Assembly: GCA_963674735.2 (NCBI GenBank)
Contig: CAXXQS010000001.1
Location: 1,280,001 to 1,344,000 of the forward strand
Length of the DNA: 64,000 nt
Source: Myxococcota bacterium
GTDB lineage: Bacteria; Myxococcota_A; SURF-8
Reading direction: 5' to 3'
Part shown: one piece after another, positions 1 through 64,000 of the stretch
How positions within the stretch are numbered: the first letter of the stretch is position 1
Layout of the letters: every line of letters begins with the position of its first letter
The notes under the pieces: model-generated
The model's database searches: none
Told to the model about the DNA's origin: nothing
Seen by the model: the letters and a program-made list of their open reading frames with translations, nothing else
Translations under genes and position numbers: made by a program

Positions 1-338
1 ACGCCTTCAATGGCGCGGTGTACGCCGGGAATACCATATCCGCCAAGCAAACCCGTTTCACCCGGTGTGATGTCGGATTCACCATACCCGAAATAAAATA
101 GTGTGGGATCGATCGGAGGCGTTTCTTGGTCGTCGTCCGCATCGCCATCTACACTCGCTTCATTCTCAAGGGTGTCGGTCGAGTCGCTATCGCCATCGAT
201 AGGCGTTGCATCATCGCCCGAACAAGCCGAGACAATCAAAAGAGTGATGATCAAGGTTAGCAAACAGAATAAAGGGGAGGTGAAAGAAAGGGGCTTAACG
301 GGCAGGTATTTCCTACCGGTAGGACTGGATAGGGACAT
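1..338 (-). CDS. Lipoprotein with DGD acidic linker, probable neutral/alkaline ceramidase-family N-terminus (partial, runs off the window start; not in the ORF track)
   Basis: Manual translation from ATG at 338 (GGAG RBS upstream): MSLSSPTGRK...LLIVSAC (lipobox) SGDDATPIDGDSDS...VDGDADDD...FYFGYGESDITPGETGLLGGYGIPGVHRAIEG. The G-x-x-DITP...LGGYG...R..EG pattern matches the start of neutral-ceramidase-like domains. Confidence 0.65.
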   Translation of the reverse strand, partial: MSLSSPTGRKYLPVKPLSFTSPLFCLLTLIITLLIVSACSGDDATPIDGDSDSTDTLENEASVDGDADDDQETPPIDPTLFYFGYGESDITPGETGLLGGYGIPGVHRAIEG

Positions 339-482
339 ATCAGTTTCTCCATTTCCGCGTGAGCATTACAACCAGATCAACATTCGCGTGAGCATGACTA
401 CCTACGAAGAGATTCTAGCGACCAAAGGTTGACGGGTCAATCTAATAGTGAATTCACTGGAGTTTGATCTTGGCAGGGCTGC

Positions 483-512
483 TTGACAAAAAGCTTTGCC
501 AGCGCCTATCAT
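483..512 (+). promoter_or_regulatory. Putative sigma70 promoter
   Basis: TTGACA (483-488), 18 nt, TATCAT (507-512), upstream of the 572 CDS. Confidence 0.4.
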
Positions 513-571
513 GCGCCTTCAAGAGAAGGTTAATTCGAGCTTGTTAATGCCTGAAAACGCTTTCTTTCAGA

Positions 572-2116
572 TTGAAAAAAGGCTGCAATTTGATCATGGT
601 GATTGAAAACGAAACATCGAAACACAGGCTTTTCGCCTCGACCAAGTTGCTCAGTGTTGCTTCTGCGTTTGTACTTTTATCGATTTGGGAACTTTGGATT
701 ATCTGGAGCAATAAATACCTGCCCATGATCGATTTGCCGGGGCATATGGCGCAGGTGGCCGTCTGGCTTCGACTTGGGGAGGTGGATTATCCCTTTTCAG
801 AGCGTTTTCAGACCATGTGGTTTCAGCCTTATTTGTTGGCCTATGCCCTGACTCGTCTCTTTGCCGAAGTATTGCCGCTTGTATATGCGCAGAAGGTAGT
901 TATTACGCTATCGACGGTGGGACTTCCTTTGTCGATGGCTTACCTCCTCAAGCGGCTTGGCCGAGATCCCGTGTGGGCCTTGTTTGGCTTTGCGATATCA
1001 CTCAACTATTCGTTCTACTTCGGTTTCATCAGTTATAGCTTGAGCCTACCGCTGGGTATCATCGTCCTGGGATTATGGATAGAGTATTTAAAATTCCCCT
1101 CAACGACGTACTCACTGGCCCTGATATTGACAACGCTCCTGTTGTCCCTCTCTCATGCTCTTGCTTTCGCTCTGTTTTTAGGACTGGCCGGAGTGTACAC
1201 CCTGGCCGAGACTCGGCGCTTGTCCGACATCGGGCGGTTGATCGTTGTATCCGCGGGGGGGCTGTTTTTCATTGCCATGTGGCAGATCATCGTACAAAGC
1301 GGTGCATCCGCAGGGCGCTCGGCGATCGAGTGGCAACTTGGCTGGCAGCGTATTCTTGAACTACCGACCTACCTATTGAGTGCGACGCCTTCAGAGCGTT
1401 TGGCCACGTTCGCCGGATTTGGGTTATTTGTTTTGCCATTCCTGTTCGGTGCCCGCCTCAGCCGTAAAAAGGGTGTGTGGGCCATGTGGCTTGCGGCGGT
1501 AGTGTTGTTTTTTCTGTCGCCGGTTTATCTGCTTAAAGCTCACTACATTTATTGTCGCTTTGCCGTCCCGGTTTTTATCTTATCGTTGCTTGTACTGGAC
1601 ATTTCCTTGGCGGGTGCAAAACGTCGTTTAGCTACGGCGTTGGTGACGGCAACTGTGGCTGCCTGGTTCTTGATGATTTCGTTTCGTTTTTCGGGATTCA
1701 ACTCCGAGGCGTGCCAAGTCGATGGCATTATCGAGGATATGCAGCCCGAACGCCGTGCGGTGGTTTTGCTGTTTGAAACGCATAGCTTATGGTTGACGAG
1801 TTTCAGTTACGGACATTTTGGGTCGACGTATACGATAGAAAAAGACGGTTTGGCCGATTATTCTTTCTTTTCGTACAACGAAATGCCGATTCATTACCGG
1901 CGAGAGTGGGTTCCCCAATCCGCCGGTTTTCGCTTCCACCTCAATCCGCGTCAATTCGATTATCCGAATTTTGCCGATTACGATTATTTCATGATCCGTT
2001 CTGCCTATGATCTTGGCTCAAAACTCTTTCGTGAACATCTCGGCCGGGTTCGTTTGATCAAACGAAGCGGACAATGGTGGCTCTATGAAAACCTCCCAAT
2101 ATCAAAGAGCGGCTAG
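572..2116 (+). CDS. Polytopic membrane protein, GT-C-like glycosyltransferase/flippase-type (start may be ATG ~597)
   Basis: About 11-12 hydrophobic segments, an early loop 'PMIDLPGH' and a soluble C-terminal periplasmic domain; layout typical of GT-C-fold proteins. Confidence 0.55.
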   Translation: MKKGCNLIMVIENETSKHRLFASTKLLSVASAFVLLSIWELWIIWSNKYLPMIDLPGHMAQVAVWLRLGEVDYPFSERFQTMWFQPYLLAYALTRLFAEVLPLVYAQKVVITLSTVGLPLSMAYLLKRLGRDPVWALFGFAISLNYSFYFGFISYSLSLPLGIIVLGLWIEYLKFPSTTYSLALILTTLLLSLSHALAFALFLGLAGVYTLAETRRLSDIGRLIVVSAGGLFFIAMWQIIVQSGASAGRSAIEWQLGWQRILELPTYLLSATPSERLATFAGFGLFVLPFLFGARLSRKKGVWAMWLAAVVLFFLSPVYLLKAHYIYCRFAVPVFILSLLVLDISLAGAKRRLATALVTATVAAWFLMISFRFSGFNSEACQVDGIIEDMQPERRAVVLLFETHSLWLTSFSYGHFGSTYTIEKDGLADYSFFSYNEMPIHYRREWVPQSAGFRFHLNPRQFDYPNFADYDYFMIRSAYDLGSKLFREHLGRVRLIKRSGQWWLYENLPISKSG

Positions 2117-2228
2117 AGAAAATTCTGTTGTTTGCAACCCATTGACTTCCTTTGCCAAACGGGTATGATGGCGCGGTGCTGAGATGGACTTGAAGCTGTT
2201 TACTCGCTAACGTTCAACATGGAAAGGA

Positions 2229-3722
2229 ATGCCCATGTCCAGTTCTATATGCGATCTGAAACCCACTTTGCTGTGGTCGTATTTCGATCAGATTTGCCGT
2301 ATCCCGCATGGTTCGAAAAATGAGTTTGAGATCATGCGTTATCTGGCCGAAGAAGGCAAAAAACTGGGAGCAGAAGTCCGTGAAGACAGCACGGGTAATG
2401 TTTGTCTGGCCATCCCGGCTACTTCCGGTTATGAAAACGCCCCGACGGTCATCTTGCAAGGCCACGTGGACATGGTGTGCGAAAAACGCGCCGGATTCAC
2501 CTTCGATTTCGAAAAAGAAAGCATCCGGCCGGTGATTGATGGCGAGTGGGTTCGCGCCGATAATACAACCCTGGGATCCGACAACGGGATTGGAGTGGCG
2601 GCAGCCATGGCCGTCGCCGCCGACAAACAACTCCAACACGGACCGCTCGAATTGTTGTTCACCGTAGATGAGGAGACCGGCCTGACCGGAGCCATGGGTC
2701 TCGATCCCAAATTGATTTCAGGCAAGATTCTGATCAATATGGACAGCGAAGAAGACGGAATGCTTTATGTCGGCTGTGCGGGTGGTCAGCATCTCGAAAC
2801 GCGGTTGCCGTTGATCGTGGAGCCGACCCCCGCCGGGTATGTCGGTTTGCGCATCGAGGTGTCCGGGCTTTTAGGCGGGCATTCGGGGTGCGATATTCAT
2901 CTCAATCGTGCAAACGCCGTCAAGTTGCTGGCCCGATCGTTGCGAGCCTTGTTGATTCCTGCCGTCGAAGGGGGGTTCGAAAACGAGATTCGCGTGGTAT
3001 CCATCAATGCAGGCACCGCTCATAACGCCATTCCCCGGGATGGCGAAACCGTTATTGCCGTTGCTTCAGAACGAGTCGATTGGGCGATTCAGGCTGTCGA
3101 AAATCTAAACGAGGCGTTTCGACGTGAGTTCGCATTGGATGAAGAACTGCTCGTCAAAGTGACGCGTGCCGACGTGTCGAATCGCGTTTTCACCCCGGAA
3201 GTGGCTCGACGCATCGGCGGGATGCTGCTTGGGTTTCACAATGGTGTGTTCGCTATGAGCCGGGATATAGACGGGCTGGTTGAAACATCGAACAGTTTGG
3301 CCGTTGCCCGCACATCGGATGATGAATTCTACGCACTGAACAGTAGCCGTTCGTCCAGTGTTGAAGGGCTCATACAAATACTGGATCAAAACGAAGGAGT
3401 GGCGCTGTTGGCTGGCGCACATTCGGAACGGTTGGACGGCTATCCGGGATGGCAGCCGAACATGGACTCGAAAATTCTCCAGCTTATGATCCAAAAATTC
3501 AAAGAAAAGTATGAGAAAGAACCGATCATTACCGCGATACATGCCGGTCTTGAATGTGGGTTGATCGGTGAACACTTCAAGGAAATGGATATGGTGAGCT
3601 TTGGTCCCGAGATCCGGAATCCCCACTCACCGGATGAAAAGGTCTGGATTCCTTCCGTCGAACGCTTCTATGACCTGTTGCAGGATACCCTGAAGGCGAT
3701 AGCGGAAGGGGATTACCGGTAA
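2229..3722 (+). CDS. pepD: Aminoacyl-histidine dipeptidase (peptidase M20C)
   Basis: Motifs LQGHVDMV, LGSDNGIG, DEETG, NMDSEE, GGHSG, HAGLECG, PHSPDE. Confidence 0.93.
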   Translation: MPMSSSICDLKPTLLWSYFDQICRIPHGSKNEFEIMRYLAEEGKKLGAEVREDSTGNVCLAIPATSGYENAPTVILQGHVDMVCEKRAGFTFDFEKESIRPVIDGEWVRADNTTLGSDNGIGVAAAMAVAADKQLQHGPLELLFTVDEETGLTGAMGLDPKLISGKILINMDSEEDGMLYVGCAGGQHLETRLPLIVEPTPAGYVGLRIEVSGLLGGHSGCDIHLNRANAVKLLARSLRALLIPAVEGGFENEIRVVSINAGTAHNAIPRDGETVIAVASERVDWAIQAVENLNEAFRREFALDEELLVKVTRADVSNRVFTPEVARRIGGMLLGFHNGVFAMSRDIDGLVETSNSLAVARTSDDEFYALNSSRSSSVEGLIQILDQNEGVALLAGAHSERLDGYPGWQPNMDSKILQLMIQKFKEKYEKEPIITAIHAGLECGLIGEHFKEMDMVSFGPEIRNPHSPDEKVWIPSVERFYDLLQDTLKAIAEGDYR

Positions 3723-3747
3723 ACGCTTCCATTTTTGGATTTGAATG

Positions 3748-3778
3748 AAAAAAGGCCGGGCGATTGTCCGGCCTTTTC
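3748..3778. terminator. Intrinsic terminator after pepD (probably bidirectional)
   Basis: aaaaaaGGCCGGg-cgatt-gtCCGGCCtttt hairpin with A and T flanks. Confidence 0.8.
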
Positions 3779-3823
3779 CTTTGGTGGACGAGATTTTTGC
3801 TCCTTTATTTCCAGCGTTTCAAC

Positions 3824-3852
3824 TTGACAGGCAACAATTTGCTCGATACACT
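3824..3852 (+). promoter_or_regulatory. sigma70 promoter of the FadR-GRE operon
   Basis: TTGACA (3824-3829), 17 nt, TACACT (3847-3852). Confidence 0.65.
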
Positions 3853-3858
3853 GGCTGG

Positions 3859-3869
3859 TGGTAATACCA
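3859..3869. promoter_or_regulatory. FadR/PdhR-type operator TGGT-N3-ACCA at the predicted transcription start
   Basis: TGGTAATACCA matches the FadR-subfamily GntR consensus and sits just downstream of the -10 box, before a FadR-family gene. Confidence 0.65.
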
Positions 3870-3932
3870 GTTGCCGCCGAGAGGCGTAAGCTTAGTATTC
3901 AATCACTATCACGAACGGACATCGATGAAAAT

Positions 3933-4670
3933 ATGCTGAAAGTGAAACTCGAACCGATAGAAGCGCGCAATTTAAAAGATGTTTTCATCGAAAAGATGGA
4001 GCGTATGATCATTTCCGGGGAACTCCCGGTTGGCGACAAACTTCCGTCAGAGCGAGAGTTGGCCGCGATGTTGGGGGTGAGTCGCCCGGTCGTTCATGAA
4101 GGACTGGTTGAGATGCATCGGCGTGGATTCGTCGAAATGCTTCCCCGTCACGGTGCGCGTGTTATCGATTATCGACGTAGCGGCTCTTTGGCCATGCTTT
4201 TGTCATTGTTTCGGTATGACGAAGGCAACGTTTCCGATGATCTGCTCGATAGTTTGCTGGATACTCGGTTTTTAGTTGAAGTCGAAGTTGCCCGCCTGGC
4301 TGCACTCAATCGCAGTGACCAAGATCTTGAAGATCTTAAAGAGATTCATTCCAGAGAACTGAGTCGAGAGTGGCAACCGCCCAGGGATGTTGCGATGGTT
4401 GACTTTGAATTCCATCATCAATTGGCCATGTGCACCCGTAACAGGGTTTATCCGATGTTCATGAACAGCTTCAGGCCGATTTACATCAATCTGGCCGCCA
4501 AGTTTTTTGCCGATAGCGGCGCATCGGATGACGTCTATCTGTTGCATGAAAAGATGATAACAGCTGTTGAAGCTAAAGACGCCGATGCGGCTGTCAGGAT
4601 TATGCACGAAACCTTGGTTCAGGGCCGCGATATTCTGAAGGCCATGCTTTTGAAACCGAAAGGACACTGA
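3933..4670 (+). CDS. GntR/FadR-family transcriptional regulator (wHTH + FCD)
   Basis: GDKLPSERELAAMLGVSRPVVHEGL wHTH; DFEFHHQLA...HEKMITAV FCD domain. Start moved from 3858 to ATG 3933 because 3858 overlaps the promoter and operator. Confidence 0.92.
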   Translation: MLKVKLEPIEARNLKDVFIEKMERMIISGELPVGDKLPSERELAAMLGVSRPVVHEGLVEMHRRGFVEMLPRHGARVIDYRRSGSLAMLLSLFRYDEGNVSDDLLDSLLDTRFLVEVEVARLAALNRSDQDLEDLKEIHSRELSREWQPPRDVAMVDFEFHHQLAMCTRNRVYPMFMNSFRPIYINLAAKFFADSGASDDVYLLHEKMITAVEAKDADAAVRIMHETLVQGRDILKAMLLKPKGH

Positions 4671-4671
4671 A

Positions 4672-7188
4672 ATGAGCGTCGCAACCGCCGAAAAACGTCC
4701 CGTGGAGATCAAACAGCCTCAAGGCCTCTCAGCACGCATCCAGTGGCTGCGAGACTACTATTTCAAGGGGAACGACCGCGCATGGAACAACGAGTTCACC
4801 GCTTGGTCAACCGGCACGGACTGGGATACCCAATGGAACGAGCTTAATTTCTATATCGTTCCGGAAAACTATCTGTTGATGCAGACCTTCGTATCGTCAT
4901 TCAAACAGGCGGCCAAACCGGTCAAACTGCATCCCGATTTCTGGCGTTGGAGTATTGCCGAACGGCGGGCCTGGTTCAACCGTGAGGTCGTGACCAACTA
5001 CCTGCCGCACGAGATTCTCCCCGGTGACCTGCTGGCGGGAGCGCGCTTCAATTTGCAAACCTCGCTGTGTTTGGACAAGAAGGAAGCAAAACGGCATCAG
5101 AAACTGATAAAAGGAAAGCATGGGGCTCGTTACGCGGTGAAATGGTTTCATGATCACGGTTACGGCAATTGCGGCCCTACGGCCGGTCACCTGATTCCCA
5201 ACCACGAGCAGGCGCTCGTTATCGGTTGGAAGGGGATCCACGCCGATCTCGCCAGAAGGCTCGAATCATTGACGCCGGTCGAACGAAAAAGTTCGCGTGG
5301 TCAACAACTTCGCGCCATGATGACGGCCGCAACGATGCCGCGCGATTTGGCCGCCAAATATGCCGAGGTCTGTCGCAAGCAGGCTGCGGATGAAAAAGAT
5401 GAAACACGCAAAACCGAGCTTGAACAAATGGCTCGAAACCTGGCGCGGGTTCCCTGGGAGCCGGCCGAAAATTTCTGGGAAGCCGTTCAAGCGTTGTGGA
5501 TCAATCATATGCTGATTATGTCTGACGAAAACTACCCGGGCCCCGGTGTCAGTTTTGGACGCATCGATCAGTATCTGCTGCCTTATTGGCGTCGGTCGAT
5601 CGAAGAGGGTATGGATCGAGAGTTCGGTAAAGAGATGCTTAAATGTTTCTTTGTGCATGCCAACACCGCTTACGATGCCTTGATTCGTGCTGGAAACCAG
5701 GGTATCACCGCTGGTTTCGGGCAGTTGATCACCTTGGGAGGGCTTGGGGCCGACAATCAGGATATGACCAACGAACTGACCTACGTGTTTCTTGAGGTCA
5801 TCGATGAGATGTCGCCGATTCTCGAACCCAAACCCAATGTCCGCTTGCATCGTCAAACTCCCGAGGAGTTGATGGACAAGGTGACGGATATGGTGGCGTC
5901 TTGCCAAGGAGCCCCGTTTTTGCTGAATTTCGACGAGCGTTCGATGGCCGGTATGATGCGAGAAGCCAAACAGGCCGGACTGGAAAACCTGATCAATGAA
6001 CACAATGTACACGACTATGCACCGGTAGGCTGTCTTGAGAATACCATGGTTGGAAACGATCGATCCGGGACGGTCGATTGCAACCTCAACCTGCTGAAGG
6101 CGGTCGAGCTGGCTTTGACAGGCGGGCGTGATCTACTGAAGGTGGTGGATCCCATCACCGGCAAAGTGGACCCGGTCGAGCAGGATGGCCCGGCCACCGG
6201 CGATGCTACGACGTTCACGGATTTCGAACACTATTTCGAGGCTTATGCCGAGCAAACACGCTATATAATCAAACGTTGCGTTGGGTTATACGATATCAGT
6301 GAAAGCATCCGCGCCACCTTCAATCCCACTCCCTATTTGTCCTGTCTGGTGAAAGGATGCGCCGAAAAGGGCCGTGATATCACGAACGGTGGACCGGAAA
6401 TCAATCTGGTCACCCTCGAAGCCGTTACGTTTGCCACAACTGTGGACTCTTTGCTGGCCATCAAGTATCTGGTTTTCGATACCCAAGCCTGCACGATGGC
6501 GGAATTGATCCAGGCGCTGAAAGACAACTGGGAGGGACACGAGGTCTTGCAGGCGCGGGCCAAGTACAAGGCACCCAAGTATGGCCGCGATGATGACGAA
6601 GCCGATGCCATGGCTCGGCGCGTGATGGACCTGTGGACAGGCGAGTCATGGAAACATCGCACAACCGTGACGAATCGGCAGTTCCGACCGGGCATGCTCA
6701 GTTGGAATTACTGGGTGGGTGACGGATATGTGATGGCCGCCAGCCCGGACGGACGTCCCAAGGGCCAGTTTCTATCCAATGCCATCTGTCCGTCAAACGG
6801 GGCGGATATCAACGGGCCCACCTCGAACTCGAATTCGGTGGGGAAGGTGTTGGGTGGAAAATCGGTGGAAGGTGAGGGCGATTGGAACGGTTATCTGAAT
6901 AGCCTGCCCAATGGCGCCAGCCATACGATTACGTTCAACCCATCGATCATCAAGGATCCGGAGCACCGAACGAAGTTCAAGTCATTCTTGCGAGGTTATG
7001 CGGAAAATGGCGGAACCGCACTGCAAATAAACATGCTGGATGTCGATATGCTCAAGGATGCGCAGCAGAGACCGCAGGACTATCGGCATTTGTTGGTACG
7101 CGTCACCGGTTACAATGCCTACTTCACTTCGATTGGTCGCGAGCTTCAAAATGAGGTTATCGCACGACTCAGCCACGATCAGTTTTAG
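4672..7188 (+). CDS. Glycyl radical enzyme (PFL-like superfamily), not pyruvate formate-lyase; substrate unknown
   Basis: C-terminal glycyl loop LLVRVTGYNAYF (Gly813), single Cys loop PVGCLENT (Cys454-x-Glu456), SFGRIDQYL, APKYGRDD, ASPDGR motifs; 838 aa. Confidence 0.92.
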   Translation: MSVATAEKRPVEIKQPQGLSARIQWLRDYYFKGNDRAWNNEFTAWSTGTDWDTQWNELNFYIVPENYLLMQTFVSSFKQAAKPVKLHPDFWRWSIAERRAWFNREVVTNYLPHEILPGDLLAGARFNLQTSLCLDKKEAKRHQKLIKGKHGARYAVKWFHDHGYGNCGPTAGHLIPNHEQALVIGWKGIHADLARRLESLTPVERKSSRGQQLRAMMTAATMPRDLAAKYAEVCRKQAADEKDETRKTELEQMARNLARVPWEPAENFWEAVQALWINHMLIMSDENYPGPGVSFGRIDQYLLPYWRRSIEEGMDREFGKEMLKCFFVHANTAYDALIRAGNQGITAGFGQLITLGGLGADNQDMTNELTYVFLEVIDEMSPILEPKPNVRLHRQTPEELMDKVTDMVASCQGAPFLLNFDERSMAGMMREAKQAGLENLINEHNVHDYAPVGCLENTMVGNDRSGTVDCNLNLLKAVELALTGGRDLLKVVDPITGKVDPVEQDGPATGDATTFTDFEHYFEAYAEQTRYIIKRCVGLYDISESIRATFNPTPYLSCLVKGCAEKGRDITNGGPEINLVTLEAVTFATTVDSLLAIKYLVFDTQACTMAELIQALKDNWEGHEVLQARAKYKAPKYGRDDDEADAMARRVMDLWTGESWKHRTTVTNRQFRPGMLSWNYWVGDGYVMAASPDGRPKGQFLSNAICPSNGADINGPTSNSNSVGKVLGGKSVEGEGDWNGYLNSLPNGASHTITFNPSIIKDPEHRTKFKSFLRGYAENGGTALQINMLDVDMLKDAQQRPQDYRHLLVRVTGYNAYFTSIGRELQNEVIARLSHDQF

Positions 7189-7197
7189 GAGGCGCAG

Positions 7198-8241
7198 GTG
7201 GCGCATGAAAATGGAAATGTGACGGGCTGTGTTTTGGAAATCCAGCGCATGAGTACCGAAGATGGTCCGGGCCTGCGAACGACCGTCTTCCTGAAGGGCT
7301 GCCCGTTGGCTTGCGAATGGTGCCATAATCCGGAAAGTATTCCCGCAAAGCCTCAGATCCAGTGGATAGAGAGCCGTTGTCTGGGGTGTAAATCCTGCGT
7401 GGATGTCTGTCCGAATCACGCCGTTGAGGCGACGCCTTCAGGAATTGTTATCGATAAAACGCGCTGCGTAGGTTGTGGAACCTGCGCCGAGGCTTGTCCC
7501 AGTACAGCGTTGGAATTACAAGGGAATACCTGGACGCCCGAAGCGTTGGCCGATGAAGTGGCCAAGGACCGGGCCTTTTTCGAGCAATCCGACGAAGGTG
7601 GAATCACCGTGTCGGGTGGAGAAGCGACGCTGCAAGCCGATTTTGTAGAAGCCTTTTTCATGGCCTGCCGAGCACGTGGATTGCGTACGGCGCTCGATAC
7701 CTGCGGTTATTGCCAAGCCGAAACATTGGGGAGTCTACTGCCTTTGGTCGATTTGGTATTGCTGGATTTAAAGGCTATCGATCCTGAAAAACATAAGGCT
7801 TATACCCACCGCGATAACGCGAAGATCCTTGAGAATGCAACGAATTTGGCAAGCTGGGTTCGTTCGCATCCTGAAACAAAGTTATGGGTTCGAACTCCGA
7901 TTATCCCGGAGACGACGGCTGACCCCGAACAGATAGCCGATATAGGACGTTTTATCGCATCAAACATGGATGGGGCCGTGAGTCGCTGGGAGCTATGTTC
8001 TTTCAACAATCTTTGCCGGGATAAGTACGTACGTTTGGGAATTGATTGGCGCTTCAAGGAGGCCGAATTGATGACGGCTGACGATATGGAGCGGATGGCC
8101 GATTCCGCTCGGCATTCGGGCGTTGACCCGGACATCGTGCATTGGAGCGGTTCAACACGTCTGGAGAACGAATCAAAAGGCGAAGAGGGAACGAACGTAC
8201 CCGAGTTGCAATCGGTTAAAAACTGTCAAACCTGTGGATAA
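7198..8241 (+). CDS. Glycyl-radical enzyme activating enzyme (radical SAM with ferredoxin-like insertion)
   Basis: DGPGLRTTVFLKGCPLACEWCHNPE (CxxxCxxC), two CxxCxxCxxxC motifs, GGITVSGGEA; AGGAGG RBS before the GTG start. Confidence 0.95.
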   Translation: MAHENGNVTGCVLEIQRMSTEDGPGLRTTVFLKGCPLACEWCHNPESIPAKPQIQWIESRCLGCKSCVDVCPNHAVEATPSGIVIDKTRCVGCGTCAEACPSTALELQGNTWTPEALADEVAKDRAFFEQSDEGGITVSGGEATLQADFVEAFFMACRARGLRTALDTCGYCQAETLGSLLPLVDLVLLDLKAIDPEKHKAYTHRDNAKILENATNLASWVRSHPETKLWVRTPIIPETTADPEQIADIGRFIASNMDGAVSRWELCSFNNLCRDKYVRLGIDWRFKEAELMTADDMERMADSARHSGVDPDIVHWSGSTRLENESKGEEGTNVPELQSVKNCQTCG

Positions 8242-8254
8242 AGGAGCGGGCGAA

Positions 8255-9100
8255 ATGAACCGGAAATCGACTTTCGATGAAAACGACCGGAAGGCCTTCG
8301 AGCCCACCGAAAAAATTGCCCTGCTTGCCACGATCAATGAAGACGGTTTGCCGCACATTTCGTTGATTTCTTCTTTGATGGCGCATGGGGAACGTGAGGT
8401 GATCTTCGGGCAGTTTACGGAAGGCTTGAGCAAGCAGCATGTCGAAGTTAATCCGCGCACCGGTTTCCTTGTCCTGACCGTCGACAAGCGTTTATGGTGC
8501 GGACAGGCAGTTTGGCGACGAAAGACGCATGAAGGTGTGGAATACGAGATGTACAACAACAAGCCGATGTATCGATATAACAGTTACTTCGGCATTCATA
8601 CCGTCCATTACATGGATCTCGAATGGGCGGCCGGACCGGATCCGTTGCCCCTGGGACGCATCATCCCGGCCTCGATTCTGACAACCGCCGGACGCGGGTC
8701 TCTGGCCGGGCGTATAGGCGAACCTGTTTTGTCGCCTTGGGCTCAGTCGTTGTTCAACAGCCTTTCCGGATTAAAATTTTTAGCATTTATTGATGCAAAC
8801 GGATTTCCATCTCTGCTTCCCTTAATCCAGTGTCAGGCGGCAACCGACCGACGCCTGATCTTTTCCCCGCTGGCTTATGGTGATGAGCTGCAGAGTCTGG
8901 CTGCTGGAAGTAGTGCTTCCGTCTTCGCTCTGAATTTCAGTATGGAAAGCGTCTTGGCGCGTGGGCGGTTTATCGGCTATTCGCGTCGTCGCATGGTGAA
9001 ATTGGGCCAGATCGAACTGGATTATGTGTACAACTCCATGCCTCCGAACCACGGACAAATCTATCCCACATCGCTGCTTGAAGCGGTCACTCACTTTTAG
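8255..9100 (+). CDS. Tandem pyridoxamine-5'-phosphate-oxidase-like (split-barrel) domain protein
   Basis: Two repeats of the PNPOx-like opening motif (KIALLATINEDGLPHISLI / KFLAFIDANGFPSLLP). Start set at ATG 8255 after the AAGGAG RBS. Confidence 0.65.
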   Translation: MNRKSTFDENDRKAFEPTEKIALLATINEDGLPHISLISSLMAHGEREVIFGQFTEGLSKQHVEVNPRTGFLVLTVDKRLWCGQAVWRRKTHEGVEYEMYNNKPMYRYNSYFGIHTVHYMDLEWAAGPDPLPLGRIIPASILTTAGRGSLAGRIGEPVLSPWAQSLFNSLSGLKFLAFIDANGFPSLLPLIQCQAATDRRLIFSPLAYGDELQSLAAGSSASVFALNFSMESVLARGRFIGYSRRRMVKLGQIELDYVYNSMPPNHGQIYPTSLLEAVTHF

Positions 9101-9146
9101 AAAACCGGAAACGACCCCTTGCCGGGGCCGTTTCCAAACTTTTCTA

Positions 9147-9518
9147 TCAGGATGAGTAGGGCAGTTCGCCGTCCCAAATGCTGTTGAAATACGTACGCCG
9201 AACATCGTACAGCTTGCCCGTTTGTTGACGTGCCTCGAAAATCTCGTTGAAAAGCCGCCTCCGCAATCCTTCATCCGAGTTATGATCGAGCACGAGTTTC
9301 GTATCTTTCAACAGATCGATATCGTACTCAAAACGACTTGTCTGGCGTGCCCTCACGGGACGATCGATCACGCGGGCAAGGGCGTATCTGTAATCGAGAC
9401 TGGTGTTGTCATCCAACGATGCTTTCAAGACGTTTAGCAGGATACGGTCGAAGATCTCGACCGGCAGGTCTTTCATTTTCAGTTGTTCGAGGTCTTCTTT
9501 GTTGATTGTAATGGTCAT
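9147..9518 (-). CDS. Hypothetical protein (123 aa)
   Basis: AGGAGG RBS before ATG; protein-like composition; no motif recognised. Confidence 0.7.
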   Translation of the reverse strand: MTITINKEDLEQLKMKDLPVEIFDRILLNVLKASLDDNTSLDYRYALARVIDRPVRARQTSRFEYDIDLLKDTKLVLDHNSDEGLRRRLFNEIFEARQQTGKLYDVRRTYFNSIWDGELPYSS

Positions 9519-9776
9519 ATTGGCCTCCTAAGTTTATGCTGAGAAAGATGATTTCGAAGCCGCCATCTATTTAGATGCCGTTAAGAATGGCATTATTCCT
9601 TACGGTTATAACAATCCCAAAGTTTCGATTCAGGGAAAAATACAAGAGCTGCTGAAGCCGAAGGACGTCCTAAGCTTAAGAAAACATTGGCATATATTCA
9701 TATTTATAGCTGGAAGCAAGGTGGTGATAACGATTATTTGGAAGAGTGTCGACGTTCGCCGTGCACGCAACTAGGC

Positions 9777-9810
9777 AAAAAAGAACCGGTCCTCAGAGAC
9801 CGGTTCTTTT
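9777..9810. terminator. Intrinsic terminator for the VWA lipoprotein gene
   Basis: aaaaaaGAACCGGTC-ctcaga-GACCGGTTCtttt inverted repeat. Confidence 0.85.
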
Positions 9811-9839
9811 CCATACAAGTACATGCGAAGTGACTGGTT

Positions 9840-12395
9840 TTATTCTTTCGGGTCATCCACGAAGAAGCGATAGCTCATGACAACGTCGTTTCCTTCTTCC
9901 GGTCGCGCATCTCCGTAGAAAACGATGGTTTCGCTGACAGCGTCATACTCGAAGCCGTTGGATTGGCTACGAGCGATTTCGACGCCTTCCACGACCACCT
10001 GGATGGTGGAGGATATCGGATGATGCACGAGTTCGTAGCTTGACGCCGTTCCGGCTGCCGCACGCAGAATTTCTTCCATGGTTGGGGTTAAATCGGGTGA
10101 GCAGATGGAGCCGAAAACGCCTCCGGTGTGGTAAGCGATATCGATGTAAGCCGTACCGGCTTCACCCGATCCGGGTCCGGAATCCGACGACCCGGTCCCG
10201 CAACCATTGGGCGTGTCGCCCACAATGGCAAAACAGGTTGTTTGGACCGAATCATAGTAATCTCGGTAGTTTACGAGGACGTTATTCTCGCAGCTGGCGT
10301 TATTGCAGTCCTCGTATTCCTGGTCTTCCTCATCGGAGAGCCAGATGATGATTCGGGATGCATCGGACCGAAAACGCTCATTTTCAGGCAGTTGAGTATT
10401 CAACGCACGTTCGATGGCCTGATGACCTGCTTTCAAACCATATTCACTGCTGCTGCAGGGCGGGTTGTTGACATCGGATTGGAATTCGGCCATGTCGCGT
10501 GTGAAATTGTATTCGCCCAAGCGACCGGAATCAGCCGTGTAATCCGCACACATCCACGGCCACCAAGCCTCAATTAAAGGCGGACATTCGCCCAGACAAT
10601 CTGTGGATGTGACCGCGACACGGAAATCGATACCCGCAGAGGTCATGATTTGAGCAAACAGAGCTGCCGCATCGGAGACGGCCTGCTGATCTTCGTCCAT
10701 CGAGCCGGAATCATCGACAACCCAGATGAAATCGACCAGGCCTTGACCGGCTCCGGCGAAGGGATCGCAACTGTCGGTTGTGTCCCGCAGGGCATGCGAG
10801 AGAGCCGAACCATCGGTTAAGTCGGTCATGCGTAGGCGTACGGCGGGAGTGGTGGAATTATCCCACTCGGATTTGGAGGCGACTGCGAACAAGGTTAGGC
10901 TGCGATCGTCGCGAACCAGTGTTTGCATGACGATTTCGAACTGCGTGCTTGTGTCGGATGGCCCGGCCGGGAGATTGTCGATCTGGGCGGTCGTACGGTC
11001 CGACAAGATGGAAAGGGCTTTGTTGCGCAAAGCGCCTACTGTCTGGCTGGTGGTGGTCAGGCTGTAACGGCTCGTCATGGAACTGTATCCATCATAGCTT
11101 GAATAGGTTCGCCCGCGATGATTCAATCCTCCCGATGCCACCAGACCGCTTTCGAGGTCGGGGTTGTCGGCCGAAACAAGCGCCTCGGCCGTTGCAGCAG
11201 ATAGAGGGCGTACGAGAAGGAAGCCGGCCAAGGGGTGCGATGGCCACTCGAAAGCGGCCGCGTGCAGAATTTCTTGGGGCGCGGGATTCATGCCGAGAAG
11301 AGCGTGTGAAAAGTCGGGGAGTAGAGCCAACGTATAATCCGCATCGAAATTCTCATACAGAACGATGTCGGTAATCTGATCTTCAAGACAAATCTGACTG
11401 ACGCTTTCCTCATTGTCGGGGATTTGATCGCCGTCCGAATCGACCATGGTAGGATCGGTTTCGCCCAGTAACGGTTCATAGATACCGTTGTGGTTTTTAT
11501 CCTCGATCCCATCGGGCAGGGTGTCGTCATCGGTGTCGCGATCGAGCGGGTCGGAATTGCCGTTGGTGTAACCGCCCGATAATTCGTCTCCATCGATCAC
11601 ACCGTCTTCGTCGGTATCGGGATTGAGCGGATCGGTTTCACCGGGATCCAGTTCTCCGTTTTGATTGTCGTCTTCCACTCCATCGGGTAGCTTGTCGAAA
11701 TCCGAGTCTGAGTTCAGCGGATCGGTTTCGTTGAACTGCAGTGTACCATCGTGGTTTTGGTCTTCCGTTCCATCCAGGAGGCCATCTTCATCGGTGTCGG
11801 GGTTGTGCAGGTCGGTTTCTCCCGGATCCCATACGCCGTTCCCGTTCCGGTCTTCAACCGGGTCGGGTAATCCATCTTCATCACTATCCGGTGGGAGTTC
11901 GAATTCGCCATCGAGATTGAAATCTCCATCAAAATCGCCGTCTGAGACATCCCCGTCTGCTCCATCACCATCAGGGATGTCTCCATCCACATTGTCTCCG
12001 TCGGGGGTATCGCCGTCCGGGTCATCACCATCCGGGGTGTCGCCGTCTGTAGGCTCATTGGAAGGCCAGCATTGGCCGACGACATCGCAATAATAGCCAG
12101 TCGGGCAATCCGCGTTGGATGTGCATGTGTCGGGCTCATCATCAAGAATCACACAGCGATAGCCGATGCAGGTGTAGCCGGATTGGCAGTCATCGGCGCT
12201 GTCACACTCGACGGTAATGCACTGTCCTTGACTATTGCAGGCTAGTCCAGGATCGCAGTCCATATCGCTTTCACAAGCCGCTCCGAGCTCTCCGCTGGGA
12301 GTTTGGCTGGAGGAGCAGGCAGCCAATACGAACAACGAAAAAATCAGAGCACAGCGCCATAAATGGCGGAACGAAACATGACAACATCTAATCAT
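9840..12395 (-). CDS. Surface lipoprotein: Cys-rich modules, DGD linker, Ca-binding TSP3-like repeats, C-terminal VWA domain (CglB-like architecture)
   Basis: Lipobox LAAC; CxxDxDC modules; PDGD repeats; DTDEDGLLDGTE-type repeats; VWA MIDAS VDFIWVVDDSGSM. Confidence 0.8.
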   Translation of the reverse strand: MIRCCHVSFRHLWRCALIFSLFVLAACSSSQTPSGELGAACESDMDCDPGLACNSQGQCITVECDSADDCQSGYTCIGYRCVILDDEPDTCTSNADCPTGYYCDVVGQCWPSNEPTDGDTPDGDDPDGDTPDGDNVDGDIPDGDGADGDVSDGDFDGDFNLDGEFELPPDSDEDGLPDPVEDRNGNGVWDPGETDLHNPDTDEDGLLDGTEDQNHDGTLQFNETDPLNSDSDFDKLPDGVEDDNQNGELDPGETDPLNPDTDEDGVIDGDELSGGYTNGNSDPLDRDTDDDTLPDGIEDKNHNGIYEPLLGETDPTMVDSDGDQIPDNEESVSQICLEDQITDIVLYENFDADYTLALLPDFSHALLGMNPAPQEILHAAAFEWPSHPLAGFLLVRPLSAATAEALVSADNPDLESGLVASGGLNHRGRTYSSYDGYSSMTSRYSLTTTSQTVGALRNKALSILSDRTTAQIDNLPAGPSDTSTQFEIVMQTLVRDDRSLTLFAVASKSEWDNSTTPAVRLRMTDLTDGSALSHALRDTTDSCDPFAGAGQGLVDFIWVVDDSGSMDEDQQAVSDAAALFAQIMTSAGIDFRVAVTSTDCLGECPPLIEAWWPWMCADYTADSGRLGEYNFTRDMAEFQSDVNNPPCSSSEYGLKAGHQAIERALNTQLPENERFRSDASRIIIWLSDEEDQEYEDCNNASCENNVLVNYRDYYDSVQTTCFAIVGDTPNGCGTGSSDSGPGSGEAGTAYIDIAYHTGGVFGSICSPDLTPTMEEILRAAAGTASSYELVHHPISSTIQVVVEGVEIARSQSNGFEYDAVSETIVFYGDARPEEGNDVVMSYRFFVDDPKE

Positions 12396-12520
12396 TGGGC
12401 ACCTCGTGACGGAGGACGCAAAGTCTGCGTACTTCTTGGTAATGATCCTTTGCTTAACCTTAATGTTATAGTTACTGTAGAAAATTGCAAGGTTAAAGAG
12501 CGGTAGGACACAAGAATTCC

Positions 12521-12548
12521 TTGACAGGCTGCATATAGCCGATATGAT
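12521..12548 (+). promoter_or_regulatory. Putative sigma70 promoter for the Kelch lipoprotein
   Basis: TTGACA (12521-12526), 16 nt, TATGAT (12543-12548). Confidence 0.45.
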
Positions 12549-12591
12549 TAGCTATCTTTCACTTTGCAAATGCCTTTCGGCGAGGACGACC

Positions 12592-14414
12592 ATGAAATGC
12601 ATTAAAGGGGTTCTGGTGCTGACAATTCTGCTGTTTATCACCACCGCGTGTGGGGATGGCAGCGACTATGCGGATGATGTCGCTCAACCGTCTATCGGCT
12701 TGAAATTCCTTATGGAAACCGATAGCGGTGGTTGCCCTGTTTCACAGCAGGAAACCAGTAATTCGCAATACGCGGAAGATTCTCTGCCCGCCAATATCCA
12801 GCGCCTCAAGTTTAGGTTGTACGCCCAGGATGGAACCGTTTTGCTTCCGGCCGAAGGTGGCAGTGATCCGTTGGCTGGTGATGTGATGGTTCAATCGGAT
12901 TGCGAATCCGATCCCTACCATTGCGTAACCCCGGGAGCTCAGGGCTTCAAACTTTTCGATATCCCAACCGGGCAGAATATGGTTCTGGAAGTGAAAGCCT
13001 ATGACTCCCGCGATCTCGACACCGACGAGCATCTGATCTGGGAAGGTAGCAACTACAACGTCGATGTCGTGCAGGAACAAACCGATGCAAACGCCGAAGC
13101 CGTTGCCGTGGATATCTATATGCGTCGTGTAGGGAAAATGACCTTTGCTTTCGGCTGCATGGAAACGGAACGTATGCTGCATACGGCCACCGTCCTGCGT
13201 GACGGAATGCATGTTTTGATCACAGGCGGCGTGCCGGTGATACGTGAAGAGGCCTGTTCACCCGAAGAATTTGGAGAAAATCGGGAGTGCGATCTGCTGG
13301 TTGCGACCAAGCAGGTGGTTATGTTCAACATGGAAACCGGTGATTTCACGGTTATGCAACCACTGACGCTTAAGCGAGCCGGTCATCAAGCGGTCTTGTT
13401 GGTGGACGGCCGTGTTTTGATTATGGGTGGTGCGGCGCAAGTTCAGCTGTTGCACAATGGTGATGGACAAGCTTACATGCAAGCCGACATCGATCAGGTC
13501 CATGCGAACGCCGTCCTTTACAATCCCGATGGCTTTGGATCGGTTGAACCCATCGACATTCCCATGAATCAGCGACGGGCATTCATGACCGTTACCCCCA
13601 TTGACAACGATCCGCCTGATGCTACGCGCTTCTTGGTGGCTGGTGGCTGGGAGACGGAGGGCGTCTCTCAACTTTCGAGATGCTCAGCTTCGATCCGCAT
13701 GCCGGCCAATCCATCCCTGAATTCAAGCTGTTGAGCAGTGTACAAATGAAAGCTCCTCGCAGTTCGCACACGGCTACCCGCGTGCGTTCCGGTCACGTGC
13801 TGTTGTACGGAGGAACGGCCCCCGGCGAGCCTGTGGCGGAAATCTTTACCTCTGAATTGGTCGGCAGTGAGATTCCGACCGAGTTTGACGGATATGAAAA
13901 CTGGCCGAATATGTACAACCATGCGGCCGTGGCCTATCCGGACGGGGAGAAAGCGCTGATAACCGGAGGCATGCAGAAAACAGCCGATGGTTCCGCTGAA
14001 AAACTGGGGGAGCCCTTGGCTACGGCGCTGTTGATCGATTTTTCCACGAGTACCGCCCAGATATTCCAGATGAAAAATGCGCGGGCGTTCCACCAAATGG
14101 CGATTCTTCCAAACGGCCTGCCCGCCGTGTTTGGGGGTGCCAATAGTGTCAAACTGCGTGAAGGCGTCAGTGTTGTTGAGATGTTTACCGGGGCAAGCTT
14201 TGCTTTCGTTACCGATAACAACGGGGAAAACGTCCAGCTTGGATTGATTCCGGGCAACCAACTTCCCTTGGCAAGAATGGGACACACTTTGAACACGCTT
14301 CGAGATGGTTCGATCCTGCTTGTTGGCGGTTCCAATCCATCACCCATTGCCACGAATCCACGCAACAAGGAAATCCTACGTTCGGCGGAGGTGCTTTTTC
14401 CGCTGCCACAATAA
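12592..14414 (+). pseudogene. Kelch-repeat beta-propeller lipoprotein split by a 1-nt frameshift at ~13650 (pseudogene or sequencing error)
   Basis: Lipobox TTAC; Kelch repeats (RMLHTATVLRDGMHVLITGG, RAGHQAVLLVDGRVLIMGG, RSSHTATRVRSGHVLLYGG, RMGHTLNTLRDGSILLVGG) span ORFs 12544-13734 and 13680-14414. One extra G in GGG 13649-13651 joins them as AGGWGDGGRLSTFEMLSFD. Confidence 0.8.
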
Positions 14415-14432
14415 AGTAGATCTAAAATAAAC

Positions 14433-14461
14433 AAAACGGGGCCACACGGTCCCGTTTTTTT
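14433..14461 (+). terminator. Intrinsic terminator
   Basis: aaaaCGGGgcc-acac-ggtCCCGttttttt. Confidence 0.8.
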
Positions 14462-14982
14462 GTGCTTGGGTGCCGAAAACTCGATCAGTCCCAATATATA
14501 GTAAGCAGATGCAAGCCCAAATTGCGTTGCTTTTTTCACAAGCTCAAACAAGAGGTTGAATGAATCGATAGAAATTCGCATAAGCTCCGATGCTTTTCTT
14601 TCCTTGACAATACGAGAGAGAAGGTTTACAAAGGCGGCGGCGATGAAATGCACGTTTGCATTCCGTGACAATAAGGATGTTCCGACCTCCCTTTCTGGCT
14701 TGGTAAAAGCCACGAATCCTATTCCAATCCGCCGATGACGGCGTAAAGGATTCTAGCCGCGCACAGTTCGTGTCGCAGCGAATGCAGAGCATTCGCAACT
14801 TCTTGGCAGGCGAAGCAGCCTTATTTATCGAACACACATCGATTCGCAGCTTGACGGCTCGCGTTGTCCGTCTAAGCCGCGTACCCGTATCTGCAGTTGG
14901 TTGCGCCGCCAAGACCTTGCAGTCGGTGCGCCGGAGCTTGTTGCTCCGGTATTATCTTCTAGCGACGCCAGGAAAGACGACG

Positions 14983-16656
14983 ATGACCACCTTTCACGAC
15001 CTTGGTTTGAAGCCGGAATTGCTTGAGGCTCTTGACAAATTAGCCTTTGAGACTCCAACTCCGATTCAGGAAAAAGCCATTCCGGAATTGCTTTCCAGCA
15101 AACGCGATTTTGTCGGCCTCGCCCAAACAGGCACAGGAAAAACTGGGGCTTTCGGTCTTCCCATGTTGCAAACACTCGATCCCGCTATTCGGCAACCGCA
15201 GGGTCTGGTTATTTGTCCAACACGTGAACTATGCCTGCAAATCACCGAAGACATGAAGAAATTCTCTCGTTATATCGGGGGTGTTCGTATCACTGCCGTC
15301 TACGGAGGGGCGAGTATTTACGATCAAATGAAGAGCCTCAAATATGGGTCTCAAATTGTCGCGGCGACCCCCGGACGACTTTGCGATCTGATCAGGCGTG
15401 GCGCGATCAATTTGGAATGTGTTTCCCATGTAGTGTTAGATGAGGCGGACGAAATGCTGAACATGGGATTCCAAGAAGATATCAACAGCATCCTCGAAAC
15501 GATTCAGGATGAAGCCAATACGTGGCTTTTTTCGGCCACGATGCCGCGCGGAGTGGCCAGTATTGCTAAAAAATATTTGGAAAATCCGGTGGAAGTCACC
15601 ATCGGTAGCCGAAATACCGGGGCTGAAAACATCGTACACTCCTGTATGGTGGTTCAGGAAAGGGATCGCTATCAAGCTTTACGCCGCGTACTCGATTCCA
15701 TTCCAAATATCTTCAGCCTGGTTTTTTGTCGCACTCGCCGTGATACGCAAATGGTGGCGGATATGCTGATGAAAGACGGTTATCAGACGGATGCACTACA
15801 CGGTGATCTCTCGCAGGCTCAACGTGATCATGTGATGAGCAAGTTCAGAAATCGGCGTATTCGTATTCTGGTCGCAACCGACGTAGCTGCTCGTGGGCTC
15901 GATGTCGATGATATCACACATGTAATCAACTACGCATTGCCGGATGAGCCCATGGCCTACACCCACCGTAGCGGAAGAACCGGTCGCGCCGGAAAATCCG
16001 GCTATTCGATTGCGCTGATCAATCCGCGCGAACGCTATCGTATCAACGATCTTGAAAGGCGCGGCAAGATTCGCTTCCAGTTCGACCGAGTCCCGGACGG
16101 AAAAAGTATCTGTAAAAACCAGCTCTACGCTTATGTCGAGGATATGATCAGTACGGAAGTCAAACAAGAAGATATTCACGAATACCTGCCACATGTCAGC
16201 AAGCTGTTGGACGGTTATGAAAAAGAACAGCTGATTGAATTGTTGATCTCACGCAGATTCAGCCACTTGCTGAAGAGTTACCGCTATGCGAAAGACATCA
16301 ATGCCAGTGCGAACAGAAAAGAAAAATCGCAAAGTAGAGGCTCCTCTTCGCGGCCTTATTCAAGAGACAACGACAGCCATTTCAACCGACGGGGTCCTCG
16401 ATTGTCGCAGCGCTTCTTTATCAGCATTGGTCGCATCGACCGCGTTAAGGAAGGCGCAATCGTGCGTTTACTCTGCGATAGTGCCGGCATCAGCTCCAAG
16501 GTCATTGGCGCGATTGACATGAAACGCGAATATTCATTCTTTGAAGTCGACAAGAAGGTTGCGGATAAGGTTGATAAGGGGCTAAAAAATGCCACTTTCG
16601 ACGGTAAACCAGTGAAATTACACCCGGCTGACTCGAAAACCAGAAGCTACAGATAG
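14983..16656 (+). CDS. deaD: DEAD-box RNA helicase with C-terminal DbpA RNA-binding domain (DeaD/CshA-like)
   Basis: Q motif PTPIQ, AQTGTGKT, PTREL, TPGRL, DEAD, SAT, ARGLD, HRSGRTGRAG, and a DbpA-like C-terminus. Start moved to ATG 14983. Confidence 0.9.
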   Translation: MTTFHDLGLKPELLEALDKLAFETPTPIQEKAIPELLSSKRDFVGLAQTGTGKTGAFGLPMLQTLDPAIRQPQGLVICPTRELCLQITEDMKKFSRYIGGVRITAVYGGASIYDQMKSLKYGSQIVAATPGRLCDLIRRGAINLECVSHVVLDEADEMLNMGFQEDINSILETIQDEANTWLFSATMPRGVASIAKKYLENPVEVTIGSRNTGAENIVHSCMVVQERDRYQALRRVLDSIPNIFSLVFCRTRRDTQMVADMLMKDGYQTDALHGDLSQAQRDHVMSKFRNRRIRILVATDVAARGLDVDDITHVINYALPDEPMAYTHRSGRTGRAGKSGYSIALINPRERYRINDLERRGKIRFQFDRVPDGKSICKNQLYAYVEDMISTEVKQEDIHEYLPHVSKLLDGYEKEQLIELLISRRFSHLLKSYRYAKDINASANRKEKSQSRGSSSRPYSRDNDSHFNRRGPRLSQRFFISIGRIDRVKEGAIVRLLCDSAGISSKVIGAIDMKREYSFFEVDKKVADKVDKGLKNATFDGKPVKLHPADSKTRSYR

Positions 16657-16718
16657 AAAGTCGTACGTTCTGCGCCGCTGATTCTCTTGCAAGCTCAAGT
16701 CCCGGAGGAAATTCCTGA

Positions 16719-18542
16719 ATGACTCACCTGCTGAGCCTGAACCAGGTTGCGATGTCGTATGGTTTGAAGCTTCTATTTGAAGAGATCTCTTTTCACGTAC
16801 ACGAAGGAGATCGTATCGGCATAATCGGAGCAAACGGGATTGGGAAGAGCACGCTATTCAAGCTGATGACGGGTGAAGAGAAGCCGGATGAAGGAAGTGT
16901 TTCAAGAGGCCGAGATCTGACTATCGGTCTTGTTCCGCAAACACCCGATTATTCAACTGATAAATCGATCGAAGCGGTTGTTCTCGATCATCTGACTCTT
17001 GCGGATTCGATGAATCGGTTGAATGAAACCGAGCGGCAGGTTCAGGTTGCCACGATCCTGGATAAACTTGGGTTTGTTGATCCCTCAAAGCGTATTGAGG
17101 AATTATCCGGCGGCTGGGTAAAGCGGGTCGCGCTGGCAGCGGCGATGGTGACTGATCCTGAATTGCTGTTGTTGGATGAGCCTACAAATCACCTGGATAT
17201 CGGCGGAATCTTTTGGCTCGAGCGCCAAATAAATGCCAGTCGTAGCGCATGTGTGGTCATCAGCCATGATCGTGCGTTTTTAGAAACCTGCTGTAACAAA
17301 ATCGTGGAGTTGAATCGCCGTTATCCCAAAGGCGTTTTGGCCGTCGAGGGTGGATATAGTCGTTTTTTGGAGCGACGTGCCGAGTTTCTGGTCGCCAGTG
17401 AGAAGACCTATTTATCGTTGCAGAATAAAGTGCGTAACGAAATCGAATGGTTGAAGCGTGGACCCAAGGCGCGGACCTCGAAGGATAAAGGCCGCATCGA
17501 TCAAGCCCATCGCATGATCGACGAGCTATCCGAGATGAAAACGAAAGCTCGCTCGGAGCATACCGAAATCGATTTCAGTGCTAGTGGGCGGCGTACCAAG
17601 CGCTTGCTCGTTGCCGGCGGATTGTCGAAAAGCTATCGTGATCGTCGACTTTTCGAAGATTTGGATCTCTTGTTAAAACCGGGGCATCGTATCGGGCTTG
17701 TGGGTGAGAATGGAAGTGGGAAGTCGACACTTTTAAAGGTTTTAGCCAGGCAAGTTATGCCGGATAGTGGCGAAATCAAGCAGGCAGACAACTTACAGCT
17801 TGTTTACTTTGACCAGCAGCGGGAAACTCTGAATCCGGAAATGACGCTTGGAAAATCGTTGTGCGAAGAGGGTGACTGTGTCAATTATCAAGGACGTTCG
17901 GTTCATGTTGCAGGGTGGGCTCGGAAATTCGGTTTTCAAGCACATCAGTTGGAAACTCCGCTGGGACGTCTATCCGGTGGAGAACAAGCCAAGGTGCAGA
18001 TCGCACGTTTGATGCTTAGACCTGCCGATGTCCTATTTCTGGATGAACCGACCAACGATCTCGACTTGCCCACATTGGAGATGCTGGAAGAGAATCTGTG
18101 CGAGTTTCCCGGTGCGATTGTGCTGGTAACCCATGATCGCTATATGCTGGATCAATTATCGACTGTTATGCTGGGACTGGACGGGAAGGGCGGTCATGTT
18201 TGGGTTTCGAACTATGCGCAATGGCAGGAACACCTATCTAAGCAAACAGAGAGCGAAAGCGAACCACGCAAATCCACAAATAGAAAGCGTGAACGAAACA
18301 ACCGGCCACGTGGTTTATCGTATCTGGAAAAAAGAGAATATGAGGGTTTGGAAACAGCCATCTTGGAGATGGAAGAAGAAATGAACGCGGCTGAAACCCG
18401 TCTGTCTGACCCCGCAATCGCCACCGACCAAGCGGAATTGGAAAAAGCCTACGAACATTTTAAGTCTTGCAAAAGTCGGGTTACGGAACTCTACGATCGC
18501 TGGGAATATCTGGAAAACAAACTAATTATTGCAAACGAATAA
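16719..18542 (+). CDS. uup: ABC-F family ATPase, Uup-like
   Basis: Two ABC cassettes (GANGIGKS/LSGG/LLDEPTNHLD and GENGSGKS/LSGGE/LDEPTNDLD), WLKRGPKARTSK linker, C-terminal LSYLEKREY coiled domain. Confidence 0.88.
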   Translation: MTHLLSLNQVAMSYGLKLLFEEISFHVHEGDRIGIIGANGIGKSTLFKLMTGEEKPDEGSVSRGRDLTIGLVPQTPDYSTDKSIEAVVLDHLTLADSMNRLNETERQVQVATILDKLGFVDPSKRIEELSGGWVKRVALAAAMVTDPELLLLDEPTNHLDIGGIFWLERQINASRSACVVISHDRAFLETCCNKIVELNRRYPKGVLAVEGGYSRFLERRAEFLVASEKTYLSLQNKVRNEIEWLKRGPKARTSKDKGRIDQAHRMIDELSEMKTKARSEHTEIDFSASGRRTKRLLVAGGLSKSYRDRRLFEDLDLLLKPGHRIGLVGENGSGKSTLLKVLARQVMPDSGEIKQADNLQLVYFDQQRETLNPEMTLGKSLCEEGDCVNYQGRSVHVAGWARKFGFQAHQLETPLGRLSGGEQAKVQIARLMLRPADVLFLDEPTNDLDLPTLEMLEENLCEFPGAIVLVTHDRYMLDQLSTVMLGLDGKGGHVWVSNYAQWQEHLSKQTESESEPRKSTNRKRERNNRPRGLSYLEKREYEGLETAILEMEEEMNAAETRLSDPAIATDQAELEKAYEHFKSCKSRVTELYDRWEYLENKLIIANE

Positions 18543-18767
18543 GGCCAACCTCCGCGTTTTAGCTTCCACAATCTGACGCAGTCACCGCGCACGGACTTTA
18601 TATCACAAGCTTATCGTGAACCGTATCCTTCGCGGTTTCAGCAGGATCTTCCTGCTATACGCCAATTACATGACTCCTCTTCTATATCGGAACCAGCTTC
18701 CGTTACAGCTGTTCTTGATCCATCCGCAGTCGCTGACGTCTGAGCTAAGGAGCCCAGAACCGTTACG

Positions 18768-18801
18768 AAAAAAGGCCGGGAGAACGAATTCTCCCGGCCT
18801 T
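18768..18801 (-). terminator. Intrinsic terminator of the metalloprotease gene
   Basis: aaaaaaGGCCGGGAGAA-cgaa-TTCTCCCGGCCtt. Confidence 0.85.
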
Positions 18802-18821
18802 GTAGAAAGCGGATCAGAGAC

Positions 18822-21800
18822 TTACCAGCCGAAGTACAGATTCGAGGTATTGGTCCAGAAGGCGGCGAAGTCGTTGAGCAGCATCATCGTGGACTCGATG
18901 TACTCCAGGGTGCGGTTCAGATACCAACGCGGGTAACCGCCTTCGCAGTCTTCTTCCAAGTTGCCCGGCACCTGCCCCAAGCGAATATCGACCACGCAGA
19001 GCTGCTGAATCTGAGCGCAGCGCTTGACGAGATTGAAGATCGGGTTGATGCGGTCGTCGTTCGGGAAGCGGCGAGCACGATAGTAGAGGCTTTCCTTCGA
19101 GTTCAGGCACTCTACTTCGTTGACGCCGTCCGGATCGGCCCACTGGTCGCGTTCCGAAACCGGGATCACCTGGGTGTTGAAATACCAATGGGTGGTGTTA
19201 TCGGCCATGGTGTTGGCCAGATTGTACATCGACCAGAAGGCCGGGTACATTTTGTCGAAGTAAACCCAGGATGCGTGTACCGGATAATAGACATTGGCCT
19301 TGTCTTCATTACCCTCTCCCAGAAGAGCCTTCTCCTGCGCGGTCAGTTTTTCGCAGAAGTTCGTGGTGGGATCGGATTTGGCCGGATGCCACTTGCTGCC
19401 GACGGGGGTTTCATCGTCTTCGAAGTTCCAGTAGAAGAGTTCGTTGATACGCGGCTGGAAGACCTTCAGATCGAAGTTTTCACCGTCGTAACTGACGCAG
19501 TAGCGGCTGAACTGGGTCAAGGAGCTTTCGTTCACGACATTCGACAACATATGATAAAGCGCGTTGTCAAAGCCGTCAGAGAGGTAATGGAACGCATTCG
19601 CCATGCTCTCGTAGCGATATTTTTCAACCCACCAACCGGAGTTGGTTAGGATGTACATCGCCGCTTCTTTTTCATTGGTGAAGCCGATACGGTCGAATTT
19701 CGCTTCACTGATGGTGGGATCATCCTGGTAATCCCAGTGGTTTTTGTGGTGATGGCCGTAGCGCATATCGATATCTACAACAGCGCCTCCGATCGTTTCT
19801 TCGAGATCTTCATCGCTATAGATGTAGGGATTGCGCTCGAAGAACACGTTGCTGCTGTCGTCGACCCAACTTTGCATGATGTGTTTGCCGACATCCGGGC
19901 TGTGGACAACATCGTACAACATGAAGTTGAAGCCTTCCATGGAAGCGATCAGATAATCGCCAGGACCACCGGGGACGAGTTCGCGTCGAACCGGCTCGCC
20001 ATCCACCATTTCTTCCCATTCCTCGACGCCATTCATGGCCAGCAGCCAGTCGCGGCGAGCGGGGGAAACAGCCGAAGTCCCATCACCATTCTTCAAGAAC
20101 GGGTCGGCTGCCGGGTCGAGCAAAATCTGCTGCCAATCAGCCAACTGGAAGCGATTGTAGTTCAAATCAAGCGCGAAGTGCGCGAAGCGGAAGAAGCGTG
20201 TCAGGCTGCCCCAGAAGCTCCAGCTATGGGGACGGAAACGCGGGTTGCCACGCTTGAAGAAGCGCCAGTAGTAGAATCGTTTATATTGGTCGATGTAGTT
20301 ACGTACGATATCACGTGCGGTGTAACCCTTATCCCAGACGTTACACATGGGATACTCATAGCGCTGATGGTCAGTGCAGAATAAGTACGGTTTCACATCG
20401 CCGTTGGTCTGGATGCCGGTGCGTTCGCCCGTAACCGGGACCAAGCGAGTGCGGCCGTCGTCAGTGACATCCATCGTGACTTTGACTTCTCTACGAAGTC
20501 CATTGACGCGGTTCTTCATGTTGTAGCAGTAGGTCAACCCCGCCTTTTCGGTGCAAACGCAGTCGGCGTCGTTCTCGCCTTCCTTCGGAATACCCGGAAG
20601 GCAGGAGCAAGCCGAGTTATAGAGGTCGTCTTCGGTGCACTTGCGGTTTTCAAACAAAGGCTGAATTTCGTAAATCGGGTTGCCGTAGAAATCCTGTTTG
20701 ACAAAGCCTTCACCGTCGGTGACATGCTTTTCTACCGCTTTTCCGTAAACGAAAAGGAAGGCGGCGATATCGTAGCGGCCGAGACCGAAGCCATGGAAGT
20801 AGAATTCGTCCATGTAATCCATCACGGAGGAATACATGTACCAGTCTTTCGGAGTCGCGATCGACTTGGAAATCAGGTGAATTTCCGTCGGCGTGGCTTC
20901 ATAAGTGATCGGGGTCGCGTTGGGGTCATCGAGATCGATGTTGTATTGAGCATTCAGCTCTGCTGCACGTTTCTCTTCATAGGCTTTGACTTCCTCATTA
21001 AGCGTGTTCTGGAACTCTTCCTTGTATTTCCAGTAGCCACGCGCTTCACCGGCCGAGCTCTGAACGTCACCGATGTAGTTGAGTTCGTCGGCGCTGGCGA
21101 TGAAGTTATGGCGCAGACCGAGGGTATGACCGATTTCGTGCTCCGCTACGCCCTTGAACATGATGCGTTCAACCGTGCGGCGGATGTCTTCACGAGTGTA
21201 ACCGGCATCATCGAGATTCTGGATGATTTGGAGGAAACCACCGTCGAGCCATTCAGGCTGGAAGTAGCAACCTTTGGAAACTTCGTTGTCGATGTTAATA
21301 AGTTCGGCCATCGCTTCGTTGGTACCCCAGTACAGAGGGGAGATTCCGTAAAGCATTTCTTCGGAAAATTCGGTTTGACCCGGGTAGACCAAGTCCAGCA
21401 TGCCCTGGGGCGCCATCCAGCGTTCCCACTTGGTACCCTTGATCTGGGAGATATCCATGCGACCCTTGGAGGGCGGCAAATGCTTTTCTTTCATGGCCGC
21501 AAGTTTTTCGGCTTGCCAGGTGTTGTTTTCCATCTCAGCCAGGTTACTTTGATCGGTCGTGCGGAACATGTCGCCGTTGTAAAGGGCTGAAATCTTCCAA
21601 TCGGCACTTCCTTGCTTGATCGGAGGAGCCGGATTGACTTCATCATCGATCAGGTTGTCTTCTTCACCGGCTTCGGGGAGGTTGGTGTACTCCGCGTCGA
21701 TGATGAGATCATTGAGAAGCTCTTCGTAACGTTCGTTAGTTGGGTTGAAACCTTCTGCTTTAAGCTCGTCGATCATGAAGTAGCGTTCGAGTTCGCGAGA

Positions 21801-23576
21801 AACGGACCACTGCAGAACGCTACCGGCGATATGCGCGGAGGAACTGAAGATTTGGCCGGTTTCAGGGTTGTCACTCCACTGAGCGACACCGAGAATGCCG
21901 TATTCGGTGGGGGTATTGACCCAGTAAATCATGCTGTAACGCGGATCACCGAGTTCGGCTTTCCAACGAGCGATCTTATGACCGTCCGCGTCGACCATGC
22001 AACGATGCTGGGCATCGAGGCGGCAGGCCACCATGTATTCAACCGGGCGCGCGACGCGACTATTGATGTCATCCCCGTATTTGGCACGGATCTCATCGGG
22101 AGTGATGAGGTTGGGAATACCTTCGGGATTGACGCCCTCACGGTTGAAGTCGTATTCGATGAATTCATTGCGGCGAAGTTGGAAGGCATCATTATCGTTG
22201 TCTTCTTCTTCGAAGCAGTAACGACGATACTCTTCAGCGATCGCGGTCTGACGATCAGCGAAAGCGTCTTTGTTGCCGTCCGACCAGTCGGAAGGAGCTT
22301 TGAGACTCTCCACCGTGTAATCGATGTAATAGAATTCGTTGTCGTCGAGCTTGAGATCTTCCGGCCAAGTGTCGGTTGCGTCGGGCATGAACAGCGAACT
22401 GGGACGTGCTCCGGTCGCGATCTCGTTCAGTCCATCTTGCAACATCTTCAGACGCGGGAAATCAGAGACGAAACCCGTCCCGGTTTCGGCCATCTGCTTA
22501 CGGGCCATCTCGCCTTCATACTTGACTTTGCTGAAAGCGTAATTGTAATCGGATGCGATTGAACAGGCCGTCAATTCAAGACGTTTGGGGAAATCGGGTC
22601 CCAAGTAGTAAACGATCTTGTTGTCGCCGCTGACATTGTAGTAGTTGGCCCATTTGTGGGTGTTGTTCTCGCGATAGCCGTGCTGCGGGTCGACGCCGCG
22701 GTACTCGCGGGTGAAATAACCGAAACGACGGAACATCTCATCTTGATGTTCCATGGCCTCAAAACCGTTACCGGCCAATTCCTCTCGGTCCACTTTCCAG
22801 AAGAAATGACGGAATTCAACACGAGCGGGCTCGTAATTGATGAATTCCATGACGTCGTCCCAACTGTAGATGTAGCGCCAGCTATTGTTGGCCGATACGA
22901 TGGCTTCGGTATAGAAACTGAAGTTTTCCACCTTCTGTTCGGCATCAGCCGAAATGTGCCGCATCTCGTAGTCTTTGGGATTGATTGCCTGACCGATGGC
23001 GTCGTGGAATTCGAGATTACGGTAGGTCGAAACCGGTTCGTAGCTGAAGGGGTTCGACCAGTCGAGCTGCATGTTGACATAGTCCAACTCGAAGTTGGTC
23101 AACGCGCTGGACGACATGTCGACCACGAAATAGCGCCGTTGCCACCAGGCATTGTCGCGATTTTCCGACATGATCGGCAGGTCTTCACCGGTGGTGGTGT
23201 TTTCTGCCAACTGGATGTCGAAGTGATCGCGAATGGGGAAAGCCATGACCGGCGTTTTGGCAACATCGTGTGTGCCTTCCGTGTCGGTGGCTTCGATCTT
23301 CTCATGGATGTCGTAGCCGATCAGCCAGTTCTCCGTGATTTCCCATCGGATGATGCGAAGCTTGTTCGTTTCGCCGACGAAAGCCCAATCGATAGAGTAG
23401 GGCAGATCGGTGATGGTTTGCTTGTAAAACCATTCGCCTTCGAACAAGCGCTTATCAAGGGCTTGCGTGTCGGTTTGGTCGATAGGCGACCGTTCCGTGA
23501 CGCATCCCGACAGGATAAGCATGGATAGGAGCAACGCCCCCATCGTGACAAACATTCTCTTCAATTGAGCCTTCAT
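18822..23576 (-). CDS. Large zinc-dependent metalloprotease lipoprotein (metzincin)
   Basis: Lipobox LSGC; HEIGHTLGLRHNF zinc motif and SSVMDY Met-turn; 1584 aa; AGGAGG RBS. Confidence 0.88.
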   Translation of the reverse strand: MKAQLKRMFVTMGALLLSMLILSGCVTERSPIDQTDTQALDKRLFEGEWFYKQTITDLPYSIDWAFVGETNKLRIIRWEITENWLIGYDIHEKIEATDTEGTHDVAKTPVMAFPIRDHFDIQLAENTTTGEDLPIMSENRDNAWWQRRYFVVDMSSSALTNFELDYVNMQLDWSNPFSYEPVSTYRNLEFHDAIGQAINPKDYEMRHISADAEQKVENFSFYTEAIVSANNSWRYIYSWDDVMEFINYEPARVEFRHFFWKVDREELAGNGFEAMEHQDEMFRRFGYFTREYRGVDPQHGYRENNTHKWANYYNVSGDNKIVYYLGPDFPKRLELTACSIASDYNYAFSKVKYEGEMARKQMAETGTGFVSDFPRLKMLQDGLNEIATGARPSSLFMPDATDTWPEDLKLDDNEFYYIDYTVESLKAPSDWSDGNKDAFADRQTAIAEEYRRYCFEEEDNDNDAFQLRRNEFIEYDFNREGVNPEGIPNLITPDEIRAKYGDDINSRVARPVEYMVACRLDAQHRCMVDADGHKIARWKAELGDPRYSMIYWVNTPTEYGILGVAQWSDNPETGQIFSSSAHIAGSVLQWSVSRELERYFMIDELKAEGFNPTNERYEELLNDLIIDAEYTNLPEAGEEDNLIDDEVNPAPPIKQGSADWKISALYNGDMFRTTDQSNLAEMENNTWQAEKLAAMKEKHLPPSKGRMDISQIKGTKWERWMAPQGMLDLVYPGQTEFSEEMLYGISPLYWGTNEAMAELINIDNEVSKGCYFQPEWLDGGFLQIIQNLDDAGYTREDIRRTVERIMFKGVAEHEIGHTLGLRHNFIASADELNYIGDVQSSAGEARGYWKYKEEFQNTLNEEVKAYEEKRAAELNAQYNIDLDDPNATPITYEATPTEIHLISKSIATPKDWYMYSSVMDYMDEFYFHGFGLGRYDIAAFLFVYGKAVEKHVTDGEGFVKQDFYGNPIYEIQPLFENRKCTEDDLYNSACSCLPGIPKEGENDADCVCTEKAGLTYCYNMKNRVNGLRREVKVTMDVTDDGRTRLVPVTGERTGIQTNGDVKPYLFCTDHQRYEYPMCNVWDKGYTARDIVRNYIDQYKRFYYWRFFKRGNPRFRPHSWSFWGSLTRFFRFAHFALDLNYNRFQLADWQQILLDPAADPFLKNGDGTSAVSPARRDWLLAMNGVEEWEEMVDGEPVRRELVPGGPGDYLIASMEGFNFMLYDVVHSPDVGKHIMQSWVDDSSNVFFERNPYIYSDEDLEETIGGAVVDIDMRYGHHHKNHWDYQDDPTISEAKFDRIGFTNEKEAAMYILTNSGWWVEKYRYESMANAFHYLSDGFDNALYHMLSNVVNESSLTQFSRYCVSYDGENFDLKVFQPRINELFYWNFEDDETPVGSKWHPAKSDPTTNFCEKLTAQEKALLGEGNEDKANVYYPVHASWVYFDKMYPAFWSMYNLANTMADNTTHWYFNTQVIPVSERDQWADPDGVNEVECLNSKESLYYRARRFPNDDRINPIFNLVKRCAQIQQLCVVDIRLGQVPGNLEEDCEGGYPRWYLNRTLEYIESTMMLLNDFAAFWTNTSNLYFGW

Positions 23577-23606
23577 GACCTTGCTTCCTCCTTAGGACCT
23601 GGCAAC

Positions 23607-24590
23607 TCAGAGCGTATACGAAACTGAAAGGAAAACCTGGGTAAACTTAGGATCTAACGGAACCGTGTAATCGCTGCCGAAACCGCCGAAGCGACGCTCC
23701 GGTCCGGCCGTGCTGATACCTGTTCCGATATTCAAACCATCATAAGCGGCGATGCCGATGTCGGCTGTGTAAATCAAGGTGTTACTGGGTTGTTCTGTAA
23801 CGCCATTATTGTAACGCCATGCGCGTGACCAGGTGAAGCCGACACCCATGTCGAGTTTCCACACTGAATAGCGCAAAGAGCTACTATTGGAATAAGTCCA
23901 CTCGTTAAGAGGTTCTAGACTGATGGAACCCGCTTCGTTGGCAAACTTATAGTAGTCGTAGCTATGGAAATTCTTTTGAAAAGCATTGCGATTGGAAAAA
24001 GACAGTCCCCACTTGGAGACACCCAGTGTGACGCTCGGGCTTATGGCGTAGTGCCAGTCGCGAGTGCGTGCCGATTCGGAAAGACCGGGGACAAGCTGAT
24101 TGAGCCCGACCGTGATGGCGAATCCCGTTACGTCTGGATCAATGGCGAAACGGCGGCTCAGCGAGACGGAGAGCGGGTCCATGTCGACATTGTTGTAAAC
24201 AACGTCTCCCGAACCGGAGCCTTCGCCCGGGTACTGGGTCGAAACCGAAAATCCGAGATGCAGGCCGAGCGAAATGTCATAGGGAAGCGAGAATCCCGGG
24301 GCGACGGCGAAAGCATTCCCCACGACCGGTCGCTCCTTGGCGAGGTTGTGTGACAGCTCATAGCTGAAGGTAAGGCTCCACCATTTGGAGTCTGCCTCCT
24401 GCTCGCCTTCTTCTGTCACTTCGGCAACCGGTTGCGCGGAAGTGGAGACGTCGGCCTGGGCCAAGACTAAAGGATCACCAGTGACTGCAGGAAGTGTTTC
24501 GAGCGCAGTTTCATCGGCGAAGGCTTGAGGAGCGCCCAAGAGGGTAAACCCCAACAACAGAATTCCAACTATTAGCACTTTCTTATTCAA
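23607..24590 (-). CDS. Putative outer-membrane beta-barrel protein
   Basis: Signal peptide (AFA), alternating aromatic/hydrophobic strands, C-terminal VFLSVSYTL. TTG start 24590 follows GGAGG. Confidence 0.65.
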   Translation of the reverse strand: MNKKVLIVGILLLGFTLLGAPQAFADETALETLPAVTGDPLVLAQADVSTSAQPVAEVTEEGEQEADSKWWSLTFSYELSHNLAKERPVVGNAFAVAPGFSLPYDISLGLHLGFSVSTQYPGEGSGSGDVVYNNVDMDPLSVSLSRRFAIDPDVTGFAITVGLNQLVPGLSESARTRDWHYAISPSVTLGVSKWGLSFSNRNAFQKNFHSYDYYKFANEAGSISLEPLNEWTYSNSSSLRYSVWKLDMGVGFTWSRAWRYNNGVTEQPSNTLIYTADIGIAAYDGLNIGTGISTAGPERRFGGFGSDYTVPLDPKFTQVFLSVSYTL

Positions 24591-24734
24591 CGTGGCCTCC
24601 ATGAAAGGGACATGGTCGGATCCAACTCGTGGACGTGCCATGCTAAGCGCATCATTTCTCCCTGTCAATATCTTTTAACGAACTTTTAAATTAATCTACC
24701 TCTATCGATCCCAACACAAGTATATTTAGTGCCT

Positions 24735-25370
24735 TTATCGGGTGTTAGCAAAAGCTAAAGGAAATTCAACGCTTCCAGCTTGATATGCGATTTCGAGAAC
24801 CGCAACACGCTTGGGGTCGAAGTCTTTGTAATAAAAACCGACGTACACGTCTTGGCTCCACACGCAATCCGTTTTATCGCAGCCCTGTTTTTTGGGAGGA
24901 TCGCGTAGAATTTTTGCGGCTGGTATCGTTTTGAGCCCTTGCCGGAGGCTGATCGATACCTTGTCAAAGTCTTTTTCACTTGTTCCTATTAAGTATGTGG
25001 GGATTAACAGGTGATCCTTTTTCAATATGTCGGTAAAGGAATCTTTGGAAATTGGTCGCTTATCAAGGGTCATTTTTGCCGATCGAAAAGCGATTTCAAA
25101 GAGTTTGGTCATCAGGTAGCCGTTGACCGCGATGCCTCGTTCGCCGAATTCATACCCCTCGAACAGTTTTTCCGGTGACGACTTGTGCAGGACACCAAGT
25201 TCTACGGCTTTGTTGATCTGTTCTTGAGAGGGGTTGACCTCGATTGCTTGGGTTGTAAAGGGCAAGCAGAAAACGGCCATCAAGCAAACCACCGAGACTG
25301 CGCGTGTTAACGACAGCAAATTTGCAGGCGGAGTCGCCGGTTTCAGATTTAATAGATATGCCCTTGTCAT
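24735..25370 (-). CDS. Hypothetical exported protein
   Basis: Hydrophobic signal-like segment ending TQA, then a soluble domain; start uncertain. Confidence 0.55.
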   Translation of the reverse strand: MTRAYLLNLKPATPPANLLSLTRAVSVVCLMAVFCLPFTTQAIEVNPSQEQINKAVELGVLHKSSPEKLFEGYEFGERGIAVNGYLMTKLFEIAFRSAKMTLDKRPISKDSFTDILKKDHLLIPTYLIGTSEKDFDKVSISLRQGLKTIPAAKILRDPPKKQGCDKTDCVWSQDVYVGFYYKDFDPKRVAVLEIAYQAGSVEFPLAFANTR

Positions 25371-25746
25371 AATTCCTGCCGTTTGATAAGGTGCGAAACC
25401 GTTCGTTACGGTTTTCGATATCCCTACCTTTTCATGTCTTGCTCCGGCTTGCAAGCGAAAAATGAGCGTGAAATACAGAAAGTGCTCTATCTTAGAGAGC
25501 ATGATGCTCTCAGCGTGCGAGCAATAACACTAGTGAATACAACCAGTATGCTTGTGTTTTCGTGTTTCCTGTGGTGCTCTCTAGTATGTATGTTAAAGAG
25601 CGAAAGAGCGCGGCATAGAGCGAATTGAGAGACTTTTTCCCTGCTTTTTTCTTGTCTCCCGGTGAACATACTTTCTTTGAGACGTTGTCCCGTCGAGCGT
25701 TGCCCATTAATCCTTTTTCAATTCGATTCTGGAATTCGAAAAAGGC

Positions 25747-25916
25747 TTGCAAGTCAGCTGTGTATTTGCTATAAGCCTCCGTTGCACAGTTGGGATTGGC
25801 CCACTTTGCGATTTACTTATTCCGCACATCTTCCGATGATGCCGCCAGTGTTCGGGTGAAAGCCTATGTGGCCGTATCAGATGACGAAGATGGAGGGTAA
25901 CACGAGAGGAGCAACT
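25747..25916 (+). promoter_or_regulatory. rpsB promoter and 5' leader
   Basis: TTGCAA (25747), 17 nt, extended TGcTATAAG (25767-25775), then a ~135-nt leader. rpsB leaders are commonly autoregulatory. Confidence 0.45.
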
Positions 25917-26828
25917 ATGCCTGGTCCGATTTCCATGAAAGAACTGCTGGAGTGTGGCGTCCATTTCGGTCACCAGACCGCACGCTGGAACCCGAAGATG
26001 AAATCCTACATCTACGGCGCGCGCAATGGTGTGCATATCATCGATTTGCAGCAGACCGTGCGGATGTTCCGCGAAGCCTATCAATTTGTTCTCGATCGCG
26101 TAACAGAAGGCGAAACGGTGCTGTTTGTGGGCACCAAGCGTCAGGCTGCCGATGTGATTCGTGAAGAAGCCGAACGTAGCGGGATGTTTTATGTCAACAA
26201 CCGCTGGTTGGGTGGAACGCTCACCAACTTCCGCACAATCAAGATTTCCGTTGAGAACCTCAACGAACTCGAGAAGATGCACGAAGATGGTCAGTACCCT
26301 GTGCGCACCAAAAAAGAAGCGATGATGAAGGACAAGCTGCGTCTGAAACTTGGCAAGAACTTGTCCGGCGTGCGCAAAATGGGTCGTCTGCCCGGTATCT
26401 TGTTCGTTATCGATCCTCATAAAGAGAGCATTGCCGTGGCCGAAGCCAACAAGCTTGGGATTCCGGTCGTGGCGATATGTGATACCAACTGCGATCCCGA
26501 TGGCGTGGATTTCATCATTCCCGGAAACGACGATGCCATTCGCTCGATCAAACTGTTCACCGGAAAAATCGCGGATGCCTGCACTGAAGGCAGTGTGTTG
26601 TCCAAAGAACGTGGCACGGCGGCTCGCAAAGAAGAAGCGGCCGAAGGTACCAAATCCGGTGCGCGGATGATCGACGGTAAAAAAGTGGCGGTAAAGAAGG
26701 CGCGTCGCAAGGATGAAGAAGAAAATGCCGAGGCGGCTCCTGCGGAAGAAGCCCCGGTCGAGCCTGCTGTTGCGGTAGAAGCAGAAGCGGCTCCCACTTC
26801 GGACGAAACCCCGGCCAAGGCCGAATAA
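25917..26828 (+). CDS. rpsB: 30S ribosomal protein S2
   Basis: [43 protein letters not shown]; acidic/Ala-rich tail. ATG 25917 after GAGGAG. Confidence 0.98.
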
Positions 26829-26891
26829 CCGTCTGGATCCGAACTAAAAAAAGAAAATATAGATATATTCAAGAAGAATAAGGAGACGGCA

Positions 26892-27848
26892 ATGGCGCAG
26901 ATCAATGCGGCGATGATTAAAGAGCTTCGTGAAAAAACCGGAGCCGGTATGCTGGACTGCAAAAAAGCCCTGGACGAGAGCAACTGTGATTTGCAGGCGG
27001 CGATTGATATCCTTCGTAAAAAAGGTCTTTCTGCGGCCGCCAAGAAGTCGGGACGCATTACGTCTGAAGGGCTGGTAGCCTCGATGATCAGCGATGATCT
27101 GTTGCAGGGAGCTTTGCTGGAAGTCAACTGTGAGACGGACTTCGTGGCTCGCAACCCGGATTTTCAAGCCTATGTCAGCGATGTTCTCGCTCAGGTTAAC
27201 CAGTTCGATCCTCAAGGCGTGAAGGCGGAAGAGGGAGACAACGCGCTCGAAAATCAGAAATGGATTCGCGACGAGAGCAAAACGGTCAAAGAGGCCACCT
27301 CTGAGCTGATCGGCACGATCGGTGAGAATATTTCACCGCGCCGTTTCGTCCGTTGGACCGTTCAGGGAGAGGGCCGTCTCAATACGTATATCCATATGGG
27401 CGGCAAGTTGGGTGTGCTGGTCGAAATCGGCTGTGGCAAAGATATTGCGACCCATCCTGCGGTGGAACAGTTCGGCAAGCAGGTTGGTATGCAGATCGCG
27501 GCCGCTTTCCCCATCGCGCTCGAACGTGGTGATATTTCCGAAGATTTGTTGTCGCGTGAACGCGAAATCGCCCGTACCCAGGCGATCGAATCGGGTAAGC
27601 CCGAAAAGATCATGGAAAAAATCGTCGAAGGAAAAGTCAATAAATTCTACAAAGAGAATTGTTTGCTCGAACAAGAATGGGTCCATGACACTTCGATGAC
27701 CGTTACCAAAGCCATGGCGGCGGCGGCCAAGGAAGCGGGTGGTGACATCACTCTGAGGCGTTATGCGCGCTATCAGCTGGGCGAAGGCCTGGAAAAACGC
27801 TCCACCGATCTCGTGGGTGAAGTGGCGGCCCAGTTGGAAGGTAAATAA
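26892..27848 (+). CDS. tsf: Elongation factor Ts
   Basis: IKELREKTGAGMLDCKKAL, EVNCETDFVA; follows rpsB. Confidence 0.98.
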   Translation: MAQINAAMIKELREKTGAGMLDCKKALDESNCDLQAAIDILRKKGLSAAAKKSGRITSEGLVASMISDDLLQGALLEVNCETDFVARNPDFQAYVSDVLAQVNQFDPQGVKAEEGDNALENQKWIRDESKTVKEATSELIGTIGENISPRRFVRWTVQGEGRLNTYIHMGGKLGVLVEIGCGKDIATHPAVEQFGKQVGMQIAAAFPIALERGDISEDLLSREREIARTQAIESGKPEKIMEKIVEGKVNKFYKENCLLEQEWVHDTSMTVTKAMAAAAKEAGGDITLRRYARYQLGEGLEKRSTDLVGEVAAQLEGK

Positions 27849-27851
27849 GCG

Positions 27852-28562
27852 ATGAGCAAGCCTCGGCGTGTTCTACTCAAAATGTCGGGCGAGGCTCTCC
27901 GCTCGTCGACTTGCGAAAGCGTCATCGATACCTCGATCCTGAGCGCCTTAGCCGTTCAGATTCAGGATGCCGTTAAGGCCGGTATCGAAGTGGCGATCGT
28001 GGTTGGCGGGGGAAACATTTATCGCGGCGCAATCGGACAGCAACTCGGTATGGATCGCGTTCGTGGTGACTATATGGGCATGACGGCCACGGTGATCAAC
28101 GCCTTGGCCATCGAATCTGCTCTTGAGCTTCAAGGCGTGCCTGCCGAAACGCAGTCCGCCATCTCCATCGGACGCGTCGCTTTGGACTTCGATCAACCGG
28201 GCGCGATCAAAGCCTTGGAAAAAGGAAAGGTTGTCGTCTTGGGTGGTGGAACCGGTAACCCGTACTTCACGACCGATACGGCGGCGGCCTTGCGTGCGGT
28301 GGAGCTTAAATGCGACACCCTCCTCAAAGCAACGAAAGTCGATGGCGTCTATTCGGCGGATCCGGTTACGAACCCCGATGCCGAGTTGTTCTCGGAGTTG
28401 AGCTTCGAAGACGTTCTCTCGCGGAATTTACGCGTTATGGATCAGACGGCCTTTTCGTTGTGTCGTGAAAATGGTCTGCCCATTCAAGTGTTCAATCTGG
28501 CGGGTGATGATAATGTTCGCCGGTCGTTGATGGGAGAGAGAGTCGGAACGCTGGTTCACTGA
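27852..28562 (+). CDS. pyrH: UMP kinase
   Basis: RVLLKMSGEAL, VGGGNIYRG, GTGNPYFTTDTAAALRA, VDGVYSADP. Confidence 0.97.
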   Translation: MSKPRRVLLKMSGEALRSSTCESVIDTSILSALAVQIQDAVKAGIEVAIVVGGGNIYRGAIGQQLGMDRVRGDYMGMTATVINALAIESALELQGVPAETQSAISIGRVALDFDQPGAIKALEKGKVVVLGGGTGNPYFTTDTAAALRAVELKCDTLLKATKVDGVYSADPVTNPDAELFSELSFEDVLSRNLRVMDQTAFSLCRENGLPIQVFNLAGDDNVRRSLMGERVGTLVH

Positions 28563-28587
28563 GTGCTTGCTTATTCGAGACTATACG

Positions 28588-28614
28588 ACCCCGGGACATG
28601 CTCCCGGGGTTTTT
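28588..28614 (+). terminator. Intrinsic terminator after pyrH
   Basis: ACCCCGGGA-catgc-TCCCGGGGTtttt. Confidence 0.85.
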
Positions 28615-28730
28615 AGTTTGGAATATCCTCTCCAGTTTATGTGAGAAGGAAACAAGGGATTTTCGACATCCAATCCACGATTTGATACAATCAGTCCGCA
28701 AAATCCGATAACGATTTCAAACGAGGGCGC

Positions 28731-30344
28731 ATGATCGAGCACGAAAATCAAACTACCACTCAAAATCGGTCTGAAGAATTGTCCGATTGGCGATGTTTGG
28801 TGGTGCTGGTCGTTGGCGGCTTGATTTTACGACTTCTTCTGCTTCCTTTTGCCGATCACATCGGGGGCGACGCAACCGACCGGACATTCTGGGCTTGGGA
28901 GTGGGCCGAGAACCCGACGTGGCTGTTTTCGGGAACCTGGGGACCGTTTTACGTCTATCTGTTCGGTCCGCTCTTACGAATATTCGGTCACCCGCTGACA
29001 ACGCCGATCATGGTCAACGCCTTACTAGGGTCGCTGACGGCCATTCCGGTTTACCTGTGGGCTCGGTTATCCTTCACGCGAAGCTGGGCCTGGTTCGCAT
29101 CTGCCGTCGTTTTGCTTTTCCCCCTTGCCTTTCATAGCAGCCTGACCGCTCTCTCCGGCACCCCGTTCGTGTTTTTCGTGGCTTGGGCGATGTATTTTCT
29201 GGCAAGGGCTATGAAACGCGATGGGCGTCTGTTCGATGCGTTGGCTTCCGGCTTTTGCATGACACTCGCATCCGGTCTGCGTTACGAAGCCTGGCCTTTG
29301 ATGGCATTGCTGGCGCTGATGATCATCCGAAAACCCCGATTGTTTTTGGCTTTCTGCCTGGCAGCCGGGGTACATCCGCTGGCGTGGATGATCGGTTGCT
29401 GGTTTGAGCAAGGGGATTTTTTATACAGCGTGAACGCGGCGAAAGCTTTTCAACTGACCGCTTTAAATGCTAATCAATCCGTGAGCTTAGGCGTGTTGGC
29501 TTATCGCCTTGCCTACTTTCCCGCCGCTTTCTTTTTCGGATTTACACCTCTTGCCGCCTTCACGACCTTTGTCGGGATGGGGGTTGCCATTCGCCGAAAG
29601 AGTGCGCTTCGTGTGTGGTTGTTACCGGCTTTAGGTATGATGGCTGTTTACATGATTCGTGCTCTGGATGCCTCTTTGATGACACGACCGCGGTTTTTGG
29701 TCCTAATCGGTGTTTTAGTTGCTCCATTTGCGGCACTTGGGATGCGCGCTATCGCGGAAAAGTCGCGTCGAGGGCGCGTTGTGGCCATCGCCATTTTACT
29801 GAGTATGCTACCGCTCTCTTATCTGGAGTTCAAACCGGCACCCGCGCTGGGTGTTATAAATAAAATCATTCCAAATCAGATCGAGGCGATTCCTCGCATG
29901 GCCATTATCGAAGGTTTCAGTCCTGTCATGCAATTGGACCGTCTTCGATTGAGGCTGCGAGAGGCTGCGCAAAAAGAAGGGGCGGCCATTCTCGATTTCA
30001 TCGGAGCTTCGGAAAGCGGTTATTTAGCGATACATACGCAGCTACATCCCCGAAATCTCTATCGATCCTATGGATATACAGCAGAGAACCCCGCCGCCTT
30101 AGCCTTGTTTGTCCACGACCACCCAATTGGTGTACTGATGCTCTACCCCGGTTCACCGTTATCGCGAGTTTTACGTGTCGACCACACGAGTGGACGCCTT
30201 TTCATCCGTGACCAACCTATCTGGATTGACATCGATTTTATCGAATCCATCGAGCGCGTTTCTTTGTATCGATATCGATTGAACGAGAATAATCCACGCA
30301 AGACATCCCCCATCCCCGAACTCGACCTGCCACCTGTGGAATGA
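28731..30344 (+). CDS. ArnT/PMT-family (GT-C) membrane glycosyltransferase
   Basis: Multiple TM helices; first loop GGDA..R...WGPFY; LRYEAW and PRF motifs typical of PMT_2-like proteins. Confidence 0.75.
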   Translation: MIEHENQTTTQNRSEELSDWRCLVVLVVGGLILRLLLLPFADHIGGDATDRTFWAWEWAENPTWLFSGTWGPFYVYLFGPLLRIFGHPLTTPIMVNALLGSLTAIPVYLWARLSFTRSWAWFASAVVLLFPLAFHSSLTALSGTPFVFFVAWAMYFLARAMKRDGRLFDALASGFCMTLASGLRYEAWPLMALLALMIIRKPRLFLAFCLAAGVHPLAWMIGCWFEQGDFLYSVNAAKAFQLTALNANQSVSLGVLAYRLAYFPAAFFFGFTPLAAFTTFVGMGVAIRRKSALRVWLLPALGMMAVYMIRALDASLMTRPRFLVLIGVLVAPFAALGMRAIAEKSRRGRVVAIAILLSMLPLSYLEFKPAPALGVINKIIPNQIEAIPRMAIIEGFSPVMQLDRLRLRLREAAQKEGAAILDFIGASESGYLAIHTQLHPRNLYRSYGYTAENPAALALFVHDHPIGVLMLYPGSPLSRVLRVDHTSGRLFIRDQPIWIDIDFIESIERVSLYRYRLNENNPRKTSPIPELDLPPVE

Positions 30345-30523
30345 CGCGTGCCACTTTCTCTGCCGGCAAGTCGGCAATAGCTCGCCCTATCAAATCGTTT
30401 GCCATCACTGAACTTGACTTTCCGGGTAAAAGCGGAGATTAATAAGGATCACTGGAAGAAACGATACACTCACGACATGCAGTAATGGCCGGATAGCGAT
30501 CCGGTAAAGTGGAGGGTGCGCTC

Positions 30524-33500
30524 ATGGACGCGAGAGTCTTTAGCTGCAATACAGTCAAGTCTTTATTGCTGGTTTTAATTGTTGTCGCAATGGGGATCGC
30601 GTGTGGCGACACCGGTTCGATCACAAGCGACCCGGATGGCGATTTCGAGAGCGGTGAAATCGGCGAAGGTTGCGCCAGCGATGAAGAATGCGGTGACGGC
30701 AAGGTTTGTCATGGCGGACAGTGTCTCGCTCCTGAAGAAAGTCCGTGTATCGATGGGGGACTATGTCTGTACGACAGCGACTGCGGGGAAGGGCGGATCT
30801 GCAACGATCTATGCGCCTGTACGGGAGAAGACGGCGACCTCGATGATGAAGGGGGTCGCGATAGCGATACGGAGTTCTTGCCCGACGATTGCGAGAGAGG
30901 GGCGCAAATCAGCGCCGAAGTCGAGTTGGACTTTGGGTTTGTACCTTACGGTACGGAAGCCCTTGAAAGTCTGCATATAACCAGCCTGTGCGCGGATGTA
31001 CCGCTTAACATTACTCACGTCGAAATCGTTTCAACCAGTACGGAATTTCGTTTCGCTGACGAAAATACATGGCCGCAAACTCTCGATAGTCTCAACGATG
31101 TACTGAAACTGGATATCATCTATCAGCCTCAAAATGCCGGGGTCGACGAAGGCGAGATCATCATCAGTTCCAACGACCCGGACGGCGTGTACCATGTCAG
31201 TTTGGTCACGCATTACAAGGGCACCGTGGACATCGATGTTTCTCCGGCATCAATCGACTTCCGCGATGTGGTAGTGGGAGATCCGGCCAGCGAAAAAACG
31301 TTGATCGTAAAAAATCTGCCCGGAGAACAACAGGATAACGCCGTCTTACGTATTAACGATGTTTACTTCGAATCAGGATCATCCGTTGTTTTCGACATCA
31401 GCGAATTGGAGCTTCCGTTTTATCTCGGACAGGGCCAACAAACGGAATTGACCGTTGCTTGTCAGCCTCCGAGTGCCGGTGAATTTTCCGACAAGTTGGT
31501 TTTTGAAAGCAACGATCCGGACGAGCCGAGCCTATCGGTCGAATTGCTTTGCAAAGGTGTTGAGCCGATTTTAGCCGTGGAAGTATTGGACGATCAAAAC
31601 CGGCTGGATTTTGGATTGCAGCGGGTGGCGGTGCCGGTCAGTGTCGATCTGACCTTGTCGAATGCGGGCGGGGGAATCTTGACCGTCCAGGTGCCGCAGT
31701 TGGTGGCGGGATTGTCGGACGCTTTCAGCATCGATACCAGCGCCTTCAATGGGGCCGAACAGCAGTTACAGGCGGGAGAAAACGTGATTTTACCGGTGAC
31801 GTTCAATGGCCTAACGGCTGGAGAGTATACCGGGCAGATCAGCATCGACAGCGATACAAACGGTGCGCAAACCTTCATCGTGAATTTACTGGGCCGCTCT
31901 GTTGCCTCCGCTGTGGGAGCCGATCCGGAACAACTGGATTTCGGACCGTTACGTGTGGGGCAGCAATATACGTTGACCCTGGCCTTGGTTAACGAGGGAG
32001 AATTGCCGGTAACGCTGCAAAGTATCGGTTGGTTCGAACCCCCGGCAGTCTTTTCGCTGGGAGTCGATGACGTCTTGGTTGATGTCGTATTGGCTCCGGG
32101 TGAACGCCACGAGCTGCACATTACCTTTGCACCCACCCAGAGAGCGACTTACCAGAGTCGCATCCATTTCACCACCGACGACGCAGTGATGCAGGCGGGT
32201 GATGTAATCGTAACCGGCGTCGGAATCGCCCCGGTCATTCAAGTCGAGGAAATCGGAAATCCCGACTACAACGGTCTACTTGATTTCGGCGAAGTCCGTT
32301 TAGACCATCCTGCTACTCGAACTTTGAGATTGACGAATGTCGGCGATGCTGTCTTGGCCTTGGCGTCGGCGAATCTCACAGTGAACACCGATGACCAGGA
32401 ATTCTCGATCGATTATTTGCATGATATCCTTCTCGCGCCGAATCAGAATGTTTCTTTAGGGGTCGGCTATGCGCCGGTAGGATTGCCGGGACAGGATCAA
32501 GGACAGCTCAAGCTGTTTTCCGACGATCCTTTTACACCTGAAAAAGTAATCGGATTAAGCGGACTTGCAACCGACCAGCGTCTCATCATTTCGCCTATGC
32601 CCGCTTTGGAATTTCGCGACACGCATTTTGCTGCCCATAGTACCGAAACGGTGCGCCTTTTTAACGGTGGCTATATCGGTGTGCTGCTTGTGACGGATCT
32701 TTTAATAACTGAGGGGGACACTGTTTTTCGGCTCGAACCGTTGGCGCAGCAGTTGCCTTTCGAGCTCTACCCCGAAAGCCAGAATTCGCTGGCGGTAGAG
32801 GTGACGTTTGTGCCGATTGCGACCGGAACACGTGAACCGCCACCGGAGGATTTCTCCGGGATGCTGCGCATTTCCGCGAATTCGTATCTTGGTGATTATA
32901 CGGATTATCCGCTTTTAGGTAGCGGGATTCCCTGCCCGGACGGTTATTGGGATCTGGATGACAACCCGGAGGACTGTGAATACCGCTGTGACCTGACCAA
33001 TGGCGGAGTCGAGATGTGCGACAACAAGGATAACGACTGCAACAATATCATCGATGATGGCGACAATGTTACTTACAACTGCAACCCACCCGACAACGCC
33101 ACGGCGATCTGTCCGCATGGAGCCTGTGATTTCGTCTGTAACGAAAGCTATCATCGTTGCGGCGACCTCTGCTATGCAGACGACGATCCCGAGCATTGCG
33201 GACAAGGCTGTATCGAATGCCAAAATGACAGTTTCGACTGCACCTATGTGGTTTGCGAAGAGGGTCTTTGCGGACAGGCTATCGGAGAGGATTACTGCCT
33301 GATCGATTTTGCCTGTTACGATTATCGCGGTGAAAATCCCGAAAACGAGTGTCAGATTTGTTTGCCGTTCTACAATCAAACAAACTGGAGCAACAAGGAG
33401 AACGACGCGACTTGCGACGATGATTTGTTCTGCACCATCGACGACAGTTGTCAGGAAGGCGCTTGCACCGGTGGTGGCGAGCGCGATTGCTCGGAAGCGA

Positions 33501-36500
33501 TAACGCAGGCGGAGTGTCAGAGTCCGGTATGCAACGAAGAAGAAGATGCTTGCGAGACGACGGCCGCCAATGAGGGGGCGGATTGCATGTTGGGTGAGGC
33601 GGGCGACGGTTGGCACGAAACCGGCGACGCCGGTCCGGGCTGCCGGGAGATGGACGATTCGGTAGCCGAGCGCCGCGATTATGCCTGTGCGGAAGGGACC
33701 TGCGAATTCTCCGTGCTCGAAACCTTGAACTGCAACAGCCAGGACGGCTATTACGGCGGTGGAAATGATGCCGGATGCGGATTAGATCCGGAAAGTCTGC
33801 AGCGGGATTATTATGCCAACGCGCATGGCGAATGCGTCTATACCACCGAGCAGTGCGAGGTGAAAACCTGTGATGAAATCGACATCTGCGAGGATGTCTG
33901 TTATGGATCTACAATCCATCACTTCAAAGACGGATATGTGGTCGAAGACTCGGCCGATTGCATAGAAATATGGGGCTCCATCGTACAGGATTGCGCGATG
34001 AAGGATTCGATCGACAGCGACGAATCGGAGTATGACTATATCACGCCTGGAACGGTGACCGACTACATCGGTTGTGCGGGGGGCGACTGCACCACCCAGC
34101 AATATCTCGATACCTGTCAGCCCGGTACGACGATCATCAACGAGTACGGTGCAAACGGTGTAGGCGTCAGCGGTCCGAACAGCTATGATTGTCAGAGTTT
34201 CGAATCCGTTTTCTGCGTTGCAGATCGCTATCGCTATCGCAGTGAATGGACCTGCTCCGGTAGTCCGGGCTATTGCCACGATAGCGGGGTGGATACCCTG
34301 GAGACCGATTGCGGTTTCGATGCCTGCGAAGGAACCTGCGGGAGCATGCGTAACGGTTGCAATTATCACGAACGTGGTTGCGATGATGGAAGTTGCCTGG
34401 ATGACGTGCATGGGGCCGACGACGCACAGAACTACTGCGAAATCTGCGGCTTGTCCTGGGCGATCGGAGGGGCGGTATCGGTAGACGATTGCTGTGGTGA
34501 TGATGAACATGAATTCGCAATCAATTGCAACGACAGCAGCAACAATGGATCATGCGGGACCGATCTCAAGGGTTGTTGTTCCGCAGCGAGTGATTGCCTG
34601 GACCACGAGGGCCAATGTGCCGATGGCGGTCTGTGCCACGTCTTCGGTGATGGCGGCCTGAAATCCTATTGCGATGCGGGTGTGTGGGGCGATCCCGACG
34701 AAGACTCCGTTTATTGTGCCGCCGACGGCTGTGGCTTCGATTGGATGGACAATCCGGCTGGGACCAACAACCGCTGTTGCGGCGACGATCCCGGCGAAGA
34801 TATCGAGCAGGTGCAAGGGGCTGACCGCATCTGTTGCTATAACGGAACGGGCCTCGACAGCGGGACTTCGGAAGGATCGATTCTGTGTCTCGATGGTTGG
34901 CTGTATGATTGCAACGGTGCAGCCGACGATCATAGCGGCTTGGCGATGGACAAACAAACCTGTGATGCCGTGGGAGATTGGTACTGCGGATCGTCCGATA
35001 CCTGGTCTCCGACACGTGAAAACAATTGCGCCTGCGAAGACGACCTCGAATGCGGTTCGGGTTATTGCAAGCCGGATTACGACGGGGTGGGTGATTGGTG
35101 TGCCGACGTGGATCAATGCGTCCATAACGGGCGGGCCTATGTTGAAGATGAGTACTCGGTGGACTGTTACAACAGCGGAGGACGGGCGGTTTGCCGCTCC
35201 GGCAATTGGCTTGAAGAGAGTTGTGGAACGGATACGACCTGTGCCGACCATGCCTGTTCGGACGGAACTTGCGGCGTGACACTTCCCGGACCCGAAACGC
35301 TGTGCAATGCCGCCTTTGCCTGCGTAGCCGGTGAGGGCGATGGGTTGTACGGAGTCCCCGGCGAGGCGCGTTGCCAGGGCTATTGCGATGCGGCGGGCCA
35401 CTGTGACTATGCGGGGAACTGCCAGGACTGCACCACACAGGATGGCTGGTACAATACCGGTGATAGCGGTCCCGGATGCAGCGATATGCAGGATCTTGAC
35501 GGTGAGCGCCGCGACTACTACTGTGCCGACATCGGATGTCAGTACACGGTTACGGCAACCATGTCTTGCAACGATCAGGATGGCTATTACGGAGGTGGAA
35601 ACACGCCCGGTTGTGGGATTGATGCGGTCAGTCAACGGCGCGATTACTACGTGACCGAAAACGGAACCTGTGCGTATACGACTACGAATTGCGAAACCGT
35701 CAGTTGTGACGGACAAGATGTGTGCGCGTCCGTGTGTGACGGAACGTCGGTGGTGGAATCGCGCGACTACTACGTGACCGAAAACGGAACCGACTGCCTG
35801 TCGGTGGATGGCGCACTCGATCAGGATTGTTTGGAATTACTATCAGACGATACGGATGGCTCGTCAACCGCCTATACCGATCCCGGCATCGTAACCGATT
35901 ACGACGATTGCAGCGGGGGAGCCTGCGTCGCCAGTAGCTATCGAGACGCCTGCTTGACGGATACGGTGTTGTTGGAATATGCCGCGGACGGTACCGGTTT
36001 TGCCGGACCCTTCAACTACGATTGTCAGACACTCGAAACGCTTTTCTGCGATGGCGATCGCTATCTCAAACGCAACGAATGGAACTGCTCGGGCAATCCG
36101 GGGCGTTGCGGCGATAGCGGCTTTGATTCGCTGGAAACTGATTGCGGGGTCGATACTTGTCTGGGAAGCTGCGGGAACGGAATCAACGGCTGCGGTTACC
36201 ATCTGCGCGGATGCGCTGCCGATGCCTGCTTCGACACGGTTCTGGACGTGGATAGCGCACAGAACGTCTGCGAAGGATGCGGGCTGGATTGGTCGATAGG
36301 AGGCGATGTGGCGGCTGCGACATGCTGCGGCGATGACTCGGGTGAGCACGCACGTGGGTGTTTCTCCAGCTCGAATAACGGAAGTTGTGGAGCGGATGCA
36401 GAGGCCTGCTGCGGGACATCCGACGATTGCGTCGATCATGACGGTTTGTGTACCGATTCGCTTAGCTGTCATTTGTTTGGAAGTGGTGGCAAGCTTTCGT

Positions 36501-39500
36501 ACTGTGAGGACGGAATCTGGCAGGATCCGGACGAAAATGAAGACTATTGCACGGCTTCCGGTTGTTCGTTCGTGTGGATGTCCGGACAGATCGACATCAA
36601 CAAATGTTGCGGCGATGATCCCGGCGAAGATTTCGAGCAGCAGGAAGCGGCCGATAGAAGCTGCTGCTACAATAGCGCCGAACTGGCAAGCAATGCCTCA
36701 CAAAGCTCCCTGATTTGTTTCGATGGTTTGCTTTACGATTGCAACGGCGCGGCGGACGACGACAGCGGGTTGTCGGCGCACGTGGCGGTTTGCGACAACG
36801 TGGGGGACTTCTACTGCTCCAACAGCGATGACTGGTTGGATGGCCTGGACAACGGCTGTCCATGCGTTGATGATGAAGACTGCGTCTCGGGCTTCTGCAA
36901 GTCCAACCCCGAGGGAACCGCCAGTTGGTGCGCAAGCGAAACCCAGTGTGTCTACCTCGGCGGATTCTACGACGATGGCGAATATTCGCCCGATTGCTTT
37001 GATTCGGGGAGCCGTGCCCGCTGCAATAACGGCACCTGGGTAGAGGAAAGTTGCGGAGATGACAGCGCCTGCACCGATTACTATTGTTCGGGTGGTGCAT
37101 GCGGAGCCACGCACTTTAGTTCGACGGTTCAGTGCAACAGCGATTGGGCCTGTTCGAGCGGGTCGGGTGACAACGCCTATGGAGCCACCGGCGGGTATCT
37201 GTGTCGCGGCTATTGCGATGGAGCAGGCAACTGCGATTACGCGTCGGATTGCAGCGATTGCAACATTCAGGACGGCTGGCACAATACCGGCGACAGCGGC
37301 CCCGGCTGCGGTTCCTTGGATGATCCCATGGGAGAGTTGCGCGATTACTATTGTTCGTCGGGCGCCTGCGGGTATGGGGTGACCGATACGCTCGACTGCG
37401 ATGATCTCGATGGTTATTACGGTGGGGGTGATACCGCCGGATGCGGCGACGACCCCTCCGCGACTCAACGGGATTACTATGTGTCGAGTGGCGGCAGCTG
37501 CGTGTACACCACTCAGAGCTGTGCAACCCTCGATTGCGACGGCCAGGATGCCTGCTCGGGGTCGTGCAACGGCAGTATTGTCGCGTCTTACCAGGATTTC
37601 TATGTCGCCTATAACTCCGATACCTGTGCCTATTCACTGGGTGGGGACGGCGAAGATTGCGCGACGAAAGCCTCGATTGACAGCGACGGCGCGGCCAATG
37701 CCTTTACCATCGGTGGCAGCGTGACCGATTATGTCGGGTGTGCTGGCGGGGCCTGTACGTCGCAGAGTTTCGCCGATGTTTGCGAATCCGCCACGACATT
37801 GCGGGAATATGGTGCCAGCGGCAGTGGCACGAGTAGTCAGGTCGCTGATTGTGAAAACAACGAAACCACGTTCTGTCAGGATAACCGCTATCGTTACCGA
37901 AACGAATGGGAGTGCAAAGGTGCGCCCGCCTACTGCGGCGATAGCGGCTACGATACCCTCGTGCAGGATTGCGGCACGGGTACCTGCCTGGGAGTCTGCG
38001 GCAGTGGCCCCGATGGCTGCACGTATCATGAGCGTGGCTGTTCGGGGACGGATTGCTACGACCTGATTCGACCCGGCGATGACGGACAATCCTACTGCAC
38101 CGGTTGCGGATTGTCGTGGAATCTCGGGGGCGAAGTGGCCGCATCCACTTGTTGCGGCGATGATGCGGGCGAGAATAGTCGCACCTGCTCCGATGATTCG
38201 GCCAATGGTGATTGCGGTGTCGACATGCTGGCCTGCTGCGGAGCCGCCAGCGATTGTGTGGATCACAACGGAGCCTGCGCCGACTCGGGAAGTTGCCACG
38301 GCTTTGGCTCGGCTGCGCTCAAGTCCTATTGCTCGAACGGAACCTGGCAGGATCCCGACGAATCCAGCACCTATTGCGCGGCGACCGGCTGCGGGTATGC
38401 GTGGCTGGCCAACGTCGGCAGCGGCAACCGCTGTTGCGGGGATGATGGCGCGGAAGATATCGAGCAGACGGCCGGAACGGCCCGGAGTTGCTGCTACAAC
38501 GGTCTCCAATTGGCCAGCGGTGCGACGAGCGGATCGGTGCAGTGTTACAACGGTCAGCTCTACGACTGCAACGGAGCGGCGAACGACGACAGCGACTTGT
38601 CCACCCATTCCAGCACCTGCGGAAAGGTGGGGAGCCTCTACTGCACCAGCGCCAACACCTGGGCATCCAAGCTCGAAAACGGGTGCGGTTGCCTCACGGG
38701 GAGCAATTGCCAGAGCAGCTATTGCAAGAACGACTATGACGGAAGCGGGGCCTGGTGCGCCAACAGTTCTCAGTGCGCACACAATGCCGCCATTTACAGT
38801 AGCGGACAAAAAGCTCCCGATTGCGTGAATGCCGGTGCGGAACGTCTGTGCGCCAACGGAAGCTGGTCGTCCCAGTCCTGCGGCAGCGATACCACCTGTT
38901 CCGATTACGCCTGCTCGTCGGGCTCTTGCGGTGTCACCCATTACAACAACAGCACGCAATGCGATACCACCTATCGCTGTTCGAGCGGGACCGGAAACAA
39001 CCATTACGCAGTGGGGGGCGACTACTTGTGCCGGGGTTATTGCGATGGCGCGGGCGCGTGCGATTATGCCGACAGTTGCGATAACTGCGGCGACAATTTC
39101 TCACACGCGAGTGGAACCTGCTCGTCCAACAGTTGCACCATGGGAAGCTGCTTGACCGGCTATGCCGATTGCGCCGGGGGTACGGCGGATGGCTGTGAAG
39201 TCAACCTGAATGACGGCGGCGGCAATTGCTCGGATGGCGCCAGTTTGGGTAACCTGTGCGGCGATAAGTACAAGGGCTTCCTCTGTCCCTCATCTTGCGA
39301 ACATAAATCGGAGCAGGACCGTAGCGGTTATGGTGAACGCTGGTTCAAAATCTATATCGAGGAATGCTCGATCTGCATTTCAGATGTCAAAATACGGGTG
39401 CGGCTGCAATCTCCGGCCGGGATGGATTACGATCTCCACCTCTACGAACCTTGCGGGACGGAACGCGCATCCTCGACCAACGGGGCCGGGCAGTTGGACG

Positions 39501-39634
39501 AAGTCAGCAAAACCGAGAGCGAAAGCTATTTCGGTGGTGAAGATGGTAAATGGTATTGGATCGAAGTTCGCTACATCAGCGGTAGTTCCTGCGATAACTG
39601 GACCTTGCAGGTGCATGGCGGCAACTGCGGCTGA
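30524..39634 (+). CDS. Giant (~3,030 aa) Cys-rich surface lipoprotein: Ig-like ASH/choice-of-anchor-D domains, three ~610-aa Cys-rich repeats, C-terminal PPC-like beta domain
   Basis: GGAGG RBS then ATG 30524; lipobox GIAC; about six LDFG...N.G...L....SNDPD Ig-like domains (~30920-32930); Cys-rich tandem units; C-terminal SPAGMDYDLHLY...YWIEVRY domain. Confidence 0.85.
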   Translation: MDARVFSCNTVKSLLLVLIVVAMGIACGDTGSITSDPDGDFESGEIGEGCASDEECGDGKVCHGGQCLAPEESPCIDGGLCLYDSDCGEGRICNDLCACTGEDGDLDDEGGRDSDTEFLPDDCERGAQISAEVELDFGFVPYGTEALESLHITSLCADVPLNITHVEIVSTSTEFRFADENTWPQTLDSLNDVLKLDIIYQPQNAGVDEGEIIISSNDPDGVYHVSLVTHYKGTVDIDVSPASIDFRDVVVGDPASEKTLIVKNLPGEQQDNAVLRINDVYFESGSSVVFDISELELPFYLGQGQQTELTVACQPPSAGEFSDKLVFESNDPDEPSLSVELLCKGVEPILAVEVLDDQNRLDFGLQRVAVPVSVDLTLSNAGGGILTVQVPQLVAGLSDAFSIDTSAFNGAEQQLQAGENVILPVTFNGLTAGEYTGQISIDSDTNGAQTFIVNLLGRSVASAVGADPEQLDFGPLRVGQQYTLTLALVNEGELPVTLQSIGWFEPPAVFSLGVDDVLVDVVLAPGERHELHITFAPTQRATYQSRIHFTTDDAVMQAGDVIVTGVGIAPVIQVEEIGNPDYNGLLDFGEVRLDHPATRTLRLTNVGDAVLALASANLTVNTDDQEFSIDYLHDILLAPNQNVSLGVGYAPVGLPGQDQGQLKLFSDDPFTPEKVIGLSGLATDQRLIISPMPALEFRDTHFAAHSTETVRLFNGGYIGVLLVTDLLITEGDTVFRLEPLAQQLPFELYPESQNSLAVEVTFVPIATGTREPPPEDFSGMLRISANSYLGDYTDYPLLGSGIPCPDGYWDLDDNPEDCEYRCDLTNGGVEMCDNKDNDCNNIIDDGDNVTYNCNPPDNATAICPHGACDFVCNESYHRCGDLCYADDDPEHCGQGCIECQNDSFDCTYVVCEEGLCGQAIGEDYCLIDFACYDYRGENPENECQICLPFYNQTNWSNKENDATCDDDLFCTIDDSCQEGACTGGGERDCSEAITQAECQSPVCNEEEDACETTAANEGADCMLGEAGDGWHETGDAGPGCREMDDSVAERRDYACAEGTCEFSVLETLNCNSQDGYYGGGNDAGCGLDPESLQRDYYANAHGECVYTTEQCEVKTCDEIDICEDVCYGSTIHHFKDGYVVEDSADCIEIWGSIVQDCAMKDSIDSDESEYDYITPGTVTDYIGCAGGDCTTQQYLDTCQPGTTIINEYGANGVGVSGPNSYDCQSFESVFCVADRYRYRSEWTCSGSPGYCHDSGVDTLETDCGFDACEGTCGSMRNGCNYHERGCDDGSCLDDVHGADDAQNYCEICGLSWAIGGAVSVDDCCGDDEHEFAINCNDSSNNGSCGTDLKGCCSAASDCLDHEGQCADGGLCHVFGDGGLKSYCDAGVWGDPDEDSVYCAADGCGFDWMDNPAGTNNRCCGDDPGEDIEQVQGADRICCYNGTGLDSGTSEGSILCLDGWLYDCNGAADDHSGLAMDKQTCDAVGDWYCGSSDTWSPTRENNCACEDDLECGSGYCKPDYDGVGDWCADVDQCVHNGRAYVEDEYSVDCYNSGGRAVCRSGNWLEESCGTDTTCADHACSDGTCGVTLPGPETLCNAAFACVAGEGDGLYGVPGEARCQGYCDAAGHCDYAGNCQDCTTQDGWYNTGDSGPGCSDMQDLDGERRDYYCADIGCQYTVTATMSCNDQDGYYGGGNTPGCGIDAVSQRRDYYVTENGTCAYTTTNCETVSCDGQDVCASVCDGTSVVESRDYYVTENGTDCLSVDGALDQDCLELLSDDTDGSSTAYTDPGIVTDYDDCSGGACVASSYRDACLTDTVLLEYAADGTGFAGPFNYDCQTLETLFCDGDRYLKRNEWNCSGNPGRCGDSGFDSLETDCGVDTCLGSCGNGINGCGYHLRGCAADACFDTVLDVDSAQNVCEGCGLDWSIGGDVAAATCCGDDSGEHARGCFSSSNNGSCGADAEACCGTSDDCVDHDGLCTDSLSCHLFGSGGKLSYCEDGIWQDPDENEDYCTASGCSFVWMSGQIDINKCCGDDPGEDFEQQEAADRSCCYNSAELASNASQSSLICFDGLLYDCNGAADDDSGLSAHVAVCDNVGDFYCSNSDDWLDGLDNGCPCVDDEDCVSGFCKSNPEGTASWCASETQCVYLGGFYDDGEYSPDCFDSGSRARCNNGTWVEESCGDDSACTDYYCSGGACGATHFSSTVQCNSDWACSSGSGDNAYGATGGYLCRGYCDGAGNCDYASDCSDCNIQDGWHNTGDSGPGCGSLDDPMGELRDYYCSSGACGYGVTDTLDCDDLDGYYGGGDTAGCGDDPSATQRDYYVSSGGSCVYTTQSCATLDCDGQDACSGSCNGSIVASYQDFYVAYNSDTCAYSLGGDGEDCATKASIDSDGAANAFTIGGSVTDYVGCAGGACTSQSFADVCESATTLREYGASGSGTSSQVADCENNETTFCQDNRYRYRNEWECKGAPAYCGDSGYDTLVQDCGTGTCLGVCGSGPDGCTYHERGCSGTDCYDLIRPGDDGQSYCTGCGLSWNLGGEVAASTCCGDDAGENSRTCSDDSANGDCGVDMLACCGAASDCVDHNGACADSGSCHGFGSAALKSYCSNGTWQDPDESSTYCAATGCGYAWLANVGSGNRCCGDDGAEDIEQTAGTARSCCYNGLQLASGATSGSVQCYNGQLYDCNGAANDDSDLSTHSSTCGKVGSLYCTSANTWASKLENGCGCLTGSNCQSSYCKNDYDGSGAWCANSSQCAHNAAIYSSGQKAPDCVNAGAERLCANGSWSSQSCGSDTTCSDYACSSGSCGVTHYNNSTQCDTTYRCSSGTGNNHYAVGGDYLCRGYCDGAGACDYADSCDNCGDNFSHASGTCSSNSCTMGSCLTGYADCAGGTADGCEVNLNDGGGNCSDGASLGNLCGDKYKGFLCPSSCEHKSEQDRSGYGERWFKIYIEECSICISDVKIRVRLQSPAGMDYDLHLYEPCGTERASSTNGAGQLDEVSKTESESYFGGEDGKWYWIEVRYISGSSCDNWTLQVHGGNCG
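33605..39090 (+). repeat. Three diverged tandem intragenic repeats, period 1836 and 1830 nt
   Basis: Unit starts DGWHETGDAGPGC (33605), DGWYNTGDSGPGC (35441), DGWHNTGDSGPGC (37271); shared CCGDD, LYDCNGAADD and GYCDGAG motifs in register. Confidence 0.92.
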
Positions 39635-40007
39635 TCGGTTGTCAGAGTGATTCGAAAAGTACGGCCCGGCGTTTGTGCGTCGGGTCGTTTTCGTCGGTAC
39701 GCCAGGAAATGGCGCAGGATTCCCTTTTGCAGTGGAAGTCGACGAAGTCTCCCTAAAATTGTATGCTGGCAGGTGTAACCATTGGGAAAGGCTTGCTGAT
39801 TCCCTCGGCGACAGGAAAGATAGTAGCCCTTGGTTGGAACAAGTCCATCAAGGACGAACTGCTGGCTTTTTTTCCCATCAAAAGGCAGAATGAGGTCGTT
39901 TCGCTACCGAAACACGGCAACTTAGAAGAAGCAGCAGGACCTTTCGTTAGAGTACGGAACTGGAAATGAAGATTAAACCATGCCTTCAACAGAACGGAAG
40001 TTGAAAA

Positions 40008-40847
40008 TTGTTTGAAAAACTTAAGCAGATCAATAGTCGTCCCAAACCCTTTGAATTTTACACCGCCCGCGATTTGTGGACAGACAAACACACGTCGAAG
40101 CAGATGATTCAAAACCATTTGAATGACAATGTCGAGCTGTCTTCGCGAAACTCCCGGTTTATCGATAAGTCGGTGGAGTGGATCGCGTCACGATTCTCCA
40201 TCGATTCGGAATCGACGGTAGTCGATTTCGGCTGTGGACCGGGACTCTATACCACGCGCCTGGCTCGCCTTGATTCCCGGGTGACGGGAATCGATTTCTC
40301 GAAACGTTCGATTCAGTATGCGCGAGAAAGCGCAGAAAACGAACGACTGTCCATCGACTATGTCAATCAGAACTATCTGGAGTACGCAACCAACGAACGT
40401 TTTCATCTTGCGATGATGATCTATTGTGACTTCTGCGCGCTTAGTCCCAAGCAGAGAGAGGAGATGCTCAACAGGTTTCACACGGTTTTAGAGCCGGGAG
40501 GACGGCTTCTCCTGGATGTTCATTCTTTAAAGGCCTTTGAAAAGCGTGAAGAATTGGCGACATATGAATTCAACCAACTCAACAGGTTCTGGTCACCCGA
40601 TGACTACTACGGCTTTCTCAATATTCTCAAATACGAAGACGACAAGGTTATGCTGGACAAGTACACAATCATTGAAGAATCACGCACTCGAACCGTTTAC
40701 AACTGGTTGCAGTACTTCAGCCCGGAAATGATCGAAGCTGAATTCTCCAGATGTGGGTTCACAATTGTTGAACTCTTTTCAGATGTTTGCGGTAATAGGC
40801 TCGATTCCAATTCTGAAGAACTTGCTATCGTTGCAAAAAAGAAGTGA
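40008..40847 (+). CDS. Class I SAM-dependent methyltransferase
   Basis: VVDFGCGPGLY motif I, VTGIDFS, LEPGGRLLLDV. Confidence 0.9.
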   Translation: MFEKLKQINSRPKPFEFYTARDLWTDKHTSKQMIQNHLNDNVELSSRNSRFIDKSVEWIASRFSIDSESTVVDFGCGPGLYTTRLARLDSRVTGIDFSKRSIQYARESAENERLSIDYVNQNYLEYATNERFHLAMMIYCDFCALSPKQREEMLNRFHTVLEPGGRLLLDVHSLKAFEKREELATYEFNQLNRFWSPDDYYGFLNILKYEDDKVMLDKYTIIEESRTRTVYNWLQYFSPEMIEAEFSRCGFTIVELFSDVCGNRLDSNSEELAIVAKKK

Positions 40848-41098
40848 GAGTGAAGCTCCGTTTTATCTCTTTGTTGCAAGAGGTAACAATCGGGCTCCGA
40901 AATCACTCATCCAAGTCAGCAGACGCATCTCGGACTGTCAACCCAATATTGAGTCAATTGTTACGGCAACAGGGTGTTACTGCTTGAATGTGGGTGAAAG
41001 ATCGCCGACCAGCGGCGCGGAGCTGACACACACAAGTCCAATGACAAGCGCCTATGCGTTGCGTGTTTACAAGCGCGGACGATCGGCGAGCGCGGTCT

Positions 41099-42466
41099 CT
41101 ACTTGGATAGGCACACCGTTTTGACGTTCATGAATTCACGGATGCCCTCGCGGGACAACTCGCGGCCATAACCCGAAAGCTTGACGCCACCAAAAGGAAG
41201 GTGGGGGTCGCTTTTGGTGAAACTGTTGATAAAGACCGCCCCGGTTTCCATGCGCCGAGCCAGATCGCGGGCACGGTCGAGGTCGGCGGTCCACAATGCG
41301 CCGCCCAGTCCGTAATCGGAGGAATTGGCGATGCGCAGGGCCGTTTCCGCGTTGCCCGCTACGATGACCGGCGCCACCGGGCCGAAGGTTTCCTGCATGG
41401 CGACGATGTTGTTCAGTTTGACATTCGATAGCAGGGTGATGGGGTAGAACGCGCCGCGCCCTTCCGTAATGAATCCGCCCAGTTCGAGACGCGCGCCCTG
41501 CTTGACCGATTCCGTCACCTGGGCGTGCAACTCCTCGCGCAGATCGAGCCGGGCCATCGGGCCGACTTGCGTGCTGCGGTCCATGGGATTCCCAACCTTG
41601 AATTCGGACAAATTCAGGCGAAAAGCGTCAAGGAAGCTATCCGCGACAGACTGTTCGACGATGAAACGTTTGGCGGCAATACAGCTCTGACCGTTGTTGA
41701 GCATGCGTGAAGACGCCGCGGCTTTGGCCGCGCGTGGAATATCGGCATCGGCCAGGACGATGAAGGGATCGCTGCCGCCCAGTTCGAGAACCGTCTTTTT
41801 CAGTGACGCACCGGCCGCCGCCGCCACCTTTCGACCCGCCGCCTCGCTGCCGGTGAGCGTGACGGCCCGAATCCGGCGGTCACGTATCACGGCGTCGGTG
41901 GATGCGGCCGAGATCAGCAGAGTGGTGAAGGCACCCCGTGGAAAGCCCGCTTCGAGGAAGACGCGTTCGATCGCCATCGCGCAGCCGGGGACGTTGGAGG
42001 CGTGTTTGAGCAAGCCGACATTACCCGCCATCAGGGCGGGAGCGGCAAAGCGAAAGACCTGCCAGAATGGGAAGTTCCACGGCATCACGGCCAAAATCGG
42101 TCCGATCGGGTCGTAACGCACATACGACTCATCCGCACCCGATTGTTCGGGGCGGGGGCTAAGAAAACGTTCGGCGTTTTCGGCGTAGTAATCACAAACC
42201 CAGGCGCATTTTTCGATTTCGGCTTCGGCCTCTACGATGGGTTTTCCCATCTCATTCGTAATCAAAGTCGCGAATTCGTTCTGCTTTTCGCGCAATATCC
42301 GAGCAGCCGCCTGAAGGCGTTTGCTGCGAAGGGGAAAGTCGCTTTCGCGCCACTGGTTGAAAAATTGCTCCGCGCCTTGCAATTTGGCATCGATCTGCTC
42401 GGGCGAAATTTCGTCATAATGCTCGATCAGCTCTCCGGTCGTAGGATTCAGGCTCTCGATTGCCAT
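41099..42466 (-). CDS. NAD(P)-dependent succinate-semialdehyde dehydrogenase (Sad/SsaD type)
   Basis: MPWNFPFWQVFRF, LKHASNVP, LTGSE, LELGGSDP, NGQSCIAAKR, ETFGP, PFGGVKLSGYGREL. Confidence 0.9.
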   Translation of the reverse strand: MAIESLNPTTGELIEHYDEISPEQIDAKLQGAEQFFNQWRESDFPLRSKRLQAAARILREKQNEFATLITNEMGKPIVEAEAEIEKCAWVCDYYAENAERFLSPRPEQSGADESYVRYDPIGPILAVMPWNFPFWQVFRFAAPALMAGNVGLLKHASNVPGCAMAIERVFLEAGFPRGAFTTLLISAASTDAVIRDRRIRAVTLTGSEAAGRKVAAAAGASLKKTVLELGGSDPFIVLADADIPRAAKAAASSRMLNNGQSCIAAKRFIVEQSVADSFLDAFRLNLSEFKVGNPMDRSTQVGPMARLDLREELHAQVTESVKQGARLELGGFITEGRGAFYPITLLSNVKLNNIVAMQETFGPVAPVIVAGNAETALRIANSSDYGLGGALWTADLDRARDLARRMETGAVFINSFTKSDPHLPFGGVKLSGYGRELSREGIREFMNVKTVCLSK

Positions 42467-42506
42467 TGGAGATTCCTTTCAAGTTCAATACGGCTTCCAC
42501 CGTTTA

Positions 42507-44204
42507 TCAGTGTCGTAAAATCTCACCCAAGCGCTTGGTAAGCTTGAGGTTTTCCGAATAGTCAACCGGCACCACCACAACCGACGGCCGCGAGGCGTCG
42601 GCCAGCGCGGCTTGTAGAATCGGGACAAAATCCTGAGCTGCTTCAACGCGTGCGGCGCGGCAACCGAAGCTTTCGGCCAGCTTCACCAAGTCGGGATTGA
42701 GGAAGGCGGTGTGCGAATGTGCGCCGAACTGGGCTTCCTGCTTCCAAGTGATAAGTCCGTACTCGTTGTCTTCCCAGACGAGAAAAACCGCCGGGATTTT
42801 GTATTGCACCGCCGTTGCCAACTCCTGCACGTTCATCAGGAACCCGCCGTCTCCGCAAAGCCCGACGATGTGCTTTTCGGGATGCAAACGTTTGGCCGCG
42901 ATCGCGCCGGGCAGGGCGATACCCATGGAACAGAAGCCGTTCGAGATAATGCAGGTGTTCGGCTGGTAGGCCGGATAATTACGCGCCACCCACATTTTGT
43001 GCGCGCCCACATCGCTGATGAGGATATCGTCGTCGCGCATCACCTCACGCAGGTCGCGTAGAATGCGTTGCGGCTTCATGGGAAAGTGGTCGCTGGAGGC
43101 TTCGTATTCCAGCTCGGTCAGAATGTGTCGCCGCTCGGTGGCGAACTCCTCCACATCGCGTTTGTGGGCGTCGGTGAGGCCCTCGTTGATCGCCCACAGC
43201 GACCCGGCGATGTCTCCCACCACTTCGATTTCGGGCCGGTAGTGGTCGTCCACCTCGGCCGGGCTGAAATCGATATGCAGCACGTTCTTGTCGTTTTGCG
43301 GATTCCATACGGAGGGATGCCATTCCACCATGTCGTAGCCGATGCAAATCACCAGGTCGGCTTTGAAAAACGCTTCCGTGACGTGGTCGCGCGACTGCAA
43401 GCCGGCCGCCAGCAGACTGCGTTCGTGGCGAGCGCTGACGGCTCCCTTGCCCATGAAGGTATGGGCGACGTAAAGGCCGGTGGCGTCCACAAAACGATTA
43501 AGCTGCTTCATGGCACGGGTCCGAACACAGCCGTTACCCGCCAGAATGATGGGACGGCGACTGTTTTGAATTAGCTCCAAGGCCTGGGATACCGCTTTTT
43601 CGTCGGGTCCGGGTCGACGCACCTTGATTCCACGCTTGAAGGGCTTGTTCGAGGTTTCTTTCTTCGCAATGTTTTCAGGCAGTTCAACAAGACACGCGCC
43701 CGGTTTTTCCGCCATCGAGAGTTTGAAGGCTTTTCGAATCACCTCCGGAATGTTGCAGGCTTCGTGCACGGAATGCGCCCATTTCGTGATCGGCTGGAAC
43801 ATGCCGACGATGTCCATATTCTGATGCGATTCCTTGTGCAGACGTAGGGTGCTTCCCTGACCGGCGATGGCGACCACCGGGCTGTGGTCCATATTTGCGT
43901 TGGCGACGCCGGTAACCAGGTTGGTCGCGCCGGGGCCGAGCGTGGCCAGGCAAACGCCCGGTTTGCCGGTCAGACGACCGTGCAGATCGGCCATGAAAGC
44001 CGCGCCCTGCTCGTGTCGGCAGATGATGAACTCGATGGGAGAGTCTAAAAGCGAGAGCATCAGGTCGGCATTTTCTTCACCCGGCACACCGAAAATGGTG
44101 TCAACACCTTCTTCTTCCAGGCAGCGGAGAAACAGATCCGACGCTTTTTGAAAGTGAACATCTCGCACGGGATCGCCACTGGGCTTTTCGCATTTGGACG
44201 GCAC
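42507..44204 (-). CDS. ThDP enzyme of the acetolactate-synthase family, probable 2-oxoglutarate decarboxylase (OgdA-like)
   Basis: FGVPGEEN, RHEQGAAFMA, LGPGATNL, DVGAHKMW, GDGGFLMN; directly upstream of SSADH; no ilvN/ilvH nearby. GTG 44204 follows an AAGGA RBS (ATG 44243 is an alternative start). Confidence 0.8.
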   Translation of the reverse strand: MPSKCEKPSGDPVRDVHFQKASDLFLRCLEEEGVDTIFGVPGEENADLMLSLLDSPIEFIICRHEQGAAFMADLHGRLTGKPGVCLATLGPGATNLVTGVANANMDHSPVVAIAGQGSTLRLHKESHQNMDIVGMFQPITKWAHSVHEACNIPEVIRKAFKLSMAEKPGACLVELPENIAKKETSNKPFKRGIKVRRPGPDEKAVSQALELIQNSRRPIILAGNGCVRTRAMKQLNRFVDATGLYVAHTFMGKGAVSARHERSLLAAGLQSRDHVTEAFFKADLVICIGYDMVEWHPSVWNPQNDKNVLHIDFSPAEVDDHYRPEIEVVGDIAGSLWAINEGLTDAHKRDVEEFATERRHILTELEYEASSDHFPMKPQRILRDLREVMRDDDILISDVGAHKMWVARNYPAYQPNTCIISNGFCSMGIALPGAIAAKRLHPEKHIVGLCGDGGFLMNVQELATAVQYKIPAVFLVWEDNEYGLITWKQEAQFGAHSHTAFLNPDLVKLAESFGCRAARVEAAQDFVPILQAALADASRPSVVVVPVDYSENLKLTKRLGEILRH

Positions 44205-44376
44205 GAGTCCTTCCTTTCCGCAATGTGAAGACCCGATCATCATGCCGGGCGGTTTGGTCTATTGAAAGCAGGTGTAACCAATTAACTTTATAGCACACCC
44301 CTCCAGTCGAAGCCAGTCAAGATCGTCGGGTCTGGCATGCGGGTTAACGTTACGGCTTCCATTGCGTCGGGAGCAT

Positions 44377-44412
44377 AAAAAGAGAGACGGGAACGCCTGG
44401 TTCCCGTCTCTT
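44377..44412 (-). terminator. Intrinsic terminator
   Basis: aaaaagaGAGACGGGAAC-gcctg-GTTCCCGTCTCtt. Confidence 0.8.
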
Positions 44413-44431
44413 GAACTCGATGAAAAGCTTG

Positions 44432-45874
44432 CTACGGATTGGGCTGTGTTTCGATGGAAACCGTATACTTCAGCCAGCCGTCCTCTTCTTTGCTGAGTGC
44501 GATGGCGTCTTCACAGGTGGCGTCTTCGTCCATACGCTGCATGTGGAAGAAACTCAGGTTTTCGTCGGGGAAGGCCGGGAAACTGAGCTCGGGGTAAACC
44601 AGCGAGTCCTGGTCCGCGCCGATTTCATACTGCTCGTTGTCGTGGAACACAATACCCTTGATATGATTTTCGTCGAGGATGGTCGCGGTGTGCAGGCGCG
44701 ATTCCCAACGCTGGGTACTGAAGATCTTGCCGTTTAAAAGGCCCGTGAGCTGGGTGGTCATGCCGGGGTATCCGTCCATATCCTGATCGAAAACACGCGG
44801 GTCGACGTTGTCGGGGTTGTCCAGGTCGAGTTTGGGGATATCTTCATTGAGAAGGTCTTCCAGGACCGCGCCGCGTACTTCGGTGAAGGTGCTGGTGGTG
44901 TCCCAGGTCGCGCCCGCTTCGAGTTTGGGCGGGTTTTCCAACTCGTGGCGCAGCATGGAGACGTTGTCCCAGTAGGCCTTCGGGATGATCATGCCGCCGG
45001 TGACGGTCTGGGTCGGATCTTCGACGCTGTACGTGACGGAACTACCATCATCCTCTTCCAACAGATTCCACATGAACATCTTGCAGGCTTTGGATTCGAT
45101 GATCAGTTTGTCGCCGTCGCGGCTGACACGCGTGAGCATGGTGTGCTGAGAAACGGTACTGATTTCGTTGATGATGGGAATCCCGGTGGTGAGCTGGGCG
45201 GTGTTGAACATCATGCCCCACACGCCGACATAGGCTTCGGCGTTGGAACCGGCATCGCCCGTGCCCAGATCCACTTCGCCGTTGTCCTGACAAACGGCGT
45301 CTTCGTTGCAACTCCACTGGTAACCGTAATCGATGCAGGGACGGTCGGCGCAGTTGTCCAGCCAATGATGGGTGGCGCAATCGAGATCCGGCACGCAGCT
45401 ACCTTTGGTTTCCGTTTGTGTGTCACCGTCGGGATCGTCGCCGTCAGAATCGTCGCCATCGGGAGCATCGCCATCGGGAGAATCCGAGACAATGCAGGCG
45501 AAATTATCGCAAATCAGTCCGTTGCCGAATTTCGCGCAATCTTCGTTGGTTTGACATTCCGACAAGCAATAGCCGCTCTCCTGGCAGATGCCGAAGGTGC
45601 AGTTGGCGTTGCTTTCGCACACTTCCAGACACTGGTAGGTTACGCATTCCATATTGGTGCCGTATAGCGCGCAATCTTCATTTTTCCGGCAATCGCTGGC
45701 GCAAAAACCGCCGGGATTGCAGAAACCGAAGCTGCACTGGTCGTCGGCGGTACACGTTTGATAGCCGAGGGAGTCGAAATCGGTCTCGTGTCCTTGTTCG
45801 ATGGCACAACCCGCAAGCAGGACCAAACCGAGCATGGCGAGTACCCAAACACTCATAATCGATGATCTATACAT
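44432..45874 (-). CDS. Cys-rich lipoprotein with DGD linker and unknown C-terminal domain
   Basis: AGGAGG RBS, lipobox LAGC, repeated CxxxxxCxFGxC modules, SPDGDAPDGDDSDGDDPDGD, DQDMDGYPGMT motif. Confidence 0.8.
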   Translation of the reverse strand: MYRSSIMSVWVLAMLGLVLLAGCAIEQGHETDFDSLGYQTCTADDQCSFGFCNPGGFCASDCRKNEDCALYGTNMECVTYQCLEVCESNANCTFGICQESGYCLSECQTNEDCAKFGNGLICDNFACIVSDSPDGDAPDGDDSDGDDPDGDTQTETKGSCVPDLDCATHHWLDNCADRPCIDYGYQWSCNEDAVCQDNGEVDLGTGDAGSNAEAYVGVWGMMFNTAQLTTGIPIINEISTVSQHTMLTRVSRDGDKLIIESKACKMFMWNLLEEDDGSSVTYSVEDPTQTVTGGMIIPKAYWDNVSMLRHELENPPKLEAGATWDTTSTFTEVRGAVLEDLLNEDIPKLDLDNPDNVDPRVFDQDMDGYPGMTTQLTGLLNGKIFSTQRWESRLHTATILDENHIKGIVFHDNEQYEIGADQDSLVYPELSFPAFPDENLSFFHMQRMDEDATCEDAIALSKEEDGWLKYTVSIETQPNP

Positions 45875-45893
45875 GGTATCCTCCTGCAACAGG

Positions 45894-47444
45894 CTAGAAT
45901 TCGTAGTGGAACGAAACGCTGGTCACGAACATCCATCCATACTGGCTGTATGACGGAAACCCCGGATTGTTGGTCTGTAAACCATATCCGGCTGAAATCG
46001 GGGCTTCTTCAACAATGGTTACCAGATGATCCGGGAATTCGTCGCGAATCTGGTTTGGATCCTTGTTGACCGTCCGTTTCAGCATTTGCCAGAATTGGAG
46101 CCCGATCTGAGCGTAGAACTGCCAGTCTTCGCCGAAACCGAAGTCGAAACGGTTGCCCATGCTGAGACCCCAGGTATCGCTATCGGCGTAGTTGGTACGG
46201 CCCTTTTGAGTGGGGACCGGCGAGGGGTTCCAGGCGAACCCGAGTTTTCCTTCAGACCAGCTTACGTAACGGTAACTGGTGTTCATATTGACACTGAGGG
46301 TGTCGAACCACTTGTAGTCGTTGCCATTGATGGCGGGAGACGAAGAATTGGCGCGTTGGAAAACCGCGGCTTCTTCCGGATGTTCATAATGAATGTCGCG
46401 GTACTTCGACCAGCGATTCCAGGTCAGACCGGCTTGGATTTTCCAGTCGGGCAGCGGCATAAAGCCAAGCCCCGAGGACACTTCCATCGGCTCGTAATCG
46501 AGGGCCATATCCCACTCGGCTTTGACACGCATGGGGACGGTCTGAGGGCCGACATCGGAGACGCTCTCGTGGAAGTTCCACAGATTGACGCCGCCGCTGG
46601 CATCGGTTTTGATGTAGGATTCGTTGCGCCAGGTCATGCCGATCGTAAACCAATCGAGGGGCTGCGCATGAATACCCACGATGGGACGAAACTTCGGTAC
46701 GGCGGTGGTTTTTCCTGCCACCAGCATGTAGTCCTGCACGGTGGCTTCCGGGATGTAGACGTTGAGATCGGCCACCAACGCGGCGCTGACCTGCAGGCTG
46801 ACACCCAGGCTGATGTACTTGATCGGCGAATACGAAACACCAAACATACCGGTAATAATGGGCGACCATTCACCGAAACGCGCGAAGTGCATCTGGTTGG
46901 AGAAATACTGTTCGCGTTCGTCCGAGTAATAAAGCGCGGCATCCAGGGCGTTGATCACCGGGATCGTGGCCATACCGCCCACTCGGAATCCCTCAAGCCC
47001 GAAATCATACGTGAAACCGGCACCCAGGTAGGTTTCCACGTTCGTGACCCGGGTGTTGCTGCGCTTGTTGGTCAACTCGATGGTCGGCAGGGCGCGGTCG
47101 GGATTATCGGAGGCTGAAAGGCCGCCGACGCTGACTTCGTATATCTGCATCGGGACATCCGCATTGGCCGGTCTTGTTCCGACATTGACTTTGAAGCTCG
47201 GTTTGTAAAGGGTGAAATCCACACCGGAGTGTGGGGCAAACCGCGACATCAACGCAGGGTTCGAGTATAAAACGCCGTAGCTTTCTCCCCAGGAGTAGTC
47301 GGCATTGGCTCCCGCAACGGCCGAACTGTCGTAGCCGATCCACTTGAAAGCGGATGCGTGAGCCGTGATGGGCATGAGCAGGAGGGCCAGAATGGCCAGC
47401 CGCCCGCCCCAACGACGGATTTCGGGTAAGTGATGATGCGTCAT
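45894..47444 (-). CDS. FadL/OmpP1-like outer-membrane transporter for hydrophobic compounds
   Basis: Signal peptide (AHA), N-terminal hatch with NPA motif (YSNPALMSRF), beta-strands, WSKY, terminal Phe. Confidence 0.72.
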   Translation of the reverse strand: MTHHHLPEIRRWGGRLAILALLLMPITAHASAFKWIGYDSSAVAGANADYSWGESYGVLYSNPALMSRFAPHSGVDFTLYKPSFKVNVGTRPANADVPMQIYEVSVGGLSASDNPDRALPTIELTNKRSNTRVTNVETYLGAGFTYDFGLEGFRVGGMATIPVINALDAALYYSDEREQYFSNQMHFARFGEWSPIITGMFGVSYSPIKYISLGVSLQVSAALVADLNVYIPEATVQDYMLVAGKTTAVPKFRPIVGIHAQPLDWFTIGMTWRNESYIKTDASGGVNLWNFHESVSDVGPQTVPMRVKAEWDMALDYEPMEVSSGLGFMPLPDWKIQAGLTWNRWSKYRDIHYEHPEEAAVFQRANSSSPAINGNDYKWFDTLSVNMNTSYRYVSWSEGKLGFAWNPSPVPTQKGRTNYADSDTWGLSMGNRFDFGFGEDWQFYAQIGLQFWQMLKRTVNKDPNQIRDEFPDHLVTIVEEAPISAGYGLQTNNPGFPSYSQYGWMFVTSVSFHYEF

Positions 47445-47814
47445 GGATCTCCCTTGTATACGAAATAGACAGGTACCCTAAAACACACATTCGATAACCC
47501 GGCTGCCTCTTTCCGAGATACTCAGAAGCGGCGGTCCAGTTTTTTTCTTCGTTTGGTAACTACGGTAGCCGTGGCTTAACGTGTTGACTCGATAAACCTA
47601 ATCGAAAGACGAATGCTTTTGCAAGAAAAAGGTGAAAATTCTGTAATTATTTTGTAAAAGGACTGAGTGAGCAGTCGCTCAGGGAACGGGCGGAAATGCT
47701 CAAATATCATGGGTAAAAGGCGCTGGACAGACAATTTTAAGCTTTGTCGTGCAAGCAATTTCGGTTATGTTGAAATGTCACTCGTCTTCAGACTCACAAC
47801 GTAAAGGATATGCG

Positions 47815-49248
47815 ATGCCGTCGATCAATCCCATTCCTGATTTCAAGGCTCCCATCGATCGCGATGAAGCTCTTCGAATCGTAAAAAGCTTCGAGCGACA
47901 TATCAACCGCGGGCAGGTGCGTTACCTCAAGGCCGGTCATCTGGATGTGCTGGAAACCGAGCGCATAGGGGTGACCTTCGTCGACCCGATTTCGAAGCGT
48001 CGTATGATCGACTGCTTTTCGTCGGCGGGCAGCTTCAATGTTTCGCGGCACAATCCGCAGATTATGCAGGTCCTGGTGGACGCCTTGGACGAATGGGATA
48101 TGGGAAGCGCCGCGTGTCTGTCCGAAGCCAAACTGGCGTTTGCAAGAAAACTGGTGGATCACGCCCCCGGCGACCTCAACCGCATCCGTTTTGCGGCGGG
48201 GGGCGGAGATGCCGTGGATGGGGCGATCAAGCTGGCCAAAGGCGCAACCAAGCGCACGGAAGTGGTAAGCACGGTCATGGCCTATCATGGTCATACGGGC
48301 TTTGCCCTGTCGGCCAACGGCAAAGAACATTACCGCCACTATTGCGAGCCGCTGATGCCGGGCTTTCGCTTCGTTCCTTTCAACGATCTGGAAGCCATGC
48401 GCCATGCGATTTCCGACCGCACCGCGGCCGTGATCGTCGAACCGGTACAGGGCGAGGCGGGAATCTTTGTCGGAACGACCGACTACCTGCACGGACTGCG
48501 GCAGTTGTGCGACGAAATGGGGGCGCAACTCATTTTTGACGAGATCCAAACCGGTTTCGGGCGTACCGGGCGTCTGTTCGCTTGCGAACATGCGGGCGTG
48601 GTGCCCGATATCATGACCGTAGCCAAGTCGCTGGGCGGTGGACTTTACCCCAACGCGGCGATTTTATATCGCGAGACCGATACCTTGGTCCGTTTTGTGG
48701 ACACCTATCCCGACTTCCACCCGTCTGCGGTGGGCGGGTCTGATCTGGGCTGCAAGGTTTCGCTTGCGGTGCTGGAATACCTGATAGAAAACCGCATGTG
48801 GGAAAACGCCGCGCGTCAGGGCGAGCGTTTGAAAGCGGCGCTGAATAACATTCGGCGGCGTAATCCCAAGATCGTTAAGGACGTGCGCGGTATCGGGCTG
48901 ATGATCGGGATCGATTACCTGCATGAATTCATGGGCCCGATGATGGCGGATGCGCTGGCCCGGCACGGTGTTTTCGCCGCCTATTCGGGCAATGCGCCGC
49001 AGGTCATGCGCTTCATGGCACCCATCACCATCGATGACGCCGAAATGGACCGTCTGATCGACGCCATCGAGGCGGCCGTGGCCGACATGAAAAAGCTGCT
49101 GCCGCTGGCGCTTCCGGCTGCGCGGGTTCCGGTGGTGCTGAAGATGCTCAATAGCGAGAAGGTGCAGACGTCTCTATTCGGCCTGTTGCGCAAGGTGGAA
49201 GACGGGGCCAAGCGAATCGGACTGGGAACGGGAAGGGGGGCGAAATGA
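47815..49248 (+). CDS. Class III PLP aminotransferase, subunit A (catalytic Lys present)
   Basis: [39 protein letters not shown] (Lys codon 48625-48627), VRGIGLMIG. Confidence 0.92.
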
Positions 49249-50489
49249 GCCGACAAGCGATGACCCTGGAACAGATGAAAACCGAAGCGGCGGCGCTGTT
49301 CGGAACGGCGGCGGTCGGCCAGTTGGAAGCGCGCGGGCGCGACTTTCTGGAAGGGCGGCGCGCCGGATGCGAAATGTGGTCGGCGGAGGAAAAACGCTAT
49401 CTCGATGCGGATACCAACGGCGGTATCTTCAATCTGGGCCGCCGACACCCCGAGTTGGCCGAGGCTTTCAAGGGCGCGGTGGCGCAAACGGATCAGGGTA
49501 ATTTTCCGATGATTTCGCGGGAAAAAGCCGCTTTGGCCGAGGCGTTGAGCCGCTTTGTCCCGGGGTCGCTCGATTGCGCCATGTTCAGCGTCGTGCGCGG
49601 CGAAACGGTCGAAGGAGCCTGTAAAATCGCACGCGGTGTGACGGGGCGTAGCGAATTGATCGCCTTCGATGGTTCCTGGCATGGGGAAACCGGTTTCGCC
49701 ATGACCCTGTCGGACCGGAACGACAAGCGCTTGTACGGCGAAATGATCCCCGATGTGTTTCATCTGCCATTCGACGACTTGGATGCCGCCAAGCAGGCTA
49801 TCGGCAAACACACGGCGGCCGTTATTCTCGAACCGCTGCAAGCCGAAAACCATGCGCGGGCGGTCAGTGCGAAATTCGCGAAGGGCTTGCAACGCCTGTG
49901 TCGCAAGCATGGCGCATTGCTGATCGTCGACGAAACCCAAACCGGTCTGGGGCGTTGCGGCGCGGCATTCGCCTACATGAGTCTGGGGATCGAGCCCGAC
50001 ATGCTGATTACCGGTGAAGCTTTAGGGGGAGGATTGTTCCCCATCGCCGCGACCTTGCTGACTCAAAAAGTCAACGCCTACCTGAACGCTCATCCGCTGA
50101 TTCATCTGTCCACCTTCGGCGGCTCCGACCTGGGCTGCCGGGTGGCGTTGAAAACGTTGGAGATCATGGAACGCGAACGGATATGGGAAAAAGCGGCTCG
50201 CCAGGGATCGCGTTTCAAGCTCGGACTGGGCCATATCGCCGCCGATTATCCCGAGCTGTTCGTTTCGGTGGCGGGGGAGGGCCTGCTGCTCTCGCTTAAA
50301 TGCCGTGACGACGACACCGCCGCCGCATTTGTAAAGGCCTTGTCAACACGCGGTCTGTTGACGTCGCAGGGACGGGGAGACCGCTCTTCGGTCTTGTTCC
50401 GTCCTCCGCTCACCCTCGACGATGCAACGGCCGATGAGATGCTGAAAATCGCCGTTCTTGCCGGAGACGATCTGTCCAACGAGAAATGA
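49245..50489 (+). CDS. Class III aminotransferase paralogue, subunit B (PLP Lys replaced by Glu)
   Basis: ILEPLQAE, VDETQTGLGRCG, PDMLITGEALGGG (GAA at 50016-50018), HLSTFGG; ATGA overlap with subunit A. Confidence 0.88.
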   Translation: MSRQAMTLEQMKTEAAALFGTAAVGQLEARGRDFLEGRRAGCEMWSAEEKRYLDADTNGGIFNLGRRHPELAEAFKGAVAQTDQGNFPMISREKAALAEALSRFVPGSLDCAMFSVVRGETVEGACKIARGVTGRSELIAFDGSWHGETGFAMTLSDRNDKRLYGEMIPDVFHLPFDDLDAAKQAIGKHTAAVILEPLQAENHARAVSAKFAKGLQRLCRKHGALLIVDETQTGLGRCGAAFAYMSLGIEPDMLITGEALGGGLFPIAATLLTQKVNAYLNAHPLIHLSTFGGSDLGCRVALKTLEIMERERIWEKAARQGSRFKLGLGHIAADYPELFVSVAGEGLLLSLKCRDDDTAAAFVKALSTRGLLTSQGRGDRSSVLFRPPLTLDDATADEMLKIAVLAGDDLSNEK

Positions 50490-50496
50490 GGCTGTC

Positions 50497-51699
50497 ATGA
50501 AGGCGCTATATTTCGAAAACAAACTTCTACCCGCTCTGGCGGTGAAGGTGGCCTCGCAAGTGGACCGCTTCGCCGCGTTGAAGGGTTTCTCTCCGCTCAA
50601 ATATGCCGAGGTGCCCGAGCCGTCCTTGCCGAATGCGCGCTGGCTGAAAGTGCGCAATCTGGCTTGTGGGCTGTGCGGGACCGACCTGCATTTCATGTTC
50701 ATGGACTTCGATCCGACCTGCTTTCCGGCCGCCATTCCAGGGATTTCCCGCAAGTTTCTCGGTCACGAACTGGTGGGCGAGGTGACGGCCGTCGGGGCCG
50801 AAGTTGAAAATCTGAAAGTAGGTGATCGTGTCGCCATGCGCATCGACTGGCCGAGTTGCAACCAGCTGGAAATCGATCCGCTATGCCCGCAATGCCAACG
50901 CGGCTACTACATGTTGTGCGAAAATCAGGGGACGGTGGACCTGCCGTTGCGGGATGTGGGCGGTGGCTTCTCGCCATACATGGTGATGCATCGCAGCCAG
51001 CCTTACAAAATCCCCGACGAACTCGATAACGACCACGCGCTGCTGCTGGAACCGCTGGCCAGCGCGGTGCACGGCGTTCTGAAAGCCTCGCCCGAACCCG
51101 GCAGCAAGATTCTGGTGATCGGTGCGGGAACCATGGGGTTGATGACGGTCGCCGCCTTGCGCGGGCTCTTTCCCGAGACCGACGTCTATTGTCTGGCGCG
51201 CTATCCCTTGCAGGCGGAAGCGGCGGCGCGCATCGGCGCAACGGTCCTCTCCGGTTCGGGGCCGCTTTACCGCAACCTGGCGGAAGTCACCCAGGCCCGG
51301 CACGTAAAGGGCTACCTGGGAAACGAGATTCTGCTCGGTGGTTTCGACGTGGTCTACGACACCGTGGGCGGCGACGCCACCTTGAGTCAGGCGCTGCGGG
51401 TCGTCAAGGGCGGCGGACGTGTGGTGCTCATCGGCATCAATTTCAAGCCCGGCAAGATCGACTACACGCCGGTCTGGGCGCAGGAAGTGGAGTTGACCGG
51501 CATCAACTGTCACGGAACGGAAGCGGATGGACGTACCAGCTTCGAGGTGGCGGCGGAATTGCTCAAACGCGGCGTGCTGGAACCGGAGTGGATCATCACC
51601 CACCGTTTCCCCGTCGCCGACTACAAAGACGCCGTCAAAACCTTCCTCACCAAAGGAAAAAACCAGGCCATCAAGATCGTTTTGGAACACGGGAAGTGA
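50497..51699 (+). CDS. Zinc-binding medium-chain alcohol dehydrogenase (MDR)
   Basis: CGLCGTDLH, LGHE, structural-Zn Cys cluster C..C..C...C, GAGTMG Rossmann motif, ITHRFP. Confidence 0.9.
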   Translation: MKALYFENKLLPALAVKVASQVDRFAALKGFSPLKYAEVPEPSLPNARWLKVRNLACGLCGTDLHFMFMDFDPTCFPAAIPGISRKFLGHELVGEVTAVGAEVENLKVGDRVAMRIDWPSCNQLEIDPLCPQCQRGYYMLCENQGTVDLPLRDVGGGFSPYMVMHRSQPYKIPDELDNDHALLLEPLASAVHGVLKASPEPGSKILVIGAGTMGLMTVAALRGLFPETDVYCLARYPLQAEAAARIGATVLSGSGPLYRNLAEVTQARHVKGYLGNEILLGGFDVVYDTVGGDATLSQALRVVKGGGRVVLIGINFKPGKIDYTPVWAQEVELTGINCHGTEADGRTSFEVAAELLKRGVLEPEWIITHRFPVADYKDAVKTFLTKGKNQAIKIVLEHGK

Positions 51700-51707
51700 G
51701 GAAGGGG

Positions 51708-52136
51708 CTACCGCCGCTTCCCCATGTAATTCATATACAGCGTTTCGCCGGGGAACAGCAGAAGCAGCATCACGAGCGACGGAAACAGGAAGGCCAGAAA
51801 CAACGGCCAGCTTCCGCTCAGGATAAACAGCACCAGCCCGTAAATCGCCACCGATTCCGATAGCGCCCAGCGCATGATGCAAAACACCTCAAAGGGCAGG
51901 GCGCGGGCGAGGAGGGTCGAAAGCAGGGATTGGCCGACGATGGCCGCCGTTGAAATAGCGCCGAAGGCGAGGGTGAGTGTTTGGATGAAGTCCGGGTCGG
52001 GGTCGGTTTTAACGATCCCGATTTGGGGGAAATAGGCTATGCCTCCATAGATGAATGTCGAAAAGGTGATGGCCGCCCAAATGATCCACAGCTTGCGGCG
52101 GCGCTCGGGTGTCAGTTCCTGTTCGTCCATCGGCAT
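51708..52136 (-). CDS. Small membrane protein with ~4 TM helices (142 aa)
   Basis: Only the 3' part of ORF 51708-53501 looks coding: MPMDEQELTPERRRKLWIIW...RWALSESVAIYGLVL. Confidence 0.7.
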   Translation of the reverse strand: MPMDEQELTPERRRKLWIIWAAITFSTFIYGGIAYFPQIGIVKTDPDPDFIQTLTLAFGAISTAAIVGQSLLSTLLARALPFEVFCIMRWALSESVAIYGLVLFILSGSWPLFLAFLFPSLVMLLLLFPGETLYMNYMGKRR

Positions 52137-52349
52137 GGCAACCCCTTGAAAGTCCAGTGTGTTCAAGCCCGGCAAGCATACGTCACCCGCTCCGCAGAAA
52201 CAAGCGCCGGAGAAGAAAAAATGTTCCGAAATCGGTGATTTGATCGACGAAACCCTTGAACATCCGGTAAAAATCGCGTAGGTTTTGATTAAATATGATC
52301 CTATGGGTCTGAAATCTGAAAATGTGGAAATTTTGACGAAGGATTGTCC

Positions 52350-55300
52350 ATGAATTCGATACGCTGGATGGCTTGGATGCTGATCTTGATTGTCGCCTTC
52401 GGGCTTGGAGCCTGCATGGAAGACGATGTCGACTTCAGCGATGGAGACGACCCGGAAGACGGCGATGATGTCGATGGCGACGCTGCGGACGGCGATTTCG
52501 ACTGGTCGCTGCCCGGCGACGGAGACGGCACGGACGGCGATCTTCCCGACGGCGACAAGCCGGACGGCGATGTCCCGTTGGCGTGTCCCGGTACGACGAT
52601 CGAGCCGGACAATCCCGTTGAAGACAGCACCGTCGATAGTCGCAACAACTGGAGCGATTACAGCTGTCTTTCCGCCGAGGAAAACGGTCCTGAAAAACTT
52701 TACCGTTTCGTCGCTCCCGCCTGCGAAGGCACTCTCAACGCGACTGTCGATCTCTCCGAGATGTCGGCCGATCTCGATCTGTTGCTGCTCGATAGCTGCA
52801 ACCCGGCCGACTGCACGCGTTTTTCCAACACCTACGTGGATGAACGCATCGCCTTCAGCGCGACCCCGGGCGAGGATTATTACATCGTGGTCGATGGCTT
52901 CGACGGCGCGGCCGGCTCGTTCACGCTGGAGCTGACCTTCGATTGTCAACAGGGAACCGACGGCGATTCGGATGGAGACAGCGACGGCGATCAGACCGAC
53001 GGGGATAGTGGGGTGAGCCCCGGTGCGAATTGCGCCGATCCCTTGCCGCTGACCCTGAGCAACGGCGATATCGCTGGAAACACCAGTGGGGGCGGCAACG
53101 ACTTCGAGGGTAGTTGCCAGAGCAATAACGGCAGCGACCGGGTTTATGTGTTTACCGTTGCCGAAACGATCAAAATAACCTTTGAAGCCTCCGGCTTCGA
53201 TACCGTCATGTATCTGCGATCCGATTGCGACGATACCGCTTCGCAAATTGCCTGCGATGATGATGGCGGTGCGTCGCACAATGCGCGTATCAGCGAAGAC
53301 CTCGATCCCGGAACCTATTACCTGATCGTGGACGGTTTCGGCGAGAACGAGGGAGCTTTCACTTTGAATACGAAGTTGGATTGCCCGGCGGGAGAAGTGT
53401 ACGATCCCGGTAGCCAGGACTGCGTGGACGATCCCTGCGAGCCCAATCCCTGCTCGGCGGCCAATCAGTCCGTTTGCGTCTACCAGCCGCCCAGCGGCCA
53501 CACCTGCGATTGCGATAGCGGCTATGTGCCGGACGGCGCGGGTGGCTGCATGGTCGATCCCAATCCCAGCGGCGAAACCTGTAGCTCTCCCTTTGTGCTG
53601 ACGCCTTCAAGCGGCAGTGAGAGCGGCAGCACCGTTGGAGCCGGAAATTACTACGCCGGTAGTTGTGTGGGCGACGGTCCCGAGCACGTGTATTCGGTCA
53701 CGTTGACCGAAACCGTCATGGCCAGCATTTATATGGACGGCTACGATACGGGGCTGTACATTCGGCGCGACTGCGACAACAACAACACCGAGGTGAAGTG
53801 CAACGACGATGGCGGCGACGGCTCCGATGCCTACATCGCCTTGGTCCTGGATCCCGGAGATTACTCCATTTTCGCCGACAGCTATGGAGACGGCGGCAAT
53901 TACACCTTGATCTACTCCTTCAATCCCGATCCCTGTGCGAGCGATCCTTGTCCGGCGGAAGCCGATTGCGTTCCCGATGCCGACTGGAGCGAATATACCT
54001 GCGTCTGTGCGGAGGGCTACGTGGCTTACGAGGACGCCTGTATCGACGATCCTTGCACCCCGAACCTCTGCGCTAGCGAACACCAGCACATTTGCCGCCC
54101 GGTGCTTCCGAGTGGCTACGCCTGCGACTGCGATCCGGGCTGGATTTCCGACGGCGCGGGAGGCTGTATGGTCGACCCCGATCCGAGCGGCGAAACCTGC
54201 GCCGAACCGCTTCCGCTTGATATTCTGGCCAGTGGCAGCACTTCCGACACCACCGCCGGAGCCGGATCGAATTACAACGGCGAATGCGGCGGGTCCGGTC
54301 CCGAACGGGTGTACGGCTTCGTCCTGGACGAGCCGATGTATAGCGTCTTCGAAATGAGCGGTTTCGATACGGTTCTGCATCTGCGTAGTGAATGTGACAA
54401 TGCCGACAGCCAGTTGGCCTGTGACGACGACGGCGGACCGAGTTCCGGCTCGCATCTGGCGCGCGTTCTCGAGGCCGGACCGTATTATCTTTTTGCCGAC
54501 AGCTACGGTTCCACCGGCGGCACCTACAATCTGACCTACCAGTTCAACCCCGATCCCTGCGCGGACGATCCGTGTCCGGGGTTGCCCGAGTGTGTGGCCG
54601 CGGCCGATTGGTCGAGCTACGAATGCGTCTGTCCTGCGGGCATGGTTCCGTGGGAGGAAAGCTGTGTGGACGATCCCTGCGAGCCGAATCTGTGCACGGA
54701 TCCATACATGAACCGCTGCGTCATGGATGGCGTGGATCAATACCATTGCGAATGCAATCTCGGCTACATTTCAGATGGGGCAGGCGGCTGTATCGTCGAT
54801 CCCGACGCCAACGATTGGGCTTTCTTCGTGTTCCTCAACGCCGACAACAATCTGGAGGACGATGGGTGGAGCGATGTGGCCGAAATGGTGACGGGCGGCG
54901 GATCGAATCCCTATGTTCACATCGTGGTGATGCTCGATACCTATAGCGGTCCGACCAATACGCTCTACATCACCGACCAGGCCACCAACGGCAATTACGA
55001 AACGTTGGTCGAACACGGGGAACTCAACTTGAGCGACTACCAGACCATGGCCGATTTCGGCGTCTGGGCGGTCGAACATTATCCCGCGCGGCATTACGCC
55101 TTTATCGCCTGGGATCACGGGGCGGGCTGGGAAAAACGTGCGCCGCAGGACGATCCGCTCACCAAAGGCTTTTCCAACGACGACCACGGAAGCGGGGCCG
55201 GAGAAATCAGTATTTCCAACGGCGATTATGCGCGCGCCATGGCGCAGATCACGGCGGCCTTGGGCGACAAGCTCGATGTGGTCGGTTTCGATGCCTGTTT

Positions 55301-55889
55301 GATGGGGATGTGGGAAGTCGCGGCGGCCACCGCCCCCTTCGCGCATTACCTGGTGGCCTCGGGCGATACCGAGCCGGCCTGGGGCTGGTCCTACGATTTG
55401 TTCATGCCCGGTCTGGTCGGCAATCCCGATCTCACGCCGCTTGAATTGGCCACCTCGATTGTCGATACGTATCATGAGTATTCGCCAAACAATGGAACAC
55501 TGGCGGTGGTGGATCTCGATACGATCGACGACCTGAACGACGCCATGTCGGATTTCGCGGATGCGCTGATGGACAATCCGAGTGTCTACACCCAGTTGGG
55601 GACGATTCGCAATGCGACCGAAAGTTTCTACGGCTTCTACGACATCATGCATTTCGCGTTGCAGGTGGCGGCTTCCGGCAGTATGCCGCAGGTCGTTAAA
55701 GATGCGGCACAGGCGCTGGTTACGCAGCTGGAAATCAGCATTGCCTACAATCAGAGCCATTTCGCCAACTCCCATGGCTTGACGGCTTACTTCCCCAATT
55801 CTTCGTTCAATACGGCTTACCAGGACGAGGGCGCGGTGTGGAGCCACAACAGTACGTGGGATGAATTCTTGATTGATTACACAGACTGA
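52350..55889 (+). CDS. Multidomain lipoprotein: DGD linkers, four PPC-like domains, EGF-like pairs, C-terminal clostripain (peptidase C11) domain
   Basis: Lipobox LGAC; FDTVMYLRSDC...DDDGG..PGTYYLIVDG PPC-type repeats; CDCDxGY EGF-like repeats; FLNADNNLE, WDHGAGW (His), FDACLM (Cys). Confidence 0.88.
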   Translation: MNSIRWMAWMLILIVAFGLGACMEDDVDFSDGDDPEDGDDVDGDAADGDFDWSLPGDGDGTDGDLPDGDKPDGDVPLACPGTTIEPDNPVEDSTVDSRNNWSDYSCLSAEENGPEKLYRFVAPACEGTLNATVDLSEMSADLDLLLLDSCNPADCTRFSNTYVDERIAFSATPGEDYYIVVDGFDGAAGSFTLELTFDCQQGTDGDSDGDSDGDQTDGDSGVSPGANCADPLPLTLSNGDIAGNTSGGGNDFEGSCQSNNGSDRVYVFTVAETIKITFEASGFDTVMYLRSDCDDTASQIACDDDGGASHNARISEDLDPGTYYLIVDGFGENEGAFTLNTKLDCPAGEVYDPGSQDCVDDPCEPNPCSAANQSVCVYQPPSGHTCDCDSGYVPDGAGGCMVDPNPSGETCSSPFVLTPSSGSESGSTVGAGNYYAGSCVGDGPEHVYSVTLTETVMASIYMDGYDTGLYIRRDCDNNNTEVKCNDDGGDGSDAYIALVLDPGDYSIFADSYGDGGNYTLIYSFNPDPCASDPCPAEADCVPDADWSEYTCVCAEGYVAYEDACIDDPCTPNLCASEHQHICRPVLPSGYACDCDPGWISDGAGGCMVDPDPSGETCAEPLPLDILASGSTSDTTAGAGSNYNGECGGSGPERVYGFVLDEPMYSVFEMSGFDTVLHLRSECDNADSQLACDDDGGPSSGSHLARVLEAGPYYLFADSYGSTGGTYNLTYQFNPDPCADDPCPGLPECVAAADWSSYECVCPAGMVPWEESCVDDPCEPNLCTDPYMNRCVMDGVDQYHCECNLGYISDGAGGCIVDPDANDWAFFVFLNADNNLEDDGWSDVAEMVTGGGSNPYVHIVVMLDTYSGPTNTLYITDQATNGNYETLVEHGELNLSDYQTMADFGVWAVEHYPARHYAFIAWDHGAGWEKRAPQDDPLTKGFSNDDHGSGAGEISISNGDYARAMAQITAALGDKLDVVGFDACLMGMWEVAAATAPFAHYLVASGDTEPAWGWSYDLFMPGLVGNPDLTPLELATSIVDTYHEYSPNNGTLAVVDLDTIDDLNDAMSDFADALMDNPSVYTQLGTIRNATESFYGFYDIMHFALQVAASGSMPQVVKDAAQALVTQLEISIAYNQSHFANSHGLTAYFPNSSFNTAYQDEGAVWSHNSTWDEFLIDYTD

Positions 55890-55916
55890 TATATGCTCCC
55901 AGTCGAAAACTCCGAC

Positions 55917-55947
55917 ACGCCCCGGCTGTAAAAGTCGGGGCGTTTTC
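55917..55947 (+). terminator. Intrinsic terminator
   Basis: ACGCCCCGGCT-gtaaa-AGTCGGGGCGTttt. Confidence 0.75.
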
Positions 55948-56009
55948 GTTCGACGTGTTTGCATTGAAAAAGATAACCTGAAGACAATTTCGAGGCGAGA
56001 AAGGAAAGG

Positions 56010-56444
56010 ATGATGCAGGATTTGGAAAGCCGTATCCGCGCTTTGATTACGCCGAAACAGCTTTCAGTACTGGCGACGCTTACACCCGATGGCCGTGCAT
56101 GGGCGCGCTACATGGTGAGTTTCGGTCAAGACGATTTCAGTATCATCTACGCCACCTACTCGGGCTCACGCAAGGTGAAGAATATCGAACGCAACCCGCG
56201 CGTGCATGTCACGATGGGCGCGAAAGAGGCCATGGAGCCGGTCGACTATCTGCAGGTTGTCGGAATGGCCGAGGTTTTGACGGATGAAAATTCGCGTCAT
56301 CATTACTGGCAGAACGATTTTACGGCCTTCTTTTCCGGCCCCGACGACCCTTCGTATGCCGTCATTCGCGTGGTGCCGGAGCGTATCGAATACGTCAGCA
56401 TGCGTGAACTCAACCACGCCGAAACGGAAATCTGGGAGGCTTAA
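56010..56444 (+). CDS. Pyridoxamine-5'-phosphate-oxidase-like / general stress protein 26 family
   Basis: VLATLTPDGRAWARYM, SRKVKNIERNPRV, FSGPDDPSYAVIRVVP. Confidence 0.85.
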   Translation: MMQDLESRIRALITPKQLSVLATLTPDGRAWARYMVSFGQDDFSIIYATYSGSRKVKNIERNPRVHVTMGAKEAMEPVDYLQVVGMAEVLTDENSRHHYWQNDFTAFFSGPDDPSYAVIRVVPERIEYVSMRELNHAETEIWEA

Positions 56445-57167
56445 CGCCTGGGCTTTTTCGCCCGCTGCGCCGTTGCGTGTATTGGCCGTGACCCACGAAA
56501 ATCGTCGTATCGTCAACATTCGTCTGACAGGGCAAATCTTTGCCTGATTGCCGCAGCAGGTGGCAATTCGCTCCATGCGCTCGCTGCGCTGTTTTTCGCA
56601 GCCGAAATTTTCATTTGTTGAAATCATTGGGTTTTTCGCCTTCAAAATAGGGGGTCGGCGTCTTTTCCTACCAACTTACCGGGTTGGGCGTAATACGTCA
56701 CATGTGGCGGTCGGTGTCGGGACACCGTAAAAGGCGGTAGAAGACTACGAGTTCAGCAACGTCTCGGCTTCAAACTGAAAAAGGGTTGGATTATTCGATA
56801 CATAAGGCTGTGTTGCAGAAAGACGAAACGGGGGCGGATGCGTCACAGTTTGCAAAACGGGTAGGCTTTTCACGGGAATAATCCATATAGTGAGTATATT
56901 GTCCGTGCCCGCTTTCATTGTGGTACTCTTAAGTGACTGATATCACATTACAATGTCCTCTTTTCCGGTTTTGCCCCAAGATGAGAAAGAGAAAGAGGGT
57001 GAATAATTGAAATAGGCCAGTAATATTATGGTGATAGAAAGTCGTAACAGAGTGTTTCACGCGATTCGTGCTCGATTCGAGATGCGGATTCGGCGGTTTT
57101 CAAGCTGCCTGGATCGACCGGACAGACAGCGACATTGTAAGTCATATAATGAACCAATTATACCAGT

Positions 57168-57191
57168 AAAAAGCCGGGCATAAGCCCGGCT
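57168..57191 (-). terminator. Intrinsic terminator of lon
   Basis: aaaaAGCCGGGC-ataa-GCCCGGCT. Confidence 0.8.
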
Positions 57192-57257
57192 GATGAGAAT
57201 AATTTCAGAGGTCGAAAACCGCAACGAGGCAAATGTCCGTTCCTCATCCGGCTTCGC

Positions 57258-59612
57258 TCAGTGCCGATTGAGACCGAGGGAATGATGCAGCACTTCATCC
57301 ATCTCCTTGACGAAAATGAAGTGCATGTCCTTGCGCGACGATTCGGAGATATCCTCCAGGTCTTTCTCGTTGCGTTCGGGCATGAGAATCGTTTTGATCC
57401 CGGCCCGCTTGGCCGCCAGCACTTTTTCCTTGATGCCGCCCACCGGCAGAACCGCGCCGCGCAACGTGATTTCGCCGGTCATGGCCACATCGTGGTGGAT
57501 GGGCGCTTTGACTAATAGAGAAGTCAAGGCCGCCATCATGGTGACGCCCGCGCTGGGGCCGTCTTTGGGGATGCTGCCCGCCGGGACATGCAGATGCAGG
57601 TCGTGGCTGGCGAACAAATCCTCATCGATATCAAGCACATCCGATTTCGAGCGGATGTAGCTGAGCGCCGCTTGGGCCGATTCTTTCATCACGTCGCCCA
57701 GTTGACCGGTGAGCACCAGCGCGCCTTTGCCCTTCATCATCGTCGCTTCGACGAACAGAATGTCGCCGCCGACGGGCGTCCAGGCGAGGCCGGTGGCGAC
57801 GCCGGTGCGCGAGACACGCTCCGCCACTTCGCTATAAAATTTGCGCTGACCGAGGATTTTTTCCACTTGGTCGGTGTCGATGTGGGTGGGGGCGGTGAGG
57901 CCGAAGGCTACGTTCTTAGCCACCGAACGACACACCGACGCGATTTCGCGTTTCAGATTGCGGACGCCCGCTTCCTTGGTGTAGCCGTTGATGATGAAGC
58001 TCAGGGCGTCGTCGCCGAAATCGATCAGATCGTCGGTCAATCCATGATCGACCACGTTTTCGGGAATCAGATAACGCCGCGCGATATGCAGCTTCTCTTC
58101 TTCGGTGTAGCCCGGAATGTTGATGACTTCCATGCGGTCGAGCAGAGCCGGCGGCACCGTGTCGAGCGTGTTGGCGGTGGTGATGAACAGCGCGTTTCTG
58201 AGATCGAAGGGGACGTCGATGTAATGATCGGAGAAGGCGTAGTTCTGTTCGGGATCGAGCACTTCCAAAAGGGCCGAGGCGGGATCGCCGCGAAAATCGC
58301 GTCCCAGTTTCTCGATTTCGTCGAGCATGAAAACGGGATTGTTGGTGCCGGTTTTCTTGAGCCCCTTAATGATACGCCCCGGCAGGGCGCCGATGTAGGT
58401 GCGCCGGTGGCCGCGAATCTCGGCTTCGTCGTGAACGCCGCCGAGCGACATGCGGTGAAACTCGCGTCCCAGCGCCTTCGCGATGGAACGACCCAGGGAC
58501 GTTTTGCCGACTCCCGGAGGCCCCTGCAGGCACAAGATCGGACCGCGCAGATCGCTTTTCAGCTTGCGGACGGCCAGAAATTCGATGATGCGGCGCTTCA
58601 CTTTTTCCAGGTCGTAGTGGTCTTCGTTGAGGATTTTTTCGGCCTGCTTGAGATCGATATCCACGTCGGACGACTTGGACCAAGGCAGTTCGACCATCCA
58701 ATCGAGGTAAGTCCGCACGACTTGGTATTCGGGAGAGCTGGTGTGCATGCGCGCCAGTCGTTTCAACTCTTTCATCGAAGCCTCATGCGCCTCTTCGGGC
58801 ATTCCGGCGTCTTCGATGGACTGGCGCAGCTTCTCCATTTCTTCCTGATTGCCGTCGGTTTCGCCAAGCTCTTTCTGGATGGCCTTCATCTGCTCGCGCA
58901 GATACACTTCACGCTGGTGGTTGTCGATTTTGTCTTTGACTTCCGTCTGGATTTTGTTGCCAAGCTCCAGAACCTCGACTTCACGGGTGATGATCTCGGT
59001 CACTTGCTTGAGACGATCCTTGATGGCAAGTGTTTCGAGCTGTTTTTGTTTCTCTTCAACCTCGATATCCAGATAATGAGACACCATATCGGCCAAATAG
59101 GCCGGGGTCGGCGCTTTGTCCACCAGGATGGTCGCCTCATCGGGAATACTGGGAGAGAGGCGAATGTAGCGGTGAATGATCTGCTTGAGATTTTTCGTGA
59201 TGGCGCGGATATCCAAGTCGTCGTCCGCTGCGGGTGCATCGGCGAAATATTCCACGCGGGCGATGTGATAAGGTTCCTCTTCGATCATTTCGACGATGCG
59301 AAAGCGAACCAGCCCCTGCACCAGCACGCTGGCGGTGGACTGTGAAATATCCGAGGTGCGCAGAATCTTGGAGATAGTCCCGTAGCGGTACAGATCGTCG
59401 TCACCGGGATAATCCACGTTTCCGTCGAATTGCGCCACCACCCCCATGTATTCGCTCGATCCGACCACTTCTCGCAACAACTTCAGGGAGCGGTCGCGCC
59501 CGATGGAAAGCGGCAGCGTCATGTATGGGAACAGTACCGTATTGCGAACCGGCAAAAGCGCCAGTTTTTCGGGAAGATCGTTGATAATTATCGATTCCAT
59601 ACTGTCGGTCAT
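57258..59612 (-). CDS. lon: ATP-dependent protease La
   Basis: LON N-domain LPVRNTVLFP, GPPGVGKT, DEAEIRGHRRTYIGA, PKDGPSAG (Ser), GGIKEK (Lys). Confidence 0.97.
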   Translation of the reverse strand: MTDSMESIIINDLPEKLALLPVRNTVLFPYMTLPLSIGRDRSLKLLREVVGSSEYMGVVAQFDGNVDYPGDDDLYRYGTISKILRTSDISQSTASVLVQGLVRFRIVEMIEEEPYHIARVEYFADAPAADDDLDIRAITKNLKQIIHRYIRLSPSIPDEATILVDKAPTPAYLADMVSHYLDIEVEEKQKQLETLAIKDRLKQVTEIITREVEVLELGNKIQTEVKDKIDNHQREVYLREQMKAIQKELGETDGNQEEMEKLRQSIEDAGMPEEAHEASMKELKRLARMHTSSPEYQVVRTYLDWMVELPWSKSSDVDIDLKQAEKILNEDHYDLEKVKRRIIEFLAVRKLKSDLRGPILCLQGPPGVGKTSLGRSIAKALGREFHRMSLGGVHDEAEIRGHRRTYIGALPGRIIKGLKKTGTNNPVFMLDEIEKLGRDFRGDPASALLEVLDPEQNYAFSDHYIDVPFDLRNALFITTANTLDTVPPALLDRMEVINIPGYTEEEKLHIARRYLIPENVVDHGLTDDLIDFGDDALSFIINGYTKEAGVRNLKREIASVCRSVAKNVAFGLTAPTHIDTDQVEKILGQRKFYSEVAERVSRTGVATGLAWTPVGGDILFVEATMMKGKGALVLTGQLGDVMKESAQAALSYIRSKSDVLDIDEDLFASHDLHLHVPAGSIPKDGPSAGVTMMAALTSLLVKAPIHHDVAMTGEITLRGAVLPVGGIKEKVLAAKRAGIKTILMPERNEKDLEDISESSRKDMHFIFVKEMDEVLHHSLGLNRH

Positions 59613-59917
59613 GTCAACACCACCTGATTCGGTTTTAAAAGCTTAAAATGCCTATCGAGTTAAACGATTGAAGCTAATATAAGAGCGCGGATACCTGCTG
59701 TCAAGGCTCGCCCGTCTCTTAACTCGATAGATCGGCAAAGCGGCGGTTGTATTTCGCCTGTTTTTAAAATACAGTTGGAATGACTTACGATTTTGGAAAA
59801 TCATGTCAAACGGATGGTCGGACAAAATGCTCATTGTAGAGAGCGAACAGGCCAAAGTGCAGAAAATCCGAACAAAGACGGCCAAACAGATCGTCGAAAT
59901 GGGGTTAGGAGCGCTTC

Positions 59918-60097
59918 ATGACTGTTGACGAGCGGAGCGAGTTACAAGTTGAAATCCGGCAGTTGGAGGCGCAATTGGCCGAGGCAAACGCGCGTTTGCC
60001 GGCTCATTCGATCCGTCCTCACCAATTGATGGAAGTGGAAGAGCTGGAGGAACGGCTGGCGGCGCTTGTCACGCGTCTGAAAGCGCTGGAGGGCTGA
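59918..60097 (+). CDS. Small coiled-coil protein (59 aa) with LPAHSIRP motif (not in the ORF track)
   Basis: AGGAG RBS; MTVDERSELQVEIRQLEAQLAEANARLPAHSIRPHQLMEVEELEERLAALVTRLKALEG. Confidence 0.7.
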   Translation: MTVDERSELQVEIRQLEAQLAEANARLPAHSIRPHQLMEVEELEERLAALVTRLKALEG

Positions 60098-60125
60098 AAA
60101 AGGCCCTGTGTCGTGTCGGGGATAA

Positions 60126-60154
60126 TTGACAGCCCCATCTATTCGGTGTAGAGT
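60126..60154 (+). promoter_or_regulatory. Putative sigma70 promoter for the Nfu gene
   Basis: TTGACA (60126-60131), 17 nt, TAGAGT. Confidence 0.5.
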
Positions 60155-60224
60155 TGAGTCAGTAAACCCGTAGTCGGGTGCCACACGCCCGGGCGGTTTC
60201 CGATCGCCCGAAAAGGAGGTTTGT

Positions 60225-60452
60225 ATGCTGGATCGCGATGCGATTGAGAAAGTTGTCAACGAGCGCATTCGCCCCGGTCTGATGATGGACGGCGGCAACA
60301 TCGAAATCGTCAATATCGAAGATGACAAAATTTTCGTCCGCCTGGTAGGGGCCTGCGGCAGTTGTCCGGGTGCGCAGATGACCTTGAAAATGGGAGTCGA
60401 GCGTATTTTGAAAAGCGAATTCGCCGACTTGCAGGAAGTGGTTCCGGTCTAA
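60225..60452 (+). CDS. Stand-alone NifU C-terminal (Nfu) Fe-S carrier
   Basis: IRPGLMMDGGNIE...LVGACGSCPGAQMTLKMGVE; AAGGAGG RBS. Confidence 0.93.
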   Translation: MLDRDAIEKVVNERIRPGLMMDGGNIEIVNIEDDKIFVRLVGACGSCPGAQMTLKMGVERILKSEFADLQEVVPV

Positions 60453-60557
60453 ACAGCCGGTTCCGTCGTGAAGCGCGCAAACGGGAAGCTTCCGCCGTCA
60501 TAGCGGTCGGCTTCCCGTTTTTTTATACCCCGAATAAACCGAGCGGGAGGAGATGGC

Positions 60558-60971
60558 ATGCTGAAGCGAATCGGTATTTCGTTGGAAGAAGACCTTCTGG
60601 AGAAATTCGATGTGCTCATCGAGGAGCGCGGTTACACCAACCGTTCGGAGGCGGTGCGCGATCTGATCCGCAATGAACTGGTCCAGAAGGAATGGACGGA
60701 CTCGCAGCATGTCAACATGGGCGTGGCAGTGCTGGTTTACGACCATCATAAGATGGATCTGGGCCAGCGACTGACCGACGTTCAGCACGATCACCACGAT
60801 CTGATCGTTTCGACCATGCACGTGCATATCGATCATCACAACTGCCTGGAAATGATCGTGTTGCGTGGAAAACAGCGTGACATCAAGAAGTTGGGAGAAT
60901 CTCTGATCAGCGTGCGCGGCGTCAAACACGGGCGTTTCATCCCGGCGACCACCGGAGCTTCGTTGAAATAG
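60558..60971 (+). CDS. nikR: Nickel-responsive transcriptional regulator
   Basis: RHH domain KRIGISL...GYTNRSEAVRDLIR; Ni site QH...HVHIDHHNCLE. Confidence 0.95.
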   Translation: MLKRIGISLEEDLLEKFDVLIEERGYTNRSEAVRDLIRNELVQKEWTDSQHVNMGVAVLVYDHHKMDLGQRLTDVQHDHHDLIVSTMHVHIDHHNCLEMIVLRGKQRDIKKLGESLISVRGVKHGRFIPATTGASLK

Positions 60972-61189
60972 GCGGATTCGCCGCTTTTTTCGGATCCGCT
61001 TTGTCCGGCCGGGTTTTCTTCGGTCGGCTTCTCTTTTTTACCTCTTTGTTGCAATTCCACCCGAATCGGCCCCGATCTTTCCGTGAAACCCGTTGACCTT
61101 CATCCACATAATCAGCTAACATACTGCAAACAATTCGAATCCGCCGCCCGACATTAGGCTGCAAGAATTTGTATTCACTGAACAACAGG

Positions 61190-62260
61190 ATGATTACCAT
61201 GCTTCCATCGTCGTTGATCCGTATGGTTTCGCGTGTGGGTTGGCTGCTGCCGCTCGTGCTGTTAGTGGCGGCTTCCGGGTGCAGCGACGAAAACGAGCAA
61301 GTGGACGGCGATTCGGATCTTGTTCCCGCCGATGAAGAGACATTTGAGCAAACGAATCCGGATGGGGATGTGGACGAGACCGAGTTGGATTCGGATGGAG
61401 ATGCCGATTTAGACGAGATGGAAGGGGAGGGCGCAGGCGAGTCGGAAGGTGAAGTGGAGCATGAAGAAGTGGACGTCTTCGCGAATGGCTGCAACGGGTT
61501 TGATGTATTATGCGATCGCCGTTTCGATCAGGTAGCCTATGCCACCACCCACAACGCCATGTCGAACCAGGCCGATGGCTGGGTCGCCCCCAACCAGACC
61601 TACGGACTGCGCCGCCAGCTCGATGACGGCATCCGCGCCATGATGATCGACAGCTACGAATACGAGGACGACGCCTATCTCTGCCACGGCGACTGTCTTT
61701 TCGGCAGCATCAAGCTGGTTGAGGCTCTGGGCATTCTGAACGATTTTCTGGATGCGCATCCGGCCGAGGTGTTGACGCTGATTTTCGAGGACTATCTGGG
61801 TTTCGAAAAAACGGCGGCCGCCTTTACGGAAAGCGGACTGGCGCAGCGGGTGTATCATCACGATGCCGAAATCGGCTGGCCGACATTGCGCGATATGATC
61901 GCCGCCGACCGGCGGGTGGTCGTTTTATCCGATACCGGAGCGGATGACGACGGCTGGTATCTGAGATTGTTCGACCACTGTTTCGAAACGGACTGGGCCA
62001 ATAAAAAGCCCGAGGACTTCAGTTGCGACGACAATCGCGGCGATCCCGACAACGCCTTGTTCATCCTGAACCACTTCCTCACCAATCCGCTGGCCTCCAG
62101 CACACTGGCGGAGCAGGTCAACCACAACCCGTTTTTCCAGGAACGTGCGCAATCCTGCCGCGACCGCTACAGCCGCATCCTCAACTTCGTCACGGTGGAT
62201 TTTTACGACATCGGCGATGTTTTGGCGGTGACCGACAGCTTGAATGGAGTGGGCGAGTAA
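61190..62260 (+). CDS. Lipoprotein with DGD/acidic linker and PI-PLC X-domain-like phosphodiesterase (start uncertain)
   Basis: Lipobox ASGC; CNG...LCDRRFDQVAYATTHNA, NQ, QLDDGIRAMMID, LCHG, EVLTLIFEDY, NFVTVDFY. Confidence 0.82.
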   Translation: MITMLPSSLIRMVSRVGWLLPLVLLVAASGCSDENEQVDGDSDLVPADEETFEQTNPDGDVDETELDSDGDADLDEMEGEGAGESEGEVEHEEVDVFANGCNGFDVLCDRRFDQVAYATTHNAMSNQADGWVAPNQTYGLRRQLDDGIRAMMIDSYEYEDDAYLCHGDCLFGSIKLVEALGILNDFLDAHPAEVLTLIFEDYLGFEKTAAAFTESGLAQRVYHHDAEIGWPTLRDMIAADRRVVVLSDTGADDDGWYLRLFDHCFETDWANKKPEDFSCDDNRGDPDNALFILNHFLTNPLASSTLAEQVNHNPFFQERAQSCRDRYSRILNFVTVDFYDIGDVLAVTDSLNGVGE

Positions 62261-62265
62261 GCCAA

Positions 62266-62791
62266 ATGTCGAGAGGCCGAACTGTACGAGAATTGGTTGC
62301 CTTTTACGAATTATCCGATCTCCGGGACTTGATCTGGGCAAGAGATATTCAGATAAAAGGCAAAGTTCCCTCGGAATTCAGAGGCCTTCGTTGTTTTGTG
62401 CCTGTCAGCAAACCTGGAAATCCTACATGAATACTGGATTAAAGGGACGCGTCGCGCCACCACGATAGATCCCAACGCCGTGTTCCGCGACCTGCTCAGC
62501 CTTGATGCCCATGCGGTGATTGTCGCACACAATCACCCGTCCGGCAACCTGTTACCCAGCCTCGACGACCACCGCCTCACGGAGCGCCTGGTGTTTTATT
62601 CGGCCATGACGGACATCGAACTTGTGGACCATATCATCGTGGCCGGTAGGCAATTCTACAGCTTCGCCGAGGCCGGGGATCTGCAAGGCATCAGGGATCG
62701 GCAACTGGTCGATGACCTGGAGTTCTATCTCCAGAGCAACCCCGGGGATTCGGCTTTGAGAGAAGAATTGAGGAAGGCGATAAAGTGCTAG
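62266..62791 (+). pseudogene. RadC-like JAB-domain gene with a frameshifted 5' part
   Basis: EAFVVLCLS...HNHPSGNLLPSLDD...LVDHIIV JAB motif. Its frame has TAA at 62354; RadC-like N-terminal pieces (MSRGRTVRELVAFY, IIRSP) lie in the other two frames. Confidence 0.7.
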
Positions 62792-62884
62792 TGTTAGCTT
62801 GTGGAATTGGGTCGTATTTTATGCCGTGACACCTTAGTGATGGCTCTTTCATTTTCCCGATTCATTTTCCCTTTTTGTGGCTTA

Positions 62885-63325
62885 TCATGTCTCTTTCGCT
62901 TCAAGGATATTATTGATTTGCTCTATCAATTGCGGAATAATAAAAGGTTTTGCAATAACCTTGACCTTATCAGGATATAGAAAGTCTTTCGTTATTTCGC
63001 CGCAACTAGCATCTGCCGAACATATTATTATTGGAGTTCGGGGGTCAGCGGATTCCCAGCTAGTTTTGAATTCGCCGCGTTGAAAACTGGACATTAAAAC
63101 TAGGCCTGTCTTTTGGTAGGGACAATTAAGCGGTCCATTGGGCATCATGATATCCGTAATAACCAAATCTATTGTTTCACTACTAAGCCTCTCGATGGCC
63201 GTCTCCACATCGCTTGCCGTCATTACCTCAAACTCATTTTCGTTCAGAATTAGCATTGCCGATGTTGAAAAACAGATTTCATCATCTACTAAAAGGATCC
63301 GAGGCTTAGAGCTTTTACGTTTCAT
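62885..63325 (-). CDS. Single-domain response regulator (receiver)
   Basis: RILLVDDE, DLVITDIMMP, IICSA, KPF. Confidence 0.85.
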   Translation of the reverse strand: MKRKSSKPRILLVDDEICFSTSAMLILNENEFEVMTASDVETAIERLSSETIDLVITDIMMPNGPLNCPYQKTGLVLMSSFQRGEFKTSWESADPRTPIIICSADASCGEITKDFLYPDKVKVIAKPFIIPQLIEQINNILEAKET

Positions 63326-63371
63326 GGTTCTAGCCTTTCCGGTCTTTGGGCAAGCGGGGAGCTGGACTACA

Positions 63372-63797
63372 CTATCGGCCGAATGACTTTCTAATTTTCG
63401 CAGCTTTGGCTTCAAAATTATCGATTTTTGAGAGATAGCCGACATTAGAACTCGAGGTGGGCATATCGTCTTTTCTCATTACAGAGTGAAATAATACTGG
63501 AACTTCGGGATTGGTTGATTGCGCGCCAATTTTGAAATCACCCCGCCGCAAATGGGATATCAGGACTAGGCCGGTAAACATTCCATACCTGCTCTCATCC
63601 TTGCTAAACGGACCAGGCGGCATCATCACATCGGTTATAATCAAATCGATCGAATCGTTTCTCAGCCGCTCAATAGCCGTTCCCACGTCACTGGCCAATA
63701 ATATTTCGTACTCCCCAGTCATTTCCAAGTATCTAATCAGGTATATGCAGCTGCTTAACTCATCGTCTATGAAAAGGATTCGATCTTTTTGTTTCAT
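63372..63797 (-). CDS. Single-domain response regulator (receiver), paralogue of the adjacent gene
   Basis: RILFIDDE, DLIITDVMMP, VLFHSV, YLSK. Confidence 0.85.
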   Translation of the reverse strand: MKQKDRILFIDDELSSCIYLIRYLEMTGEYEILLASDVGTAIERLRNDSIDLIITDVMMPPGPFSKDESRYGMFTGLVLISHLRRGDFKIGAQSTNPEVPVLFHSVMRKDDMPTSSSNVGYLSKIDNFEAKAAKIRKSFGR

Positions 63798-63801
63798 GAT
63801 G

Positions 63802-64000
63802 CTAGCATTTAATGTAGGAGGACAATTGGTTTTGGAAAAGCGTAGTGATAGCGAGCAATAGCTCTTTTTGACAATTCCACAATTCCTCACGGACCTCCGC
63901 TGCATATTGACGGATGGTGTCGTCGACATGGATATACTTATTCTTCCAGACATTCTGTTTTTCAAAATAGTCGGCGCATTCTAGCATCTTTTTCTTCGAG
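63802..64000 (-). CDS. 3' end of a hypothetical CDS entering from beyond the window
   Basis: Frame open from 64000 to TAG at 63802; ends 4 nt before the receiver gene. Confidence 0.5.
   Translation of the reverse strand, partial: SKKKMLECADYFEKQNVWKNKYIHVDDTIRQYAAEVREELWNCQKELLLAITTLFQNQLSSYIKC

Follow-up and report, generated by a model that had tools for sequence, protein, structure and literature searches.

Two class-III aminotransferase paralogues with complementary active-site losses, probably partners in a heteromer with one complete site

Industry relies heavily on class-III (omega-)transaminases to make amines, and textbooks describe these enzymes as homodimers. Serine palmitoyltransferase LCB1/LCB2, a eukaryotic, membrane-bound member of the alpha-oxoamine synthase family that carries out a Claisen condensation, is a paralogous pair in which one member lacks the PLP lysine and a single site lies at the heterodimer interface. 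Within class III, the Tpa-Ald system of amine catabolism combines an amine:pyruvate transaminase, the taurine:pyruvate aminotransferase Tpa, with a genetically linked alanine dehydrogenase that recycles pyruvate; Tpa is a homo-oligomer encoded by a single gene. The sole heteromeric aminotransferase found in our literature search was SerTA (2024) from Serratia sp. ATCC 39006, which belongs to another family. According to the excerpted report (PMC11726168), this enzyme of the sugar-aminotransferase type is encoded in one secondary-metabolite cluster by two tandem fold-type I aminotransferase genes (Ser4/Ser5), of which one lacks the catalytic Lys; it is active solely as a heteromer, with residues contributed by both chains, and heterooligomeric aminotransferases were by the report's own statement unstudied before it. 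Our search of the full-text literature turned up no class-III aminotransferase described as heteromeric, a result that is no proof of absence because most subscription journals and supplements lay outside its coverage; the original prediction for the locus described here had likewise known of no such precedent.

We analyzed a stretch of 64,000 nucleotides from a Myxococcota bacterium (the window), which contains two genes of this class on the + strand. Gene A (47815..49248, 477 aa) encodes a Lys-bearing class-III aminotransferase subunit, presumed to be catalytic, and gene B (49245..50489, 414 aa) a Lys-less class-III paralogue, presumed to be its non-catalytic partner. The sequence AAGGA lies 8 nt ahead of A's ATG, and the stop of A and the start of B overlap as ATGA, read from the sequence at 49245..49248 (+). 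In a Pfam profile search both proteins matched PF00202, A with 288.3 bits (E 1e-85, residues 52-422) and B with 247.5 bits (E 2.5e-73) against a gathering cut-off of 30.5. The matches covered profile positions 18-403 in A and 15-398 in B, out of 403, and A carries a C-terminal extension of ~50 aa past the end of the domain. By this coverage A and B, which are 35% identical, are two full-length paralogues and not gene halves, so the word 'split' under which the pair was first proposed is misleading. B also differs in this respect from Ser4, which the excerpted report describes as truncated, without N- and C-terminal regions (PMC11726168); being full length and a member of PF00202, B is not a partner of the SerTA type. 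Orthologues of A were 51-74% identical to it, and homologues of B 46-57%. Current database names for A and B are 'aspartate aminotransferase family protein' or 'putrescine aminotransferase'. Logan contigs of three runs (two samples from one study) showed 0 differences to the window over 47700..51700, a comparison in which X1 and X2 may be the source of the assembly itself; in the second sample one Logan contig spans 49898..50102. No Rfam match was found in 47300..52400 at E up to 0.1, and neither the promoter scan (2 sites, shuffled mean 2.1) nor the terminator scan (5 sites, shuffled mean 5.7) gave an excess.

The best solved relative of both proteins is the E. coli putrescine aminotransferase YgjG/PatA (4uox; E 4e-72 for A and 1e-54 for B), with which they share the class-III fold. 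In the excerpted structural account (PMC4244111), YgjG forms a homodimer, to which its N-terminal helix contributes; the two sites of this dimer are equivalent, and the enzyme acts on terminal amines and aldehydes. Lys300 is the Schiff base former, Asp271 is the ligand of the ring nitrogen, and the PLP phosphate is bound by Gly150 and Thr151 together with Thr332* of the other subunit (PMC4244111). We mapped these residues onto A and B with HMMER alignments to 4uox and related entries. The cis Lys300 and trans Thr332* that each YgjG subunit carries fall to two paralogues at this locus. At the Lys300 column A has Lys271 (codon AAG, 48625..48627, in TVAKSLGGG), the PLP Schiff-base lysine by alignment, whereas B has Glu258 (codon GAA, 50016..50018, in ITGEALGGG). 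Glu at this position leaves B a class-III member by fold and not a competent transaminase alone. At the Thr332 column the situation is reversed: the A loop FHPSAVGG (48715..48738) has Ala305 (48727..48729), whereas the B loop IHLSTFGG (50100..50123) has Thr290 (50112..50114), so that the (S/T)-T-(F/Y)-G-G motif is present in B and absent from A. The ligands of the ring nitrogen and of O3' (YgjG Asp271 and Gln274) are found in both, as Asp242 and Gln245 in A and Asp229 and Gln232 in B. A further has a phosphate cup FAAGGGDAV and the motif AYHG, while in B the Gly150-Thr151-Glu cup of YgjG is replaced by R118-G119-E120 in VVRGETV (49596..49604), with Arg in place of Gly150. All motifs that the original prediction had quoted for the two genes were found where it had placed them.

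We next asked how far this division of residues holds across 80 B-anchored loci, which gave 80 B rows and 76 A rows and by their record titles come from many phylum-level groups; as orthologue rows share ancestry, the following counts overstate independence. In A, Lys271, the Asp and the Gln were present in 76/76 rows, and Lys in all 120 database homologues. The Thr column of A was variable, with Thr in only 2/76 locus rows and 10/120 database homologues, and loop positions 303 and 306 varied as well. The flanks of the same loop were fixed: F, H and GG were invariant in the 76 locus rows, and among the database homologues His was found in 120/120 and the two Gly in 119/120 and 118/120. Furthermore, the residue preceding the Thr column was Ser or Thr in 71/76 rows and 117/120 database homologues. 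In B, Glu258, Thr290 and Arg118 were each present in 80/80 rows, with the loop Phe in 79/80 and His in 80/80, and the Thr290 column was Thr in 120/120 B-type rows. B also retained Asp229 and Gln232 in 80/80 rows, with Glu201 and Arg386 each at 80/80 or invariant. Among the replaced-pocket residues, R118, G119, E120, E201 and E258 were found in 80/80 rows, N202 in 76/80 and C204 in 75/80, whereas the stacking position, B 145, was W, C, R or L. The proposed co-occurrence of a Lys-to-Glu change and a retained Thr in B with a retained Lys and a lost Thr in A was thus seen across 75 paired loci.

The two genes were also strictly linked. A lay directly upstream of B in 75/80 B-anchored loci, and B directly downstream of A in 11/13 A-anchored genomes; the remaining five loci and two genomes were cut by a contig end, and neither gene was seen without the other wherever the contig allowed a look. 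A paralogous pair with one member lacking the PLP lysine, a feature shared with LCB1/LCB2 and SerTA, is thus encoded together; the likeness to LCB1/LCB2, which belongs to a different fold-type I family with different chemistry, is drawn by description and not by sequence. A 4-nt overlap at the junction was found in 25/67 orthologous pairs and a junction of -10 to +4 nt in 51/67, the nearest-start rule favouring small gaps. Moreover, five natural fusion proteins were found, all in the order A-linker-B: an ORF of 937 aa at one locus (L060), and P0122, P0123, P0124 and P0125 (851-906 aa), in which the first half has the Lys and the second half G-E-A-L-G and H-L-S-T-F-G-G. These fusions support an association of A with B.

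In a tree, A and B each formed one clade with support of 100. The branch separating A+B from the outgroup, which comprised 6 rows with reading frames chosen by BLAST, had a support of 35, and it does not settle whether A and B are mutual closest relatives. Pairwise distances of A and B correlated (r=0.83 over 1326 non-independent pairs), with faster divergence in B (mean distance 0.50 vs 0.43 in A). A model of the A+B complex reached an ipSAE of 0.96 in three runs while the best of 3 controls reached 0.00, so the AB model passes its controls; these were unrelated proteins and not paralogues, so the score cannot separate AB from AA or BB, and it may only mirror solved class-III homodimers. In calibration, 58/80 solved complexes and 2/110 mismatched pairs reached the ipSAE mark. 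At least 93% of contacts agreed between runs, with partner pLDDT of at least 93 and a pLDDT of 93-94 for B. The modelled interface included residues 270-271, 128-132 and 295-307 on the A side and 258, 116-120, 280-292 and 75-96 on the B side, and 28/58 invariant B residues fell within its 121 residues (odds ratio 2.6, p 0.001, for the model interface).

Together, the complementary residues, the strict adjacency in both directions, the five fusions and a complex model that passes its controls argue for the interpretation first proposed for this locus, and we consider it probable that A and B form a heteromer with one complete site, built from the Lys of A and the Thr loop of B. The basic unit of this possibly obligate pairing would be a pseudo-dimer of A and B with the architecture of an ordinary class-III (fold-type I) homodimer, expected to hold one PLP per pair. 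A would supply the cis share, namely the Schiff-base Lys271, Asp242, Gln245, Glu214, Tyr157 and the Gly-rich phosphate cup, and B the trans share, the invariant H-x-x-T-F-G-G loop, in which Thr290 would hydrogen-bond the PLP phosphate and line the substrate cleft. The mirror site would consist of the Glu258/Arg118 pocket of B and the variable loop of A; no internal aldimine could form there, and it would therefore be silent as a transaminase. Several points weigh against the heteromer. The complex score may stem from solved class-III homodimers already known to the model, and enzymes that act in sequence without a common active site also show fusions and operon linkage. A may also remain active despite lacking the trans Thr: it keeps Ser or Thr one loop position earlier, so PLP binding by an A homodimer is conceivable. 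Likewise, as B keeps Asp229, Gln232, Glu201, Arg386 and Thr290, a B homodimer or the B pocket could hold a cofactor-like ligand non-covalently.

The second site had been predicted to be dead or repurposed. Simple decay does not describe the former cofactor pocket of B, as R118, E120, N202 and E258 are conserved and Asp229 and Gln232 kept. It is conceivable, though distinctly less likely than not, that in an otherwise identical heteromer this pocket serves a new purpose, such as allosteric control or the binding of a second ligand, instead of being plugged and inert; the preferred reading is the same except for the role of the second site. The replaced residues R118, G119, E120, E201 and E258 are invariant and not decayed, and the ring-N and O3' ligands are kept in all 80 rows, as such a pocket would have it, but the stacking position B 145 varies, the A loop that would face the pocket is variable at 303, 305 and 306, and the invariant charges could equally represent a structural salt-bridge plug that replaces Lys and phosphate. 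A contact between R118 and E258 within B is a guess. Somewhat more doubtful still is the fuller proposal of a widespread, undescribed two-subunit class-III transaminase with one catalytic and one sensing site, in which R118, E120, N202 and E258 together with D229 and Q232 would form a ligand or regulatory site.

It is improbable that A and B are instead separate homodimers of one pathway, A tolerating the loss of Thr and B being a Lys-less enzyme, with PMP or PLP bound non-covalently or cofactor-free, that acts on the metabolite of A by another reaction. Lys-less PMP-dependent enzymes, the ColD and E1 dehydrases, are known in another fold-type I family, B keeps most non-covalent cofactor ligands (Asp229, Gln232, Glu201, Arg386 and Thr290), and linkage and fusion fit sequential enzymes too. 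However, two homodimers would make the complementarity a coincidence in all lineages, with Thr in 80/80 rows that lack the Lys and in 2/76 that have it. They also sit poorly with the Arg at the cup Gly150 and the unconserved ring-stacking residue of B, with its faster evolution, and with neither gene being seen alone where the contig allowed a look. A regulatory 'anti-enzyme' role, in which B would titrate A into less active mixed dimers, is very unlikely: in its favour, the catalytic Lys is missing from B, which is predicted to occupy the canonical dimer interface, but B also brings the Thr missing from A, and the site of a mixed dimer should therefore be better and not worse; the tight translational coupling and the fusions imply a fixed 1:1 stoichiometry and not a regulated ratio. 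Finally, nothing was found in favour of B being a sequencing error, private mutation or decaying pseudogene, and this can practically be discarded, as the contigs of three runs are identical to the window, Glu stands at the codon at 50016 in 80/80 orthologues from many phylum-level groups, and all ORFs are intact. Neither the contigs nor the homologues show the Lys at 50016 that the original prediction had named as its refutation.

The third gene of the unit (50497..51699, +) encodes a Zn-dependent medium-chain alcohol dehydrogenase (PF08240 and PF00107). Its longest ORF begins with TTG at 50458 and its likely start is the ATG at 50497, 8 nt past the B stop; orthologues align from residue 14. 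No NCBIfam model reached its cut-off for this protein (best Tdh, 137.9 vs 380). A dehydrogenase of this kind follows B in 32/80 loci, while an alanine dehydrogenase lies upstream of A in 15/80, the latter arrangement recalling Tpa-Ald; the window locus has the Zn-alcohol dehydrogenase where Tpa-Ald has the alanine dehydrogenase, and two paralogues where Tpa is the product of one gene. None of the best 25 NCBIfam models listed for A or B reached its cut-off, including the putrescine aminotransferase models NF008570 (A 313.6, B 218.8 vs 612) and TIGR03372 (A 255.9, B 199.2 vs 658.65), and the analysis of neighbour genes yielded generic partners only. A/B probably turns a terminal primary amine into an aldehyde or runs in the opposite direction. 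In the lineage of the window, the aldehyde would be processed by the presumably co-transcribed Zn-alcohol dehydrogenase, whereas the linkage of alanine dehydrogenase in Desulfobacterota-type loci suggests that pyruvate and alanine form the co-substrate pair.

If the heteromer reading is true, gene duplication has made the two interface sites of a class-III dimer permanently unequal, and a heteromeric aminotransferase would have arisen a second time, independently. SerTA is confined to one secondary-metabolite cluster in the excerpted report (PMC11726168); the A/B pair, by contrast, occurs across many bacterial phyla. Among its carriers are cultured strains of Desulfoluna (D. limicola and D. 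butyratoxydans), which are open to study and have a locus in the order AlaDH-amidohydrolase-A-B-TetR. The pair would let half-of-sites behaviour and the origin of pseudoenzyme subunits be studied in a natural experiment. It also carries a warning for annotation: B expressed alone is expected to have no activity as a transaminase, and that of A alone may be low or absent.

Three genes of the window point the same way on the forward strand: A (47815..49248, 477 aa) and B (49245..50489, 414 aa), both class-III aminotransferases joined by an ATGA overlap, and a Zn-dependent medium-chain dehydrogenase (ORF from 50458, likely start ATG 50497, end 51699). A and B gave full-length matches to PF00202 (E 1e-85 and 2.5e-73), are 35% identical, and share the E. 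coli putrescine aminotransferase YgjG as best solved relative; neither reached the cut-off of any curated NCBIfam model. Divergently upstream of A, the reverse strand carries a FadL/TodX-type outer-membrane transporter (45894..47444; PF03349, E 5e-11) and a 485-aa Cys-/Asp-rich lipoprotein-like ORF with no Pfam match (44432..45889), a pair (44432..47444) not conserved beside A/B in other loci. The same strand encodes a thiamine-diphosphate enzyme (42507..44243) that scores 747 bits against the NCBIfam equivalog NF006187 ('acetolactate synthase large subunit'), above its cut-off of 509. At 52344..55889 (+) lies a 1181-aa secreted-looking protein whose C-terminal domain is a clostripain (Peptidase_C11); its N-terminal stretch is Asp/Gly-rich, and the repeated modules ahead of the peptidase domain match EGF-like and PPC families weakly.

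We mapped active-site residues by HMMER alignment of A and B to YgjG. According to the YgjG structure paper, Lys300 carries the PLP, whereas Gly150, Thr151 and, from the partner subunit, Thr332* hold the PLP phosphate; Asp271 is the ligand of the ring nitrogen, with Phe180 stacked on the ring, and Glu243, Gln274 and Arg426 are termed strictly conserved (PMC4244111). Lys300 corresponds to Lys271 in A and Glu258 in B, Thr332 to Ala305 and Thr290, Gly150-Thr151 to Gly130-Gly131 and Arg118-Gly119, Phe180 to Tyr157 and Trp145, Asp271 to Asp242 and Asp229, and Gln274 to Gln245 and Gln232, respectively. All motifs quoted in the original prediction, which described two paralogues with complementary active-site losses, were found in the window sequence. 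Codon 50016, which it had singled out for checking, held up: assembled contigs of three public runs (two samples from one study, the first two runs possibly the assembly's own source) were identical to the stretch, with zero differences, and one second-sample contig spanned the codon.

Among B homologues from the database search (46-57% identity), the loop Thr was present in 120/120 aligned B-type rows and the lysine site read G-E in all 12 commonest patterns (91/121 rows). We then scanned loci, with one genome per species, and took the best 80 of 123 relatives; record titles, in which MAG labels are the submitters' own, assign these to Desulfobacterota/'Deltaproteobacteria', Myxococcota, Hydrogenedentota, Nitrospirota, Spirochaetota, SAR324, Bacteriovoracaceae, Thermoleophilia and Thermovirgaceae. 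In this best-80 set, all 80 B rows (window plus 79 loci) had Glu at the lysine site, Thr in the loop, Arg118/Gly119/Glu120, Asp229 and Gln232, while the A rows (window plus 75 loci) had Lys and Asp/Gln/Glu in 76/76, cup Gly130 in 74/74, and Thr in only 2/76, the Thr column holding Y21, H18, L7, S5, M5 and others. The losses thus co-occur, as the prediction had anticipated. Similarly, the 120 closest A-type database proteins had Lys in 120/120 and Thr in 10/120. The A loop itself survives, because the preceding position is Ser/Thr in 71/76 locus rows and 117/120 database proteins and the flanking F-H...G-G is retained; relaxation is confined to the canonical Thr-aromatic pair.

A fixed A/B heteromer with one working site, as originally proposed, predicts this pattern: the cis elements are frozen in A and the trans loop in B, A's own copy of that loop is relaxed, and B has lost the lysine. 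We consider it the probable arrangement. The main rival, that A and B form two separate homodimeric enzymes, is unlikely, since the complementary pattern would then be a coincidence recurring in every lineage. Outside the heteromer's predictions, the new residues of B's pocket (Arg118, Glu120, Asn202, Glu258) are invariant and Asp229 and Gln232 are retained; this former pocket would be either a plug with a structural role or, less probably, a site reused for binding a ligand.

An A orthologue, 51-70% identical to the window's A, lay directly upstream of B in 75/80 loci (best 80 of 123 relatives); in the remaining five (L007, L015, L016, L042, L056) the record begins inside or just before B. 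With A as query against 400 other genomes of the window's phylum, orthologues were found in 13; B followed A immediately downstream in 11 of these, and contig ends cut the remaining two. When the B start was set to the candidate closest to A's stop codon, a choice biased to short gaps that left seven loci without a start, A/B junctions showed a 4-nt overlap in 25/67 and fell within -10..+4 nt in 51/67. A and B each formed one clade (support 100 each), and across 52 paired loci their pairwise distances correlated (r=0.83, pairs non-independent), with B diverging faster (mean distance 0.50 vs 0.43).

Natural fusions were also found. In L060, a Myxococcales MAG by title, A and B form a single 937-aa ORF, where an 18-nt tandem repeat of about five copies encoding G-T-E-P-G-S (L060:5740-6000) replaces the A stop codon and B's first ~48 residues; as a single record, it may be an assembly artefact. 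A search for longer proteins gave four further fusion clusters of 851-906 aa: P0122, P0123, P0124 (11 member sequences, 3 contigs) and P0125, the linkers of P0123 and P0124 being alike and that of P0125 of its own type. Every fusion has the order A-linker-B, with Lys kept and Thr absent in the first half and G-E-A-L-G and H-L-S-T-F-G-G in the second. The same search brought up proteins in which a class-III aminotransferase domain is joined to an APH-type phosphotransferase domain (P0127, P0131-P0145), Gemmatimonadetes-labelled members adding Peptidase_M23 (965-1046 aa), and an 886-aa protein (P0146) in which such a domain accompanies the cobalamin-binding methionine-synthase-type modules PF02965 and PF02310.

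Complex prediction with a 52-row alignment for each protein and PLP included gave an A/B ipSAE of 0.96 in three runs, whereas the highest-scoring of three controls had 0.00; in the method's calibration the A/B mark was reached by 58/80 solved complexes and 2/110 mismatched pairs. Class-III homodimers are abundant among solved structures, and the score therefore shows likeness, not a preference for AB over AA/BB. Contacts agreed to at least 93% between runs, with partner pLDDT of at least 93. The predicted interface is the canonical fold-type I interface, including 270-271, 128-132 and 295-307 of A and 258, 116-120, 280-292 and the invariant segment 75-96 of B. Of B's 58 invariant residues, 28 fell within its interface set of 121 (odds ratio 2.6, p 0.001); of A's 72 invariant residues, 26 fell within its set of 116 (odds ratio 2.0).

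By NCBIfam comparison the closest families, below cut-off, are putrescine aminotransferase and PigE, which act on terminal amines and aldehydes. In the best 80 of 123 relatives, two mutually exclusive contexts surround A/B: A-B-Zn-dehydrogenase, the window's type (32/80), and alanine dehydrogenase upstream of A (15/80), with 0 loci combining the two. An amidohydrolase often lies between alanine dehydrogenase and A; within this set PF04909 occurs at 7 loci, and PF07969 at 7 (upstream of A in six, downstream of B in one), while 22 loci have a TetR regulator nearby. Taurine:pyruvate aminotransferase pairs with alanine dehydrogenase, and by this analogy the alanine dehydrogenase context suggests an inducible amine catabolic unit with pyruvate/alanine as co-substrate pair. 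In Desulfosudis oleivorans-labelled loci (L011:7418-11281), the genes after alanine dehydrogenase, A and B encode a histidine-phosphatase-family protein, an acyl-CoA dehydrogenase, a TetR regulator and an APH-type kinase, a context that may hint at that subfamily's substrate.

In the serine palmitoyltransferase pair LCB1/LCB2, one member of the heteromeric PLP enzyme is a pseudo-subunit, and A/B as read here resembles both it and SerTA, the Ser4/Ser5 heterooligomeric aminotransferase, in this respect. In SerTA, a sugar-type aminotransferase, the partner without the Lys is truncated, and its report calls heterooligomeric aminotransferases previously unstudied (PMC11726168). The original prediction knew of no described class-III example, and our full-text literature search, with subscription journals and supplements outside its reach, likewise found no report of a heteromeric class-III aminotransferase.
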